In this document: one piece after another, positions 1 through 64,000 of the stretch
Layout: every line of letters starts with the position of its first letter
How positions within the stretch are numbered: the first letter of the stretch is position 1
From: Chthonomonas sp. UBA2017
Lineage (GTDB): Bacteria; Armatimonadota; Fimbriimonadia; Fimbriimonadales; Fimbriimonadaceae
Assembly (NCBI GenBank): GCA_002335425.1
Contig: DDCB01000036.1
Coordinates: 11,470 to 75,469, forward strand
Reading direction: 5' to 3'
Length of the DNA stretch: 64,000 bases
Translations under genes and position numbers: made by a program
Notes under the pieces: generated by a model
Databases searched by the model: none
Seen by the model: only the letters and a program-made list of their open reading frames with translations
Told to the model about the DNA's origin: nothing

Positions 1-492
1 GGCAGCGTCGTCGTCACCTCGATCGATTATCTGCTGAACCAGGCTCGGGCGAATTCGCTCTGGCCGCTCACGTTTGGCCTCGCTTGTTGCGCCATCGAGA
101 TGATGAGCACGGTCGCCGCTCGTTTCGATGTTTCTCGCTTCGGGTCGGAGGCGTTTCGGGCGACGCCCCGCCAAGCCGACGTCATGATCATCGCCGGTCG
201 GCTCAGTAAGAAGATGGCTCCGGTCCTCAGGCAGATTTACGATCAAATGCCCGAGCCAAAGTGGGTGATCAGCATGGGCGCATGTGCGAGTTCGGGTGGC
301 GTCTATAACAACTACGCGATTGTGCAAGGCGCCGACCAGGTCGTGCCGGTGGACGTCTATGTGCCGGGTTGCCCGCCCTCGCCCGACGCCCTGATCTACG
401 GCATCATGAAGCTCCAAGACAAGATCAAGAAGCGTAAGTTTAACAAGTTGATCGAATTGACCCCGCGCAAGCTGGAGGAGACCGCCGTATGA
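1..492 (+). CDS. nuoB: NADH-quinone oxidoreductase subunit B (5'-partial, ORF open from window edge)
   Basis: Frame 1 is open from nt 1 (..[17 protein letters not shown]..). NuoB cysteine motifs [20 protein letters not shown] and VPGCPP are present. TGA 490-492 overlaps the next ATG (ATGA). Confidence 0.9.
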
Positions 493-980
493 GCGTCGAG
501 CTCTTTCGCGATGTCGCGAAGCCGATCATTGCCGGATTTGGGATCACCCGGCGTCGGCTTGCAAACAAGAAAGTCACCGTCATGTATCCCGAGCAGATGC
601 GGGAGCAGTACCCGAGGACTCGCTGGCGCCACTTCTTGGTCCGATACGATTCAGGGCTCGAAAAGTGCATCGGGTGTTCGCTCTGCGCGGGTGCATGCCC
701 GGCTCGTTGCATCTATGTTGAGGCCGCGCCCAACACCGATCAGGAGCGGTATAGCCCGGGCGAACGATATGCCCATCGCTATGAGATCAACATGATCCGA
801 TGCATCTTCTGTGGCTATTGCCAGGACGCCTGCCCGACCGGTGCGATCGTTCTTCGAAAGAACTTCGAATTGGCCGATTACAAGCGCGAAGACTTCTTGT
901 ACACCAAGGAGATGCTCCTGGAGAAATATCCGGGCGAATCGGACGAGCCCTACACGAGCGTCTACGCCAAAAAGGACTAA
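489..980 (+). CDS. nuoI: NADH-quinone oxidoreductase subunit I (2x[4Fe-4S] ferredoxin-type)
   Basis: 163 aa with two CxxCxxCxxxCP motifs ([24 protein letters not shown]). The N-terminal segment is NuoI-like. Coupled to nuoB by ATGA. Confidence 0.9.
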
Positions 981-1000
981 GGGTTCGCCATACTGAGGGC

Positions 1001-2626
1001 ATGTTGCGCTGGCCACTCCTCACCGCTTCGGCCCTCATTCTTGCCTCGAGCTCCATCGCCTCGGCTCAGCCCTATCGCTTGGGCTGGAGGGAGTTCACCC
1101 CGACCGACCGCGTCGCTGACAACATCGCTTCGGCCCAGGTGGATGGCGTCGGAAACTTCTCGGTCGCCGGAGTCAGCCCGGGCGCCGGGAATCAGCCTGA
1201 CGTCCTGATTCGCAAGCTCGATCCGATGGGCAAGGAGCTTTGGCGCACGACGTTCGACGCCGGACAAGGCACCCAAACCGACTTCGTTCGCAATCTTCTT
1301 GTGACACCCCAAGGAAACGCTGTGCTGACGCTCGACTACCCGTTCAAAGGCTACGGAAAATTTGTCGCCGCCCAGGTGAATGGACAAACCGGCAAGCTGG
1401 AGTGGAGTCGTTTCTATGACACCGGAAACGGCCGGGCTCAGGCTTGGGCGAGCGCGATCGATGCCTCTGGGAATCTCATCCAAGCTGGGGGCTTTGGCAG
1501 CAACGCACGAGCCGAGATCGCGGTGGTCCAATGGACCCCCGCCGGCGAACCAAAGTGGATCCAACGCTGGGTCAATCAGCCTCAAGGTGATCGAGAAGCT
1601 CTCGCCCTTGCGATCGGTCGATCTGGCGACATCACTCTGGCGGGTTACGCGACGGTGACCGGCGCCGGGCGAGACTCGTTCGTGGCCCGATATTCGAGCG
1701 CCGGCGCATTGATTTGGGCCCAAACTTTTCCGGGTGCACCCGGGTTTGGTAATGACCGCGTCACCGCCATCACCGTCGACGCGAACGGAGATGCCGTCGT
1801 CGCCGGAGATGAATATATTGAAGGATCGACCACAACCTTATACATTGCGAAGCTGGCCTCGAGTTCGGGCCAGATCGTGTGGAAGACCCCGATCCGCGAG
1901 GTTCGAAATAGCCAAGGGGAAGCGGTCGGGATTCATCGAGTCGCCGATGGCTATCTTGTCGGAGGCTCGCTCAGCGAGTTGACGCCTCAGGGACGAGACT
2001 TCGCCGTCCTCAAGATCGGGCTGGATGGCAAAGTTCTTTGGAAAACCTTGATTCATTCGGGCGGCAACAACGCCGACCAAGCGACCGCCATGACGGTGGA
2101 TTCCCAAGGGTTTGCCTATCTCGCGGGCTCGGCCGAACTGAATCGCAAAGAGAAAAAGTACTTTGTCGCCGCCGTCAATCCCACGGGGCAAGTTGCCTGG
2201 ACCCACCTTGAGGCCGAGGGCAACGCGTTCGGAGAGCCCAGCCAGCTCACGCTGCATGAAGGGACGGGACATCTTATGATCGCGGGAAATCGGCCTCAAG
2301 GGGTTCTGACAGACCCGCACTTGCTCTGCCTTTATCTCGCGCCGCGAGCGGTGGCTCGATCCTTCACCGTGGTCCAAGGCGAGACTCTTCAAGTCGAAAC
2401 GAACCAAGGACTTCGGTCCCAGAGCCTTTTCGCCCAGTTTGCCTCGGTCGTGGTCTCCAAGGTTTCGGGCGAAGGTGAATTGAGCCTGCAGACGGATGGC
2501 TCGTTCTCGTTCAAGGCCCCGGCGAACTTTGAGGGTCAGTCGGAGTTCCGGTATGTCCTCTCCCGCGAGGGCCTCACGTCCAGCACGGGAAGTCTCCGGT
2601 TCACGGTCACCAAAAAGCCCGGGTAG
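1001..2626 (+). CDS. secreted beta-propeller-repeat protein (function unknown)
   Basis: The track ORF starts at 800 inside nuoI. ATG 1001 gives a signal peptide, MLRWPLLTASALILASSSIASA. Blade-like motifs recur: VDGVGNFSVAG, IDASGNLIQAG, IGRSGDITLAG, VDANGDAVVAG, VDSQGFAYLAG. Confidence 0.6.
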   Translation: MLRWPLLTASALILASSSIASAQPYRLGWREFTPTDRVADNIASAQVDGVGNFSVAGVSPGAGNQPDVLIRKLDPMGKELWRTTFDAGQGTQTDFVRNLLVTPQGNAVLTLDYPFKGYGKFVAAQVNGQTGKLEWSRFYDTGNGRAQAWASAIDASGNLIQAGGFGSNARAEIAVVQWTPAGEPKWIQRWVNQPQGDREALALAIGRSGDITLAGYATVTGAGRDSFVARYSSAGALIWAQTFPGAPGFGNDRVTAITVDANGDAVVAGDEYIEGSTTTLYIAKLASSSGQIVWKTPIREVRNSQGEAVGIHRVADGYLVGGSLSELTPQGRDFAVLKIGLDGKVLWKTLIHSGGNNADQATAMTVDSQGFAYLAGSAELNRKEKKYFVAAVNPTGQVAWTHLEAEGNAFGEPSQLTLHEGTGHLMIAGNRPQGVLTDPHLLCLYLAPRAVARSFTVVQGETLQVETNQGLRSQSLFAQFASVVVSKVSGEGELSLQTDGSFSFKAPANFEGQSEFRYVLSREGLTSSTGSLRFTVTKKPG

Positions 2627-2679
2627 GTCGAAAGTCGCTGGTAGGAGGAGGCCTGCTTCTGGTATAACAGGGCGAGATT

Positions 2680-2756
2680 GGCGGAGTAGCTCAGTTGGTT
2701 AGAGCGAGCGGTTCATACCCGCTAGGTCACCAGTTCAAGTCTGGTCTCCGCTACCA
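2680..2756 (+). tRNA. tRNA with CAT anticodon (elongator Met, or Ile2 if lysidine-modified), encoded CCA
   Basis: Cloverleaf read by eye. Acceptor ggcggag/ctccgct (G1-U72 wobble), D arm gctc-agttggtta-gagc. Anticodon arm agcgg-ttCATac-ccgct, T arm accag-ttcaagt-ctggt, then A-CCA. Confidence 0.85.
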
Positions 2757-3842
2757 GCTCCCCCGATTTTCGATCCCATTTTCCCAAAAGTCGCGAGCGA
2801 CGCGCGCCTGTTGCTCTCCGTCGAGCAAGAACGTGTCGTGACCCATCGGGAGGTCGAACGTCAAGTGGCGACTTCGACACCCGGCGGCCAAGGCGAGTTC
2901 GTGCACCGCCTGACTTTGTCGAGGCTCATACAGCGTGTCGCTCGAAAAGCTCGTGAGCAGATATTCGCTTGTCGATCCCGCGAGGCTCGTGCGCTCATAA
3001 AGGTCGATCGCCTTGCTCAGGACGACCAGACTCCCCGCATCAAACCGGCTGACAAACTTCTCTCCCTGATAGTTCAGGTAGCTCTCGACTTCAAACTGGT
3101 CTGCAGGCCCGCCGGCTTGCCGCCTTCGGCCGAACTTGCGATCGAAGCTCACCGCGCTCAAATAGCTCAAGTGGCCCACCATCCGAGCGACGGCTAAGCC
3201 ATCAGCCGGGGGGTTGCTGGGGTCGAAATCGCCGCCACACCACTTTGGATCGCGCAAAATCGCTTGGCGGGCGGTTTCGTTGAACCCAATCTGCATTGGG
3301 CTGTGGGCGGCGCAACTCGCGGTCATCCAGCACCTCCGAACCGCCCCGGGGCGCCGCAAGGTCCATTCCAGCGCTTGCATCCCCCCCATGCTTCCGCCCG
3401 CGACGCCGAGAAGCGTCTGAATCCCGAGGCCGGTGACGAGTTGCATCTGGACTTCGACCATGTCGCCCACCGTGACTTGAGGGAATCGCGAGCCCCAGCG
3501 GCGGCCATTGGGAGCCAAGGTGCCGGGCCCGGTGGTCCCTTGGCAACCGCCTAGCGCGTTCGTCCCGATCACAAAAAACCGGTCGGTGTCGATCGCCAAG
3601 CCTGGCCCCACAATTCGGTCCCACCAACCGACGGCGTGGGAATCCCCGCTCAGGGCGTGGCAAACCAAGATCGCATTGTCTGCTGCCGGGTTCAGCTTTC
3701 CCCAAGTCTCATACGCAACCACGACCTGCGGGATCGTCTCTCCGCTCTCGGTCACGAACGATCCGATCTCGAAGAACTTTTTGCCGTCCTGGGTCGGCGC
3801 GGTCCTTTCGTTTTCTTGAAAGAAAGAGGGATCGACCTCCAC
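2751..3842 (-). CDS. metX: homoserine O-acetyltransferase
   Basis: 363 aa alpha/beta hydrolase with nucleophile elbow GGSMGGMQALEW. The N-terminal region is MetX-like (VCHALSGDSHAVGWW). The stop overlaps the tRNA 3' end on the opposite strand. Confidence 0.85.
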   Translation of the reverse strand: MEVDPSFFQENERTAPTQDGKKFFEIGSFVTESGETIPQVVVAYETWGKLNPAADNAILVCHALSGDSHAVGWWDRIVGPGLAIDTDRFFVIGTNALGGCQGTTGPGTLAPNGRRWGSRFPQVTVGDMVEVQMQLVTGLGIQTLLGVAGGSMGGMQALEWTLRRPGAVRRCWMTASCAAHSPMQIGFNETARQAILRDPKWCGGDFDPSNPPADGLAVARMVGHLSYLSAVSFDRKFGRRRQAGGPADQFEVESYLNYQGEKFVSRFDAGSLVVLSKAIDLYERTSLAGSTSEYLLTSFSSDTLYEPRQSQAVHELALAAGCRSRHLTFDLPMGHDTFLLDGEQQARVARDFWENGIENRGSW

Positions 3843-3848
3843 CCTGGC

Positions 3849-5123
3849 TTAGTCCTTGCGGAACCCGGGGCGATTGGGTTGACCACGCACGCCGCCCTGT
3901 TGCGGATTTTGCGCGGGCGGTGCGCCGCCGGTCCCAGGAGGCGGAGCCATCGGAGGGGCTTGCCCCGACATCTGGGGCGGAGGCCCCGGCGGGATCGGGC
4001 CCGGTGCACCCGCTTGTGCAGGCTGAGCCGCTTGCCCGGCGCCTGTGAGTTGGACCAATCGTGCGAATTCGCCGGGATCCTTGGCCTTCATCCGGGCATC
4101 TTCAAAATTGACCAGACCGTTCCCGACTAAGTTGCACAAAGCCTGGTCCAGCGTGATCATCTTCTGCTTCATTCCGGTCTGAATGATCGACCCGATCTGG
4201 TAGCTCTTGTTCTCGCGGATCAGGTTTCGAACGGCGGGAGTCGCGTTGAGAATTTCGTAGGCGGCAATCCGACCTCGGTTGTCTTTTCTCTTCACGAGCG
4301 TTTGCGAGACCACGCCCACCAGGTTGACCGAGAGCTGCATCCGAACTTGCTGCTGCTGGTGGATCGGGAACACGTCGATGATCCGGTCCACCGTCTGGAC
4401 TGCGTCGACGGTGTGCAACGTTGCAAAGACCAAGTGGCCGGTTTCCGCGGCAGTAATCGCAAGGTGAATCGTCTCGAGGTCGCGCATTTCACCGATCAAG
4501 ATGACGTCGGGGTCTTGCCGTAAAACGTGCTTCAGGGCATTCGCGAACGTCAGCGTGTCTTGTTCGAGCTCCCGCTGATTGATCAGAGCCTTATGGTCGT
4601 CGTGAACAAACTCAACGGGGTCTTCGACGGTGATGATGTGATTCGTTGTGGACTTGTTGATCCGGTCGATCATCGCCGCGAGCGTCGTCGATTTTCCCGA
4701 GCCCGCAGGCCCCGTCACCAACACCAAGCCCCGAGGTCGCTCGATAAAATCAAAGCAAGCGGGCGGGAGCTGGAGATCTTCCATCGACGAGATATGGTAA
4801 GGAATCACGCGAAAAGCTGCCTGAACGTGGAGCCGTTGAATGTACAAGTTTCCGCGAAATCTTGAGACTCCTTTCACCTCGTGAGCAAAGTCGAGCTCCC
4901 ATTCTTGATCAAATCTCAAGAGTTGTTCTGGTCGAAGCATCTCATTCAGCTCTTCGCGAAACTCGTCGGACGAGAACTGGGGGACGTCATCGAAGTGGAC
5001 CAGGTCGCCCATGATCCGGCAATACACCTGTCCGGTGTCCGTCTTAAAGTGCAAGTCCGAGCCGCCGACCTCCACACATCGCCGCAAAAGTCCCTCAATG
5101 CGCTCCATAAGTTGCCTCCACAA
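3849..5123 (-). CDS. PilT/PilU-type type IV pilus retraction ATPase paralogue with P/G/Q-rich C-terminal tail
   Basis: Walker A GPAGSGKST, ILIGEMRD, ATLHT and TPAVRNLIRENK are present. The last ~65 aa are low-complexity (PGPIPPGPPPQMSGQAPPMAPPPGTGGAPP..). An alternative start is ATG 5108. Confidence 0.85.
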   Translation of the reverse strand: MWRQLMERIEGLLRRCVEVGGSDLHFKTDTGQVYCRIMGDLVHFDDVPQFSSDEFREELNEMLRPEQLLRFDQEWELDFAHEVKGVSRFRGNLYIQRLHVQAAFRVIPYHISSMEDLQLPPACFDFIERPRGLVLVTGPAGSGKSTTLAAMIDRINKSTTNHIITVEDPVEFVHDDHKALINQRELEQDTLTFANALKHVLRQDPDVILIGEMRDLETIHLAITAAETGHLVFATLHTVDAVQTVDRIIDVFPIHQQQQVRMQLSVNLVGVVSQTLVKRKDNRGRIAAYEILNATPAVRNLIRENKSYQIGSIIQTGMKQKMITLDQALCNLVGNGLVNFEDARMKAKDPGEFARLVQLTGAGQAAQPAQAGAPGPIPPGPPPQMSGQAPPMAPPPGTGGAPPAQNPQQGGVRGQPNRPGFRKD

Positions 5124-6189
5124 GTCCGCCGGTTTGGGCGCGTCGCAAAAATTCTTGGGGCTGGGAACACCGCCCGTAAGCCGTTTCGAAATCGACCCGA
5201 CCTTGCCGAATCAGGTCGAGCAAGTGCCCGTCCAGAGTCTGCATGCCCATCTCGCCTCCAGTCTGGATATCCAGATAGAGCTGGTGAGTTTTGCCATCCC
5301 GGATGAGGGTCCGAATCGCCGGGGTGGCGATCATCACTTCGAACCCTGCGCATCGCCCTTTTCCGTCCTTGGTCGGCATCAAGGTCTGAGAGATGACCGC
5401 CTGGAGCGTGACGCTCAGCTGAGTTCGGATCTGAGACTGTTGCATCGGCGGGAAGACGTCCACAATTCGGTCGATCGTCTGGGCGGCGTCGACGGTGTGG
5501 AGCGTCGAGAAGACCAAGTGGCCCGTTTCAGCGGCCGTAATCGCCAGCTGGATGGTCTCCAGGTCGCGCATTTCGCCGACCAGAATCACGTCCGGATTCT
5601 GGCGCATGACGTGTTTCAGCGCGTCGGCAAATGTATGGGTGTCGGTGCCGAGCTCTCGTTGGTTGATGACAGCTTTCTTGTCTTGGTGGACGTATTCGAT
5701 GGGGTCTTCAACCGTCATGATGTGCAATCGGCGATTTTCGTTGATGTGGTTGATCATCGCCGCCAGGGAAGTCGACTTACCCGAGCCGGTCGGCCCGGTT
5801 ACAAGGACGATCCCTCGGGGGATCATCGCGATCTTCTTCACCACCTCGGGCATCGAGAGCTCGTCGGTCGTCCGAATCTTGTAAGGAATAACGCGAAAAA
5901 CTGCACCGATCTTGCCACGCTGCCAATACATGTTCACCCGGAACCGGGCTAACCCTCGCACCCAATAGCTCAGATCGAGCTCTTTGAAACTGTAAAGCCG
6001 CTCTCGCCGCTCGGGGGTGAGGATGCTGAGCAAGAACTCGCTCAATGCGAGCTCATTCATCGCGGGCCACTCGGTTCGGACCAGCTCCCCTCGAATCCGC
6101 ATGATCGGCGGATTGTTCGCCTTCAGGTGCAGATCGCTGGCATCGCGGGCCACGAGATCGCGCAACAGATCGTCAACTTGGTATTCCAT
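5095..6189 (-). CDS. pilT: type IV pilus twitching-motility ATPase PilT
   Basis: 364 aa with Walker A GPTGSGKST, ILVGEMRD, STLHT and TPAIRTLIRDGK. Confidence 0.9.
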   Translation of the reverse strand: MEYQVDDLLRDLVARDASDLHLKANNPPIMRIRGELVRTEWPAMNELALSEFLLSILTPERRERLYSFKELDLSYWVRGLARFRVNMYWQRGKIGAVFRVIPYKIRTTDELSMPEVVKKIAMIPRGIVLVTGPTGSGKSTSLAAMINHINENRRLHIMTVEDPIEYVHQDKKAVINQRELGTDTHTFADALKHVMRQNPDVILVGEMRDLETIQLAITAAETGHLVFSTLHTVDAAQTIDRIVDVFPPMQQSQIRTQLSVTLQAVISQTLMPTKDGKGRCAGFEVMIATPAIRTLIRDGKTHQLYLDIQTGGEMGMQTLDGHLLDLIRQGRVDFETAYGRCSQPQEFLRRAQTGGLVEATYGAH

Positions 6190-6583
6190 AACTTCTGTTT
6201 GGGTCGTCGAGCTTCGCCGGAGCGAACGTCAACCACCGGGCTGATTGAGGTTGCAATTCGCCAAGCAACCCCAGCTTCCCTGCAAGCATAGCACGACTGG
6301 CCCCATTCACCAGAGAGTCAAGAATCCGAAGTAAGTCCTAGGGCGCACGGTCCGGGTTAGGTATTCTCGCCATTCCTCTTCCAGCTGATTGTGGACAGCG
6401 GCATTGGCCAAACACCCACCTCGTACGTTCAGCGACACAAAGAGGACTTTTCAACAGATGGTTGACCCTGGGTTGGGCTCGAGCCGCCGCAAGGCAATGA
6501 GGATCGAGGCCCTGTGGGCCGAACGGCCCCCGCCTCTTTCTCCTGTTTGGGCCCTTCCCTTCGACTCCAACACCGAAAACGAA

Positions 6584-7324
6584 ATGTTCCACTCCAAAAT
6601 CATCTATGAATATCAAGTCGGGCTCCTGTTTCGCAACGGGGTCTTCCAGAAGGTCCTTCCCGCCGGAAAGGTCCGATGGTTTGGCAAGAACACGACGGTC
6701 CAAGTCTTTGACGTTCGGCCCGAGCACAACTTCGTGTTCGCTCATGATGTGATGACAAAAGACGGAGCGACGGTCCGTGCGGGTCTTCTGGTCGAGCAAG
6801 CGATTGTCGATGCCAAGGCCTTCCTCTTCTCTCAATCTGAAATCGGAGATCGAGGGCGGCTGAATCCATCTTCGGTGGTTCTCACATCAACCGCTGGCCA
6901 GCAGCCTGAGCACGCCGTGAGAATGGCTCTTCGAGATTGGATCGTCGTCCGCACGTTGAACGAAGCGGTGGAGCAACGCGAAGAAATCTGCGACACGGTG
7001 AAGTCCCAAGTCGGAGCGTTCGCCCAGTCCATCGGCGTCGAAGTACGGGCGATCAGACTGCATGACTTTACGGTCATCGGCAACCTTCGCGCGGCTTACA
7101 GCGACTTGCTGAAGGCCGAGTTAGAGGGTCGAGCGGCCATGCAGCGAGCGCGCAATGAAGCTGCAACGATGCGCAGTCTTTTGAACACGGCGCGGCTTGT
7201 GCGAGAGAATCCGGGACTTTTGGAGCTACGGGCTCTCGGGAGCGGTCAGAGGCCTCGGCTGAACTTTGTCATCGACTCCTCGGGCCGGGCACAACCAGAG
7301 GTCCCTGCCTCTGATGAGGAATAG
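6584..7324 (+). CDS. SPFH/band-7 (slipin-like) domain protein
   Basis: The ORF is open from 6389. ATG 6584 (MFHSKIIYEYQVGLLFRNGVFQKVLPAGK..) matches the usual start of SPFH domains. The C-terminal half is coiled-coil rich. The start is uncertain. Confidence 0.6.
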   Translation: MFHSKIIYEYQVGLLFRNGVFQKVLPAGKVRWFGKNTTVQVFDVRPEHNFVFAHDVMTKDGATVRAGLLVEQAIVDAKAFLFSQSEIGDRGRLNPSSVVLTSTAGQQPEHAVRMALRDWIVVRTLNEAVEQREEICDTVKSQVGAFAQSIGVEVRAIRLHDFTVIGNLRAAYSDLLKAELEGRAAMQRARNEAATMRSLLNTARLVRENPGLLELRALGSGQRPRLNFVIDSSGRAQPEVPASDEE

Positions 7325-7690
7325 CGAGGTTCGCGGGTTCGAAAAATCACGTCGAACCTCTCTTCCTTCGGGGTCTGAGACATCGGTCTGAGCTCATCCG
7401 GACGCTCGGTGGGTTCGGATTTAGCCGACCGGGACTTCAAGAACGAGAGCGAACTGCGGGACGCTGTGAGCGGCGTAGCCGCAAATAACCACCCCGGGGA
7501 AGCTCCGCATCGAAGGGTCCAGGCCTCACGGCCTTCGATGTGTGATGTCGGCCCTTCTTAGGCCTTCGGGGCGATCAGAATCTCGTTCAGTTCGGTCTTG
7601 ACACTCTGGATGTCACCGAACCCCCGAACCCCCGAACAATGTCGCGACTCAGAGATTTCAGGGCTCGTCGCTTCGGAGGACCGGCCTGGA

Positions 7691-7721
7691 CCCTGTCTCC
7701 CCTCGAACCAGGGAGACAGGG
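7691..7721 (-). terminator. hairpin ~40 nt downstream of the nrdJ stop (terminator-like, no clear U-tract)
   Basis: Perfect 11-bp stem ccctgtctccc/gggagacaggg with a 9-nt loop. Confidence 0.4.
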
Positions 7722-7759
7722 GTTGAAGAATCACCGACTCGATCGATGCAACGAAGGAA

Positions 7760-10700
7760 CTAGCTGCAGCCGCTGGTGGCGCCGCAGGTGTTGCACTTCA
7801 GGCAGACGCCGTTGCGCACCAGCGTAAAGCTTCCGCACTCCTTACAGGCCTCGCCTTCGTAGCCCTTGACACGAGCTTCGTGAAGCTGGGCTTCGAGCTT
7901 GGCCGAGCCAGGCACCATCGTTGGGGCCACCGCGCTCGGAGGCGCAATCGCCACGAGGTCGACGGGAGCGGACGGAGTGGGGCTGGCGAGCCAAGCCGTC
8001 GGGGCTGCCTCGGCGGGGCCGGTCGGCTTACGATAGCCTCGGGCCTCGTCGTGATGGCGGCTCGTGCCCGGCACATGGCCATCGACCACGGCTCCTTCCT
8101 CTTCGGCTTCGAAGTCCGGACGCTGAGCCGGACTCCCCATGGCGTCCCCGCGCAAGTCTTCGGGTTTGACTTGCACCAAGTCGGTCCGGTCGAGGTACGA
8201 AAGAGCGAGTTCGCGGAAGATATAGTCGATCACAGAAGTGGACATCTTGATGTTTTCGTGACCGGTGACGCTTCCGTTGGGTTCGAAACGAGTGAAGACA
8301 AACGCTTCGACAAACTCCTCCAGGGGAACCCCATATTGCAGACCCAAAGAGACCGCAATCGCAAAGCAGTTCATCAACGAACGGAATGCCGCTCCCTCGC
8401 GGTGCATGTCCACAAAGATTTCACCAAGACTGCCGTCTTCGTATTCCCCGGTTCGGATGTAAACCTTGTGACCGCCCACGCGGGCCTTTTGCGTATAACC
8501 TCGTCGTCGAGCCGGCATCTGGCGTCGCTTGGCGATGTATCGATACACCAGCTGCTTTGCTGCGGCGATCTGAGGTGATTCGGCGGTCGCACCTTCGAGC
8601 GAAGCTTCGAGGATGGCGGCAGCGGCATCATCGACGGCCGAATTCAGCGGCTGACTGAGCTTGCTACCGTCGCGATAGAGGGCGTTGGCTTTGAGGGCCA
8701 ATTGCCACGAGAGAAGATAGGCCTTTTCGATATCTTCCAGGCTCGCTTCGCTGGGAAGATTGATTGTTTTGCTGATCGCACCACTCAGGAAAGGTTGAGC
8801 TGCCGCCATCATTCGGATGTGGCCCTCGTATTGAATAAACCTCTTCCCCTCTGAGCCGCACTTATTCGCGCAATCAAAAACTGGATAGTGTTCGAGTTTC
8901 AGATGGGGTGCACCCTCGATCGTCAGGGTGCCACAAACGTAGGCGTTTGCTTGTCGAATTTCGTCTTTCGAAAAGCCCAATGCTTCGAGCATATTGAACG
9001 ACCAGTCGTTGATCTGATCATCGGTCAGTCCGAGATAGTCACGGCAGAAGTCATCCCCCAAGGTGTAGCGATTAAAGACGAATGGAAGTTCAAAGGCACT
9101 TTCTAAACTTCGTTCGACTTTATCGAGTGCTTCTTGAGTGAAACCTTTGGCCTTGAGACTTTCTGGATGGATCGCGGGGGAACCGATCAAGGACTTGCGC
9201 CCGACGGCATAAGCGACAATGTCCTCAATCTGTTCGGTCTGGTAGCCCAGCCTCTCCAGCGCAATCGGCAAGGATTGGTTGATAATCTTAAAGTATCCGC
9301 CGCCGGCGAGCTTCTTGAATTTGACCAACGCAAAGTCGGGCTCGATGCCGGTGGTGTCGCAGTCCATGATCAGACCGATGGTGCCGGTCGGCGCGAGCAC
9401 GGTCACTTGAGCGTTGCGATATCCGTGGGCTTCGCCCAGCGAGTGGGCTTGATCCCAAGCCTCACGCGCGGCCTTGAGCAGTTCGGTCGGACATTCGTCC
9501 GGATCGATCCCGACGGGCGTGATTTCGAGCCCTTCGTATTGGCTCGCGGGGGCGTTGTAAGCCGCCCGTCGATGGTTGCGGATGACGCGCAGCATCGACT
9601 CCTTATTTCGGGCGTAGCCGCTGAAGGGGCCCAATTCGCGGGCCATTTCGGCGCTACAGGCGTAGCTTTCGCCGCCGAGAATGGCGGTCAACGATCCGGC
9701 AATGGCAAATCCTTGCGGGCTGTCGTACGGGATCGCCATCTGCATGAGGAGCGCGCCAAGATTGGCGTAGCCAAGGCCCAGAGTGCGGAAATCGTAGCTC
9801 AGCTGAGCGATCTCCTTGCTGGGGAATTGGGCCATGAGGACGCTGATTTCGAGGACCATAGTCCAGAGGCGGATGGCATGGCGATACCCCTCGACGTCGA
9901 ATTGGCCGGTTTGCGGATCGTAAAGCGTGACGAGGTTGATCGAAGCCAAGTTGCACGCAGTATCATCGAGGAACATGTACTCGCTGCACGGGTTGCTGGC
10001 GTTGATGCGCCCGTCGGCAGGGCAAGTGTGCCACTCGTTGATCGTGGTGTCGTATTGGGTGCCGGGATCAGCGCTCGCCCAGGCGGAATAGACGATGTCT
10101 TCCCAAAGGTCTCGGGCGCGGATTCTCTTGGTCACTCGGCCGTCGGTACGAGCTTTGAGCTCCCATTCGGCATCGGCCTCGACGGCCTGCAGGTACTCGT
10201 TGCTCAGTCGAACGGAGTTGTTTGAGTTCTGACCGCTGACGGTGTTATAGGCTTCGCTTTCGTAGCCGGTGTCGTAGGTCGGAAACTCGATCGCGGTCGC
10301 GCCGTTCTCGGCGAGTTGGATCGCTCGTTGGATGTAGTTGGGCGAGATCTGAGCGGCTTTCGCCTCGGCGATCGCCCGAAAGAGGGCGGGATTCTTACGC
10401 GGATTGAATTTGTCAGCCTCGGCTTCGGGAGCTTCGAGCCCCTTGTGGCAAGCCTGGATGACCGCGTTGAGGTGTCGCTGGTTCAGTTGCGAACCGGTGA
10501 CGAGCGAGGCCACCTTTTGTTCTTCGACCACCTTCCACTTCACGAAGGCTTCGATGTCGGGGTGATCAACATCCAGGCAGACCATTTTGGCGGCGCGGCG
10601 AGTGGTGCCGCCGGACTTGATCGCCCCGGCGCTTCGGTCGCCGACTCGCAGGAAGCTCATCAGACCGCTACTCTTGCCGCCGCCGCTGAGGTTCTCATTT

Positions 10701-11338
10701 TCGCCACGAATCCGGGAAAAGTTGGTGCCGACTCCGCTGCCGTACTTGAAGATGCGGGCTTCGCGGGTCCAGAGGTCCATGATCCCACCTTCGTTGACCA
10801 GGTCGTCCTTAACGCTGAGGATAAAGCAGGCGTGGGGTTGAGGTCGCTCGTATGCGTTTTTGCTGCGGGTCAGCTCTTGGGTTTTCGGATCGACGTAGTA
10901 GTGGCCTTGGGGGACTCCCTCGATGCCGTAGGCAAAGTGGAGACCGGTGTTAAACCACTGAGGGCTGTTCGGAGCGGCGATTTGACGCGCCAACATGTGG
11001 GCGACCTCGTCATAAAACGCCTCGGCATCGGCGGCCGAGTCGAAGTACCCGTTCGATTCGCCCCAATGCCTCCAGCAACCGGCCAATCGGTGGAAAACTT
11101 GCCTCGAATCGGTTTCTCCTCCCAGCGATCCGTCGGCCTGAGGAACCCCGGCTTTGCGGAAATACTTCTGGGCCAGGATGTCGGTCGCCACTTGCGACCA
11201 CGTTGAAGGGACCATCACTTGGTCCATCTCGAAAACCCGAGAGCCGTCGGGATTGCGAATCTCGCTCCTTCGTGGCTCGAAATCAATACCCGAGTACGGG
11301 CCTTCCCCGGCCCGCGAGAAATAACGTTGAACTTTCAT
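7760..11338 (-). CDS. nrdJ: adenosylcobalamin-dependent (class II) ribonucleotide reductase with C-terminal zinc-ribbon tail
   Basis: 1192 aa with the RNR active-site loop [25 protein letters not shown] long Pro/Ala linker is followed by [22 protein letters not shown]. Confidence 0.9.
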
Positions 11339-11892
11339 AATGAACTCCTCCCTGATCCCACGGCCTCGTCTTTGTCTCGAAGGGGTGGCGTGGCACGCAA
11401 AGGGGCATCTGCCCCCGAAATTCGACTCTTAGCTTTCGACCCCGCGGTGGAAAGCGATTCGACGATCTCGCGAAACTCAGCAACTGTTTGAAAGTCGCGA
11501 TAAACGCTGGCAAAGCGAACCCAAGCGACCGCATCCAGGCCCAACAAAGCCTCCAGAACCCGTTCCCCCACGTGCTCTGATTCGACTTCATCTTCGAGCT
11601 CCTGAAGAAGGTCTTGCTCGATCCGACACGCCATAGCGCGGAGCTGCTCGACCGAAATCGGCCGCTTCCGACACGCGATTCGCATGCCGTCAAAGATCTT
11701 CTCCCGGTCGAAGTCTTCGCGAGTCCCGTCCCGCTTCACCACAAACAAGCGGGGACGCTCCGGCTCCTCAAAGGTGGTGAACCGGCGATCGCAGTGACAA
11801 CACTCCCGGCGCCGCCGAATCGCCGAGCCATCCCGAGCGGCTCGAGAATCGAGCACGCGCTGTTCGGAGTGGCCGCAATAGGGACAAGTCAT
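11335..11892 (-). CDS. nrdR: transcriptional repressor NrdR (with ~35-aa C-terminal extension)
   Basis: ATG 11892 gives [29 protein letters not shown] (zinc ribbon) followed by an ATP-cone. Its stop overlaps the nrdJ ATG (ATGA at 11335-11338). The track start at 11937 was rejected. Confidence 0.9.
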
Positions 11893-11962
11893 TTGGGGAG
11901 TGATCCTCGCTCTTCCACCCCACGACACGATGTCCATATCTTGGGGCTGACCAGAGTGTACA

Positions 11963-11978
11963 ACACAACCGGTTGTAT
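11963..11978. promoter_or_regulatory. candidate NrdR-box-like palindrome upstream of nrdR
   Basis: The sequence is acacaaccggttgtat. The core acaacc|ggttgt (11965-11976) is a perfect 12-bp palindrome. The arms ACACAA/TTGTAT resemble the NrdR-box arms ACACwA/TwGTGT, but the centre does not match. Confidence 0.25.
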
Positions 11979-12324
11979 GTCAAGGGTTTTTTTATCCACA
12001 GGTTTTCCCTGGAGATGATGGCGAGTTTTCCCCATTCGGGGCCCCGCACCTTTCGGCCCTTGGTCCGGATCAACCGGCCGAGAGACGCATCGGTCCAGAC
12101 GGGCCCTACCGAGGAAACGATTCCGAAGAGGAGCAAATTGTAAAGATTGGTCAGAAAATGGGCATCCAAATCGAGTGGTCTCGTCGTACAATAGAAAAAA
12201 TACGCGCGAAAAGTCATCAGGCTGGGCCCGAGATGGGATAACCTCAGACCCCCTGAGACGTCAGAATTCGTATTGAAGACCCGTTCTTCCGACAGATCCC
12301 GATCTTCAAAGTAGATAAGGTGCA

Positions 12325-14952
12325 ATGATCATGAGCCAAGACAACATTTCAACAGTCGGTCCCGCCTCGGGTCGACGGAGCTGGTGGGGAGCCCTTGCGG
12401 TTGTTGCCCTCGGCCTCGTCGGGACGTTCGGGACGGCCTCGGCCCAGTCCGGCAATAACGACGCCGAGCTTCGCCGACTCGCCCTCGTTTATAGCCAACA
12501 GGCGACCGCCGATTATCAACAAGCCGTCGCCTGGGCGACCTTTAACAATTGGCCGATCGAGCACACCCTGCCGAACGGTAGCCTCGCCCGCATCGTCGCC
12601 GTGCGCAACGGTAAGCCGATTTACCACGTGATGCGCGACCTCCAAACCGCCGCCACGATCACCGCGAACGCCGTTTGGCCGGGCGGGAGCCTGGGTCTTT
12701 CGCTAACTGGCGTCAATACTCGCCTCGGAATCTGGGACGACGGACTGCCGACCCACCCGGAATTCGGCAACCGCGTAACCTCACCGGACAACACAACTCA
12801 GCCTGGATTCCACTCGACCGGAGTCGCCGGTATGATGGCCGCGGGCGGAGTCAATCCGACGGCCCGAGGCATGGCGTACCAAAGCCGGATCGACGCCTAC
12901 AACACGAACAACAACTATTCCGAAATCGCCACCGCCGCAACCAATGGGCTTCGGTTCTCCAACCACTCTTATGGCGCAGCGTTCGGTTGGGTCTTTGGCG
13001 GAGCGGGGGACAACCGCTGGGCCTGGTTCGGCGATCCGGCCGTGAGTCAAACGATCGACTGGCAATGGGGCGCGTACCTGGAAGGCTCGCGCATCTATGA
13101 CAATATCGCCTTTAACGCCCCCATGCACCTGATGGTGATGGCCATTGGGAACCAACGGGGCGACGGACCCGCCGCGGGCACCGAGCACTGGGTGTGGCAA
13201 AACAACAACTGGACGCTCAGCACCACGACGCGGGAGCGAAACGGAGGGACCACGGGGTTCGACAGCACCCCAGGGGACACCACCTCGAAGAACATCCTCG
13301 TCGTCAGCGCTTGCTTCCCCTTGCCGGGCGGATACACCGGACCGGGCAGCATCGTCCCGGTTGGCTTTAGCTGCTGGGGTCCGACCGATGATGGCCGGAT
13401 CAAGCCCGACGTCACGGCTCCTGGAATCAACCTCTTCCTGCCGGTAGTCGGAGGCGGTTATGAGAACGGAGGCGGCGGAACGTCTTACTCCTCTCCGGCG
13501 GTCGCAGGGGCCCTCGGACTCCTGAACGACTACTATCGACTCATCAAGGGCCAAGACATGAGCTCGGCGATGGCTCGAGGCCTCGTTGCGATTTCGGCCA
13601 ATGAAGCGGGCCCAGCTCCCGGACCGGACTACATGTTCGGTTGGGGCGTCATGAATACCGAGGGCGCGGCGAAGATGATCGGCGCAGGATCGAACGTGCT
13701 CGAAATGCGGACGCTGACCCAAGGTCAAACGCTCAACATTCCGATGCCGATTGCCAAGTCGGGACCGGTCCGAGTCGCGATCTCTTGGACGGATCCTGCC
13801 GGGACCACAAGCACCCCTGCCCTGAACAACACGGCCGCCAAGCTCGTCAACGACCTGGACGTTCGATTGATTCGAGAATCGGATCAAACCGTCTTCCAGC
13901 CGTGGACCCTCGGCGGGGTGACCAACCCCGGCGCTGCGGCGACCCCCGGCGACAATACCGTCGATAATGTCGAAGTGATTCAGATCAACAACGCGGTGCC
14001 CGGGAACTATACGTTGCGGATCACGCACAAGGGTGCCAACCTCGCTCCGAGCGGAAGCCAAGCCTTTGCGTTGATCGTAGATCGCCCTGCCTCGGACGGG
14101 ATTCGAGACTTCGTCATCGATCCGGCCGACACCGTCGGCGGCACGGTCTTGAATGCTCAGCTTTCGCTGATCAAACCGGCCGAGGAAGACACCCCGGTGA
14201 CGATCTCGACCAGCAACTCGAGCGTCATCACCCTGCCCCCGAATCTCGTGATTCAAGCGGGCAAAGACTCGATCACCTTTGACATCCCGACTCGCACCGT
14301 GTCTCGAACAACCACGGCCACGATCAACGTGATCGCCGCCGGCGACAGCAAGGCCCAACAGATCACGCTGCGCCCGATGGGTGTCGGAAGCGTTTCGGTG
14401 AACCCGATCAGCGTTGTCGGCGGAACGAACGTCACCGGAACGGTCACACTGAACTCGCCCGCACCTCCGGGTGGCGCCTCGGTCAACCTGCTGACGTCAA
14501 ATTCCTCGGCCGCAAGAACCACGCGTAACTGGATCTTGATCCCCGAAGGCGCCACCGAAGGCATCTTCGCGATCACCACGTCACCTGTCCTCAACAGCGC
14601 CGATGTCGTGGTGACCGCGTTCCGCGGTGAAACTTCGGCGACGGCCCCACTTGGAGTTCGTGCCCCCGGCCTGCTCGCCACAACGCCGCTCTCGGCAACC
14701 GTGCGATCTCGCGGCTCGGTTCGGTTGAACTTCGCCCTCGATGGCGTCGCGCCGTCAGCGGGAGCGTTTATTGCCCTTGCGTCGAACAACCGGTCGGTGA
14801 TTTCCACTCCGGCTGGCGTGAGCATCGCTCGGGGCCTCCGAACGGGCTCGGTGACCCTGACGGCGGGCTCGGTCAACCGAAACACGACCGTGCGCATCCG
14901 AGTCACTCGCCTCAACGTCACCCAAGACGTCGTGCTCACGGTCACTCCGTAA
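12325..14952 (+). CDS. secreted subtilisin-like (S8) serine protease with three C-terminal repeat domains
   Basis: Signal peptide WWGALAVVALGLVGTFGTASA. His motif HSTGVAGMMAAGG and Ser motif GTSYSSPAVAGALGLL. The C-terminal ~280 aa form three related ~90-aa modules. Confidence 0.85.
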   Translation: MIMSQDNISTVGPASGRRSWWGALAVVALGLVGTFGTASAQSGNNDAELRRLALVYSQQATADYQQAVAWATFNNWPIEHTLPNGSLARIVAVRNGKPIYHVMRDLQTAATITANAVWPGGSLGLSLTGVNTRLGIWDDGLPTHPEFGNRVTSPDNTTQPGFHSTGVAGMMAAGGVNPTARGMAYQSRIDAYNTNNNYSEIATAATNGLRFSNHSYGAAFGWVFGGAGDNRWAWFGDPAVSQTIDWQWGAYLEGSRIYDNIAFNAPMHLMVMAIGNQRGDGPAAGTEHWVWQNNNWTLSTTTRERNGGTTGFDSTPGDTTSKNILVVSACFPLPGGYTGPGSIVPVGFSCWGPTDDGRIKPDVTAPGINLFLPVVGGGYENGGGGTSYSSPAVAGALGLLNDYYRLIKGQDMSSAMARGLVAISANEAGPAPGPDYMFGWGVMNTEGAAKMIGAGSNVLEMRTLTQGQTLNIPMPIAKSGPVRVAISWTDPAGTTSTPALNNTAAKLVNDLDVRLIRESDQTVFQPWTLGGVTNPGAAATPGDNTVDNVEVIQINNAVPGNYTLRITHKGANLAPSGSQAFALIVDRPASDGIRDFVIDPADTVGGTVLNAQLSLIKPAEEDTPVTISTSNSSVITLPPNLVIQAGKDSITFDIPTRTVSRTTTATINVIAAGDSKAQQITLRPMGVGSVSVNPISVVGGTNVTGTVTLNSPAPPGGASVNLLTSNSSAARTTRNWILIPEGATEGIFAITTSPVLNSADVVVTAFRGETSATAPLGVRAPGLLATTPLSATVRSRGSVRLNFALDGVAPSAGAFIALASNNRSVISTPAGVSIARGLRTGSVTLTAGSVNRNTTVRIRVTRLNVTQDVVLTVTP

Positions 14953-14973
14953 CGCGGCGGACGCACCATCAAC

Positions 14974-15018
14974 ATTGGGCCTGGCTCGGAAATCCGAGCC
15001 AGGCCCAATTCTATTTTT
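14974..15018 (+). terminator. rho-independent terminator (between convergent genes)
   Basis: Perfect 16-bp stem attgggcctggctcgg/ccgagccaggcccaat with loop aaat, followed by tctattttt. Confidence 0.75.
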
Positions 15019-15033
15019 GGTCGATCGAAGTAA

Positions 15034-15687
15034 CTAGAACCTGACGCCGATCATCCAAGCTGGCCGACTCATCTTGATCAGATAGAGCCCGCCAAAGAAT
15101 CGGTCTTTTTGGCCGATCAAGAAGACGTGAGCTTCGTGCCCATCGTGCTGAAATCCGAGCGTGAGCTTCTGGTCGAACGTCACCTTGAATCCCCCTAGCG
15201 GGTGGGCATGGTTTTCGTTCGAACGGAATCCAACACCCACATACCCCACGGCCTGCCAATCGCCAGTTCCGTAGCCCTTTTCGAAGCTCAGGGAATAACC
15301 CGGATTCCCGGTGCCGATCCCTTGGACGCCGACCGACGCATTCACCGAAGGAAACCAGTCGGTCTCGGGCGAGAGCTGCACCGAGGCCAGATAACGCAGA
15401 GCGTTTTGCCGCCCGAGGTGAGCCAACCCGAGCTGCAGGCGAGGCGAGACTTGGTACCACAAGAACGTCTCTGCCTCGGTCTTCGTGAACGGGGCAAAAA
15501 CTGTATTCATCGTGAACCGCGAGTTAGGAGCTGAACCAGCCCCAAAGCCTCCAGCGACTCACAGCGGACAACGGGCTTCGCCTGGCCGAGTCGTCTCTGC
15601 GGGTGGATCCTCTGAAGCCTGAGCGGCTACCAAGGTGAATCCGATCGCGAGAGTGACTCCGAGCGAAATGAACTTTTGAACTCCCAT
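15034..15687 (-). pseudogene. outer-membrane beta-barrel-like protein gene interrupted by an in-frame TGA (alternative: intact shorter CDS 15034-15510)
   Basis: ATG 15687 encodes signal peptide MGVQKFISLGVTLAIGFTLVAAQA, then 18 more codons, then TGA at 15559-15561. The same frame continues into the 158-aa ORF, which has alternating beta-strand patterns and ends ..MIGVRF. Confidence 0.45.
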
Positions 15688-15737
15688 ATTTCCCTCTTCG
15701 CCGCCCGGCGGTCAGATTCCTGGGTCGGCTCAACGAA

Positions 15738-15822
<85 letters not shown>

Positions 15823-15938
15823 GATTCGACCAATATACCTAGTTCAATTCCCTGTACCAAGAATTGTTGACATGCAGTTGCATCAGTCGAACCGAATATG
15901 TTTTCTGTATGCGCTTTGAGCGCAAGGGTTGAACACAA

Positions 15939-17885
15939 ATGGGTTGGATCACACGATTTAGTATTCGAACACGCCTGCTGGCGGGCTTTGCCATCTGCAT
16001 CCTTTTTGCCGGGGTCATGTTTGCCGCCAGCGTCATCAAGATCAATGGCATGCGCGCCACGTATGAAGATATCGCCGGAAATCGCTTTAAGGCGTTCAAA
16101 GGCGCGGCCGAAGCCAATGAGTACATCGCCGTCACTCGGGGACATTTGGTCGCCATGCTCGACGAGCACCTCAAACCGAGTCTTCGATCGACCGAAATGA
16201 CGGGCCTTGAAAAAGCCTGGTCGAATCTCGATTCCTCACTCAAAGAGTATGCCGACGTGCCGAAGCAGGCTGCGGGGGTTCAGTTGGAAGAAGAGGTGAT
16301 GGCCGCCATCAAGTCGTGGCGAGAGTCGGCAAATCGAACAGTCGCACTCATTCAAGAGAGAAAGTTTGATCAAGCCGCCACGTTCTTCTTCGGATCGGCC
16401 CTTGAAAACTTCCAAGCCGCGGACAGCAAACTGACCGCCGCCAAAGACCGCAACTTGCAGTTGAAAAACCAAGGCGTTGCCGCGGCGGCGGCCCAATCCG
16501 ACGAAGCCCGTCGGAATTCGGCCATCCTCTTCGGCGTCATCTTGATCCTCGGTGTCGGCGTCGCGCTCTTTTCTGCGAATGCGATCTGTCGTCCGCTCCG
16601 CGGAGTCGGAGACACTTTGGCGAAGGTCGCTCAGGGTGACCTCGTCGTTCGAGTCGAGGTCAACGGCCAGGACGAAATCGCTCAAATGAGCGAGTCGATC
16701 AACCACTCGCTCGATACGCTCTCGGACACCATGGGCGTGGTCATCTCCTCGGCTGCCTCGACGTCGGCGGCGGCTGGAGACTTGGCCCGAACCTCGAACG
16801 AACTCGGCGAGGCCTCCACGCAGATCAGCCAGACCGTCGAGCAGATCGCCCATGGCGCGACTCAGCTCGCCGAGAGCATGAACCAAAGCGAGTCGGCATC
16901 CACCAACCTCCGAACGCTGATCCAGGGTGTGAACTCGACATCGATGGCGCAGATCGCTCAGCTCCGCGAAGCCACTCAATCGGTACGAGATGTGGTCGAA
17001 GCGATCCGCTCGGCTTCCGAAAGTGCGGGCCTTGCCTCGACCGAAGCCGCCAGCGCCGAATCTGCCGCAACTCAAGGGTCGGCGACGGTGGCTTCTTGCA
17101 TCGAAGGGATGCAACGCATCCAACAAACCAACGCCGACGCGGCGAGAATGATCTCCACGCTCGGCACCGAAAGCCAAAAAATCTCGACGATCATCGAAGC
17201 GATTGACGACATCGCCGCGCAGACGAACTTGCTCGCGCTGAATGCGGCGATCGAGGCCGCCCGCGCGGGTGAGCATGGACGGGGCTTTGCTGTCGTTGCC
17301 GATGAGGTGCGCAAACTCGCCGAGCGCTCCAGCACCCAAACCCAAGAGATCGCCGCGCTGATTCAAACCATCCAGAAGCTGACCGAGGACGCCGTCCAAG
17401 CCACCGAAGCCAGCACGCTCGAAGTCGAACAAGGCGTCAGCCTCGTCAACCAGGCGGGCAACGCCCTCGACCAGATCCAGTCGTCGGTCGCGCAGTCCGT
17501 GGGCCAGATTGCTCAGGTTTCTGAGGCCGCCAACGCCATCGATCGCCGCTCTTCGGCTGTCCTCGAAATCTTCGAAGAGCTGGTTGAAGCGAACTCTCGA
17601 AGCCTCAAGGAGTTGGAGCAGATGACCACGGTCTCCGACCAAGTGTCGGCTTCGGTCTCGGATGCGAGCGCGGTCAGCCAAGAGACTGCCGCCGGCACCG
17701 AAGAGGTGTCCGCGAGCATCGAAGAGCAGGCCGCCGGAATCCAAGAGATGGCCGCCAGTGCCGAAATGCTGGAGCAAGTCGCCCGAGAACTCGCCCAAGC
17801 CACCGGACGATTTCGGTTCGAAGAGCGGCGCAAGAAGCCGCGACTTGAGTCCGAGACTGGCAACTCTTACCGCCAAGCCGCTTAA
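15939..17885 (+). CDS. methyl-accepting chemotaxis protein (TM-sensor-TM-HAMP-signalling domain)
   Basis: Contains the conserved MCP hairpin tip [34 protein letters not shown]. There is an N-terminal TM helix and a second TM helix followed by HAMP ([18 protein letters not shown]). Confidence 0.9.
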
Positions 17886-17913
17886 CGTCCTCCACCTCCT
17901 CACCCCACCCCAA

Positions 17914-17947
17914 GGCGCCGCTCGGTCTCACCCGACCGAGCGGCGCC
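17914..17947 (+). terminator. hairpin downstream of the MCP gene (no U-tract)
   Basis: Perfect 14-bp stem ggcgccgctcggtc/gaccgagcggcgcc with loop tcaccc. Confidence 0.5.
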
Positions 17948-18025
17948 CGAACTTGGCCAGACCGACTTTGCCGAGCCAAAAAAGGTATCCTAGACGGTGC
18001 CATCGGGCCCAGAAATCTGGGCCCG

Positions 18026-20230
18026 ATGGTTCGTCGGACCGGAGAGCCGGGCCGAAACAGGATGTTGAATCGGATGCCAAAGAATGTCTGTGTGATCGGA
18101 GCCGGGACCATGGGAAGCGGAATCGCCGCCCACCTGGCCAACCTCGGATTTCAAGTTTCCCTGCTCGATCTCACGCCCGAAAGCACGCGAGCAGCCTTTG
18201 AGCGCGCCACCAAGGCCCGGCCGCCTCATTTTTTTGTTCCGGAGACGGCGCACCAGATTCGCCTGGGCTCCATTCGCGACGACCTGAACTGGGTGAGCGA
18301 AGCAGATTGGGTTTGCGAAGCCATCATCGAGAAGCTTGACGCCAAGCAGAACCTCTTCGCCCAGATCGACCCGCTCTTGAGGCCCGATGCCATGATCAGC
18401 ACCAACACGAGTGGCCTGCAGATCAGCTTGCTTTCCGAGGGCCGAAGCGAGTCGTTCCGACGCCGATTTCTCGGCACACATTTTTTCAATCCGCCCCGAT
18501 ATTTGAAGCTGCTGGAGCTGATTCCGACCCCCGAAACCGACCCGAACGAAGTCCGCAAGATCACGCAGTTTCTCGAAGACGAGGCCGCCCGGCGAGTCGT
18601 CTTGGCCAAAGACACACCGGGCTTCATCGCGAACCGTTTCGGCATGTGGGCTATGATCCATGCCATCCACGTGGCTGAAAAGCTCCAACTGACGGTCGAA
18701 CAAGTCGATGCCATTTGTGGCCCTTTCCTGGGCCGACCGCGCTCGGCGGCGTTTCGACTGAACGACATCGTCGGGCTGGACATCATGGAGGACATCGCTC
18801 GGAATCTGCGAGAGCGATGCCCCGAGGACCCCTATCGCGGCTCGCTCGAGCCTCCCAAGTCGCTTGCCACCCTGCTGGAGCGCGGCTGGATCGGAGAGAA
18901 ATCGGGCCAAGGCTACTACCGCCGCGAAGGCAAAGAACTGATGGCATTGGACCTCCATACGATGGCGTACCGCCAGCGGCAAGATGCCCAGTTCGCGAGC
19001 CTGGATGCGCTCGCCAAGAGGCCGCTCGGTGAACGGTTGGCTGAGGCCCTCGAAGGGCGCGACGAGGTCGGTGACTTTCTTCGAGAGCACCTCATTCCCG
19101 TGCTTCAATATGCCGACTATTTGAAGGCCGAAGTCAGCCACAACGTCCAAGACTTTGACCGGGTGATGATGTGGGGCTTTGGTTGGGAAACGGGACCCTT
19201 TGCGATGATCGATGCGATCGGAGCATCTCGATTGGGGATGGATATTCCCACCTATTATCTCGGCGATCAGATGCACGCTTATGCGGGCGGGATTCAACCC
19301 ATCCGCCAAGAACCTGAATACCAACCTTTGACGAATTATCCTCTCGAAAAGCAAGGCGAAGGTTTCAACGTTCGTGACCTGGGCGACGGAGTCAAGGCTC
19401 TTAGCTTGACGAGCAAAATGGGAGTTCTACACCCGAGCCTGATTCGAACGCTCCTGCAAGAAGTTTCCCAACTTTCAGAGCCGTTCTTGCTGACCTCAGA
19501 GGCCCGAAGTTTTTCAGCTGGATTCGATCTGAAATACGTCCTGGATGTCGTCGAGCGATCGGCATGGGAAGAGCTCGATGAAAACCTGAAAGTCTTGCAA
19601 GATCTTGCCGATCTGCTGGCAACCCGGCGCTGCGTCGCCGCGATCTTTGGTCACTGCCTCGGTGCCGGATTCGAGATCGCGACCGGATGCCCCATGATCG
19701 TCGCTCACCCCGACACCCAGATTGGCCTTCCTGAGGCCAAAGTTGGCCTCATTCCAGGAGGCTCAGGCACCGCACGCCTTCGATTGCGGCACGGATCAAC
19801 TGCCAAAGCCGCGCTTGACATCGTGACTCGATTGACCCAAGGTCTCGTCGCCGCGAATGCCGACGAAGCCCGAAAATTGGGTTACCTTCGTCCCACGGAT
19901 GTGACGGCCTATCACCCTGATCGACTCATCTGGGATGCGAAGAAACTTTTGCAGAGCAAGCCGCCCCAAAGTGAAGAAGTCTGGAGCCCAACTCCGGGCC
20001 CCTTGGCTGGAATGATTGACAATAAGCAAGAAGAGCTGAAAGCCAAAGGTGAGTTTTCGGACTATGACGAAACCATCGGCGACAGTATCAAGCAAGTTTT
20101 CTGTAAAGTCGCGGACTACGAAGAAGCTAAAGTTCGAGAGCGCGAAGTCTTCTTGAATTTAGTTCGATCCGCGCCCACACACTCTCGCATCCGACACATG
20201 TTAGAAACCGGAAAGCCTCTCAAAAACTAG
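18026..20230 (+). CDS. bifunctional 3-hydroxyacyl-CoA dehydrogenase / enoyl-CoA hydratase (FadN-like domain order)
   Basis: N-terminal Rossmann motif VCVIGAGTMGSGIAAHL. C-terminal crotonase fold (..SAGFDLKYV.., GHCLGAGFEIATGC). The start could be ATG 18062 or 18074. Confidence 0.85.
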   Translation: MVRRTGEPGRNRMLNRMPKNVCVIGAGTMGSGIAAHLANLGFQVSLLDLTPESTRAAFERATKARPPHFFVPETAHQIRLGSIRDDLNWVSEADWVCEAIIEKLDAKQNLFAQIDPLLRPDAMISTNTSGLQISLLSEGRSESFRRRFLGTHFFNPPRYLKLLELIPTPETDPNEVRKITQFLEDEAARRVVLAKDTPGFIANRFGMWAMIHAIHVAEKLQLTVEQVDAICGPFLGRPRSAAFRLNDIVGLDIMEDIARNLRERCPEDPYRGSLEPPKSLATLLERGWIGEKSGQGYYRREGKELMALDLHTMAYRQRQDAQFASLDALAKRPLGERLAEALEGRDEVGDFLREHLIPVLQYADYLKAEVSHNVQDFDRVMMWGFGWETGPFAMIDAIGASRLGMDIPTYYLGDQMHAYAGGIQPIRQEPEYQPLTNYPLEKQGEGFNVRDLGDGVKALSLTSKMGVLHPSLIRTLLQEVSQLSEPFLLTSEARSFSAGFDLKYVLDVVERSAWEELDENLKVLQDLADLLATRRCVAAIFGHCLGAGFEIATGCPMIVAHPDTQIGLPEAKVGLIPGGSGTARLRLRHGSTAKAALDIVTRLTQGLVAANADEARKLGYLRPTDVTAYHPDRLIWDAKKLLQSKPPQSEEVWSPTPGPLAGMIDNKQEELKAKGEFSDYDETIGDSIKQVFCKVADYEEAKVREREVFLNLVRSAPTHSRIRHMLETGKPLKN

Positions 20231-20233
20231 ACT

Positions 20234-20971
20234 ATGAAGATCCTTGTACCTTTGAAAAGAGTCATTGACCCTTATGCGAAAGTAAAGCCCCTCGGAGATG
20301 GTTCGGGCCTCGACCTGAGTGGAATTAAATTTGACATCAATCCCTTCGATGAAATCGCCGTCGAAGAAGCGGTCCGGATGAAAGAAAAAGATGGAAGCCA
20401 CGAGATCATCGTGGTCTCCATCGGCACCAGTGACTCCGAAGAGCAGTTGCGAAAGGCACTCGCCATCGGGGCGGATCGCGCCATTCTGATCGAAACCGAA
20501 CACATCTACGATTCGCTTGGCATTGCCCACGAACTCGAAGCAGTGGTCCGTGCAGAGAGTCCCGACCTCGTCCTGATGGGCAAGCAAGCGACCGATGACG
20601 ACAACAATCAAGCCGGCCAGATGCTCGCCGCGCGGCTGGGATGGCCCCAAGCCACCTTTGCTTCAAAGGTCGAAGCCGCGGGCACTCGGCTCCAGGTCAC
20701 CCGCGAAACCGACTCCGGCGAAGAGGTTCTCGAACTTCCCTTGCCGAGTCTTGTCACGGCCGATTTGCGACTCAACGAGCCCCGCTACATCGCCCTGCCC
20801 GGCATCATCAAAGCTCGATCCAAGCCGCTCGAAAAGCGTCCAGCCTCGGTGATGAGTTCGCCGAAAACTCGAACTGTCCGTTACGACGCGCCTCCGGCTC
20901 GGGCCGCGGGTCGCAAGGTCAGCTCAGTGGATGAGTTGGTCGCTGCGCTTCAAGAAAAGGGGGCTCTGTAA
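20234..20971 (+). CDS. etfB: electron transfer flavoprotein beta subunit
   Basis: Begins MKILVPLKRVIDPYAKVKP and contains the LVLMGKQATDDDNNQAGQMLA motif. Lies immediately upstream of etfA. Confidence 0.9.
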   Translation: MKILVPLKRVIDPYAKVKPLGDGSGLDLSGIKFDINPFDEIAVEEAVRMKEKDGSHEIIVVSIGTSDSEEQLRKALAIGADRAILIETEHIYDSLGIAHELEAVVRAESPDLVLMGKQATDDDNNQAGQMLAARLGWPQATFASKVEAAGTRLQVTRETDSGEEVLELPLPSLVTADLRLNEPRYIALPGIIKARSKPLEKRPASVMSSPKTRTVRYDAPPARAAGRKVSSVDELVAALQEKGAL

Positions 20972-20977
20972 ATTCTC

Positions 20978-21874
20978 ATGTCCAAACTTCTTCTCATCAC
21001 GTTCGATGGCGGCGCTGAGGGCCATCAGCTGGCGGGATTCGCCCAAAAGCTCGGTCTGCCCTTTGATGTTCTCTGCATCTCGGGCGAGGCCCCGACCGAA
21101 ATCGGAGCGGCTCGCGTCCTGAATGCGGGCCTCGCCGAAGTCCCCCCAGCGGACGCGCTTGCCGAGGGTCTCAAATCGCTCGTGGCCGGATACTCGCACA
21201 TCGCGGGACTGTCGAATATGCGCTCGAAAGACGTTCTGGCTCGGCTGGCAGGCCTCATCGAGGCCGGCATGGTCACCGACGTGATCGGGCTCCAATCCCC
21301 AACGTCCTTCACTCGCCCCATGGTCGCCGGAAGCGTCATTGCCACCGTCGAGGTCCTGGCCGAGCCGGTCATCCTCACCGTTCGCCCCGCCGGATTCCCG
21401 GCTGATCCTGTGAGCGGCAGTTCGCCGGTCGAATCGGTGACCCTCGCCGCGAGCGGACAGGCCCAAAGAATTTCGGTGACTGCCCGAGGCGGGGCTCGAC
21501 CCGACCTCTCTCAAGCTCGGGTGGTGGTTTCCGGAGGCCGGCCGCTCGGCGATGCCGAGACCTTCGAGCGCGTGATCGGCGGATTTGCCGATGCCTTGGG
21601 CGGTGCGGCCGGAGCCACTCGAGCCGCGGTTGATAGCGGGATCGCCGCCAACGAGCTTCAGGTGGGTCAGACCGGCAAGATCGTCGCTCCGGAACTGTAC
21701 ATCGCCGCCGGCATCAGCGGCTCGACGCAACACATGGCGGGCATCAAGGATTCCAAACTGATCGTCGCGATCAACAAGGATCCCGATGCTCCCATCTTTG
21801 AGTTTGCTGACCTCGGACTTGTGGGGGATCTGTTCGAAGTTATCCCGGAAATCCGAGCCAAGCTCAGCGTTTAA
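20978..21874 (+). CDS. etfA: electron transfer flavoprotein alpha subunit
   Basis: Contains the FAD-binding C-terminal signature PELYIAAGISGSTQHMAGIKDSKLIVAINKDPDAPIF. Confidence 0.9.
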   Translation: MSKLLLITFDGGAEGHQLAGFAQKLGLPFDVLCISGEAPTEIGAARVLNAGLAEVPPADALAEGLKSLVAGYSHIAGLSNMRSKDVLARLAGLIEAGMVTDVIGLQSPTSFTRPMVAGSVIATVEVLAEPVILTVRPAGFPADPVSGSSPVESVTLAASGQAQRISVTARGGARPDLSQARVVVSGGRPLGDAETFERVIGGFADALGGAAGATRAAVDSGIAANELQVGQTGKIVAPELYIAAGISGSTQHMAGIKDSKLIVAINKDPDAPIFEFADLGLVGDLFEVIPEIRAKLSV

Positions 21875-21886
21875 GCCTAGCAACAA

Positions 21887-21934
21887 TGAAAGGTGCCTCG
21901 ATACGCAGATTTCCTGCGATCGAGGCACCTTTCA
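21887..21934. terminator. bidirectional terminator hairpin between etfA and pepF
   Basis: 16-bp stem tgaaaggtgcctcgat/atcgaggcacctttca. The 16-nt loop has its own 5-bp inner stem, cgcag/ctgcg. Confidence 0.7.
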
Positions 21935-21936
21935 AC

Positions 21937-23736
21937 TTAGCGAGTCAATTGCTCAAATTCGTCAATATCTTGCCGAACAACCTGTAAGCTCTGCGCCCAA
22001 AACTCTTCCGATTCGATGTCGATCCCAAACCTGCGCCCGAGCGAAGCGGCATCGTCCATTCCTGTGCTGCTCAGCAAGTCGTCATAGTTCGATCGGAAGG
22101 CATCTGGCTCGGCCTGATATTGTGCATAAAGCCCTAAACCAAAGAGCAAGCCAAACATGTAAGGAAAGTTGTAGAAAGCTCGCCCATAATAGTGAGGCTT
22201 AGCTGCCCACATATAGGGATGAAGGGCGTTCGAATCAAGCCCATCCCCATAGGTCTCTTTCTGCGACCAAGTCATGAGCTCACAGAGCTCTTGCGGGCTT
22301 AATTCTCGTTGCTTTCGTTGATTGAAGACCGCCTCTTCGAACAAGTAGCGAGACGAGATATCGACCACCACTTGGCAAGCCCCCATCAGCGAGGTTTCGA
22401 GAATATCCAGCTTCTCTTCCGGTGAGGCCGTTTGAAGGGCCCCTTTCTTGATGATTGTTTCGCAGAAAATGCTGGCGGTTTCTGCCAAAGTCATCGGCGT
22501 TTGTTTCTGATACGGCGTGCGCGTCGCCATACAAACATTGTGATAAGCATGACCCAGCTCATGGGCCAAGGTGCTCACCCACTTGAACGACGGCACATAG
22601 TTCAGAAGGACTCGGGATTCATCGCCGCGCGTCCCCATGCAAAAGGCCCCATCTCGCTTCCCCGGACGAGGGGCCACGTCGATCCAGTTCTCGCGGTAAG
22701 ACCGCTCGGCAAACTCGCGCAATTTGCTCGAATACGTGCCGAACTGCTCCGCCACAAAGTCGCACGCTTCTTGGTAATCCCAAGCCCGGCTGCTCGCTCC
22801 GATCGGAGCAAACATATCGTAAAAAGCGAGCTTCCCACCAGGGATGCCGAGCTTTCGAGCTTTCGCATCCAAATATCGCCGAAAATCAGGAAAGCTCTTC
22901 TTGGCCGCGCTCATCATCGCGTCCAAAGCCTGGCGCGACATATGGGCCGTAAAGCACGCCTCGTCGAGCGGAGAATTCCAACCTCGTTTTTGAAGAAGCG
23001 TCAGCGACTCGCCTTTGATCCCGTTCATCGAGGCCGCCAAAATCACGTCGACCTGGCTCCAGGCATCGAGCTCGGCATCATAAGCCGCCTTGCGGACGCT
23101 TCGGTCCGAGTCCATCGCGTAGTTCCGTACGCTGCTCATCGGAATGGTCTCCGTCCGCCCTCCGATTTCGAGCGTGACTTCGAGCTGACTCGTGACGTTG
23201 CCGTGGAGCTTGGCCCAGGCTGTGCTCCCGCTCAGCTTGAGCTCGGCGGCCAACATCTCTTCGGGCATCGACATCTGGTGGCGCGCTAACCGATGGGCTT
23301 TTCGAACGGCAAACGAGTGCGATTCAGCGACTCCGCTTTTCAGAATGAGAGCCTCGACGTCGACCGTTCCAAGCCAAGCCGTCAGCCGAGTGTTCAACTT
23401 CGCTAAATCGGAGCCCACGAGCTGAAGCTCACTTTCTTTCGCTTGGGCCAGGGTGTCCCGCGAGTCGGTGGTCACGAAGCCGGCAATATACGCCCCAACG
23501 AGACGCATCCGCTCGGTGAGCGTGTTCATCCCCACCGTCACTTCGTCAAAAACTTCAGCCGTTTGTTCAGGCGTTCGACCGGGCGAATCCGGGCCGATTT
23601 GGTGATGATTCAACAACACGCCGAGTTGGGCCGTTGCTTCCTTGAGCGAGGCAAATTCTTGCTCAAACTCGGCGGATTGGAGGCTCGGAAAATAGGGGGT
23701 CATGTCCCATCGCGGGGCTTCGGTGACGGCGCTCAT
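21937..23736 (-). CDS. pepF: M3-family oligoendopeptidase F
   Basis: 599 aa with zinc motif HELGHAYH. The length and flanking sequence are typical of M3B peptidases. Confidence 0.85.
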   Translation of the reverse strand: MSAVTEAPRWDMTPYFPSLQSAEFEQEFASLKEATAQLGVLLNHHQIGPDSPGRTPEQTAEVFDEVTVGMNTLTERMRLVGAYIAGFVTTDSRDTLAQAKESELQLVGSDLAKLNTRLTAWLGTVDVEALILKSGVAESHSFAVRKAHRLARHQMSMPEEMLAAELKLSGSTAWAKLHGNVTSQLEVTLEIGGRTETIPMSSVRNYAMDSDRSVRKAAYDAELDAWSQVDVILAASMNGIKGESLTLLQKRGWNSPLDEACFTAHMSRQALDAMMSAAKKSFPDFRRYLDAKARKLGIPGGKLAFYDMFAPIGASSRAWDYQEACDFVAEQFGTYSSKLREFAERSYRENWIDVAPRPGKRDGAFCMGTRGDESRVLLNYVPSFKWVSTLAHELGHAYHNVCMATRTPYQKQTPMTLAETASIFCETIIKKGALQTASPEEKLDILETSLMGACQVVVDISSRYLFEEAVFNQRKQRELSPQELCELMTWSQKETYGDGLDSNALHPYMWAAKPHYYGRAFYNFPYMFGLLFGLGLYAQYQAEPDAFRSNYDDLLSSTGMDDAASLGRRFGIDIESEEFWAQSLQVVRQDIDEFEQLTR

Positions 23737-23806
23737 GCTCCCTTTCTACCCGTTTCCAAAAGTTCTGGTTCCCGCACCCAGGACCGGCCTTCCTGTCAGA
23801 CCCATA

Positions 23807-25276
23807 ATGGGAAAGATGACGACGATTCTGGCCTCCGCTCTGATGTCGGGACTGCTCGGCGCGCCGCCCCAGCCACCTGCGCTTCCACGCGAGTTTCGCG
23901 GCCTGTGGGTTGCGACCGTCGCGAACATCGACTTCCCTACGCGGCCCGGGCTCGATGCCGAGTCGATGGATCAGGAGCTGGTCCAACTTGTGGCCCGCGC
24001 CCGCCAGGCCGGGATCAATGCCTTGCTGTATCAAGCCCGGCCCACCGGAGATGCCGCCTACGCAAGTTCACTGGAGCCCTGGAGCGAGTATTTAGGCCCC
24101 CGTCGGCCAACCGGCTGGGACCCACTGGCGCGGCTCATCTCGCTCGCCCACGGCGCGGGCATCGAGGTCCATGCGTGGATCAACCCGTTCCGGGCTCGCC
24201 ACAGCACCCTCAAAAACCCCCTCGGCCCCACTCATCTCGGCGTCGTTCATCCCGACACGATGGTGGAATACGGCAATCAGCTCTGGTTCAATCCGGCCGA
24301 TTCTCGCGTCCAAGCCCGGGCCTTGACCGTTGCGCGCGACTTTTTGCGGCGATACCCGCTTGACGGCCTCCACATGGACGACTATTTTTATCCCTATCCG
24401 CTGGTCAGCGGCGGCAAGCGAATTCCGTTCGACGACGGTGCCACCTATCAGGCGTACCGCCAGCGAGGGGGTCCGCTCGATCTGGCAGCTTGGCGTCGAC
24501 ACCGAATCAACCAATTTGTCCAAAACCTGGGCCAAGTGGTCCGCAAAGAGCGACCCTCAGCTCGATATGGCATCAGCCCCTTCGGCATCTATCGACCGGG
24601 AATCCCCCGAGGCATCGAGGCGGGGCTCGACCCTTACGTCGATCTTTCGGCAGACGCCTTACTTTGGCTCAAACGAGGCTGGATCGACTACTTAGCACCG
24701 CAGTTGTACTGGCCTCTGGAGAGCAAAGGCCAACCCTTTGAGCCCCTCCTGAGATGGTGGAAGTCACAGACCCCGGACGTGGTGCATCTTTGGCCTGGAA
24801 TGAGTATCTCTCGCCTGGACCCTGACCAACAAAACTGGCCCATTTCTGAGATCGAGAATCAAGTCAACTTGGTGCGAAAGTACGAGACCGCGGGAATGAT
24901 CTTTTTTAGTGCAAAAATGATCTTGAATAACACCAAAAACATTCGGCAAGAACTGTTTCCTCAGCTCATGAAGGAAGCAGCTCTTCCACCAGCGCTTCTT
25001 CGCGGATCGAAGACGCCGCCTCGTCCGCCTCGCTTAGCCTGGAAATCGGGGCGACTCACTTGGACTCTTGCGGATATCAAAAAGACCAAGTGGGTGACCC
25101 TTCAATCCTTCGAAAAGGGACAGTGGAAGCTTCAGAAAGTTCTGCCACCCCGAGCCGCTGGATTTGAAAACATGACCGGAGATTGGATCGCAGTTCGAAC
25201 GGTCAACCTTCAGGGTCAGGAAAGTCCTCCAGTTCTTCTTCGACCTGCCAAAGGGGCAATTCGACCCGGAAACTAG
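23807..25276 (+). CDS. glycoside-hydrolase-like (GHL10 / YngK-YddW family) secreted protein
   Basis: ATG 23807 gives a signal-like MGKMTTILASALMSGLLGAP. The family-typical start LPREFRGLWVATVANIDFP follows. The track start at 23702 overlaps pepF and was rejected. Confidence 0.7.
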   Translation: MGKMTTILASALMSGLLGAPPQPPALPREFRGLWVATVANIDFPTRPGLDAESMDQELVQLVARARQAGINALLYQARPTGDAAYASSLEPWSEYLGPRRPTGWDPLARLISLAHGAGIEVHAWINPFRARHSTLKNPLGPTHLGVVHPDTMVEYGNQLWFNPADSRVQARALTVARDFLRRYPLDGLHMDDYFYPYPLVSGGKRIPFDDGATYQAYRQRGGPLDLAAWRRHRINQFVQNLGQVVRKERPSARYGISPFGIYRPGIPRGIEAGLDPYVDLSADALLWLKRGWIDYLAPQLYWPLESKGQPFEPLLRWWKSQTPDVVHLWPGMSISRLDPDQQNWPISEIENQVNLVRKYETAGMIFFSAKMILNNTKNIRQELFPQLMKEAALPPALLRGSKTPPRPPRLAWKSGRLTWTLADIKKTKWVTLQSFEKGQWKLQKVLPPRAAGFENMTGDWIAVRTVNLQGQESPPVLLRPAKGAIRPGN

Positions 25277-26495
25277 AGCCTCGATTCAGCTGGCTTTGAA
25301 CCTGGATTGTCCCCCCATAGCTCTCGACGAGGTGGCGAACGATGCTCAGGCCGAGGCCCGTCCCGCCGCTCGCCCGCGAACGACCCTTGTCGACTCGATA
25401 GAATCTTTCAAAGATTCGGGTTTGGTGCTCACTCGCAATTCCAATCCCCGTATCTTGGACGTGAAGGATTGCACTTTGTCCCTCGACAAAGCCGGCAACG
25501 CGAACCGAACCTTGCACCGTATACTTGATCGCATTATCAACAAGATTGAGGACAATCTGAGTCAACCTTTCGTGCGGCACCGCGGCAAAGACTTCAGGAG
25601 AAGTTTCTGCTGTCAACTCCAGTTTTTTCTTCTTCGCTTTTGGCTGTAACTGTCGCACGACTTCAGCGATGATTTCGCCCAAGTCTGAAACCCCACTTTG
25701 ATGCTCTTCCGACTCGGCGCTACTCAGCAACAGAAGATCGTCCACGATCGACGTGAGTCGGTCAATTTCGTTCATGATCTTATCCAGATACCGCTTTTGC
25801 AAAGGCGGATCAGGCACCGAAAGATCGTCCAACGTTTCGGCCATCGCCCGAATCGAGCTCATCGGAGTCCGGAGCTCGTGAGAAACGTTTGCAACAAAGT
25901 CTTGACGAACTCGCTCCAAGCGCCGCAGGTCAGTCACGTCGTAGATGCTCAAAAAGACCCGAGGGCGGTCGGCCGACTCGGGCCAAGCCCGGGCGATCCC
26001 CGTGCGATCGCCGCCGGTCCCGAGCCGAATTTCTGCGGTCACTGGAAGCTGCTTTTGGCCTGCATCCAGAACAATTTTTTGGAGCTCTTGCGACAGGCTG
26101 ACCGCAAGGATGGATCGGCCGGTCGGCTCCTCAAACCGAAAAAGCTTGATCGCCGCACGATTGGCATACTCGATGTTGCCGCGATCGTCCAAAACGCAAA
26201 TCGCCGTATCGAGTCCTTCGGCCAGCTCATCGATCATCTCTCGCAGGCCGCTCAGTCGTCGCTCGGCCAACATCGTGCGCTTTTCTTCTCGACGCGCCGC
26301 TTCGAGGGCATTCAAGAGTCGACCTCGAAGTGCCGCCGTAAGCCCAACTGCACCCAAGCTCACGACGAGACCCAGAGTCATCCAGGCGACATGGGCCCCG
26401 CCCATCACCCAGCTCAAAACCCAGCACACCGGCGCGAGAAAAGCCAGCAAGATCGCGAGAATCGCGAGTCTCTTTCCGGTCCGAGCGGAGTTCAT
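25203..26495 (-). CDS. sensor histidine kinase (2 TM, PAS-like, HisKA, HATPase_c)
   Basis: H-box FVANVSHELRTPMSSI, N-box LVDNAIKYT, G-boxes DTGIGI and GGTGLGLSIV. No response regulator gene is adjacent. Confidence 0.85.
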   Translation of the reverse strand: MNSARTGKRLAILAILLAFLAPVCWVLSWVMGGAHVAWMTLGLVVSLGAVGLTAALRGRLLNALEAARREEKRTMLAERRLSGLREMIDELAEGLDTAICVLDDRGNIEYANRAAIKLFRFEEPTGRSILAVSLSQELQKIVLDAGQKQLPVTAEIRLGTGGDRTGIARAWPESADRPRVFLSIYDVTDLRRLERVRQDFVANVSHELRTPMSSIRAMAETLDDLSVPDPPLQKRYLDKIMNEIDRLTSIVDDLLLLSSAESEEHQSGVSDLGEIIAEVVRQLQPKAKKKKLELTAETSPEVFAAVPHERLTQIVLNLVDNAIKYTVQGSVRVAGFVEGQSAILHVQDTGIGIASEHQTRIFERFYRVDKGRSRASGGTGLGLSIVRHLVESYGGTIQVQSQLNRGSSFRVELPLWQVEEELEDFPDPEG

Positions 26496-26535
26496 GAGTC
26501 CTTAGTTTACGCTCCATCTCGTATACTGGCGCACG

Positions 26536-27081
26536 ATGATACGCTCAACCACCGTGGTCGGAGTGACGCGAGACGGCCAAACGAGCCTGGCTGCCGACGG
26601 TCAAGTCACCTTCGGCGAAGCCACGATCTTAAAGAGAAGCGCCCGAAAGGTCCGCCGGATCGCGGGAGGGCGAGTCATCTTGGGCTTTGCGGGATCGGTC
26701 GCCGACGCCCAAGCACTCAGCGACCGCCTGGAGATCAAGCTGGATGCTCACGGCGGGAGTCTGCGCCGGGCCGCGGTCGAATTCGTCAAGGATTGGCGAA
26801 CGGATAAGATTCTTCGCCAGCTCAACGCCATGATCCTTGCCGCGGATTCTGAAGGGATGTTGCTCCTGAGCGGAGATGGGAACGTCATTGAGCCCGACGA
26901 AGGCGTCGCCGCCATCGGATCGGGCGGACCCTACGCCTTGGCGGCGGCCCGGAGCCTCGTGCGGCATACGTCGCTCACGGCCGAAGCCATTGCCCGCGAA
27001 TCGCTGCTCGTGGCCGCAGAGATTTGCGTCTACACGAACGACCAAATTATTCAAGAAAATCTGCCGCTGACCAGCTCATGA
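26536..27081 (+). CDS. hslV: ATP-dependent protease subunit HslV
   Basis: Begins MIRS-TTVVGVTRDGQTSLAADGQVTFG (N-terminal Thr nucleophile after processing). Also has GSGGPYALAAARSL. Confidence 0.9.
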   Translation: MIRSTTVVGVTRDGQTSLAADGQVTFGEATILKRSARKVRRIAGGRVILGFAGSVADAQALSDRLEIKLDAHGGSLRRAAVEFVKDWRTDKILRQLNAMILAADSEGMLLLSGDGNVIEPDEGVAAIGSGGPYALAAARSLVRHTSLTAEAIARESLLVAAEICVYTNDQIIQENLPLTSS

Positions 27082-27521
27082 GCCAACCGCGACTTGTCGG
27101 CCTGATCGCGACGATTCACGAGCTTCAGGCTGCCTTTCTGGAGCCAGTTTTGCGCCAAGAAGGGTTGACCTGGAGCCTCTTTCAGTTGCTTTCGCTCGTC
27201 AACTCCAGTCCCAGCCCGGTTCACCAAGCCCAAATCGCCGAGGAGCTTGGCATCACTCCGGCCTCACTCAGCGAAGCCTTGGATGCGGCAAGTCGGAAAG
27301 GATGGATCGAACGGACCTCCGAACCGAGTGACCGACGAAAAAAGTCCATTGCCCTCACCCCAAAAGCCGAATCGGCCCTGGCCCAAGTGCTCGCCGCCAC
27401 CGAGCAGTGCGAGCGAATCGCTACCGTGGGCTTCACCGCATCTGAGCGGAGCCAACTTGCCCAAGCCCTACGCCGGATATCCCGCCAGCTCGGGAGTGTT
27501 CTCGAAGAAAAGTCCACCTAA
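27078..27521 (+). CDS. MarR-family transcriptional regulator
   Basis: ATG 27078 overlaps the hslV stop (ATGA). A winged-helix region is present (SPVHQAQIAEELGITPASLSEALDAASRKGWIERTSEPSDRRKKSIALTPKA). Confidence 0.8.
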   Translation: MSQPRLVGLIATIHELQAAFLEPVLRQEGLTWSLFQLLSLVNSSPSPVHQAQIAEELGITPASLSEALDAASRKGWIERTSEPSDRRKKSIALTPKAESALAQVLAATEQCERIATVGFTASERSQLAQALRRISRQLGSVLEEKST

Positions 27522-27581
27522 TACATCGCCACTTTTTCCCATTCTCTTGCGTCTTGTTGCACAAGAGGCACGAGAAAGCTG

Positions 27582-27947
27582 ATGCTCAGGATTGTGGGAG
27601 TTCAACGTTCGGCGACAGTCGAGAGTGAGTTTGTTCTTTTGCAGAATCAGAGTGCGATGCGGATCGGCATCCGCGGGCACGCCTTGCTCAGCGAGCGCGA
27701 TCTGCTCCAGGCCTCCGGAGCTGCCGTTCTGAATGAGGATGAGATTGTTCCGCCGAGTGCCTATATCATGGTGCGCTCGGGGTCCGGGCGAAATCGATGG
27801 GGAAAATCCAAAGACGGTGCTTTGGTTTATCACCTCTTTCTTGGAGCCTCACGACCCCTTTGGCCGGGAGAGTCCGGGGCCCTACACCTGTTGCATATTC
27901 AGCACTCTTACAGCGAGCGAAGAGAGCCGGTTCTGATGGTCTCTTAA
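27582..27947 (+). CDS. hypothetical protein, lamin-tail-domain-like pattern
   Basis: 121 aa. The pattern ESEFVLLQNQS..IGIRGHALL...PPSAYIMVRSGSG...ALHLL resembles LTD beta-sandwich proteins. This is a weak call. Confidence 0.45.
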   Translation: MLRIVGVQRSATVESEFVLLQNQSAMRIGIRGHALLSERDLLQASGAAVLNEDEIVPPSAYIMVRSGSGRNRWGKSKDGALVYHLFLGASRPLWPGESGALHLLHIQHSYSERREPVLMVS

Positions 27948-28540
27948 GACTGGTTCCAAGCCTCAATTGCTCGATCTAATCCACTCGAACCCATCGCTTC
28001 GAATCCGGCATAGATTTTGCGAAACGCTTGTTCAATATCCACTCGCTCTTCGGGTCGAAATCGGCTCAGAACATGGCTCACAGTTTCGTCATCACTCTTA
28101 TCGATTCCGATCCGAATTCGCGGATAGTCCTGGGTGCCTAAACTCTGAGCAATCGACCGGTGACCATTGTGTCCTCCGGCTCCCCCTTTCATCCGGGCGC
28201 GGACCTTCCCCACCGGAAGGTCGAGATCGTCGGTGATGACGATCAGCTGCGAAGCTTTTAGTCCATACTCATGCAGGAGGATCTTGATGCATTGCCCGCT
28301 CAAATTCATGAAGGTCATCGGCTTGAGAAGGACGACGGGTAAGTCACAAAGTTGACCGACGCCATAGACGCCCCGATGCTTGCGAATCTTGAGAACAATC
28401 CCACTTTTTTCCGCCAGTCGATCGACACAATCAAACCCGACATTATGCCGAGTTCCCGAGTATTCTGGGCCCGGATTGCCGAGTCCGGCTATGATCCACT
28501 CGGGAGGAAGCGTGGGCTCGACTGATTTTCGTCTAAACAT
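27944..28540 (-). CDS. pth: peptidyl-tRNA hydrolase
   Basis: Contains IIAGLGNPGPEYSGTRHNVGF and GGAGGHNGHRSI motifs. Confidence 0.9.
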   Translation of the reverse strand: MFRRKSVEPTLPPEWIIAGLGNPGPEYSGTRHNVGFDCVDRLAEKSGIVLKIRKHRGVYGVGQLCDLPVVLLKPMTFMNLSGQCIKILLHEYGLKASQLIVITDDLDLPVGKVRARMKGGAGGHNGHRSIAQSLGTQDYPRIRIGIDKSDDETVSHVLSRFRPEERVDIEQAFRKIYAGFEAMGSSGLDRAIEAWNQS

Positions 28541-29415
28541 ACGACTGAATGGGCTCCGTATTGAGCGGATTTTGTTGGGGCCTCACCATCCATCGGCCGG
28601 AGAATTCCCTGCTGCAAAAGGATCAAAAGAGCCACGCCGAGCAAGAGCCGATAAATAATGAAGATCCACGAAGATTTGGTCGCGAGAAACTTGAGCAAGA
28701 ATGCAATGGATGCATAGCCACTCATGAAGGCGGCGACGTTCGCCAAAATCACAACTCCAGCTTGGGGTCCGAAAAAGACGTCGCGATGCTCCGCAATCTG
28801 AAACACGCCCGCCAAAAAGATCGCCGGAACACTCAGCAAAAAGCTGAATTTGGCCGCAGTAGACCGGTCAAAGCCAAAGAACATGGCTCCCGTCATCGTC
28901 GATCCACTTCGGCTCGCCCCGGGGATGAGCGCAATGCACTGCCAAAGACCGACCCAAAGGCCGTCCACCGGGCGGACCGAGTCCAGGGCGCGCTTCTTGC
29001 TCCCGATCACCTCAGCCGCACCCATCAAAAGCCCGATGCCGATCAGCATCCCGGCCACCACATAGAGCGAGCGAAAATCCCCTTCAATCTGGTCCTTCAA
29101 CGCGAATCCCAGGATGGAGATCGGAATCGTGCCCCAGAAAATGGCCCACCCCATCTTGGCATCGGGCCCCAGGGGAGTCCCTTTTTCACGGCGAAAGCTC
29201 CCCACCCACCCCCGAAAGGCGAGAGCGAGCTCGGATCGAAAGTAGATCAAGACCGCCAGCAAAGTGCCGAGTTGAATCGCCGCCGTAAATGGTGCTCCCG
29301 GGTCCGGCCACCCCGCGAGCGCCGGGATCACCCGAATATGCCCAGTGCTGCTAATAGGCAGGAATTCCGTAATTCCTTGCACAATTCCTAAAATGATGGC
29401 TTGGAGGGCGTCCAT
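28489..29415 (-). CDS. uppP: undecaprenyl-diphosphate phosphatase
   Basis: Begins MDALQAIILGIVQGITEFLPISSTGH. Contains PGASRSGSTM. Multi-TM protein. Its 3' end overlaps the pth start by 52 nt. Confidence 0.9.
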   Translation of the reverse strand: MDALQAIILGIVQGITEFLPISSTGHIRVIPALAGWPDPGAPFTAAIQLGTLLAVLIYFRSELALAFRGWVGSFRREKGTPLGPDAKMGWAIFWGTIPISILGFALKDQIEGDFRSLYVVAGMLIGIGLLMGAAEVIGSKKRALDSVRPVDGLWVGLWQCIALIPGASRSGSTMTGAMFFGFDRSTAAKFSFLLSVPAIFLAGVFQIAEHRDVFFGPQAGVVILANVAAFMSGYASIAFLLKFLATKSSWIFIIYRLLLGVALLILLQQGILRPMDGEAPTKSAQYGAHSVVCLDENQSSPRFLPSGS

Positions 29416-30539
29416 GACTTTTCTTCTGGGCTCTCCATCCCTAAGAGCCTCAACGCATGATATCGGATTCGGGGCGCGGCCCGCCCGTCGCCATAGGGGC
29501 TGGTGGCTTGCGCCATCTTCGTGTAGGCGGCCGGGTCGCGAAGAAGGGTCAGAGCCTCGGACTCGATGCGGGCCTCGTCCGATCCAACGAGCTTGGCGGT
29601 CCCGACGGCCACTCCCTCCGGACGTTCAGTCGTCTCTCGCAAGACCAAAACCGGAATTCCAAACGCGGGCGCTTCCTCTTGAATCCCGCCAGAATCCGTC
29701 AAGATTATGCGGCAAACTTGCATCAATTTGACAAACTCGGCATAGGCCGGAGGCTCAATGAGACGAACCCGAGGATGATCCCCCAAGATTCGCTCAAGGA
29801 CTTCGCGAACCACCGGATTGCGATGCATCGGCACCACCCCGAGAAGGTCTGGCTCAGCTTCCAAGATTCGGCGAAAAGCGCGCGAAATCCGCTCTTGGGC
29901 CGCGCCCCAGTTCTCTCGCCGGTGTGTCGTCAGCATCAATATTCGGCCTGAATGCTCAGCAAACCACTCTTTGGGCTCGTGTTGAGCGACGTAATGCACC
30001 GCGTCAATCCCCGTGTTTCCGGTGACAAAGATGACTTCTGAAGGCACTCGCTCCAGGCGGAGTTGCTCGGCGTTGACCTCCGTAGGGCAGTAGTGGTGGC
30101 TCGCCACCAGACTGCTCGCGCGGCGATTGAACTCCTCGGGAAAGGGGTCATTGATCACGGGAGTGCGGAGCCCGGCTTCCACATGGGCGAAAGGAATTTG
30201 TCGATAAAACGCCGCTAAACTTGCAACAAACGTCGTAGTTGTGTCGCCTTGAGCGATGATGAGCTGAGGCTGAACCTCTCCGAGCCACCGGTCCAGTCCG
30301 ACCAGGGCACGGCTCGTGACCTCGGCCAGAGTCTGCCCGTGGGTCATGATCTCCAGGTCGTGGTCAGCGCGGATGCCAAAGGTGCCCAAAGCCTGGTCGA
30401 GCATTTCGCGATGCTGCCCGGTCGAAAGAACAAGCGGCTCAACCCGATCCGAGTAACGCTGGAGCTCCAAGATCACCGGAGCCATCTTGATCGTGTCGGG
30501 CCGTGTCCCGACGATGCAAGCCACCCTAGGCCGCGCCAT
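29388..30539 (-). CDS. wecB: UDP-N-acetylglucosamine 2-epimerase (non-hydrolysing)
   Basis: Contains VACIVGTRPDTIKMAPV, HVEAGLRT and ILTDSGGIQEEAPAFGIPVLVLRETTERPEG. Confidence 0.9.
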   Translation of the reverse strand: MARPRVACIVGTRPDTIKMAPVILELQRYSDRVEPLVLSTGQHREMLDQALGTFGIRADHDLEIMTHGQTLAEVTSRALVGLDRWLGEVQPQLIIAQGDTTTTFVASLAAFYRQIPFAHVEAGLRTPVINDPFPEEFNRRASSLVASHHYCPTEVNAEQLRLERVPSEVIFVTGNTGIDAVHYVAQHEPKEWFAEHSGRILMLTTHRRENWGAAQERISRAFRRILEAEPDLLGVVPMHRNPVVREVLERILGDHPRVRLIEPPAYAEFVKLMQVCRIILTDSGGIQEEAPAFGIPVLVLRETTERPEGVAVGTAKLVGSDEARIESEALTLLRDPAAYTKMAQATSPYGDGRAAPRIRYHALRLLGMESPEEKSWTPSKPSF

Positions 30540-31557
30540 ATCGCCTCACCAAAAGGACCAATGCCGCGCAGAGCAATATCGCCACCGAATAAAGAACCCA
30601 AACCGCTTGGCGCTGAGAAAGGCCGCGCTCCAGGAGCTGATGGTGGACGTGTCGCTTGTCCGCTTGTGTTAAAGGAACACCCTGAATCTTTCGACGAATC
30701 ATGACTTGCACGGCGTCAAAAAGCGGCACACCGAAGACCGCCAAAGGCACTGCGATCGCGACGGCTGCCGCCGTCTTCATCGCCCCGACCATGCTGAGCG
30801 AGGCCAACAAGAATCCCAATACTTGGGCCCCCCCGGTGCCCATGATGATCTTGGCCGGGTTGTAGTTGTGCCGAAGAAATCCGATCGAGGCTCCCGCAAT
30901 CGCCGCCGAAACCAGGGCGACCCGGGGTTGACCTTCATACGTCGCAATCACCGAGAGCGTCGCGGCGGCGATCGCAGCGATCCCCGCAGCAAGCCCATCG
31001 ATGCCGTCGATCGTGTCCATTGTTTTTGTCACAACGAAGATATAGACCGCACTGATGGGAATCGCCCAAAGGCCAAAGGCGATCCACTGCGACCCGCCGG
31101 TGAAGAATTGGGAGTCAAATCCCTGGATCTGGACCCTCGCGCTGCCTTCGTAGATAAACTGGATGGCCACCCCGGCAGCGATCAGGAAAAGAAGCTGGAT
31201 TTTGGCGCTAAACTGGTATAGATCGTCGAGCGCGCCGACCACGACAATGAGCGCCCCCACCCCCAAAATCCCCCACAAATAGGGCGGAAAAGGATTGCTG
31301 GGGTACGCAAACGGCAGGGTCCCCAGAACGGCCAAAACAATCCCGCCATAGATGGCCATCCCTCCCCAGCGGGGCAAAGGAACTTTGTGGACCCGGCGGT
31401 CATCTCGTTTAGGATCGTCAACCGCGCCAAATCGAAACGCCAGTTTTTGGACCAGCGGAGTCAAGACTAAGGCCACGACGAGCGCCACTGCCCCCGCAAG
31501 CAAGGGCCAGCGAAAGCCCGACATGAACTTTGATTCGGCCCACAGCAGATCCGTCAA
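30526..31557 (-). CDS. polyprenyl-phosphate N-acetylhexosamine-1-phosphate transferase (MraY/WecA/TagO family)
   Basis: About 10 TM helices. Family motifs GALDDLYQFSAK, NMDTIDGIDGLA-type (KTMDTIDGIDGLAAG) and HVHHQLL are present. Confidence 0.85.
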   Translation of the reverse strand: MTDLLWAESKFMSGFRWPLLAGAVALVVALVLTPLVQKLAFRFGAVDDPKRDDRRVHKVPLPRWGGMAIYGGIVLAVLGTLPFAYPSNPFPPYLWGILGVGALIVVVGALDDLYQFSAKIQLLFLIAAGVAIQFIYEGSARVQIQGFDSQFFTGGSQWIAFGLWAIPISAVYIFVVTKTMDTIDGIDGLAAGIAAIAAATLSVIATYEGQPRVALVSAAIAGASIGFLRHNYNPAKIIMGTGGAQVLGFLLASLSMVGAMKTAAAVAIAVPLAVFGVPLFDAVQVMIRRKIQGVPLTQADKRHVHHQLLERGLSQRQAVWVLYSVAILLCAALVLLVRRYGAA

Positions 31558-32045
31558 GCCGATGGGCTCACCCCCAAATCGACGGGCTCGAGCTGCTCTC
31601 CAAAGAGGCGAAAGACCTCAAGGTGCGATTGCCGGAAAATCTCCAGCGAAAAGTCGTCCGGGTACTCCCCTTCGTAAATGACCCGCTGGATTCCGGCGTT
31701 CACAACCATCTTCGCACAAGTGTTGCAAGGCTGGCAAGTGACATAGATGGAGGCTCCATCGCAAGGAACGCCAAGCATCGCCGCCTGCAGCAATGCGTTT
31801 TGCTCGGCATGAAGAGACCGAATGCAGTGACCAGCCCGCATGCAACCCCGGGGCCAGTCGTGGTCCGGCCCGCCTTCGGGGCAGTGTGGCAATCCTCGGG
31901 GAGCGCCATTGTAACCGGTCGCAAGAATCCGTCGCTCACGAACAATGACGGCGCCCACCTGTCGACGCGGACACGTTGCCCGGGTCTTGACCAGGTGCGC
32001 GATTTGCATAAAATAGGCGTCCCAGGAGGGCCGCTGGGAGTTCAT
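31554..32045 (-). CDS. dCMP deaminase (ComEB-type cytidine/deoxycytidylate deaminase)
   Basis: ATG 32045 gives MNSQRPSWDAYFMQIAHLV. Zinc motifs HAEQNAL and PCNTCAKM are present. Its stop overlaps the next gene's start by 4 nt. Confidence 0.85.
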   Translation of the reverse strand: MNSQRPSWDAYFMQIAHLVKTRATCPRRQVGAVIVRERRILATGYNGAPRGLPHCPEGGPDHDWPRGCMRAGHCIRSLHAEQNALLQAAMLGVPCDGASIYVTCQPCNTCAKMVVNAGIQRVIYEGEYPDDFSLEIFRQSHLEVFRLFGEQLEPVDLGVSPSA

Positions 32046-32052
32046 GGGTCCA

Positions 32053-35000
32053 TTATGGCGCGTCTGCGCGCTTGATCCATGCCTCAATTTGCCGACCCGA
32101 GTACCCAATTTTGTAGTCGCTCAGATCGGGCGTGGCCCCCATGGCTCGACTGACTTCATCAATGATGACGATGTCGGGCTGTATAGGAGGCGCTGCGTTC
32201 GGCCGAAACTCCCTGAGCTTGGACAAAATCGCGTCCATCTCCGGCGCACCTTGTTGGGTCTTCTCACGTCCCCGCAAAAAGGCCTCCATATGAAGCAAGA
32301 AGAAGAGGTAGCCCTGACGCTCCGCCAAGAGCCTTCCGCCGGTTTTCCACGAGTTCTGGTTTGCCGGGGCTTCACGCAAAATGAAGGCATCAAACTGGTT
32401 GGGCTGCACATTGTAGAATCTCAACACATCGACGAGCCGAGTGATGATCGCGTCGTTGGACTGATTGTTGTGGAGCGGAAATCCGACCGGCAACGCGAGA
32501 TCGGACCGAGACCAGAAAGCCACGTGATGGTTGATCTCCATCCCAAGCGTGGCCATGGATTTGCCTGCCCCTCGATCCGGCAACGCCCGAATCCAGCCTC
32601 GGAGACCCTCCAGATCGCGAGTAATCGCCAGTTCGCGGGCTTCTGGGCCGGATATATATCGGAAAATTCGCGAATAGTGATACAGACCCAGACAGAGCAG
32701 ACCCGAAAGCCAAGCCGCGGTCAACGGCTTGCGAAAGGCCCCAGGATCGCGACCCTTTTGGATTGCCGCTGCCATAAATCCTTGGCGAATGACCTCAAAA
32801 AGTAAAAGAAAGAATACAAATAGGAGCACATATCCCGACCGCCAAAAGACCTGAGTAGCCTGGGTCAGCTGCACCCCTGTTCGCCAAAAAAGGAGCTGGA
32901 CCAGGAAGAAGGCGACCGTCGGATAGGCCCCCAGTAGGACGATCGACCGGAACGGCCCGTGGAATCGACGGGCAGCCGCGATCGCAAAAATCACGATCAA
33001 GATCGGCAGTAGGTTTCGGCCGAACCGGGCAATCTCGCTCAGCGGGGTCCCGTCCGGCGAGCCGATCCAAGCCGCGCCAAACCCGCCCCGGACCAAGGCG
33101 TCGCCCGCGACAGCACCACTCAACACGCGCTGGCCCACAAAGCAGAGAACCAAGAACCCAAGCCCCAGGCCCACGAAGACCCAGTCTCTGCGCCCTGAGC
33201 ACTTCTGCCGGTACTTCTGCCAGGCATAGGCCGCAAACGCCAAAAATCCGGTCATAAACCCGAGCCCAAACGCCCAAGTGTCCCCACCCAGGAGCAAGAG
33301 CATCAGAACGCCAAAAAGGACCAAGCCTTTGCGGCGTGGACCACCCCAAAACAGCATCGAAGAAAGAATGATGAGGGCCGAAAGCAGGAGCGGACTAGAC
33401 CAAGAGTTGGTCGCGAGCCGCAGCGCACGGTCCATCGGCCAGAGGCTCGTCAGCATCGGGTCGGTCCCCATCAGTCCGGCTTTCAGATCAACCACCACGT
33501 CCCGAACGTTCGTCGCGTACTGAAAAAGGACCGTGATCAGAATCGCCAGCAAGATTCCCTTTCGACTCACCCCCGGAGGCAGCCAGGTCACGGCGACCCA
33601 GTAGAGGAATCCCCACGTTAGGGCCAGAATGGCAAAAAGAAGAACCGAGTACGGCCCTACTTGGCCATCCGTTCGAGCCGCGAGTTGGCCCAAAAACACT
33701 TGAACCGGGGACGCATACGACGACTTTTCTTCGGGCACAGAGGCAAACGGCGAGCTCGTCCAGCCTCGGTCTTGAATCCGCTGAGCGCGAACCGTGTAGA
33801 GGTGATAGTCCTCGACGAAGACGCCGTAAGGCTCGCCGTGAAAGACAAAGACCGAAGACTCTTTGCCATCGTTCCGCAGAGGGTCACTGTGCTGCGCCCG
33901 GTAAACGGGGATGAGCCCCATGAGCAACACTCCGGCGGCAAAGGCCCAAACCACAAGAAGCCCGATCCATCGCTTGCGAAGGCTTGCTTGACCACGGGCC
34001 TGAGTATGGGCGTCGACTTTTTCTTGAATCTCGGCGGCACTTTGTTGGTCGGCCAATTCTTCCTCCCTGAGCCCAAGACGGCCCAGAACCCGTTGAAGCT
34101 TCGAATCTAACCCCCCGGGAACCGGCGACCATTTCAGACCAAACGCAGCAAGGATCTGGACTCCTACCAATACCGGCATCAGCAGCAACGCCAAGAGCGG
34201 CTCTTCCTGAATCCAAGCGGTCTGACACAGGAACACGCCGACCACCGAGAGACCGGCCCCCAACACCAAGATCATGAGCAGGCGGCTCAGCAGGTCCGTG
34301 ACGTCTAAGCCTGGAGCCACTTTGCGCTTGATGACCCAAACCAGGGGGAGAAGCTGGCCTCCGTTGATGCAGGCGTTCATCACCGCAACTCCGATCAGGC
34401 CCCCGGCTCGGTAAGCCGGGATCGTCAGGATCAAGGTCACTGCGGCGTTGAAAATCGCGAACGGAACCATCCGGTCGGGTCGACCGACAGCATATGTCGA
34501 GGTGGCCAGCGAGGTGATGATGTAGTAGATCGCCTTGTAAAACGCCATCAAGAGGCAGATCCAGAGCGCACCTTCGGGCACATGATCCGCGCCGAGCCAA
34601 ATCTTGAGGAGCGCGTCGCCAAACCCGGCCGGAATCAGGATGCACGAAGTCGCCACGGTCGCCGCGACGAGGGCGTTGCGCTTGATGAGATTTCCAAATC
34701 GGGTTTCGTCGGTCGTCGCCCGGGTCATCTCGGGCAGAGTCGTCGTGTTCATCCCGGCGAGAACATCGTAAAGCGTGTTGCCCAATTTGACCGAGGCATC
34801 GTAGCGGCCCACCGGAGCTGGCCCGAACTTAAAGGAGAGCAACATCCGGTCGAGCGAATCGGCCAAATGCTGGCTGAGCCGGTGCCAATAAGACTTCATC
34901 CCTAAGCCGCGCATCTCGCGCGTGTCGCCCGCATGATACTGCCCCATGACCAGCCACCTGCCCGTGGTTTGGCGAATCGTAAAGAGGCTGTACGCAGCCA

Positions 35001-35574
35001 AGAGCAACGAAGCGATCGCCCAGGACCAGACCACGGCTTGTAAAGTCTGGAACGCGATGACGGCGGTGATGCCAAAAACCGCAATCAGTCCGCTTTGGGC
35101 AGCGCTGATCAGGGCAAAACGGTCGAATCGCTCGAAGGCCGTGTTGCCGATATAACCGGTGTTGACGATCATCGTCGCCAAAAACTGGAGGCCCGCCGCG
35201 CAAAACAGCGAGAGCCGAGTCGAAGTATCGAGATCGACGCCCGGGAGCCGAATCACAAGCGCGAGCGCCGTGGTCAATGCCAGGCCGACGAGCCCGGTGA
35301 CGAAGTTGACAAAAAGCAGGCTCCGAAAGACTCGATGGGCCGAGTCTCGGTCGTCCGCCGCGATCAGCTCGGTCATCTTCTTTTGCGCGCCGACCGTGAA
35401 TCCGAAGTCGATCAGCATCATCGACGTCGCGATGAGTTGCAAAAAGACAAAAATTCCGAACTGGTCATATCCGAGCCGTTGGACATAAACCCGGGTCGCC
35501 AAAAGCATGAGAAGCACCCCCATGCCTTTGGCTCCGATCATATAGATCGCGCCCTTGGTCTTTCCCACGCTCAA
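32053..35574 (-). CDS. 1173-aa polytopic membrane protein: Wzx-type flippase module fused to a second large multi-TM module
   Basis: The N-terminal ~480 aa look like a polysaccharide-biosynthesis/MOP flippase with about 12-14 TM helices. A charged linker follows (EEELADQQSAAEIQEKVDAHTQARG). The remaining ~650 aa carry many more TM helices and a soluble C-terminal domain. Confidence 0.6.
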   Translation of the reverse strand: MSVGKTKGAIYMIGAKGMGVLLMLLATRVYVQRLGYDQFGIFVFLQLIATSMMLIDFGFTVGAQKKMTELIAADDRDSAHRVFRSLLFVNFVTGLVGLALTTALALVIRLPGVDLDTSTRLSLFCAAGLQFLATMIVNTGYIGNTAFERFDRFALISAAQSGLIAVFGITAVIAFQTLQAVVWSWAIASLLLAAYSLFTIRQTTGRWLVMGQYHAGDTREMRGLGMKSYWHRLSQHLADSLDRMLLSFKFGPAPVGRYDASVKLGNTLYDVLAGMNTTTLPEMTRATTDETRFGNLIKRNALVAATVATSCILIPAGFGDALLKIWLGADHVPEGALWICLLMAFYKAIYYIITSLATSTYAVGRPDRMVPFAIFNAAVTLILTIPAYRAGGLIGVAVMNACINGGQLLPLVWVIKRKVAPGLDVTDLLSRLLMILVLGAGLSVVGVFLCQTAWIQEEPLLALLLMPVLVGVQILAAFGLKWSPVPGGLDSKLQRVLGRLGLREEELADQQSAAEIQEKVDAHTQARGQASLRKRWIGLLVVWAFAAGVLLMGLIPVYRAQHSDPLRNDGKESSVFVFHGEPYGVFVEDYHLYTVRAQRIQDRGWTSSPFASVPEEKSSYASPVQVFLGQLAARTDGQVGPYSVLLFAILALTWGFLYWVAVTWLPPGVSRKGILLAILITVLFQYATNVRDVVVDLKAGLMGTDPMLTSLWPMDRALRLATNSWSSPLLLSALIILSSMLFWGGPRRKGLVLFGVLMLLLLGGDTWAFGLGFMTGFLAFAAYAWQKYRQKCSGRRDWVFVGLGLGFLVLCFVGQRVLSGAVAGDALVRGGFGAAWIGSPDGTPLSEIARFGRNLLPILIVIFAIAAARRFHGPFRSIVLLGAYPTVAFFLVQLLFWRTGVQLTQATQVFWRSGYVLLFVFFLLLFEVIRQGFMAAAIQKGRDPGAFRKPLTAAWLSGLLCLGLYHYSRIFRYISGPEARELAITRDLEGLRGWIRALPDRGAGKSMATLGMEINHHVAFWSRSDLALPVGFPLHNNQSNDAIITRLVDVLRFYNVQPNQFDAFILREAPANQNSWKTGGRLLAERQGYLFFLLHMEAFLRGREKTQQGAPEMDAILSKLREFRPNAAPPIQPDIVIIDEVSRAMGATPDLSDYKIGYSGRQIEAWIKRADAP

Positions 35575-35627
35575 GCCCTATCCCTCCGCTTGGTGAACGC
35601 GGCCGACAACTCGGTCTTCATCGGCAT

Positions 35628-37016
35628 TTACGAGGCGGTGCGTGATCTCAGCTCGCGGAACGGCTCTTGCATCGAGTCAACTTCTTCGCTTTGGGTCTTC
35701 ATGACCATGCCGCTGAGCACGAAGAACACGAGCATTGAGGGCTCCCACGTCAAGATGTTGTTCCCATACATGCCGATGGCAATACAGATGGCCCCGAGCG
35801 CCATCGCCACGGTGAACCCTTTTTGTTCAGGCGAGGCGGCGCGCTCGCGCAAAACTCGGAAGGGTGCCGAGGCCCAGATAGCGAGAGCAATCCCCATCAT
35901 CACCATGCCGACCAAGCCGTAGCTCGCCCGGATCAGGAGCCATCCGTTGTCAAAGCCCGCGTGCGGAGTCCACTTGTCCACCTGGCCCCGCGTATCCCCC
36001 CAATATCGAGGTTCTGGGCCAATTCCAGTTATTGGGAAGTACTGCCAGACGGTGTCGGCCTGAATCCACGCTCGTTCGCGCCGATAAATCAGGTTCGGGT
36101 CGTTCAGCCAGTTCGTGCTGAGGAGGTAAGCCATCTTGTCCGCCCCAAACGTGAACATCACCACCAAGCCCAAAGTCATGATCAAGAGCCACGACGACAT
36201 CGCCTTCTTGTCCCATCGGGAGAGACCGATGAAGAAGACGACTGTAATGAGAATCAATGCCGGGACGTGGGTTCGGGCCTGAGCAATGAGCGCTCCGCCG
36301 GCGAAAAAGAAGAACAGCAGAGTTTCGAATTTACTCAGCTTGCGGAAGAGGCCAACGCCCGCAAGAATGGCGCACACGAGGTTACATGGCAGCGCCGTCT
36401 GGCCCGGGAATCCATAAATTCCCATCGCCCGGACGCCGCCGCGCAGGTCCCAGTTCGTGATGTCTTGAATCGGATTCAGGGCTTCGGCCAGCCGGATGGC
36501 CGGAGGGAATTTGAAAAACTGCGCCCAGGCGACAATCGCGGTGACCGCCGTCGCCCCGAGCAAAGCTTGAAAAAGCCATTTGCGAGCGCGCGGCTCGGCA
36601 TGACACAACATCGCCGCCGTGAAGTAAAGATACAGGTATCGAAGAAGGAAGAAGTCCGTGTAGTTGAAGTCTCGAGCCCGCCCAATCTCCGCGGACACCC
36701 AATATGTGACGAACGCTCCCCAAGCTTGAAGCAAGAGCAAAAGAACGACTGGCACCGAGATTCGGATCGGCACTCGGCATTGAACAGTTCCGATCGCCGC
36801 CCAAAGCGCTCCCGAGAGAATGATGCCGTTCCGCATCTCGGTCGAACCCGGGACATACGGCGGGAGCATCCCCGCGAAAATCGAAATGAGGATGTTGAAG
36901 AAACCCCACAAGACCCACGCTTTGGGCGCGATGATGAGTGGGACCGATGCGGCGCGAAGCCGCTCCCTCATTTTGAGGGCTTTTTCATGGGGCTCTAAAG
37001 CCACGAATCCGCTCAT
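35628..37016 (-). CDS. O-antigen ligase/polymerase (Wzy-like) family membrane protein
   Basis: More than 10 TM helices. A large loop with RRERAWIQADTVWQYFPITGIGPEPRYW resembles the Wzy_C signature. It sits between the flippase and the Wzc-like gene. Confidence 0.6.
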   Translation of the reverse strand: MSGFVALEPHEKALKMRERLRAASVPLIIAPKAWVLWGFFNILISIFAGMLPPYVPGSTEMRNGIILSGALWAAIGTVQCRVPIRISVPVVLLLLLQAWGAFVTYWVSAEIGRARDFNYTDFFLLRYLYLYFTAAMLCHAEPRARKWLFQALLGATAVTAIVAWAQFFKFPPAIRLAEALNPIQDITNWDLRGGVRAMGIYGFPGQTALPCNLVCAILAGVGLFRKLSKFETLLFFFFAGGALIAQARTHVPALILITVVFFIGLSRWDKKAMSSWLLIMTLGLVVMFTFGADKMAYLLSTNWLNDPNLIYRRERAWIQADTVWQYFPITGIGPEPRYWGDTRGQVDKWTPHAGFDNGWLLIRASYGLVGMVMMGIALAIWASAPFRVLRERAASPEQKGFTVAMALGAICIAIGMYGNNILTWEPSMLVFFVLSGMVMKTQSEEVDSMQEPFRELRSRTAS

Positions 37017-37072
37017 CGGACTCCTCGCTTGAGGTGGATGGGCGGATTCAGATTCATGAGGCTCTCCGGGGA

Positions 37073-39142
37073 CTAGCGAGCGGTGATGAACCGACCCGCA
37101 CTGCTGAACGGCTCATCGTCGAGCGAGGCGTCAACCAAGACCAAACTGACGGTTTTGGCTCCGGCTCGGGTGAGAATTTCGTAAGCATTCGGCACCGACC
37201 GGAAGTTGGTCGACCGGGCACTGATGATCAAGCAAACATCGTCTGCCCAGCGCGCCATTCGAGAGGCATCGGCCAGAAGGTCGCATGGCGCGGTGTGAAG
37301 AATCACAACGTCGCCCGCGGCCTTAATCTTGTGCATCAATCGGTCGAAATCTTCTTCGGACAGGTTAATCAGATCGGTCTTGCCCTCGGATCCCGTGGGC
37401 ATTACAAACAGGTTGTTGTGGACACTCGCATGGAGATAACTATTGACATCCGCGTCAGCTCCGGCAGCCGCCAGGTCCAGAAGACCATTTTTCCCGCCCA
37501 TGTCGACAAGGTTCGTCAGGAGCCGCCCACGCGGATTCGCATCCACCAGGACGACTTTCTTGCCGGTCCGGGCCACCGATATGGCCAACTGGAGCGCGCT
37601 CGCAGAGGCCCCTTGGACGTTTCCGGTGCTCGTGAACATGATCGTCTTCTTCAGATTCGGATCAGAAGCCAGCATCGAGAACGCCATGTAACGGAAGCTC
37701 TCAAACGGCTGCCCGTCGGGCTGGGTCAACCTCTTGATGTTGCGCGCCATCATCGCCTTCGGCAAAGCCGGGACGGTCGCCGCGACCGGGAGGCCGGTGA
37801 GCTCGGCCAGCTGGGATGAGGTGTGAACCCGGAGCTTGAGCGATTCTCGACCGAAGCTGAAGATCAAGCCCAAACAGACGCCCGCGAGGGCCCCGACGAT
37901 GCTGAACTTCAGCAGGTCCGGTGCGACGGGGTCTTCATTCTCCGTCGCAGAGAACGTCACGGCAGCTGGTCGGCTCACCACATTGGCCCGGTTCTTGAGG
38001 TCTTCGGACATCCGCTTGAGGTTTCGATACTTTTGATCAAAAATCTCGACATCTCGGCTGAGATTCACCAGCATGTCTTGTTGTGCGGGCGCATCGTCCA
38101 GCTTCTTTTGGAACTCCTCGATCTTCGACTCCAGCTGGCTCAAGTTCGCTTGGAGGTTATCGCGAATCACTTGGGCCCGAACGAGGTCTTGTCGAGTCTG
38201 CTGTCGAATCGGCTCGGGCGAGACGTTTCGGCCCGCCTTGGTCATCGGCTTCTGCTGCTCGGCCCTCAGAAGCTTTTCGACCTGAGCAATCTCTTGCTCC
38301 TTGTTTTTCACTTCGATCGCGTCGGGCATGAAGCGACCCAGGAGTTGCTCGCGCTCGTTGCGCAAAGCCGCCAATTGGCCCTGATAGGTTTGAACCGCCT
38401 GACTCTGCTGCTCAACGGTCATGCTGGTGTAGGTCTCGTCGGTCATCCGCGCAAGTTGGCGTTCATACTCCCGAACGTCCGATTCAGCCCCTTCGAGCTG
38501 AGCTCGGACCGTCGCGGCTTGGACCTTCATCTGCTCGATGTTCCGCACCCGCTCGCCGGTTTGAACGTCGAGATTCGGCAGGCTATTCTCCGACTTGTAG
38601 GCCTTGAGCTTTTCTTGGGCTTCGGTCATGTCTCGCTCAGCGGCAACGATCTGTTCGCTGAGATAGTTCAAGGCGTCGTTGACGGAGACCCGAGCGTTCG
38701 ATTGTCGAATCTGGTTGTAAGCGGCGGCGACTTCGTTCGCCAGATCAGCCGCCATCTTAGGCGAATAAGCCTTCACGGTGATATCGGCGGCGTTCGAGTT
38801 CTCTTGCCCCGACACGTTGTACATTCGGTAGTATTTTTCGAAATCCTTGACGATATCGTTCAGGTTTTCGCGCTCAGCCACTCGGCGAAAAGCTTGGAAA
38901 AAGACGCCAGGCGAAGCCAAGACGCCCAACTCCGTTTCTGAGGATCGAGGGGCGCCGCGATCCAGGATCGACTTTACGTCAGCGGTCATCGTCTCCAGCC
39001 CCGCTCGATTCTGGAGGTCTTCACCGACGATGAGCTGAGTACGACCCTCGTAAATCTTCGGGCTCGAAAGGCCGATCGCTAGAGCGACCAAGAGCCCCAA
39101 AATCCCGAATAAAACCGTTCGCCTAAAGTGCAGCTTCCACAT
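37073..39142 (-). CDS. polysaccharide co-polymerase (Wzz/GumC-type) fused to a degenerate BY-kinase-like P-loop domain
   Basis: N-terminal TM helix, Wzz-like domain, long coiled coil and a second TM helix. The C-terminal CpsD/CapB-like fold has altered motifs (TSTGNVQGAS, VVLVDAN, VVILHTAP) and no terminal Tyr cluster. Confidence 0.75.
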   Translation of the reverse strand: MWKLHFRRTVLFGILGLLVALAIGLSSPKIYEGRTQLIVGEDLQNRAGLETMTADVKSILDRGAPRSSETELGVLASPGVFFQAFRRVAERENLNDIVKDFEKYYRMYNVSGQENSNAADITVKAYSPKMAADLANEVAAAYNQIRQSNARVSVNDALNYLSEQIVAAERDMTEAQEKLKAYKSENSLPNLDVQTGERVRNIEQMKVQAATVRAQLEGAESDVREYERQLARMTDETYTSMTVEQQSQAVQTYQGQLAALRNEREQLLGRFMPDAIEVKNKEQEIAQVEKLLRAEQQKPMTKAGRNVSPEPIRQQTRQDLVRAQVIRDNLQANLSQLESKIEEFQKKLDDAPAQQDMLVNLSRDVEIFDQKYRNLKRMSEDLKNRANVVSRPAAVTFSATENEDPVAPDLLKFSIVGALAGVCLGLIFSFGRESLKLRVHTSSQLAELTGLPVAATVPALPKAMMARNIKRLTQPDGQPFESFRYMAFSMLASDPNLKKTIMFTSTGNVQGASASALQLAISVARTGKKVVLVDANPRGRLLTNLVDMGGKNGLLDLAAAGADADVNSYLHASVHNNLFVMPTGSEGKTDLINLSEEDFDRLMHKIKAAGDVVILHTAPCDLLADASRMARWADDVCLIISARSTNFRSVPNAYEILTRAGAKTVSLVLVDASLDDEPFSSAGRFITAR

Positions 39143-39337
39143 TGCTTTTCTCTAACCTTGCCGGACGTTACGGCATCCCAGGCCTTCCTTGGACCCAGCT
39201 TGCCACAACCTAACGATACCAGAATTTTTGAGTTCTGGCAGAGATTGAGACGAGAACGGGGCCCACTTTGTAGCTTCGGAAGGCTTCCCTTGAGTCAACA
39301 GGCTCGGCGGATCAAAGATTCCCGGTCCAGCGCAGGC

Positions 39338-40048
39338 TCAGTAAGCGCCATCGCCTCGAAGAACGGCGAGCGGAGTCTTGAGCAGGAGCTTCAAGTCGGT
39401 CATCACGCCCATCTCGCGGATGTATCGATGATCCAGCTCGATCCACTCGTCAAAGGAGAGGTTGCTTCGCCCCATGACTTGCCAAAAGCAGGTGATCCCA
39501 GGCTTCACGGTCAGTCGCTGAAGAGCGTGTTCGCTGTATTGCAAAACCTCGTGGGGAATCGGCGGTCGGGGACCGACTAGGCTCATATCACCCTTCAGAA
39601 CGTTGAAGAGCTGCGGCAACTCGTCGAGGCTGTACTTGCGAATGAAACGCCCGATCGGAGTCACCCGAGGGTCGTCCTTCATCTTAAAGATCGGCCCATC
39701 CTTTTCGTTTTGAGCCTGAAGCTTCGCCAGGTGCTGATCAGCGTTTACGTACATCGAGCGAAACTTAATGAACTTGAACTTTCGCCCGCAAAGGCCCACC
39801 CGGGTGGAGAGATAGAAAATCGGGCCGCGGCTCGTCAGCTTCACCGCCAACATCAGCGCCAAGAAGATCGGGGACAAAAGCAAGATCAACACCAGCGACC
39901 CCAAACGATCCAGGATCAGTTTACGCTTGAAATAGGTCACTTCCACCGGCTTGAGGTCGAGGCAATTCTCGACTCTCAAATGAGCGTCCTTCGGAAGTTC
40001 AGCCCTCTCAGGCTGGATCGGTTGAGAGTCTTGGGATATGTGAACCAT
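39338..40048 (-). CDS. polyprenyl-phosphate sugar-1-phosphate transferase (bacterial sugar transferase, WbaP/EpsL-like)
   Basis: One TM helix followed by [25 protein letters not shown] and [21 protein letters not shown]. Confidence 0.85.
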
Positions 40049-40187
40049 CCTGTCTCCTTCGGTATAAATTCAATCATCGGGTCCAGTCGCGGTCCCGCAT
40101 CCCCAGTGGAATGCAAAAAAGATACCTCTTCTCCCCGCCTCCGCCAACACTGGTCAAATGAACAGGACGATAAGGTTCAAGCGATGT

Positions 40188-42017
40188 TCACTCCACCGTC
40201 ACGGATTTCGCCAAGTTTCGAGGCTGATCGATGTCACAACCCCGCAACCGAGCTACATGGTACGCCAGAAGCTGGAGAGGAACAATGGAGATGAGAGCGT
40301 TCAGGTATTCATACGGGGTCCCGGGCACTCGGATGACGTGTTGGGCGAGTCGGTCTCCATGCTCGTCGTCTTCCGTCGTCACCGCAACCGTCGTGCCTCC
40401 CCGCGCCTCAATCTCCTTGATGTTGCTCATCAGCTTTTCACGCAAAGTTGCATCGCTCGCGCCGAAGATCGCCACAACGCCTTTCTCGACCAGAGCGAGC
40501 GGGCCGTGCTTCATCTCGCCGGCGGGCGACTCTTGGGTCGGGACATAGGCCAACTCCTTCAGCTTCAGAGCGGCCTCCAGCGCGACCGCCGAATCCACCC
40601 CGCGCCCTAAGAAAAAGAAAAGCGGCGCAGACTTGAACTTTTCCGCCATCTCGACGATCTGAGGTTCGACACTTCGCGCCGCCGCGACTTTGTCGCTGAG
40701 CAGCTTGAGTTCGCGGGCGATCTCCTCGGTTCGGACCCCCGGCATCTCTTTGACCTGAGCGATATAAAGGGCCAGCATCGCCAGAACCAAGACTTGGGCG
40801 GTGTAGGCTTTCGTACTCGCGACGCTAATCTCAGGCCCGGCCTGAGTGAAGATCGTCCGGTCGCATTCGCGGGCGATGCTCGACCCGACGACATTGACGA
40901 TGCCAAGCGTCCGGATTCGGCGAGTCTTGCAAAGCCGCAGCGCCGCCAAAGAATCCGCCGTTTCGCCAGACTGGCTGATGAAGATCGCGAGCGAGCGAGG
41001 TGCCAAAACCGGGTCGCCGTATCGAAACTCGCTGCTGTGGTACATATCGACCGGCAGCCGCAGTAGCTTTTCGATCATGTATCTACCCATCAGACCCGCG
41101 TTATAGGCGGTCCCACATCCAATGATTGCGATTCGATCAATCTCGTGCCAAACGTGCTCGCTGAAGACGTTCTCGAACCGAACCCGATTCGATTCGTCCA
41201 ATCGACCGGCCAGGCATTGACGGATCACCTCTGGCTGTTCGTGGGCTTCTTTGTAAAAAAAGTGCTCAAACCCACCTTTTTCGGCGGCTTCGACATCCCA
41301 ATCGACGTGCATCACCGGACTCGGGACGACCCGACCATCAAGGTCCATGACCTTGATTTCGCCTGGGGTCAGGACGGCGATTCGGTCATCCTCCAAGATG
41401 ATCACCTCGCGGGTGTAGGGGAGCAGCGCCGGGATGTCGCTCGCGAGCATATTTTCGCCGTCGCCTTTGCCTAGGACCATCGGGCTGGCGTTGCGCGCGG
41501 CCACAATTTTGTCTCTCTCTCGCTTGGAGATCACGACGATGGCGTAGGCTCCTCGAAGCCGAGCGACGCCCCGTCGAACAGCCTCTTCCAGATTTTCGGT
41601 CTTGGCATACTCGCGGCCGATGATGTGAGCGGCGACCTCGGTGTCGGTTTCGCTGCGAAAGACGTGTCCTTCCTTCAGAAGCTCATCTTTGAGCTCCAAG
41701 TAGTTCTCGATGATGCCGTTGTGGATGAGCGCCACCTGCTCGAAGTGGTCGTAGTGGGGGTGGGCATTCAGGTCAGTGGGGGCCCCGTGGGTCGCCCAGC
41801 GGCTATGCGCCATCGCGAGCTGGCTTTGGGGCATATCCTCGGCCATGACTCGCCCGAGCTCGCCGAGCTTGCCCGCCCGCTTGAGGACCTTGATGTCCGT
41901 GCCGTTCAGATAGGCGATGCCCGCACTGTCGTAGCCCCGATACTCCAGGCGTCTGAGCTGGTCAAAAACGATCTCGACCGCATTCTTGGGTCCGACATAT
42001 CCGGCAATTCCGCACAT
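40188..42017 (-). CDS. glmS: glutamine--fructose-6-phosphate aminotransferase
   Basis: Begins MCGIAGYVG (Cys nucleophile). Two SIS domains follow. The C-terminus ..DQPRNLAKSVTVE is characteristic. Confidence 0.95.
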   Translation of the reverse strand: MCGIAGYVGPKNAVEIVFDQLRRLEYRGYDSAGIAYLNGTDIKVLKRAGKLGELGRVMAEDMPQSQLAMAHSRWATHGAPTDLNAHPHYDHFEQVALIHNGIIENYLELKDELLKEGHVFRSETDTEVAAHIIGREYAKTENLEEAVRRGVARLRGAYAIVVISKRERDKIVAARNASPMVLGKGDGENMLASDIPALLPYTREVIILEDDRIAVLTPGEIKVMDLDGRVVPSPVMHVDWDVEAAEKGGFEHFFYKEAHEQPEVIRQCLAGRLDESNRVRFENVFSEHVWHEIDRIAIIGCGTAYNAGLMGRYMIEKLLRLPVDMYHSSEFRYGDPVLAPRSLAIFISQSGETADSLAALRLCKTRRIRTLGIVNVVGSSIARECDRTIFTQAGPEISVASTKAYTAQVLVLAMLALYIAQVKEMPGVRTEEIARELKLLSDKVAAARSVEPQIVEMAEKFKSAPLFFFLGRGVDSAVALEAALKLKELAYVPTQESPAGEMKHGPLALVEKGVVAIFGASDATLREKLMSNIKEIEARGGTTVAVTTEDDEHGDRLAQHVIRVPGTPYEYLNALISIVPLQLLAYHVARLRGCDIDQPRNLAKSVTVE

Positions 42018-42159
42018 AGCCCCTTGATGGTACTAGATTCTGCCCCGCCCTGCGTGGGCCCCGCGGGCTCATTCTTGAATCACGCCCCCGTTTATGGGCT
42101 GGCGCGTTTCACTAGCTTTTCAATCCACTGTTGAAAAACCTGTTCACTCGTTTCGCTCG

Positions 42160-43755
42160 TCAACAATTTTTTTTTTCCAAGGCAATCATTTCCTTCGCAA
42201 GACTCTGGACTTGCGTCTCTAGGTCAGACGTCTCAACTCTCAGAATCTCGTACTCTGATGATCCTCCCCCGTTCGCAGGTGAACGCACAAGATTCGAGTA
42301 CACCCGACGCATGGACCCGTGGTAATCATCAGTTGTACTGCGCATCGTGTAAGGAATCTCAACCTCCTTACCTCTTAAAACCGTGTAAACGCCCTTATCA
42401 ATCCCCAGAACAACAGGCAGAAAGGCCTTCGCTCCAGAACCCGAGATGATGAGGATCTGAAGCCGAGAACGACGATTACCAAGCCAGTAGAATGCCTTTT
42501 CCCGATCCATTTTTACTTTTATCTCCTTGTTTTCCAGGATTTCTACGGGCCTGAGTTCATCCTTGTCGATAATATACTGGACAGAAAGACTCTTCGAATA
42601 TTTTTGTTGCAGTTCCTCAGCACCGAGCGCATCGTAAGCGTCCTCCAGGATTTCCAGATGCTTCCGGAACTGAAACTTAAAGTACTCCGCGCCGATGAGT
42701 CGATAAGGCATGGGAGTTAAGTCGCTTTCATCTTCATCGTCTTCCAAAAGCAACGGCTTAAATGACCTTTGGATGACTCCGAAAGATTCATCTTCTTTAT
42801 CACCGCTTTGCTTAGGGTTAAAGCACGGCACGCGCTCATCCTTTTCTCGGATAAACCGCGAGGACTTCCGATAAACGTCACCCGCCATTTTGTAGGCGCA
42901 GACGCCATGTGGTATTCCATGGGTCCTCTCTTGCGAAAGTTCGAGAACCCGGGTCCAGGTTTCCTCGTGGCGCCTTCCAAAAAGATTTAGAATGCAACAA
43001 CACGTCGCCATCGTCTCGATCCAGATTTCATAATGCCGACCAACGACAACGTGTTTAATATGTTCTACTCTGCCGTTGACCTCTTTGTAGAGTTCTTCGA
43101 GGGTGTCACCTTTTGAAAAGTATCCAGAGAGACCTGATAGAGCGTCCTTCAACTGGGTCTTATCTTCATCTTTCACTTCCTCGACACCCGTATCGGAAAC
43201 CGTAGGGTCACTTTCTTTAATCTTATCTACGTATTCACCTAGTGACTTTTGGTACCGCTCTGAGAAAAGCAGATGATTCAACACAAGATCGCCTTGAAAC
43301 TCCGAATAGCTCTCGATGCCCGCTAAGTAGATTCCGAAGTCCTTAACAAATCCAAGAACAGCGGTCAACGCACTCTCGTCACCAACAGCGGTCAACGCAC
43401 TCTCGTCACCAACAGCGGTCAACGCGCTCTCGTCACCAAGACCGTCCAACGAGCTCTTCATCCATATTTTCGACCACCTTTTGTTTGCGCTCCACGGGAA
43501 GCTAGGCTTCCGTGTATTACTCCATGCCCCTTGTTTACTGGCATCTTTTAAACTCTTACATATTGACGACCCCAAAAACATTTCCCCGAGTTTTCGCTCT
43601 ACGGACTGCTCTAGGTTCTTCTCGGACATCACATCTCGCATGTTGAAACAGACAAGGGTTGCCAAGTCTGCCAACACCATATATGGATTTTGTTTGAAAC
43701 GAAAAATACTTCGAAGAGTCTGCTCGTCTTGCCTGATCCAGGAATCGATGTTCAA
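42160..43755 (-). CDS. hypothetical protein, island gene 3 of 3 (soluble, acidic, His/Cys-rich core, 3x9-aa repeat)
   Basis: 531-aa ORF in AT-rich DNA. The TTG start at 43755 overlaps the upstream stop (TTGA); the first ATG is at 43680. I recognise no family. Confidence 0.7.
   Translation of the reverse strand: MNIDSWIRQDEQTLRSIFRFKQNPYMVLADLATLVCFNMRDVMSEKNLEQSVERKLGEMFLGSSICKSLKDASKQGAWSNTRKPSFPWSANKRWSKIWMKSSLDGLGDESALTAVGDESALTAVGDESALTAVLGFVKDFGIYLAGIESYSEFQGDLVLNHLLFSERYQKSLGEYVDKIKESDPTVSDTGVEEVKDEDKTQLKDALSGLSGYFSKGDTLEELYKEVNGRVEHIKHVVVGRHYEIWIETMATCCCILNLFGRRHEETWTRVLELSQERTHGIPHGVCAYKMAGDVYRKSSRFIREKDERVPCFNPKQSGDKEDESFGVIQRSFKPLLLEDDEDESDLTPMPYRLIGAEYFKFQFRKHLEILEDAYDALGAEELQQKYSKSLSVQYIIDKDELRPVEILENKEIKVKMDREKAFYWLGNRRSRLQILIISGSGAKAFLPVVLGIDKGVYTVLRGKEVEIPYTMRSTTDDYHGSMRRVYSNLVRSPANGGGSSEYEILRVETSDLETQVQSLAKEMIALEKKNC
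43358..43438 (-). repeat. 3 x 27-bp perfect-phase tandem repeat inside island gene 3 (encodes GDESALTAV x3)
   Basis: acagcggtcaacgcactctcgtcacca occurs at 43358-43384 and 43385-43411. The third copy, 43412-43438, has one a->g change. Confidence 0.95.
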
Positions 43756-45239
43756 ATCGCGGCCTCCTGAAAAAGAAAATCGATGAGTTCGACCTCATCA
43801 GGATTATTGCTCTGGGGATTCTCTCTTATTTCGCACCCCAAGAATCTAGCTCTGGTTCTAATATACTCTTCTAAGATGAACTGGAACTTCTTAAGGCAAC
43901 CCTCTCGATCGAGTTTTCCATCGCTGATGTCTTCTCTGTTGAGCACTTGACTCGAAGTGTTGGCGAGTGCATCTCTAAGCAACTGCTGAGCGAACTCATG
44001 ACTTCCAGCTCCCAGCAGTCGACAACAGGCTTCGATCTTATCCCAGCTTTTGATCTGAAATCCTTGATCAAGTTTTAAAGCGCCACCAAGCCGCTTTTTC
44101 GCCTCTTCCATTTCCCCGTACCGAAAGTAGCTCTTATCAAACTGCGTTGACAAGAGAATACTGGCGATATATGACTCAGCCCTTGAGCCACGATCATAAT
44201 TTCGGACGAGAACGTTCTCGTAGGTGGTGGCAAGTCGATGCTGGCTCAGCTGTCCCCCACGGTTTTCGTCATAATCTTCGTGTAGAGCTCTGGAAAGCGC
44301 AGTCGCTTCATCACTTGTCTCGATCATTTGATAGGTTTCGTCCCCGATCACGTGCGCCCAGATCGGCGCAAGACCCACTCGGATTCGAGCAGGAAGAAGT
44401 TTTGAGTCAACATAATTCCTGTCTTCCTTCTTTTTCTGCTCATTGTATTTTTCGAGAGCTTTATAAATCATCAGCATCGTGTAGACTAGCCCGTAAAAGA
44501 ACCTTGCATCACGACCGACACTGGATGTCCAGAACTGGACTCTCACAGGGGCATCGGTGAGAAACCGCGCGTGACGCCTTCCCCTTTCATTGGCCACATG
44601 AAGCGAATCGCTGTATTGAGTCAAAGCTCTGAGGACATTATTGGAACCTGAGGACAGAACGTTCCTCCACTCGTCTTCTAAGCCCGGGACGGGTTGAAAT
44701 AGTGCCCACTCCTGGTGGACTTCCCAGAATCGAATCGTGGCCGTGAGTCGAATTCTCGACTGAGGTTGCGCTTCGTATTGCTCCAAGAAACAGGAGGACC
44801 ACTGGTGGCGCTCACTGTATCCCAAGATGCGTTCAGCAAGGTGAACTAGCTTTTTTTCTTGCTCTTCGACGGTCCTGTCGAGCTTTTCTACGACCTCGCG
44901 AACTTCTTCGGGAACTTCTTCCAGAGCGGCATCATGGTCTGCAGCGACAATAATAGCAACAAGTGCCATGGCAAAAACCGCAGGGAGGTACTCGTCCTTC
45001 ATGATGAGGGCGAAAGTGGCAGATGGTGTAATTGCCACTGTGTATGAGGCTATATTGACCCAGCGATCGAGCTTTACACGCTCCTCACCGAACGCGGATC
45101 TACGGATGATTGACTTAAGCTTCTTTTTCAGCTTCATAGCGTAGAACGCAATGAAAGATAGCAAAGCTACGACGATCAGTTGCAGGATCGCGTCAGCAAG
45201 GTCTTGCTTCCCGCCACTTCCGGCCAGGAGATCAATCAT
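43752..45239 (-). CDS. hypothetical membrane protein, island gene 2 of 3 (3 N-terminal TM helices + ~390-aa cytoplasmic domain)
   Basis: 495 aa. ATG 45239 overlaps the upstream stop (ATGA). TM segments are ~14-35, 60-80 and 84-100. The rest is helical and charged. I recognise no family. Confidence 0.7.
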   Translation of the reverse strand: MIDLLAGSGGKQDLADAILQLIVVALLSFIAFYAMKLKKKLKSIIRRSAFGEERVKLDRWVNIASYTVAITPSATFALIMKDEYLPAVFAMALVAIIVAADHDAALEEVPEEVREVVEKLDRTVEEQEKKLVHLAERILGYSERHQWSSCFLEQYEAQPQSRIRLTATIRFWEVHQEWALFQPVPGLEDEWRNVLSSGSNNVLRALTQYSDSLHVANERGRRHARFLTDAPVRVQFWTSSVGRDARFFYGLVYTMLMIYKALEKYNEQKKKEDRNYVDSKLLPARIRVGLAPIWAHVIGDETYQMIETSDEATALSRALHEDYDENRGGQLSQHRLATTYENVLVRNYDRGSRAESYIASILLSTQFDKSYFRYGEMEEAKKRLGGALKLDQGFQIKSWDKIEACCRLLGAGSHEFAQQLLRDALANTSSQVLNREDISDGKLDREGCLKKFQFILEEYIRTRARFLGCEIRENPQSNNPDEVELIDFLFQEAAI

Positions 45240-45739
45240 GATCCTCTACCCTGAGGACCCTGGTCGCGTTGAGGAATAATGCTAGGCGGAGTTGGGGTTA
45301 ACTCACTCTCTTTTTCATCGGGACGAACTCCTTGTGGGTGCAGATGAAGATTTTGGACATCAATATTGACCGACCCGCTAGGAGAGATGTGTTCCTTTTT
45401 AGCTTGCCGAATCATGATTATGAGAACAAGAAGTCCGAATAGTAGAAAGAACAAAATTAATGCTACTGAGGAATTCCTGATGTCCCTAGTGATGACAAAT
45501 TTTTTTTGCTTGGCAAGCCGCTCGGTCTCCGCTTTGTGCACGGCACTTTCAGCCTTGTCGCGCAAGGACTCGATTTCAGTTAGCACTTCTCTTTCGCTCG
45601 CCGTCGCTTCTAGTTTCAAGAGTTCCTTGATTTTGTCCATTCGTCGATTCCTATTTGCGTCGAATTCCTGGCTGAGCTTTTCAAGCTCTAGCCGCCCCCT
45701 GATCTCCCAGTAATTCCCAATCTTATGAATATCAGCCAA
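45236..45739 (-). CDS. hypothetical small membrane protein, island gene 1 of 3 (coiled coil + single TM)
   Basis: 167 aa from TTG 45739, with a GAGGAA Shine-Dalgarno-like box ~11 nt upstream. The N-terminal 85 aa are heptad-like and charged. The TM helix is SVALILFFLLFGLLVLIIMI (res 91-110). Confidence 0.6.
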   Translation of the reverse strand: MADIHKIGNYWEIRGRLELEKLSQEFDANRNRRMDKIKELLKLEATASEREVLTEIESLRDKAESAVHKAETERLAKQKKFVITRDIRNSSVALILFFLLFGLLVLIIMIRQAKKEHISPSGSVNIDVQNLHLHPQGVRPDEKESELTPTPPSIIPQRDQGPQGRGS

Positions 45740-45854
45740 AGTAGCGAGTCTTCCTCATGATGCGATTGACCCTCTTTCCCATTTTCCGAATCAGCGCAAA
45801 ACGCCTCTTAGGATCCCCTTACACCTTCTAACGTCAGCTTACCAGACAGTTAGT

Positions 45855-45869
45855 CGCACTTCAAGTGCG
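45855..45869. promoter_or_regulatory. 7-1-7 palindrome upstream of the island operon (candidate operator)
   Basis: cgcactt-c-aagtgcg lies ~120 nt upstream of the gene-1 start. Confidence 0.3.
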
Positions 45870-45934
45870 CTCTGATTTCTACGTGGGGGAGAGCGAATGG
45901 CCAAGGCAAAGAACTTGGGCCCGGGGACGAAGAA

Positions 45935-45971
45935 GATCGGGGCGGGGCGGATGATCCGCCCCGCCCCGATC
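45935..45971 (-). terminator. strong GC hairpin just downstream of the thioredoxin-domain gene
   Basis: Perfect 16-bp stem gatcggggcggggcgg/ccgccccgccccgatc with loop atgat, 26 nt after the stop at 45997. Confidence 0.65.
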
Positions 45972-45996
45972 GGGCGATATTGCTCTTGAGTCGAGC

Positions 45997-47001
45997 TTAG
46001 TTGGCGTCTTTCGCCTTGTGCATCTCAGCGACGAAGTCAGCGGTCGCGCGATAACCCATGAACTCGTGGACGACGGTGCCGTCGGCCTTGATGAACTTGA
46101 TCGTCGGCATCGCGCTGATTCCAAAGGCTTGGGCCACGGCCGGCTGTTGATCGACGTCGATCTTGCAGAACACGAAGTACTTGCTCATCGCCTTGAACTC
46201 GGCCGTCGGGAAGACGTCGCGCATCAGCATCTTGCAAGGACCGCACCACTCGGCATAGAAGTCGAGCATCACGCGGCGGTTGGAGGCCGCAGCAGCCTTT
46301 TTGGCTTCTTCCACGTCGTGGTACCACTTGTCGGCCATCAGGTCAGCGAGGCTGACTTCCTTGGCTCCGTCCGGAGCGTTGAAGGCGAACATTTCGCCCG
46401 CAACCGCCGCTCCGACCGTGATTTGGGTGGCGTTCAGGACAGTCGTCGCCTTCATGCCGCCCTTTTCGGCGGTGAATTCAGCTTGTCGAATGAGCTTGTC
46501 TTCGGGGCTGAAGTAGAAGGTGCCTTGCTTGCCCGACTTCGGATCGACCAGCGCCTCGACCACGCTCAGCTTCATGCCGCGTCGGGTCTTGGAGCCGGCT
46601 TCTCGACCCCCTTCGGCCACGGCCGACATCGCCTTGGCATCAAAGAACGGAGCCCAGAGCTGCATGTCTTCGCTCGCGAAAAGTCCAGCAAATTCGCTGG
46701 GAGTTTGATCCTTCCGATAGAACGAATTTGCCTTCTTGTCAAAGACCGTGATCTTGCTGCCGTCGGCTACGATGAGCTCGTTGGCACGCTCGATCTTCGC
46801 CATATTCGGCTTCGAGAGCAGAACGGTCGTGGTTTCGGCCGTTCCGCCGATGAGTTGGCTCGTGTAGGAGACTCGCAAGGAGCCCGCCTCGTTCAAAGTG
46901 TCGACGTACGACTTCGCCGTCGTGGAGCCGCGAGTGACCGCGAAGGCCACCGCAGCAGCCATCACGCCCAGTACAGCCATGATTGCATAAGATTTTTTCA
47001 A
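45997..47001 (-). CDS. secreted thioredoxin-domain protein with N-terminal LolA-like/unknown domain
   Basis: Signal peptide MKKSYAIMAVLGVMAAAVAFAV. The C-terminal thioredoxin fold carries the active site FYAEWCGPCKML. Confidence 0.8.
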   Translation of the reverse strand: MKKSYAIMAVLGVMAAAVAFAVTRGSTTAKSYVDTLNEAGSLRVSYTSQLIGGTAETTTVLLSKPNMAKIERANELIVADGSKITVFDKKANSFYRKDQTPSEFAGLFASEDMQLWAPFFDAKAMSAVAEGGREAGSKTRRGMKLSVVEALVDPKSGKQGTFYFSPEDKLIRQAEFTAEKGGMKATTVLNATQITVGAAVAGEMFAFNAPDGAKEVSLADLMADKWYHDVEEAKKAAAASNRRVMLDFYAEWCGPCKMLMRDVFPTAEFKAMSKYFVFCKIDVDQQPAVAQAFGISAMPTIKFIKADGTVVHEFMGYRATADFVAEMHKAKDAN

Positions 47002-47101
47002 CTTGAACCCTCCAAGGTCTATCGCTTTTCAATACGATAGTGCATCATCAGTTTATCCTGAGTTTCGGAAAAATGGCTCAGAAGTTCTAATTTCTTTGAC
47101 G

Positions 47102-48439
47102 ATGCAAGCGAATTCTTGGCCGAAAAGCCTCGTGTTGATCCTGATCCTCTTTGGGATTCTGGCGACTTGGTACGCGGCCGTCACTCCCTATCGTCAGGCA
47201 GGAATCCTTCTCGGGCAGCGCGATCCTCAGACTCGGCAGCGCCTCCAAGTTCCCGATATCGGTGCTCCGGACGAGCGACAGCATGTGAACTACGTCTCGC
47301 AGGTCTTAGAAGGGGAACTGCCCCGACTGGTCCCGGGGGATTTTGAGAACTATCAGGCTCACCAACCGCCCCTCTACTACTTGATGGGGGCCGCCATCGC
47401 GACGATCACCCGACAGACCGCCGACCCAATGCAGCTGAAATGGCCTCTCCGAGGGCTCAACATCGCCCTGGGGTTGCTGACGCTCGTCGGTGTGTTTCGG
47501 CTGGCTCAGCTCGTCTTGGATTCAGAGCCGCTCGCGTTGGCCGCCACGGCTTTGGTCGGATTCATGCCCATGTTCCTGGCTCTTCATGGGGCCGCTTCAA
47601 ACGACCCGCTGCTGTTTTGCTGGATGACTTGGGCGCTCGTCTCTCTGTTCCGCGCCCTGAAGACGGGTTGGACCTCTTCTCTTTGTATAGGCTTAGGCGT
47701 TTTACTTGGTTTGAGCGTGTTGACCAAGACCAGCGGCCTGGCGCTTTGGGCCACGGTCGGGGCCGGCGTCTTTTGGAGTCTTCGTCGTCCCCAAAAAGAC
47801 GGTAAGCCGTTCGTCCTGAAAACTTTGGTGCAAGTTTTCGGACTAGCTCTACTCATAGCGTCACCCTGGTGGCTTCGAAACGTCCAACTCTACGGCGATC
47901 CCCTGGCCATGCGAGCGTTCAACGAGGCCTTTGCGGGCTCGCCCCAAGCCTCCTTTTTCATCCAACAAATGGGGGCCTCCACCTACTGGGTCGAGATGGT
48001 CGGATGGTGGACTGCTCGTAGCTGGGTCGGAGTTTTCAGCTATATGGACATCTTTTTTCGTCCAGAATTGTACGCAGCATGTTGGCTAGCCCTCCTGGTG
48101 ATAACGCTGGGCGGAGTGTTTCGACTTCAGGATCTTCCCTCTGAATCTCGCCCATTGCTGGGGCTCTGCCTTTTCCACGCGCTGGTCGTGCTGGTCCTCT
48201 TCATCCAGTTCAATTCCCAATACTTCCAAGGCCAAGCCAGGTACTTGTATCCCGCGATCGGGGCGACTTCCGTGGTGGCGGCGGCGGGCCTGAGCAAGCT
48301 AGGCCAGGCGGTTGAACAGCGAGGCTGGATCGTCTTGGCAACACTGATGGTCTTGGGCAACGTCTATCTGCTGGCGAGTTTTCTTCCAGCGCAATTCGAC
48401 CTTCGAACTGTGGGAGCATCGTTTGGCGGGCCTGGGTAA
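47102..48439 (+). CDS. GT-C fold glycosyltransferase, family 39 (ArnT/PMT)-like
   Basis: ATG 47102 gives MQANSWPKSLVLILILFGILATW. The first-loop acidic motif APDERQHVNYV is present. About 11 TM helices. The track start at 47003 was rejected. Confidence 0.7.
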   Translation: MQANSWPKSLVLILILFGILATWYAAVTPYRQAGILLGQRDPQTRQRLQVPDIGAPDERQHVNYVSQVLEGELPRLVPGDFENYQAHQPPLYYLMGAAIATITRQTADPMQLKWPLRGLNIALGLLTLVGVFRLAQLVLDSEPLALAATALVGFMPMFLALHGAASNDPLLFCWMTWALVSLFRALKTGWTSSLCIGLGVLLGLSVLTKTSGLALWATVGAGVFWSLRRPQKDGKPFVLKTLVQVFGLALLIASPWWLRNVQLYGDPLAMRAFNEAFAGSPQASFFIQQMGASTYWVEMVGWWTARSWVGVFSYMDIFFRPELYAACWLALLVITLGGVFRLQDLPSESRPLLGLCLFHALVVLVLFIQFNSQYFQGQARYLYPAIGATSVVAAAGLSKLGQAVEQRGWIVLATLMVLGNVYLLASFLPAQFDLRTVGASFGGPG

Positions 48440-48474
48440 CCTCTCCGCAAGCTTGAGTCGTCCAATTTGGTGAA

Positions 48475-49041
48475 GTGGTGTCCCGCATCCTGAACGAATC
48501 TGCCCGAAGCCCTTATGACGCCGACCTGATGTTGGTCGATCGCTTCTTGGCGGGAGATGAGTCCGCCTTCACCCGGATTTATGAGGATTACTACCCGCGC
48601 GTTTTTGCGCTCGCCCGAGGAATCCTGATCGACTCCGATGAGACCGAAGACGCCGTTCAAGAGGTCTTTACACAGATTTATCGCAACCTCGTTCGATTCG
48701 ACCGGCGAAGCAAGCTCAGCACGTGGATCTTTCGCATCACGGTGAACCGGACCATCCAATACGGACGGACTCTCAAGTTCAAGCGACGCCAGGTCGAACT
48801 GGAGCAAGCCGCTCACCAAGCCGCTCCGGATGCTGCCCTTTCCATCGCCGACCCCCGCATCGCTAGCGCCATGCGCAAGCTAGTCGCCAGCGATCGCGCC
48901 GTCTTGACCCTCTACTATTGGCAGGAGTTGAGCTTAGCCGAGATCGGGCAGAGCCTCGGATGCAACGAAAATGCCGCCAAAACAAGGCTCTTTCGGGCTC
49001 GAGATCGATTCAAGAAACTTTACGAGGCCGAACTCGGATGA
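48475..49041 (+). CDS. ECF-type RNA polymerase sigma factor
   Basis: GTG start. Region 2 is DAVQEVFTQIYRNLVRFDRRSKLSTWIFRITVNR. Region 4 is LSLAEIGQSLGCNENAAKTRLFRARDRF. Confidence 0.85.
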   Translation: MVSRILNESARSPYDADLMLVDRFLAGDESAFTRIYEDYYPRVFALARGILIDSDETEDAVQEVFTQIYRNLVRFDRRSKLSTWIFRITVNRTIQYGRTLKFKRRQVELEQAAHQAAPDAALSIADPRIASAMRKLVASDRAVLTLYYWQELSLAEIGQSLGCNENAAKTRLFRARDRFKKLYEAELG

Positions 49042-49844
49042 GCCGAATTCCGCAAGCCCTGGACGAACTCATGTGGCTCTTGGCCGACCAAGAGAGCCCC
49101 GAGGCGATCGACAGCTTCATTCAGAGATACCCGCACCTTCGTCGCGAGATGACCCGACGCGCCCTGGCGGTGAAGGACCTGCGGCAGTCGCGGCCTCAAG
49201 AAGATCGGATTCCCGTTCCGGCGTTCCGAAAGCCGACATCGGGTCCTCTGCCTGCCCCGTTAAAGTCCTTTCGGCTTCAGACCGCCTCGCTCTTTGTGGG
49301 GGCGGCGGGTCTCGTTTTTGCGGCATTTGTCGCCGTGCGAATTGGGCTCGCTCCTGCTGAGCCTGCTTCGGAATCTGCGGCCGCTGTACTGGGCTCCCCA
49401 GAATCTGCTCCGATGCCGGCTCCCATGGGGACTCCGATGACCAAGAACTCGGCCGATCTGGCCCAGGCCGACCGCACGGGCAACGCGAAGGCAGAACCCG
49501 AAGCCGCCACCGCTCCGGCCGAAGGAGCGACTCCTTCGCCGATGGACGCCAGAAGCCCCGAGAACCCCGCCAAGAACCTCGATCTTCGGACCGCCCGCAA
49601 GGTCACGATCCGGATGGAGCAAGCTGACCTCGAGGATGCGGTGCGGCTGGTTTGCGCCAGCGCGGGCCTGGAGGCTCAGATCGCGCCCGGCATGCCACAA
49701 TTCAAAATCAACTTGGAGTATCGCGAAACCCCGGCCCTCGAAATCCTCCGCGAAATGGGGGCGAATTTCGGGTTCTCCGTCTTTGAGCAAGGCCAAGGCG
49801 TGGTTCTCATTGTGCCCGCCGTGGACAGCCGATTCGACCCCTGA
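49038..49844 (+). CDS. putative membrane-anchored anti-sigma factor
   Basis: ATG 49038 overlaps the sigma stop (ATGA). A short N-terminal helix domain is followed by TM helix LFVGAAGLVFAAFVAV. After an Ala/Pro-rich linker comes a C-terminal STN/secretin-N-like module. Assigned by position and architecture only. Confidence 0.5.
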   Translation: MSRIPQALDELMWLLADQESPEAIDSFIQRYPHLRREMTRRALAVKDLRQSRPQEDRIPVPAFRKPTSGPLPAPLKSFRLQTASLFVGAAGLVFAAFVAVRIGLAPAEPASESAAAVLGSPESAPMPAPMGTPMTKNSADLAQADRTGNAKAEPEAATAPAEGATPSPMDARSPENPAKNLDLRTARKVTIRMEQADLEDAVRLVCASAGLEAQIAPGMPQFKINLEYRETPALEILREMGANFGFSVFEQGQGVVLIVPAVDSRFDP

Positions 49845-49898
49845 GGAGCCTTTCGGGCTCGTTCTGCGTCCCAATGATGTAAGTGGGATGGTGAAGCA

Positions 49899-50618
49899 AT
49901 GCCAGAACGAAGTTCCGACCTGATCGAAAACCATTCTGCCGTGGGCATGTCGGCTCTCATCGGCGGAATCGTCGCCTTGTGCCTGGGCCTCTTTGTCTTT
50001 CGCGAGATGTACAAAGAGCTTGCCTACCTGCTCATCATTCTGGGGATCGGCGCGGTGGGCTACGGCGCGTATCGACTCACTCAGATCCGCAAAGTCCCGG
50101 TGGCCAAAGTAAACTGCCCTTATTGCCGAGCGACGAATGTGCTCACCGAGGCTCCGAAGCATGACTTTACATGCACGTCGTGCCACCGGCTTGTCCATGT
50201 GATGAATGGCCGTATCTTAGAAGTCTTTCAGGTGCGATGCGGCTTTTGCAATCACCTCAATTTTTATACCAGCAAGTCAGTCGGCCTGATTTGCGAAGAC
50301 TGCGACCGCGAGATTCCGATCTCCACTGCGGACGGCCAGATGGCTTCCAAGGCGTTTTCGACCTTTTCTCGCCATGATGATGAGGGCTTTTACGAGCTCG
50401 CCCTCACTTCCGCTGGAAACAAAGAAGAAGAGGTGATCGCCACGCTCCAGAAGATGCTTGCTCTCAATCGAAATCAGGTCAAGCAGATGCTCGAAGAGCT
50501 ACCTGTGGTGCTCCTGACCGGGATCCCCAAGAAGAAGGCCGAACTCCTGAGCGCCCAACTCGCCATGCATGGCGCGGTCGCCCAGATCAACCCGCTTGCG
50601 AGCCCGCCCGGGACTTAA
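49899..50618 (+). CDS. 2-TM protein with two CxxC zinc ribbons and an L7/L12 C-terminal-domain-like module
   Basis: The TM pair is ALIGGIVALCLGLFVF / LLIILGIGAVGYGAY. Zinc ribbons are CPYC..CTSC and CGFC..CEDC. The C-terminus NKEEEVIATLQKMLALNRNQVKQMLEELPVVLLTGIPKKKAELLSAQLAMHGAVAQI resembles the ribosomal L7/L12 CTD. Confidence 0.6.
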   Translation: MPERSSDLIENHSAVGMSALIGGIVALCLGLFVFREMYKELAYLLIILGIGAVGYGAYRLTQIRKVPVAKVNCPYCRATNVLTEAPKHDFTCTSCHRLVHVMNGRILEVFQVRCGFCNHLNFYTSKSVGLICEDCDREIPISTADGQMASKAFSTFSRHDDEGFYELALTSAGNKEEEVIATLQKMLALNRNQVKQMLEELPVVLLTGIPKKKAELLSAQLAMHGAVAQINPLASPPGT

Positions 50619-51535
50619 TCTCGGCGAACGAGCTGCCTTCCGCCTGCGATCAAGAGTCCGACCCCCAGCACCGCCGCGACGCCCTGCAAGGCCATCCAAC
50701 CGGGTGAAGCCGCTGCTTGGGAGTTCTCCTTCGCCTCGACCTGAGGAAGATTCTTGGGCCATTCGCCGGCCCACCGAGCCACAACACCACCCGATCCGTT
50801 CTCACGCAGATCGAATATCTTCGTTCCGAAGGGGATAATATTCTCCGGGAAGATTCGAGGCTTGGGGTCCACCATCTTGAATTCAAATCGCCGAATTTTT
50901 CGGCCGAAAGCTTGTAGGGTCCATTCGCCGCGCGTCCGGTCTCGGGAGGTGTTGCCCTCGATCATTAGCTTCATCAGAACGTCAGCACCTGAAAACTCTT
51001 TGAATTCTAACTGGTTCCGCTCGGGTCTCCAGACGATCACCGTCTGAACACCCGTTTTGGATTCGCGAACTAATAGACCCTGTTCATCGATTCTGATCGG
51101 CTGACCTCGCCAATTTGACAAGATAAGGAGCTGCGCAAAGGGTGTCGACAGGTAGGCGGCTCTGTCGGCCGAAATCAGTTCAGCCCCGTAGCCCCGAGTC
51201 GCGAGGCAGATCTCTCCGTCAAAAATCATGACGCGTCGGCCAGGGGGACCCGTTCGGTCGAGCCCTGGAGGTTGCTCGAAATGCATCGCCCGTTTCCCGT
51301 CTTTCATTTTCCCGACGTAGAGCTGAAACGTCTTCCGCCGATCCGATCTTTGAAACTCAACTTCGGCCCTGACCTGGGCGGGGTCGCGCAAAATTATATT
51401 CTGCGGGTGGATGTCTTTGTCGCTAAACTTTGGATCACCGAACTCGGTCTGCGTGATTTGATAAGTCTGAGCACTCGCCACCAGCGCAATAACTTGAGTC
51501 ATCACAATGAAGGCCCCCCGAGCGATTGTTTTCAT
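50615..51535 (-). CDS. hypothetical secreted protein with C-terminal hydrophobic anchor + basic tail
   Basis: ATG 51535 overlaps the upstream stop (ATGA). Signal peptide MKTIARGAFIVMTQVIALVASAQT. The C-terminus is SPGWMALQGVAAVLGVGLLIAGGRQLVRRD. Confidence 0.55.
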   Translation of the reverse strand: MKTIARGAFIVMTQVIALVASAQTYQITQTEFGDPKFSDKDIHPQNIILRDPAQVRAEVEFQRSDRRKTFQLYVGKMKDGKRAMHFEQPPGLDRTGPPGRRVMIFDGEICLATRGYGAELISADRAAYLSTPFAQLLILSNWRGQPIRIDEQGLLVRESKTGVQTVIVWRPERNQLEFKEFSGADVLMKLMIEGNTSRDRTRGEWTLQAFGRKIRRFEFKMVDPKPRIFPENIIPFGTKIFDLRENGSGGVVARWAGEWPKNLPQVEAKENSQAAASPGWMALQGVAAVLGVGLLIAGGRQLVRRD

Positions 51536-51891
51536 GGATTCAATCCGTCGCATTCATAGCCTCGCTCAGACCCTCGGGAAATTGAAATCACATAACTTTC
51601 GTCACAAGAACAACCAAGCGCCGAAATATGGCAAGGGTGAGTTCGAATTTCGTATTGAGCGATCCCACCGTTAGAGGGATCCCAATCTACACAATCATTC
51701 CAGGGATCATAGTGGCACCGACCTTCCAATGTGCGCTTTGTTGCACAAGTACCACTTGCCACAGTACAGTCAGCAAGAACGCACTCGTCAATTCTATTCC
51801 AATCGGTCCAAGCAATCTTGCAATCGTATAGGCCTGATGTGGCGGGCAGGGTCATTGAAAGAACTCCGATACAAAGTAAGAACTTATTCAT
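51532..51891 (-). CDS. small secreted cysteine-rich protein (10 Cys in mature part)
   Basis: 119 aa with signal peptide MNKFLLCIGVLSMTLPATSG. ATGA overlaps occur at both ends. The local DNA is AT-richer. Confidence 0.55.
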   Translation of the reverse strand: MNKFLLCIGVLSMTLPATSGLYDCKIAWTDWNRIDECVLADCTVASGTCATKRTLEGRCHYDPWNDCVDWDPSNGGIAQYEIRTHPCHISALGCSCDESYVISISRGSERGYECDGLNP

Positions 51892-52604
51892 AGTGATTGA
51901 TCTCCTAACGTTTTGAAAATGGGCAACTCACTCCTCTGCTCATGCTCAGTAAGGCGACAAGCGTCAAGAACATTGTCCCCTGGAACAAAGGGCGCAAATT
52001 GAATCACAGTTGGATGAAGAAACCCCACGTGGCCATCGAGAAAGAAATAGCTTCCGAGTCCATTGTACACCGACGATTGGCGAGGCTCAATAATTCGACC
52101 TTCGTGAGATCGCATTTCAGCGTGGTGCTGAAGATAATGATCAGAAGTGTGTGTCACTGGGAGCGCAAAAGTTACTATTCCCTTTTCTCCACGCCACTGT
52201 CCAAAAGTGTGTTCAACAAGCATGACAGTACGGCTCGATCGAAGTCCATAGACACTCACGAGACTTAGGCAATCATTGAGCGCGTATCCTGTAGCAAAAC
52301 TCGCATTCGCATGAATTCCGAAAAGTGGCGGACAAATTTTTTCGGGGTCGGTCTTGCAGTAAGTTCGGATCTGTCGGTACCATGCTCCCTTCGACAAGTC
52401 TTCATTGGAAGCCAGTTGATTCGCGTTGTCCTCAGCATACTGCAACTGCCCAAGACCTAAAATTCGTAAATTCTGGGTGGATTCGACCTTTTTTGCCGAA
52501 ATTCTTGCGCGACTAAAAACCGGAGTGAGCAAGGCCATGAGGACCCCCAAGATCGCCACCACGACCAAGATTTCGATGAGCGTCAACCCTCGGAGCCGCT
52601 TCAC
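51888..52604 (-). CDS. prepilin-type N-terminal cleavage/methylation domain protein, DUF1559-like pseudopilin
   Basis: GTG start. KRLRGLTLIEILVVVAILGVLMALLTPV is a class III signal with a methylation-motif region. The C-terminal FFLDGHVGFL matches the DUF1559 'DGH' region. Confidence 0.8.
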   Translation of the reverse strand: MKRLRGLTLIEILVVVAILGVLMALLTPVFSRARISAKKVESTQNLRILGLGQLQYAEDNANQLASNEDLSKGAWYRQIRTYCKTDPEKICPPLFGIHANASFATGYALNDCLSLVSVYGLRSSRTVMLVEHTFGQWRGEKGIVTFALPVTHTSDHYLQHHAEMRSHEGRIIEPRQSSVYNGLGSYFFLDGHVGFLHPTVIQFAPFVPGDNVLDACRLTEHEQRSELPIFKTLGDQSL

Positions 52605-52918
52605 TTCTTCGCCTCCACCAAAATCGGCGTCACCTTTTTGTTCAAGATGCTTCGCCGGCCCGCGGATTGAACGGTGACGGCAATCCGAAACGGCTCTCGG
52701 GCCATGAGCACGCTCGCTTTGACATAGGTCACCATCGCTTCAGATCGAAAGGGCGCGATTTTCAATTTCGACCGCTCCGCCTTGGAGCAACAGCTCTCCC
52801 CGGCTTCGACTTCGATCGTGCTCAAGGTTCGATTGCGAATTTCGCTTTCAACACGAATCCACTCACTCGTTTTCGCCAAGTTCGACGGGACCCTCGCCGG
52901 CTTGACATCGAGCGTCAC
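52601..52918 (-). CDS. DUF1573-like Ig-fold protein body (N-terminus apparently out of frame; full gene would be 52601-53030)
   Basis: The 105-aa ORF starts at GTG 52918 and has a ..EAGESCCSKA.. motif. The upstream ATG-ATG at 53030/53027 encodes MMKTWHEAAVIELLISQQLGG in another frame, joined through a G9 run. Confidence 0.45.
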   Translation of the reverse strand: MTLDVKPARVPSNLAKTSEWIRVESEIRNRTLSTIEVEAGESCCSKAERSKLKIAPFRSEAMVTYVKASVLMAREPFRIAVTVQSAGRRSILNKKVTPILVEAKK

Positions 52919-52965
52919 CGCGAGCGGATTCGCCTGAATCCAGCCTACGCCTCCGAGGAGAAATA

Positions 52966-52974
52966 CCCCCCCCC
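52966..52974. repeat. C9/G9 homopolymer at the 5' end of the DUF1573-like gene
   Basis: Nine consecutive C on the + strand (aaata-ccccccccc-aattg). Confidence 0.95.
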
Positions 52975-53094
52975 AATTGTTGCGAGATCAACAGTTCGAT
53001 GACGGCTGCTTCGTGCCATGTCTTCATCATAGCAAGATTTTCGCGAAAAGCAAGGGTTTTTGCGAGAATTTTTGAAAATACCGGACTGGGAGGG

Positions 53095-54450
53095 TCAGTC
53101 GTCGCGCTCGCCGCGCGCACGGGTCAGAACGCGGATTCCCGTTCCTTCCAGCGGAAAATGGCGACGAATCTGGTTTTCCAGATACCGCTTGTAGCTGAAA
53201 TGCATCATGTCGGGATCGTTGCAAAACAGCACAAAAGTCGGCGGGCGAGTGCTCACCTGAGTGGCGTAGTAAACCTTCAATAGTTTGCCCTTGGTCGTGA
53301 ATGGCCGAGCAAAAACGGCTTCTTGAATCAAGCGATTCAGATGCCCCGTGGAGATGCGAAAACTCCAGTTTTCCAGCGCCATCAAAACCGTATCCAAAAC
53401 GGCAGAAAGTCCCGACGATTCGAGCGCCGACGTAAACCGAATGGGCGCATAGTTTGTTTCGGGCATTTCGTCTCGAATGATCCGCACCAGATCTTTCTTT
53501 TCCGGGCTGGTTTTTTGCGGCGAACCGTCGGGCGGCTCGACCAGATCCCATTTATTCACCGCAACGACCAAGGCTTTCCCTTCGTCGTGGGCCATCTTCA
53601 TGATCCGCTTGTCCCCGTCGGTCAGCCCTTCGGACCCGTCGACGAGCACAAGCGCCGCATCGCATCGTTCAATCGCGCGGCTACTTCGAAGTGCCATATA
53701 AAACTCGACGGTGCCTTGCACCTTTCCCCGTCGCCGAAGTCCCGCCGTATCGATGAGTCGAAAGGCTTCGTCGCGGTATTGAACCAAGGTGTCCACCGCG
53801 TCCCGAGTCGTGCCCGGGATGTTGCTCACGATCGCCCGCTGTTCGCCGGTAAAGGCGTTCAGGATGGAGCTTTTTCCGACATTAGGACGCCCTACAATCG
53901 CCAGTTTAATCTCTTCAGCTCGTTCGGGCAGCTCGTCGAGCGCAGGAATCCGGGCGATGATCAGATCGAGCAAGTCGGCGACCCCGTCGCCATGAAGACT
54001 GCTGATCGGCATCACTTCATCGCCGATTCCGAGGGCAAAAAATTCGTTCGCCGAAGCTGCACGCTTGGGGTTATCCGCCTTGTTGATGGCTAAAATGACC
54101 GGCACTTTGACGCCGCGAAGCTGATTCGCCAAGTCGTAGTCCCCGGTCGTCAGTCCGTCGACCGCATCCGCCAAAAAAATAATGACATCAGCTTCGGCGA
54201 GGGCGACTTCGGCCTGAACCTTGATCTGCTCCACGAGGGGATCGTCATCGCCAAAAAGGATCCCGCCGGTGTCGATCATGATGAACCGCTTGCTGCCCCA
54301 TTCGGCCTCGGCATAGAGTCGGTCGCGCGTCACCCCTGGTTGGTCTTCGACCACGGCAATGCGTTTGCCCACAATTCGGTTGAAGAGGGTGCTTTTGCCG
54401 ACGTTCGGTCGGCCCACGATCGCAATTTTTGGAAGAGCTTTTTGGTTCAC
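53095..54450 (-). CDS. der: ribosome-associated GTPase Der (EngA), tandem GTPase domains + KH-like domain
   Basis: Two G1 motifs, GRPNVGKSTLFNR and GRPNVGKSSILNA. Two DTAG/DTGG motifs and two NKAD/NKWD motifs. Confidence 0.95.
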   Translation of the reverse strand: MNQKALPKIAIVGRPNVGKSTLFNRIVGKRIAVVEDQPGVTRDRLYAEAEWGSKRFIMIDTGGILFGDDDPLVEQIKVQAEVALAEADVIIFLADAVDGLTTGDYDLANQLRGVKVPVILAINKADNPKRAASANEFFALGIGDEVMPISSLHGDGVADLLDLIIARIPALDELPERAEEIKLAIVGRPNVGKSSILNAFTGEQRAIVSNIPGTTRDAVDTLVQYRDEAFRLIDTAGLRRRGKVQGTVEFYMALRSSRAIERCDAALVLVDGSEGLTDGDKRIMKMAHDEGKALVVAVNKWDLVEPPDGSPQKTSPEKKDLVRIIRDEMPETNYAPIRFTSALESSGLSAVLDTVLMALENWSFRISTGHLNRLIQEAVFARPFTTKGKLLKVYYATQVSTRPPTFVLFCNDPDMMHFSYKRYLENQIRRHFPLEGTGIRVLTRARGERDD

Positions 54451-54507
54451 GGGGCTCTGGCGTTGTACCCGATTCTGCGAGGCTCTCTTGGGTATGGTGA
54501 AAGGGTC

Positions 54508-55083
54508 GTGGTTCGTGTTCTTGGGATTTTTCTGAGTTGTGCGGGTGGGCTTAGCGTTGCTTCACTGGGCCGCGCCAGGCCCACCGAAGGCTCTTCGTGG
54601 TCGATCTATGCCGGGGCGGTGCGCTCGGTGCCAATTCTGGGAACGAGCGATGAGCGATTCGGGATCGTGGCAGGGATTCAGTACTTGCATCGCGACCCCC
54701 GATTCGACTACGGCCAGGTGCCCGGGTACCTGGTTTTGGAGGGTTACTACCTGGGCACGAGCGGCGGCATTCAGCCTTTCCCCCGAGATCGCGCCAATGC
54801 CCTGGGAGGCCTCGTGATGATCCGATACGTCTGGGAGCCAAAAGGCCGACTTCCCGGGACGTTCTTCGAGTTCGGATGGGGTCTTCAATACTCCGACCGC
54901 ACGAGTCGCGATCTCGATGCCCACTGGAACTCAACTCCGACGCTCGGGGGCGGCTTCTTGCTTCGCCTCAACCAACGCACCGTGACGGTCGGGGCGCGCC
55001 TGCACCATATCAGCAATGCCGGCACCAAAGGCGGAAACCGGGGTCAAAATCAGGTCCATTTCTTCGTCGGCTGGTCGTTTTAA
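54508..55083 (+). CDS. acyloxyacyl hydrolase / PagL-like lipid A deacylase family outer-membrane protein
   Basis: The C-terminal signature is ..GARLHHISNAGTKGGNRGQNQVHFFVGWSF. The ORF is open from 54340 but overlaps der. GTG 54508 gives a signal-like VRVLGIFLSCAGGLSVASLG. The start is uncertain. Confidence 0.6.
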   Translation: MVRVLGIFLSCAGGLSVASLGRARPTEGSSWSIYAGAVRSVPILGTSDERFGIVAGIQYLHRDPRFDYGQVPGYLVLEGYYLGTSGGIQPFPRDRANALGGLVMIRYVWEPKGRLPGTFFEFGWGLQYSDRTSRDLDAHWNSTPTLGGGFLLRLNQRTVTVGARLHHISNAGTKGGNRGQNQVHFFVGWSF

Positions 55084-55107
55084 TCCCGGTACAATGCGGA
55101 CAGAAAG

Positions 55108-56802
55108 ATGGGCGACGGTTGGGGCCTTTTGTTCGAACTTTTGGTCGCCCTTTCGGCGGCACTTGTTTTCGGCGTCCTCTTCGAAAAGCTGAAGCAGTCG
55201 GCGGTAGTCGGCTACCTTTTGGCCGGAATTCTTGTCGGCCCGAGCGTCGCCGGACTCGTGAAGAGCGGCCAAACGATTACCCAACTCGCCGAAATCGGCG
55301 TCGCGCTCCTTCTTTTCACCATCGGCCTCGAATTTAGTTGGCGTCGACTGCTGAAGATGGGGCGTTTGGCTCTGGTGGGCGGGACGTTGCAGGTGCTGGT
55401 GACGCTCGGGATCGCTTTCGTCGTGAGCCTGGGCTTTCGGCTCGATTGGAAGACCGGCCTGGTCATTGGCGCGGCCGTCTCGCTCAGTTCGACCGCAGTC
55501 ATTTTACGGATTCTGAGCGATCAAAGTGACGTCGATAGTGTCCACGGCAAAGCGACGATTGGCGTGCTCCTCACTCAGGATGTTCTCGTGGTGCCCCTCG
55601 TTTTGATGGTGACCTTTTTGGGCACCGGCTCGGGCGAAAAAGGGGTGCTCGCGACTCTCGGCGAGACGGCGGCCAAAGCGACGATTTTCGCAATCGTCCT
55701 CGGACTCACGGCCAGCTTACTTCTGCCTCGAATTCTGAGCATTCGGACGATGGCACGCAATCGCGAGCTGCCAATTTTGGTCGCGATCAGCAGCTGCATC
55801 GGAGCAACTTGGGCCGCTCATGCGGCCGGACTCTCGCCCGCTCTTGGGGCGTTCATGGCGGGAATCTTGCTGGCCGACACCCGCTTCAGCGAGCAGATGC
55901 GAGCGGACGTTTTGCCCTTCAAGACCCTCTTTTTGACCCTCTTCTTCGCGAGCATCGGCATGCTGGCTGATGCGAAGTGGATCTTTCAAAACTGGCCCCA
56001 AGTACTCACAGTAGCAACGCTGATCGTCGTGGGCAAATCGATCTTGACCTTCTGTTGCATTCGCTCCTTTATGCCGTCTGTCATTGGCGCGTTGGCCGCG
56101 AGCCTGATGCTCGCCCAGGTCGGCGAGTTCTCATTTGTGCTGAGCCGGATTGCCCTGGAAAATGGCCTCATGGAGCAAGAGCTAATGCAGCTGCTTCTTT
56201 CGAGCTCGATCCTGACGCTCCTCGTCACACCCTACCTGGTCAAGCTTGGACCCCGATGGGCACGCCGAATCGCGAAGTATCTCGTGCCCGCCCGGCGGCT
56301 CGCCAGCCAAGAGATCGAATCCCACCGAGCGGCTGGGCTCAAGGGGCACGTGATTTTGGTGGGGTACGGAGACTCGGGCCAGGCGGCGGCTCGGGAGCTT
56401 GCCGATGCCGATGGCGTCCAGGTGTTTGTGCTTGAAATCGACGACCGACTCGTCGGGTTGGCCTGCGAACACGGCCACAAGGCCCAACTCGGAGACGCCT
56501 CACAAGCAAGCATTCTGGATCACGTTCGGATCGGAGATGCATGTGCCATTATCGTCGCCGTGCCGGACATCAACCAGTGCCGGCTGATTTTGTCCCAGGC
56601 CCGGGCGATCGCTCCCCACGTCCCCCTGGTGGCCCGCGCGCGATATGCGCTCCACCGAGACGAGCTCGACATGGGCGGCGCCAGCGTCGTGATCGACGAA
56701 GAAACGACGACGGGAATCCATCTCGGGCGCGCCGCGCTCAAGCTCCGCAAGGGTGAAGTGCTGTTAGTGGGCGACGAGAGCACCGGATACGACACTCGAT
56801 AA
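55108..56802 (+). CDS. monovalent cation:proton antiporter-2 (Kef-type) with C-terminal RCK/TrkA-N domain
   Basis: About 12 TM helices in a Na_H exchanger fold. The C-terminal Rossmann-like motif is HVILVGYGDSGQAAAREL. Confidence 0.85.
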   Translation: MGDGWGLLFELLVALSAALVFGVLFEKLKQSAVVGYLLAGILVGPSVAGLVKSGQTITQLAEIGVALLLFTIGLEFSWRRLLKMGRLALVGGTLQVLVTLGIAFVVSLGFRLDWKTGLVIGAAVSLSSTAVILRILSDQSDVDSVHGKATIGVLLTQDVLVVPLVLMVTFLGTGSGEKGVLATLGETAAKATIFAIVLGLTASLLLPRILSIRTMARNRELPILVAISSCIGATWAAHAAGLSPALGAFMAGILLADTRFSEQMRADVLPFKTLFLTLFFASIGMLADAKWIFQNWPQVLTVATLIVVGKSILTFCCIRSFMPSVIGALAASLMLAQVGEFSFVLSRIALENGLMEQELMQLLLSSSILTLLVTPYLVKLGPRWARRIAKYLVPARRLASQEIESHRAAGLKGHVILVGYGDSGQAAARELADADGVQVFVLEIDDRLVGLACEHGHKAQLGDASQASILDHVRIGDACAIIVAVPDINQCRLILSQARAIAPHVPLVARARYALHRDELDMGGASVVIDEETTTGIHLGRAALKLRKGEVLLVGDESTGYDTR

Positions 56803-56866
56803 AAGATAAAACCGGCTTCGGGCCGAGGCCCTCCGCCGGTCCGTCCTACCTGTGACTTGATCGCGG

Positions 56867-58177
56867 TTATCCCGCTTTTCGGAGTTGATCTTCGGTCAAC
56901 AACTCCGGTGGGTTCTTTTCGGTGATCACCCCCGCCGGAATCAGGACCTTCTTCACCGAGTCGCTGCTCGGGACTTCGAACATGGCTTCTTGCATCACGT
57001 CTTCGATGATGCCGCGGAGCGCCCGGGCTCCAGTTTTGCGCTTGAGCGCTTCCGAGGCGATCTCTTTGAGCGCTTCCGAGTCGAATTCGAGTTCGACGCC
57101 ATCCAACTCAAAGAACTTCTGATATTGGCGAAGAAGCGCGTTCTTGGGCTCGGTCAAAATGCGGACCAGCGTCTCTTCATCCAGCTGATCGAGCGTGGCC
57201 AGGACCGGGAGCCGGCCGATGAACTCTGGAATCAGACCGAACTTCAGTAAATCGTCCGGCAGGACGCCTCGGAGGACGTCGCGCTTGCGTTCGGCTTTGC
57301 TCTGAGGGTCGCTCCGGAATCCCATCAGATTCTCTTTCTGTCGCCGCATGATGATCTCTTCAAGACCATCAAAAGCCCCGCCACAGACAAACAGGATGTT
57401 CGTCGTGTCGATCTGGATGTACTCTTGCTGCGGGTGTTTTCGGCCGCCTTGGGGCGGAACGTTGGCCGTCGTGCCTTCCAAAATTTTCAGCAATGCTTGC
57501 TGAACACCTTCACCGCTCACATCGCGGGTGATCGAAGGGTTCTCGCTCTTTCGAGCGATCTTGTCGATCTCGTCGACGTAAATGATTCCACGCTCGCAGA
57601 GCTCTTTGGCGTTCTTCGGGTCCATCGCATCCGCGGCTTGATAGAGCTTCAGGAGGATGTTCTCGACGTCTTCGCCCACGTAGCCGGCTTCGGTGAGGGC
57701 GGTCGCGTCCGCAATCGCGAACGGGACATGGAGCATCTTGGCGAGCGTCTGCGCGAGCAAGGTCTTGCCCGATCCGGTCGGACCCACCATCAAGATGTTT
57801 GACTTTTGCAGCTCGACATCGGTCGATTTCTCGTTGACCCGTTTGTAGTGGTTGTAAACCGCGACCGCGAGCGATTTCTTCGCTTGGTCTTGGCCGATCA
57901 CATAGTTGTCCAAGAATCCGACGATCTCTTTGGGCTTTGGCAACGACTTCCGATCGAGCTTCGGGGAACCGGTGGCTCGGCCCAGCGGAGCCGTTCCCGT
58001 CTCGGTTTTGCCCAGCGCATCGCCATTGGCCGACGCCTCGTTCTGGAGGATGTCATTGCAAAGATCGATGCAGTCCGAGCAGACCGCACCATGGAGCCCG
58101 ACAATGAGCTTTTTGACTTGTTCTTTCGTTTTGCCGCAAAGGCAACACTGGTCCCTTCGTTCAACGGTTCGCGCCAT
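56867..58177 (-). CDS. clpX: ATP-dependent Clp protease ATP-binding subunit ClpX
   Basis: N-terminal zinc finger [14 protein letters not shown]. Walker [16 protein letters not shown], Walker [10 protein letters not shown], and a sensor region. Confidence 0.95.
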
Positions 58178-58198
58178 GGATATTCCTTCCTTTCTAAC

Positions 58199-58813
58199 TT
58201 ATCGGGTTCCAGGTTCGAGAACCTTATCGATCAAGCCATAATTCTTGGCTTCTTCGGCGCCCATGAAGTAGTCGCGGTCCATATCCTTGGCGACTTGCTC
58301 GTCGGGTTTGCCGGAGGCTTCGGCAAGGATTGCCGTCAAAATATGCATATATCGCTCAGCTTCGTTGATCGCGATCTTCATATCAGAGAGTTGCCCTTGG
58401 GCTCCTCCGCTGACCTGGTGGATCATGACCCGCGCGTTCTTGAGGCAGTGGCGCTTTCCTTTGGTGCCGCCGGCAAGGAGAACCGCCCCCATGCTGGCGG
58501 CTTGTCCGACGCAGATCGTCGCCACGTCAGGCTTAATCATCTTCATGGTGTCGTAAATAGCCAGACCCGCGCTGACGACGCCTCCCGGGCTGTGGATGTA
58601 AAAGTCGATATCCTTGTCGGGGTCTTCCTTTTCCAGGAAAAGAAGCTGCGCAATGATGAGATTAGCGACGTAATCGTCGATGGCCGAACCGAGGTAAACG
58701 ATTCGGTCCTTCAGCAAACGAGACCAAATGTCATAGCTTCGTTCGCCGCGAGCGGTCTGCTCAATGACGAAAGGGACGCCCATTCCAGTAATTTCCATGA
58801 TCGGTCCTCTCAT
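58199..58813 (-). CDS. clpP: ATP-dependent Clp protease proteolytic subunit
   Basis: Contains [40 protein letters not shown] (active-site Ser) and MIHQVSGG (His). The start may be an internal Met (58798 or 58783). Confidence 0.95.
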
Positions 58814-58836
58814 TGTTGGCGAGGCTCAGGCAATTT

Positions 58837-60144
58837 TCAGGCCTGGGCGTATTCGATTTTAGCTTCGTTGTTGAGATATCCCACGACCTTCTTGAAGATC
58901 GCTCGATACTCCAGTTCTCGAAGATTGTTCGTGCGTCGCAGCTCCTTCAGGAGCTCTTCCGGATGGATATTGAATTCTCGCGCCATGCCCATCAGTTCGT
59001 CAGACATGTCTTGGTTCGTCAGCTTCATGGCTTCGCGCTTAAAGATCTCGGTGATCGCCACCGCTCGGAGAACTTGGGTCTTCGCTTCGGCTTCGTAGCT
59101 CTTGACCAGCTCGGCGATCTCCATTCCCCGCTCTTGCGCGTAGTCTTCCATCTTCATCCCAGCCTCGTGGACTTCGCGAGCGAGATCGTTCAGCCGCTGC
59201 ATGGCGACGTTTTGCCACATGGTGTCGGGGACGTGAATGGTGCTGCTCGCGACGATCTGGTCCTGAAGCTGCTCGTTGAGGTTCTCTTGGGCGTTGTCCT
59301 TTTTCGCTTCCATCAAGCGAGCCTTCAGCTTCGCCTTGAAATCGTCCAAGTTGTCAGCCTTCATATCCTGGGCAAAGGCGTCATCGAGTTCGGGAATGAT
59401 GACGCTGTTGAGGCTCCGCACCGTGATCGTGCAATCGGCCTTCTTACCCGCTAAGGACTCCTCTTGGAACTCCTTCGGGAACTTCAGGTCGATGTGCTTC
59501 ATCTCTTCGGCGCTCATGCCGGTCAATGCCGCGTCGAGGTCCTTAAAGGTCTTGCCGACCACGACCATAAACGTTTTGCCGTCGCCCTCTTCGTCCTTGG
59601 ACCGGATGTTGATCACCGCGATGTCGCCTTCTTGGGCCCCGCGACCGGTGATCGCTTCGCGCTTACTCTTTCGCTTGCGAAGCGCTTCAATGCGCTCGTC
59701 GAGCTCTTCGTCGGTGACATCCACAAACGGCATGGTTGCGGTCAGCCCTTTGTATTCTCCGAGCTCGACAATCGGGGCCAAAGGCACAATCGCGTCGAAT
59801 TCGCACTTGCCCTCTGCGCGCTCCAGAGCCTTCAGTTCGACGCCGGGGCTCTCGTGCGGCACCAGTTTTTCATCCGTGAGAGCCTTTTGAAGCACATTCC
59901 GGACGATCTCTTCGGCCGCGGCATTCTTGAGGTCACTTTCTGGCACGAACCGCTCGATCATCGCCTTGGGCGCATGGCCTGGCCGAAAGCCGGGCACTCG
60001 AACCCGCTTGCCAAACTGCTTGAGCGCCCGATCAAACCCGGCTTCGACTTGATCCGAGGTGCAAGCGATACTCAATTTCACCGTGCACGGGTTCAAGTCC
60101 TCGCGCGTTACTTGTGCGATATTCGTCATCGTTGATCCTTCCAT
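58837..60144 (-). CDS. tig: trigger factor
   Basis: Ribosome-binding motif GFRPGHAPK, a central FKBP-like region, and a position upstream of clpP-clpX. The start may be ATG 60129. Confidence 0.9.
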   Translation of the reverse strand: MEGSTMTNIAQVTREDLNPCTVKLSIACTSDQVEAGFDRALKQFGKRVRVPGFRPGHAPKAMIERFVPESDLKNAAAEEIVRNVLQKALTDEKLVPHESPGVELKALERAEGKCEFDAIVPLAPIVELGEYKGLTATMPFVDVTDEELDERIEALRKRKSKREAITGRGAQEGDIAVINIRSKDEEGDGKTFMVVVGKTFKDLDAALTGMSAEEMKHIDLKFPKEFQEESLAGKKADCTITVRSLNSVIIPELDDAFAQDMKADNLDDFKAKLKARLMEAKKDNAQENLNEQLQDQIVASSTIHVPDTMWQNVAMQRLNDLAREVHEAGMKMEDYAQERGMEIAELVKSYEAEAKTQVLRAVAITEIFKREAMKLTNQDMSDELMGMAREFNIHPEELLKELRRTNNLRELEYRAIFKKVVGYLNNEAKIEYAQA

Positions 60145-60190
60145 TGAACCCTCCTAGTGTACCTGGTGACGGTTCGGGCGGCTGGAGCGG

Positions 60191-60895
60191 CTAGCCTTCG
60201 CGGGGCCGAGTCGTCAGACGCTCGATCCGCTTTTCGTATCGATCCCCCACGATCAGACGATCGACATAGATGCCGGGCGTATGAATCTGGTCCGGGTCCA
60301 ACTCTCCGACCTCTACAAGCTCTTCGACCTCGGCGACGCAGACTTTGCCTGCGGTGGCCATCATCGGATTGAAGTTGCGGCTCGTCTTTCGGAAGATCAA
60401 ATTGCCCGAGCGGTCGCCTTTCCAAGCCTTAATGATGCTTAGATCGGCACGCAACCACGATTCCATCACATACCATTGACCGTCGATTTGCCGGGTTTCT
60501 TTGCCTTCGGCCACGATGGTGCCGTAGCCCGTCTTGGTGAAGAAAGCCGGGATTCCCGCTCCTCCAGCTCGGATTCGCTCCGCCAAGGTGCCTTGAGGAT
60601 TGAACTCCAGCTCAAGTTCTTGGCTCAAGAACTGCCGCTCGAACTCGGCGTTTTCGCCGACGTAGCTGCTGACCATCTTTTTAATCTGACGAGTCTGCAG
60701 GAGGAGGCCCATTCCGAAGTCATCGACCCCGCAGTTGTTACTGATGACGGTGATGCCTTGGACCCCCGAATCTCGGAGCGCCACAATCAAGTGTTCGGGA
60801 ATGCCACACAGGCCAAACCCGCCCGACATCACGGTCATGCCATCAAACGGAATCCCTTCGAGGGCGGCTTTTGCGTCAGGATAGACCTTATTCAT
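60191..60895 (-). CDS. scoA: 3-oxoacid CoA-transferase subunit A
   Basis: ATG 60895 gives [37 protein letters not shown].. with [13 protein letters not shown] and SYVGEN motifs. The track start at 61243 was rejected. Confidence 0.85.
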
Positions 60896-60927
60896 CGTAC
60901 AGGGCCATTCTACTAGGCCCAGCCAAG

Positions 60928-61278
60928 CTACTGCTTGTCGAGGTCGATCGGCTTTTTTCGAGCGGGCTGAGCCTTTTCGGATTCCACCTGCGCGATCTGC
61001 TCGGGCGTACCTTGAATGATGTCCACTCCCGGCCCAGCGACTTTTTCCCAAGTCCCCTTGCCCGCCTTGCGGAAAGTCGAGAGACCCTTTTTCGCCGCTT
61101 GGTCCGCCCCTGAGGGGCGCGTCAACTTGAACGCCGCTCGGCTCACGAGCTTTCGACACTTCAGACCGCACGTCGGACAGTGCTCTAGCGGCGGATCGTC
61201 GATGGACTGGATCACCTCGAACCGATTCTCGCAGATCGGACAAGGAAAACCTATCGGTTCGTATTCATAAATCGGCAT
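60928..61278 (-). CDS. FmdB-family zinc-ribbon protein (CxxC_CxxC_SSSS)
   Basis: ATG 61278 gives [46 protein letters not shown]. The track start at 61500 was rejected. Confidence 0.8.
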
Positions 61279-61535
61279 GGCGGTCAGACCAGAAGAAAAA
61301 GCGAAATCCGGGGACTTTTGACCCAGTTTCGCCAAAATCGTGATACAGTATAGACGGTCTGGAGGACGCACTATGACGAAGACCGTTGCGAAAAAAGTAG
61401 GACCTGAGCCAGGCGAAGATCCACCAGGCTCCGAGAGCCCCGTCGACGACGGGGAGATTGATTGAATCTGATCAAGAAGATGAACCCAGGGCTTTCGCAC
61501 CTCGCGAAGGCCCTGAACTCTTTATTTGAGGTCCC

Positions 61536-63482
61536 TTAGTTGATTTGGACCATTTCGAAGGCTTCGATCACATCGCCTTCTTTGAACGCGGTGAAGCCGT
61601 CAAACTGGATGCCGCAATCTTGGCCCGCGATCATCTCGCGAACGTCTTGCTTCACGTTCTTGAGCGAACCGACCTTGCCTTCCCAGACCACTTCGTTGTC
61701 GCGCTTGATGCGGACATTGCAGTTTCGTTGGACCTTGCCATCGGTCACGTGGCAACCGGCGACGAGTCCGTACTTCGTGAGGTTAAAGACCATCCGAATT
61801 TCGACGGTCCCGAGATACTCTTCCACGAACTTCGGTGCGAGCATGCCCTTGATCGCGGCTTCGATATCTTCGATCAACTCATAAATAATCGAGTAAGTTC
61901 GAATTTCGACCTTGGACCGCTCGGCTTCTGATTTCGCAGTGGGTTCGACCCGAGTGTTGAACCCGACGCAGATGGCGTCCGCCGCACTCGCCAAAAGGAT
62001 ATCCGACTCGGTGATCGTCCCGACCCCACTGTGAATGACCTTGACCGTCACCTCTTCGTTCTCGACCTTTTCGAGCATCCCTCGGACGGCTTCGACCGAG
62101 CCTTGAACGTCGGCCTTGACGATCAGATTCAGCGTCTTCATCTCGCCGGAATCGAGCGACTTTCGAAGGTCGCCGAGCGAGACTTTCCGCTTGCTCGGAG
62201 CGAACGCCTTTTCTCGATCCGCCGAAGCCCGCGACTCGGCGGTCGTTCGAGCCTCACGCTCATCGGCGGCAAAGGCCACCCGGTCGCCCGCGTTTGGAAC
62301 GTCCGTCAGGCCCAAAACTTCGACGGGCGTGCTTGGACCGGCTTCTTTGATCCGCTCGCCGCGATAGTCCATCATCGCTTTGACCTTGCCATAGGTACTT
62401 CCAACGATCAAGTTGTCGCCGATCTTGAGGGTTCCTTCTTCGACCAGGATCGTTGCGACCGGTCCGCGCCCCTTTTCGAGCTTAGCCTCAATGACAACAC
62501 CATCCAGCGAGGTCCGCGGGTCTGCGGTCAAACCCATGATCCCCGCCTGGAGCAGAATCAACTCCAGCAGATCGGGGACCCCCTCTCCGGTCAGGGCCGA
62601 GACTTTTGCGACTTCAACATCGCCGCCATAAGGGATCGGAATGACCTGATGCTCGGTAAGTTGCTGCATGACCCGGTCCGGATTGGCGTCCGGTTTGTCC
62701 ATCTTGTTCACGGCGACGATCATCGGGACGCCCGCGTTCTTCACGTGGCTGATCGCTTCGATGGTCTGCGGCATGATGCCGTCGTCGGCCGCGACGACCA
62801 AGATCGCGATGTCCGTCACTTGGGCTCCGCGCGAGCGCATGGCCGTAAAAGCCGCGTGACCCGGGGTGTCGAGGAACGTGATCTTGCCTTCGGGCAGTTC
62901 GACTTGATAAGCGCCGATGTGCTGGGTGATTCCGCCAGCCTCCTTGGAGGCGACATTGGCCTTGCGAATATAGTCCAGCAACGAAGTCTTGCCGTGATCT
63001 ACGTGACCCAAAATCGTCACGATCGGAGGTCGAGGTTGTGCGCCGACGGCTTTCTTGGGCCCGCTCGCCGTAGCCGGACTCGGTTTGGCAGGGGCCGGGG
63101 CGTCAACCCATTGAACTTCGTAACCCAGGCCGGCGACGAGCTGTTCCACGACCTCTGGCTTGAGCACGGTGGTGAGCTGAGCCATCACTTTGTGCTTGGT
63201 GATCAAGGTCTTTTGGACTTCGGGCTGGGGGACCCCGAGGGCTTGGGCGACGTCGCGAGGGGTCCGATTCGCAAGCATCGGGACTTTTTTGCTCCCTTTG
63301 AGCGCGCGGGCCGCCTCTTCGACCAGTTCTAAGATGTCGGCGTCGGCTTCAAACGACGTCGAATCGTGCTGAACCCCGAGCTCATCAAGAACCCCCATCA
63401 CTTGGCCCGGAACCAAGTGAGTGTTCTTCGCCACGTCTGCGATACTGGTCTGCATAGGACTTTTCTCTAATTGAGTTTGCAC
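61536..63482 (-). CDS. infB: translation initiation factor IF-2
   Basis: G domain [22 protein letters not shown] and NKMD, followed by the C-terminal IF-2 domains. The track start is GTG 63482. ATG 63455 (MQTSIADV..) is an equally good start. Confidence 0.95.
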
Positions 63483-63730
63483 GAAATTTCCTCTTGAATG
63501 CGATGAAGCTCGTTCGGCTGGGCCTTACCTCGCCAGGCTCGTTCGAGCTTCGATTTTTGGAGTGCATTTTGCCAGCACTCCCAATTCGGACAGACATAGG
63601 CGCCACGCCCTGAGGCCTGGCGCCCGATCCCAAGGTCTCCGGCTTTCGAGCGGGCAATTCGGATGAAGTCCGAAGAGTTCGCTTTCTTTCGACAGCCGAC
63701 GCAAGTCCTCTCGGGATTAGCTGGCGTTCT
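63467..63730 (-). CDS. ylxR: YlxR/DUF448 family RNA-binding protein (start codon unresolved)
   Basis: Not in the ORF track. The frame reads ..[61 protein letters not shown].. with TAG at 63467-63469. This is the canonical nusA-ylxR-infB position. Confidence 0.6.
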
Positions 63731-64000
63731 CGGCCTCCGACTTGTGCTTCCCTTGAGCTTCGACAGCGGCTTGGCTTTCGCTCCGAATGTCGATTTTCCA
63801 CTCGGTCAGGCGCGCCGCCAATCGAACATTTTGGCCGCCTTTGCCAATAGCCAACGAAAGCTGCGTGTCGGGCACGACGACATAGGCACTCTTCTCTTCT
63901 TCGTTGAGCTTGATCGAATTCACCTTGGCCGGGCTCAGGGCGTTGGTGATATAGGTCTCGGCGTCTTCGCTGAACGGGACGACGTCGATCTTCTCCTCGA
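63717..64000 (-). CDS. nusA: transcription termination/antitermination factor NusA (3' end only; runs off window)
   Basis: Contains the KH-domain signature [26 protein letters not shown]. The frame is open to nt 64000. The stop TAA is at 63717-63719. Confidence 0.85.

Follow-up and report, generated by a model that had tools for sequence, protein, structure and literature searches.

A horizontally acquired, translationally coupled three-gene cassette of new membrane and soluble protein families in a genome of the Armatimonadota

The window, meaning the whole 64,000-nucleotide stretch of DNA that was analysed, carries a three-gene cassette that is real, intact and horizontally acquired, and that belongs to a mobile module of new protein families consisting of genes B and C, with or without a third gene, A. 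B and C are an obligate, co-inherited and translationally coupled pair. The cassette and its surroundings are laid out as follows.

45935..45971, minus strand: hairpin I1, a perfect G+C-rich inverted repeat of 18 bp (100% complementary), with a T-rich tail after it
45740..45934, minus strand: leader or promoter region of the cassette, between hairpin I1 and the start of A
45236..45739, minus strand: gene A, a small bitopic membrane protein of 167 aa (from the ORF call and TM prediction)
43752..45239, minus strand: gene B, a polytopic membrane protein of 495 aa, overlapping A by ATGA
43763..43768, minus strand: AGGAGG Shine-Dalgarno sequence for C, inside the last codons of B and 7 nt before the TTG of C
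42160..43755, minus strand: gene C, a soluble acidic protein of 531 aa (pI 5.4), overlapping B by TTGA

The chaining of these three minus-strand frames through 4-nt overlaps, ATGA at A/B and TTGA at B/C, had been proposed in the initial annotation, and both the coordinates and the overlaps were confirmed. Serving as terminator for the thioredoxin-domain gene upstream, the hairpin sets the 5' limit of the cassette, which in the window is flanked by glmS and thioredoxin genes. Where A starts is ambiguous, as the JGI gene call takes the ATG at 45640 and gives a protein of 134 aa. The leader measures about 195 nt up to the TTG of the 167-aa frame, or about 295 nt up to that ATG. Neither a sigma-70 consensus nor an Rfam element was found in the leader.

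The pairing of B and C was followed across 10 loci; in each of them the gene directly upstream of C is a homologue of B. Full-length B proteins from nine loci were compared by BLASTP, with E values between 1e-5 and 1e-122, the weakest against the window copy being 1e-14. The nine intact B/C junctions comprise six with a 4-nt overlap, two with a 1-nt overlap and one, at locus L015, with a 16-nt gap. In the window the Shine-Dalgarno sequence of C overlies codons of the conserved ...Q/E-E... tail of B, and a GAGGAG or AGGAG equivalent is present in the tail of B at most of the related loci. The pairwise identities of B and C rise and fall together (r = 0.92 over 36 locus pairs). A pairing confined to near relatives, named at the outset as evidence against the cassette, was not what was seen, with B and C still occurring together at 17-24% identity.

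Conserved elements were located in both proteins, along with one element peculiar to the window.

44919..44990, minus strand: B signature 1, TM3 and its cytoplasmic end, residues 84-107 (10 sequences, down to 17% identity)
44340..44390, minus strand: B signature 2, residues 284-300 (from the alignment of B homologues)
42682..43035, minus strand: conserved core of C, residues 241-358 (20 sequences)
42301..42408, minus strand: C-terminal motif of C, residues 450-485 (from the alignment of C homologues)
43357..43439, minus strand: 27-nt tandem repeat of 3.1 copies with 98% matches, encoding 3 x GDESALTAV, residues 107-133 of C

The three N-terminal TM helices first read in B by eye hold up, with TM1 at residues 17-35, TM3 at 85-103 and TM2 at about 62-80, the last being weaker but clear in homologues. 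The predicted topology is N-out and C-in by the positive-inside rule, with a TM1-TM2 loop that is cytoplasmic and rich in K/R; the segment after TM3 is charged. Beyond the helices B has an acidic coiled-coil linker and a cytoplasmic domain of about 350 aa. Signature 1 reads Y-x-P-A-V-x-x-M-A-x-x-A-I-x-V-A-x-[DE]-H-x-x-x-L, with P86, A95, I96, A99, H102 and L106 invariant in the 10 sequences. The TM bundle combines a small-xxx-small packing motif with a [DE]-His pair that is invariant and sits where the membrane meets the cytoplasm. Signature 2 reads A-R-I-R-V-G-x-x-x-x-W-x-H-V-I-x-D, with I286, W294 and H296 invariant.

C, soluble and acidic as originally described, has a helical N-terminal region and two conserved parts, a central core and a C-terminal motif. 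The core, E243-x3-E247...W267...G280-x-P-x-G-x-C286-x-x-K-x-x-G292-D293-x-x-R296...D-L-T-P348...G355-x-x-Y358, is the signature that defines the C family, with E247, W267, G280, P282, G284, C286, G292 and D293 invariant in 20 sequences. The C-terminal motif is L-G-x-x-x-G455-V-Y...P-[YF]-x-x-R...D-D...S481. The His/Cys-rich core reported in the initial annotation is mostly not conserved, C286 being the only Cys, and no His, that is invariant across the family. The exact threefold 9-aa repeat noted there does exist; it is an insertion specific to the window copy, lies in the variable N-terminal linker and is absent from all homologues. All family-invariant residues of both B and C are present in the window's proteins, and with the C core and C-terminal motif, both B motifs and the coupled B-C order all in place, the window cassette can be assigned on its sequence to the B-C family.

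Gene A behaves differently. The protein has one strong TM helix at residues 92-110 (nt 45410-45466), preceded by a coiled-coil-like span at residues 39-79 and followed by a Pro-rich tail, which agrees with the coiled coil and single TM helix first ascribed to it. A small bitopic gene precedes B in 8 of the 10 loci, with architecture retained and no sequence conservation detectable between loci, so A is a conserved architecture and not a conserved family. The position of the coiled coil relative to the TM helix also varies between loci, and A may therefore not be one functional component.

No other segment of the window deviates as far in composition as the cassette does, and the anomaly is real and far beyond chance. 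The GC of the operon, 0.481, is the minimum among all 3.58-kb windows of the stretch (mean 0.576, sd 0.024), GC3 is 0.48-0.53 against 0.65-0.77 in genes nearby, the tetranucleotide distance reaches 0.364, compared with 0.179 +/- 0.040 for the window, and the RSCU of AGA/AGG is 1.13/1.20, up from 0.13/0.24. A foreign composition had been suspected from hand-counted lines, and sliding-window GC, GC3, codon usage and tetranucleotides, all extreme, agree with that suspicion; the 35-43% GC of those lines overstated the dip, as no 200-nt window falls below 45%. At each of the 10 loci the cassette has a lower GC than its flanks, with a difference of 0.03 to 0.11 in hosts whose GC is 50-67%.

The flanks themselves differ in each of the 10 loci, being glmS and thioredoxin genes in the window, rpsL-rpsG-fusA in a Fimbriimonas MAG, atpC and others elsewhere. 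With flanks that change and an AT-richer cassette in 10 of 10 cases, the loci do not show the syntenic core at native GC that would speak for a core operon, and the inconsistent functions of the neighbours indicate that there is no conserved pathway partner. Housekeeping and EPS genes surround the window copy, and no integrase, tRNA or defence gene lies near it. The copy at L012 sits inside a verified defence island, with PglZ, BrxL (BREX) and SspA/DndA on one side and PDC-S11, an Mrr-like gene, an integrase 2.6 kb downstream of the cassette and a type III R-M system (REase) on the other. At L015 an integrase lies immediately upstream and IS21 downstream. The anti-phage or conflict role proposed in the initial annotation gains thin support from these two loci, but among 83 pooled neighbours from loci other than L012 there was no genuine PADLOC match; a defence neighbourhood is found in one of about eight loci with usable flanks, which is a small sample. 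A 'DrmD' match among the pooled neighbours is an IS21 IstB ATPase and not a defence gene.

None of the three proteins could be placed in a known family. A, B and C have no match in Pfam, NCBIfam, PADLOC, PHROGs or PDB sequences, B and C have none at E <= 1 among the 5,027 models of PADLOC-DB v2.0.0, which include Zorya, Kiwa, CBASS, Thoeris, Gabija, Septu, Druantia, DISARM, BREX and the PDC candidates, and Pfam, NCBIfam and PADLOC scans of B and 10 of its homologues gave no MotA_ExbB or ZorA match. Regular expressions for Walker A/B, HKD, HNH, DEAD, HExxH, CxxC and PD-(D/E)xK found nothing in A, B or C, and together with the HMM libraries revealed no recognisable catalytic, nucleotide-binding or pore-forming domain. 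The lack of catalytic signatures and of resemblance to named defence families, first judged by eye, was thus reproduced by regular expressions, HMM libraries and PADLOC, and no library tried supplied the match to a characterised family that would undercut the novelty of the cassette. PADLOC alignments of A with DrmD, Cas6 and DruG, at E of about 0.01, were coiled-coil noise only.

The family is also very rare, although it reappears as a unit in genomes that are not related. An exhaustive HMMER search of 1.84 billion representatives returned only 22 C-like clusters, all of them metagenomic or MAG "hypothetical proteins", and the 185,579 species-representative genomes yielded one match, in a Fimbriimonas MAG. 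The cassette had no match in 50,697 phage records searched by tblastn or in IMG/VR, and plasmid, phage and viral contigs yielded no copy.

The genomic context, from which all the evidence on function comes, tentatively suggests that the cassette is a conflict system, acting either in anti-phage defence through abortive infection or a membrane effector, or in the exclusion of other mobile elements. A, B and C would form a membrane-anchored complex of previously undescribed protein families, with B and C in stoichiometric association on the cytoplasmic side of the inner membrane. The sensing or enzymatic part would be C, alone or together with the cytoplasmic domain of B, the TM bundle of B would act on the membrane, and A, fast-evolving and coiled-coil, may be an accessory or regulatory partner. 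The AlphaFold models, with pLDDT of 30 and 39, were too poor for use, and so this division of labour is one that we infer. A bolder version is distinctly doubtful. In it the three proteins make up a membrane-anchored immune or conflict system of a categorically new kind, with undescribed folds throughout; C, a soluble protein with a Cys/Glu/Asp signature, would dock on the 3-TM protein B, detect the invader and trigger membrane failure or some other new effector activity, and the hypervariable, bitopic A would serve as specificity determinant or safety catch.

It is possible, if on the unlikely side, that the cassette is instead a horizontally acquired accessory membrane module with a physiological role, whether in envelope stress, membrane remodelling, a surface or secretion accessory, or a niche function. 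Most loci do lie amid housekeeping, envelope or metabolic genes (glmS, an EPS cluster, pseudopilins, DUF4153, a LysR/MFS metabolic cluster), defence neighbours occur at one locus only, and the cassette has no recognisable nuclease, NTPase or toxin domain. However, the inconsistent neighbours, the extreme rarity and patchiness of the family, the AT-richness in all 10 hosts and the integrases or IS elements that adjoin two loci are better fitted by selfish or conflict cargo. That the cassette is selfish cargo of integrative mobile elements, serving toxin/antidote-like addiction, superinfection or entry exclusion, or maintenance to the benefit of the element and not of the host, with isolated copies as remnants of a decayed element, is itself quite unlikely. 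The integrases near L015 and L012, the IS21 element and a composition foreign in every host would suit it, but the window, L007 and L010 copies have no integrase, transposase or tRNA nearby, no copy turned up in plasmid, phage or viral records, and the proteins, at about 500 aa apiece and with one polytopic, do not resemble classical toxin-antitoxin pairs. The window cassette is bracketed by a weak, imperfect direct repeat of 21 nt (42039-42059 and 45955-45975, 76% identity), but this is within chance expectation.

A vertically inherited, lineage-specific core operon, whose low GC would follow from amino-acid composition or low expression, is largely refuted and now very improbable. The one species-representative match is indeed a Fimbriimonas MAG, and GC2 of the cassette is also somewhat lower than in neighbouring genes, but the genomic position is different at every locus, all but one of the species-representative genomes lack the cassette, and distant members sit in high-GC flanks (0.66-0.67), that at L013 having LysR and TonB-receptor neighbours; GC3 and synonymous shifts (AGA/AGG, CCT vs CCG) moreover place the difference at the codon level and not only at the amino-acid level. 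Chance open frames, for which nothing speaks except the absence of annotation, are refuted by homologues of 17-35% identity that keep motifs, order and coupling in independent JGI, ENA, NCBI and Logan assemblies.

If the cassette is a defence or conflict system, none of its three components would have a detectable relative among the solved structures or in any curated library, which would mean new folds and possibly a new link between sensing in the cytoplasm and the membrane. The lineages it comes from are poorly studied and uncultured, one copy being in a Fimbriimonas/Armatimonadota MAG, and to our knowledge almost no immune systems have been described from uncultured lineages such as the Armatimonadota. 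Interest is tempered by the extreme rarity of the family, a function that is entirely inferred and the fact that orphan cassettes are common in metagenomes. Whatever the function, this is a new two-family gene module with clear signatures and a conserved translational-coupling design, and these, together with invariant residues (E243, E247, C286, D293 and R296 in C; H102 and H296 in B), make it directly testable by heterologous expression.

Several known systems invite comparison. Like the PADLOC 'PDC' candidates and further uncharacterised cassettes of defence islands, it is an operon of proteins of unknown function that has known systems as neighbours in one island or more (L012), but the cassette is not among the PADLOC v2 models and is much rarer than typical candidates. 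The first 105 or so residues of B share with class I holins a predicted topology, three TM helices oriented N-out and C-in with the K/R-rich loop between TM1 and TM2 and the charged stretch past TM3, and that only; holins are small proteins (~70-150 aa) of lysis cassettes, whereas B is five times larger, has no Pfam or PHROGs holin match, and the window cassette has no endolysin, spanin or lysis-cassette neighbours. The Zorya ZorAB proteins and the ExbBD, TolQR and MotAB 5:2 stators likewise place a 3-TM protein next to a single-TM partner, with a long helical or coiled-coil segment after the TM region. However, the cassette has no MotA_ExbB, ZorA or ZorB match and no peptidoglycan-binding domain, the TM1-TM2 loop of B is short, unlike that of ExbB and TolQ, and the TM segments of A (window, L001, L002, L006, L007, L012 and L017) have at no locus the acidic residue that is essential in proton-driven stators.

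Closer in outline is Kiwa, also a compact, accessory and island-borne operon that pairs a polytopic inner-membrane protein (KwaA) with a larger soluble partner (KwaB) and has no obvious enzymatic motifs. The cassette gave no KwaA or KwaB match in PADLOC, and C is not DUF4868; KwaA is a 4-TM protein, whereas B fuses three TM helices to about 350 cytoplasmic residues, and a third, bitopic component is usual in the cassette. RexAB of phage lambda, like other phage Abi families, has no Pfam or PHROGs homology to the cassette, its proteins are of very different sizes, and no prophage context was found for the cassette, but its soluble sensor RexA and membrane effector RexB follow the same logic as that proposed here, in which a cytoplasmic partner would control a small TM bundle that compromises the membrane.

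The coupled genes B and C make up a genuine, intact, rare and mobile module that is usually accompanied by a gene for a bitopic partner protein. In the window, this module is a cassette of three minus-strand genes, whose coordinates and lengths are exactly those put forward in the initial annotation:

45236-45739, minus strand: gene A, 167 aa, TTG start
43752-45239, minus strand: gene B, 495 aa
42160-43755, minus strand: gene C, 531 aa, TTG start

The genes are chained by overlaps, ATGA between A and B and TTGA between B and C, and an AGGAGG Shine-Dalgarno sequence lies within the last codons of B, 7 nt from the TTG of C. A leader of about 195 nt precedes A and begins after a perfect 18-bp G+C hairpin (45935-45971), the terminator of the upstream thioredoxin-domain gene. 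Except for this boundary hairpin, a promoter and terminator scan gave nothing beyond shuffled expectation, and Rfam elements were absent from the leader and spacers. Two starts of A are plausible, TTG at 45739 (167 aa, with GAGGAAG 11 nt 5' of it) and ATG at 45640 (134 aa, preceded by AGGAA). JGI gene calling on this contig took the latter, and the choice is ambiguous since this start brings the transmembrane (TM) helix closer to its position in L002 and L012, two of the related metagenomic loci.

Hydropathy analysis gives A a single strong TM helix (residues 92-110) and B two clear ones, TM1 (17-35) and TM3 (85-103), with a weaker TM2 (about 62-80) that is clear among homologues; a convincing TM helix is absent from C. 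The TM1-TM2 loop of B contains ten Lys/Arg residues, and by the positive-inside rule B is probably N-out/C-in with its large domain in the cytoplasm. C is acidic (pI 5.4) and carries the exact threefold 9-aa repeat that had been read from the sequence by eye, GDESALTAV, which is encoded by a 27-nt tandem repeat of 3.1 copies at 43357-43439. Likewise, the reported absence of Walker A, HKD, HNH and DEAD-box signatures was borne out by regex scans of the cassette proteins, which found none of these and no Walker B, HExxH, CxxC or PD-(D/E)xK motif.

The protein families of the cassette are new to all curated resources tried, as had been supposed when the proteins were called unrecognisable. B and C had no matches in Pfam, PADLOC, NCBIfam or PHROGs, where A gave coiled-coil noise only, and Pfam likewise yielded nothing beyond noise when 20 homologues of C and 10 of B were scanned; a Pfam 'Apolipoprotein' match (1.8e-05) came from an amphipathic insert peculiar to the B protein of L012. 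Profiles of 4, 5, 10 and 20 sequences found only noise among PDB sequences, and literature searches did not find a description of the cassette. AlphaFold2 models of C (2-sequence alignment, mean pLDDT 29.8) and B (4-sequence alignment, mean pLDDT 38.7) were unusable. B and C are not paralogues of one another (hhalign probability 0.2 %).

Relatives are few. Word-indexed searches of 5.8 billion clusters recovered one non-self relative for C and three for B, and a further such search with a C profile added none. When 1.84 billion representatives were searched exhaustively by HMMER with the C profile, 22 clusters reached E <= 1e-3, all from metagenome assemblies or metagenome-assembled genomes (MAGs), with 'hypothetical protein' as the best name. 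Among 185,579 species-representative genomes there was one match, to the B profile, in a Fimbriimonas sp. MAG. The C profile matched neither genome nor metagenome contigs, and the B profile matched no metagenome contigs.

Ten loci could be compared, namely the window, L001, L002, L006, L007 (the Fimbriimonas MAG copy), L010, L012, L013, L015 and L017. A B homologue lies directly 5' of a C homologue in every one of them, so the pair co-occurs beyond near relatives, and the idea that these are artefact ORFs is essentially excluded. Full-length B proteins from nine of the ten loci match one another by BLASTP at E values of 1e-5 to 1e-122 (weakest against the window copy, 1e-14). The nine intact B/C junctions have a 4-nt overlap (six), a 1-nt overlap (two) or a 16-nt gap (one), and at most of them GAGGAG or AGGAGG falls within the penultimate codons of B, which accounts partly for the conserved FL-x-EE tail of the protein. 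Pairwise identities of B and C are correlated across 36 locus pairs (r = 0.92), so the two are inherited as a unit. In L006 (10001-13030) and L016 (8152-10888), the B and C genes are split into several frames, which could reflect sequencing frameshifts or true pseudogenes; the name of the L006 record, contig_102815_np1212, suggests a nanopore assembly.

Conservation within the two proteins is concentrated at a limited set of positions. Over 20 C sequences, down to 16-18 % identity, E247, W267, G280, P282, G284, C286, G292, D293 and G455 are invariant and E243, R296, P348, G355, Y358 and S481 nearly so. The His/Cys-rich core noted in C at the outset did not hold up across these 20 sequences, as most such residues are unconserved and no His is invariant; a Cys-His catalytic dyad was also rejected, with H263 and H479 unconserved beyond the close subfamily. 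Among ten B sequences, the invariant residues are P86, A95, I96, A99, H102 and L106 in TM3 and its cytoplasmic end, and W147, G250, I286, W294 and H296 elsewhere. The spacing of A92, A95 and A99 resembles a small-xxx-small helix-packing motif and may serve as one. The linker after TM3 is the most length-variable part of B across the family, and in L012 (B at 8103-10004) it is longer by about 100 residues, which form a repetitive amphipathic helix (residues ~130-230).

Gene A is another matter. A small single-TM ORF stands 5' of B in eight of the ten loci, and often a coiled-coil-like segment adjoins one end of its TM helix; in L013 and L015 this ORF is missing, and B is extended N-terminally with an extra hydrophobic segment. 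The A proteins have no significant mutual sequence similarity, and the coiled coil follows the TM helix in L001, L006, L007 and L010 and precedes it in the window, L002 and L012, so A is an architectural analogue with no demonstrable family. With an N-in orientation throughout, the coiled coil of the first group would lie in the periplasm and that of the second in the cytoplasm, and this difference questions A as a single functional component.

The composition of the cassette is foreign to its surroundings. Its GC of 0.481 is the lowest among all 3.58-kb windows of the 64-kb sequence (mean 0.576, sd 0.024), which upholds the initial annotation's view of an AT-rich, foreign segment; the 35-43 % quoted there was unrepresentative, as every 200-nt window is at least 45 %. 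GC3 is 0.48-0.53 (0.65-0.77 in neighbouring genes), the tetranucleotide deviation of 0.364 is the most extreme of any segment (0.179 +/- 0.040), and synonymous usage is shifted, with CCT in place of CCG and RSCU values of AGA/AGG up from 0.13/0.24 to 1.13/1.20. These measures agree with the GC minimum, and the compositional anomaly is thus real and present at the codon level. A second, milder dip (51000-53000, GC 0.51-0.52) overlies a small-gene cluster in which a prepilin-type N_methyl protein is encoded (L008 838-3141); the cluster may be an operon for pseudopilins or minor pilins.

Flanking genes are distinct at every locus examined:

Neighbours of the cassette at the compared loci
Window: thioredoxin-domain gene and glmS, with an exopolysaccharide (EPS) cluster adjoining
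L007: DUF4153 and rpsL-rpsG-fusA
L001: atpC
L006: PhyH and an APH-like kinase
L010: glycosyltransferase and DUF6263
L013: enoyl-CoA hydratase and a LysR/MFS cluster
L017: aldo-keto reductase
L012, L015: mobile or defence contexts

In all ten loci, the cassette is lower in GC than its flanks, by 0.03-0.11, in hosts of 50-67 % GC. The different flanks and the AT-richness rule out a syntenic core operon and argue for horizontal acquisition, as originally proposed, and for its having occurred repeatedly.

Genes for integrases, tRNAs or defence are absent from the vicinity of the window copy. It is flanked by a direct repeat of 21 nt, imperfect and G+C-rich (42039-42059 and 45955-45975, 76 % identity), with one repeat copy 22-42 nt 5' of the glmS start and the other inside the post-thioredoxin terminator hairpin. 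The repeat is too weak for an att site and within chance expectation; it could be a target-duplication remnant or a chance similarity between two hairpins. Just downstream of glmS (37073-40048) is the exopolysaccharide locus, with a Bac_transf initiating sugar transferase and a 689-aa GNVR/Wzz-like chain-length regulator, and a Wzy_C polymerase farther along (per L008). On the other strand, some 3 kb away from the cassette (48475-49844), an ECF-type sigma-70 factor gene (188 aa) overlaps the next ORF, of 308 aa (268 aa in the JGI call), with a central hydrophobic stretch, which looks like a sigma/anti-sigma pair.

Defence genes surround the cassette at L012, where the trio (132, 633 and 479 aa) is preceded by PglZ (4e-56), BrxL (5e-172) and an SspA/DndA-like desulfurase (1e-87), and followed by a PDC-S11 fragment, an Mrr-like PDC-M36A protein, a phage integrase and a type III restriction-modification system (ResIII helicase and N6/N4 methylase). 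The stretch L012:500-21440 (JGI metagenome contig 3300071653) is as a whole a dense defence island that includes the BREX genes and A-B-C, and also DUF6508. The initial suggestion of an anti-phage role gains from this island and not from the other loci, whose 83 pooled neighbours gave only a weak PDC-M08B match and a false 'DrmD' match; in this small sample of loci, proximity to defence genes is not a general feature. The 'DrmD' protein (L015:9283-10047, minus strand) matches PADLOC PDLC02630 (260 positions) end to end (E = 1.5e-49), and is really the IstB-type ATPase (Pfam IstB_IS21) of an IS21 element. What PDLC02630 models seems to be IstB-like proteins and not the SNF2 helicase DrmD, and it can therefore give false defence calls beside IS21 elements.

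Translational coupling and co-divergence suggest that B and C would join in a stoichiometric complex on the cytoplasmic side of the membrane. Sensing or catalysis would fall to C and/or the cytoplasmic domain of B, the membrane-acting part would be the TM bundle of B, whose [DE]-His at the boundary of the membrane is invariant, and A may modulate the complex. A role in conflict, either abortive-infection-like defence or the exclusion of other mobile elements, is tentatively the single likeliest function, favoured by a composition that is foreign to each host, a patchy distribution, insertion sites that vary, accessory parts that evolve fast, and the contexts of L012 and L015. As a functional reading it is plausible rather than probable, depending on context and essentially on one locus. 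An accessory membrane function outside conflict, for which the housekeeping, envelope-related or metabolic neighbours of most loci leave room, is somewhat unlikely. It is quite unlikely that the module is selfish cargo of mobile elements, a reading favoured by L015, where a 595-aa integrase gene lies directly 5' of the cassette and the IS21 element 3', and disfavoured by IMG/VR contigs, phage records and plasmid records, which hold no copy. A core operon is essentially excluded. The cassette is well defined and its mutational targets are clear, yet it is very rare and its hosts are uncultured.

Among known systems, the pairing of a membrane protein with a soluble partner recalls the logic of Kiwa and RexAB, the combination of three TM helices with one has a superficial likeness to the ExbBD/ZorAB stators, and the N-terminal third of B shares the topology of class-I holins. 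Tests of membership failed for all of these, with no HMM matches and no prophage or lysis context, and a 5:2 stator was rejected, as the TM helix of A has no acidic residue and MotA/ExbB matches are absent. The cassette belongs to none of these families, and that it represents a categorically new immune mechanism is unlikely; at the system level, it fits among the familiar orphan, mobile, membrane-anchored cassettes that are sometimes found within defence islands.
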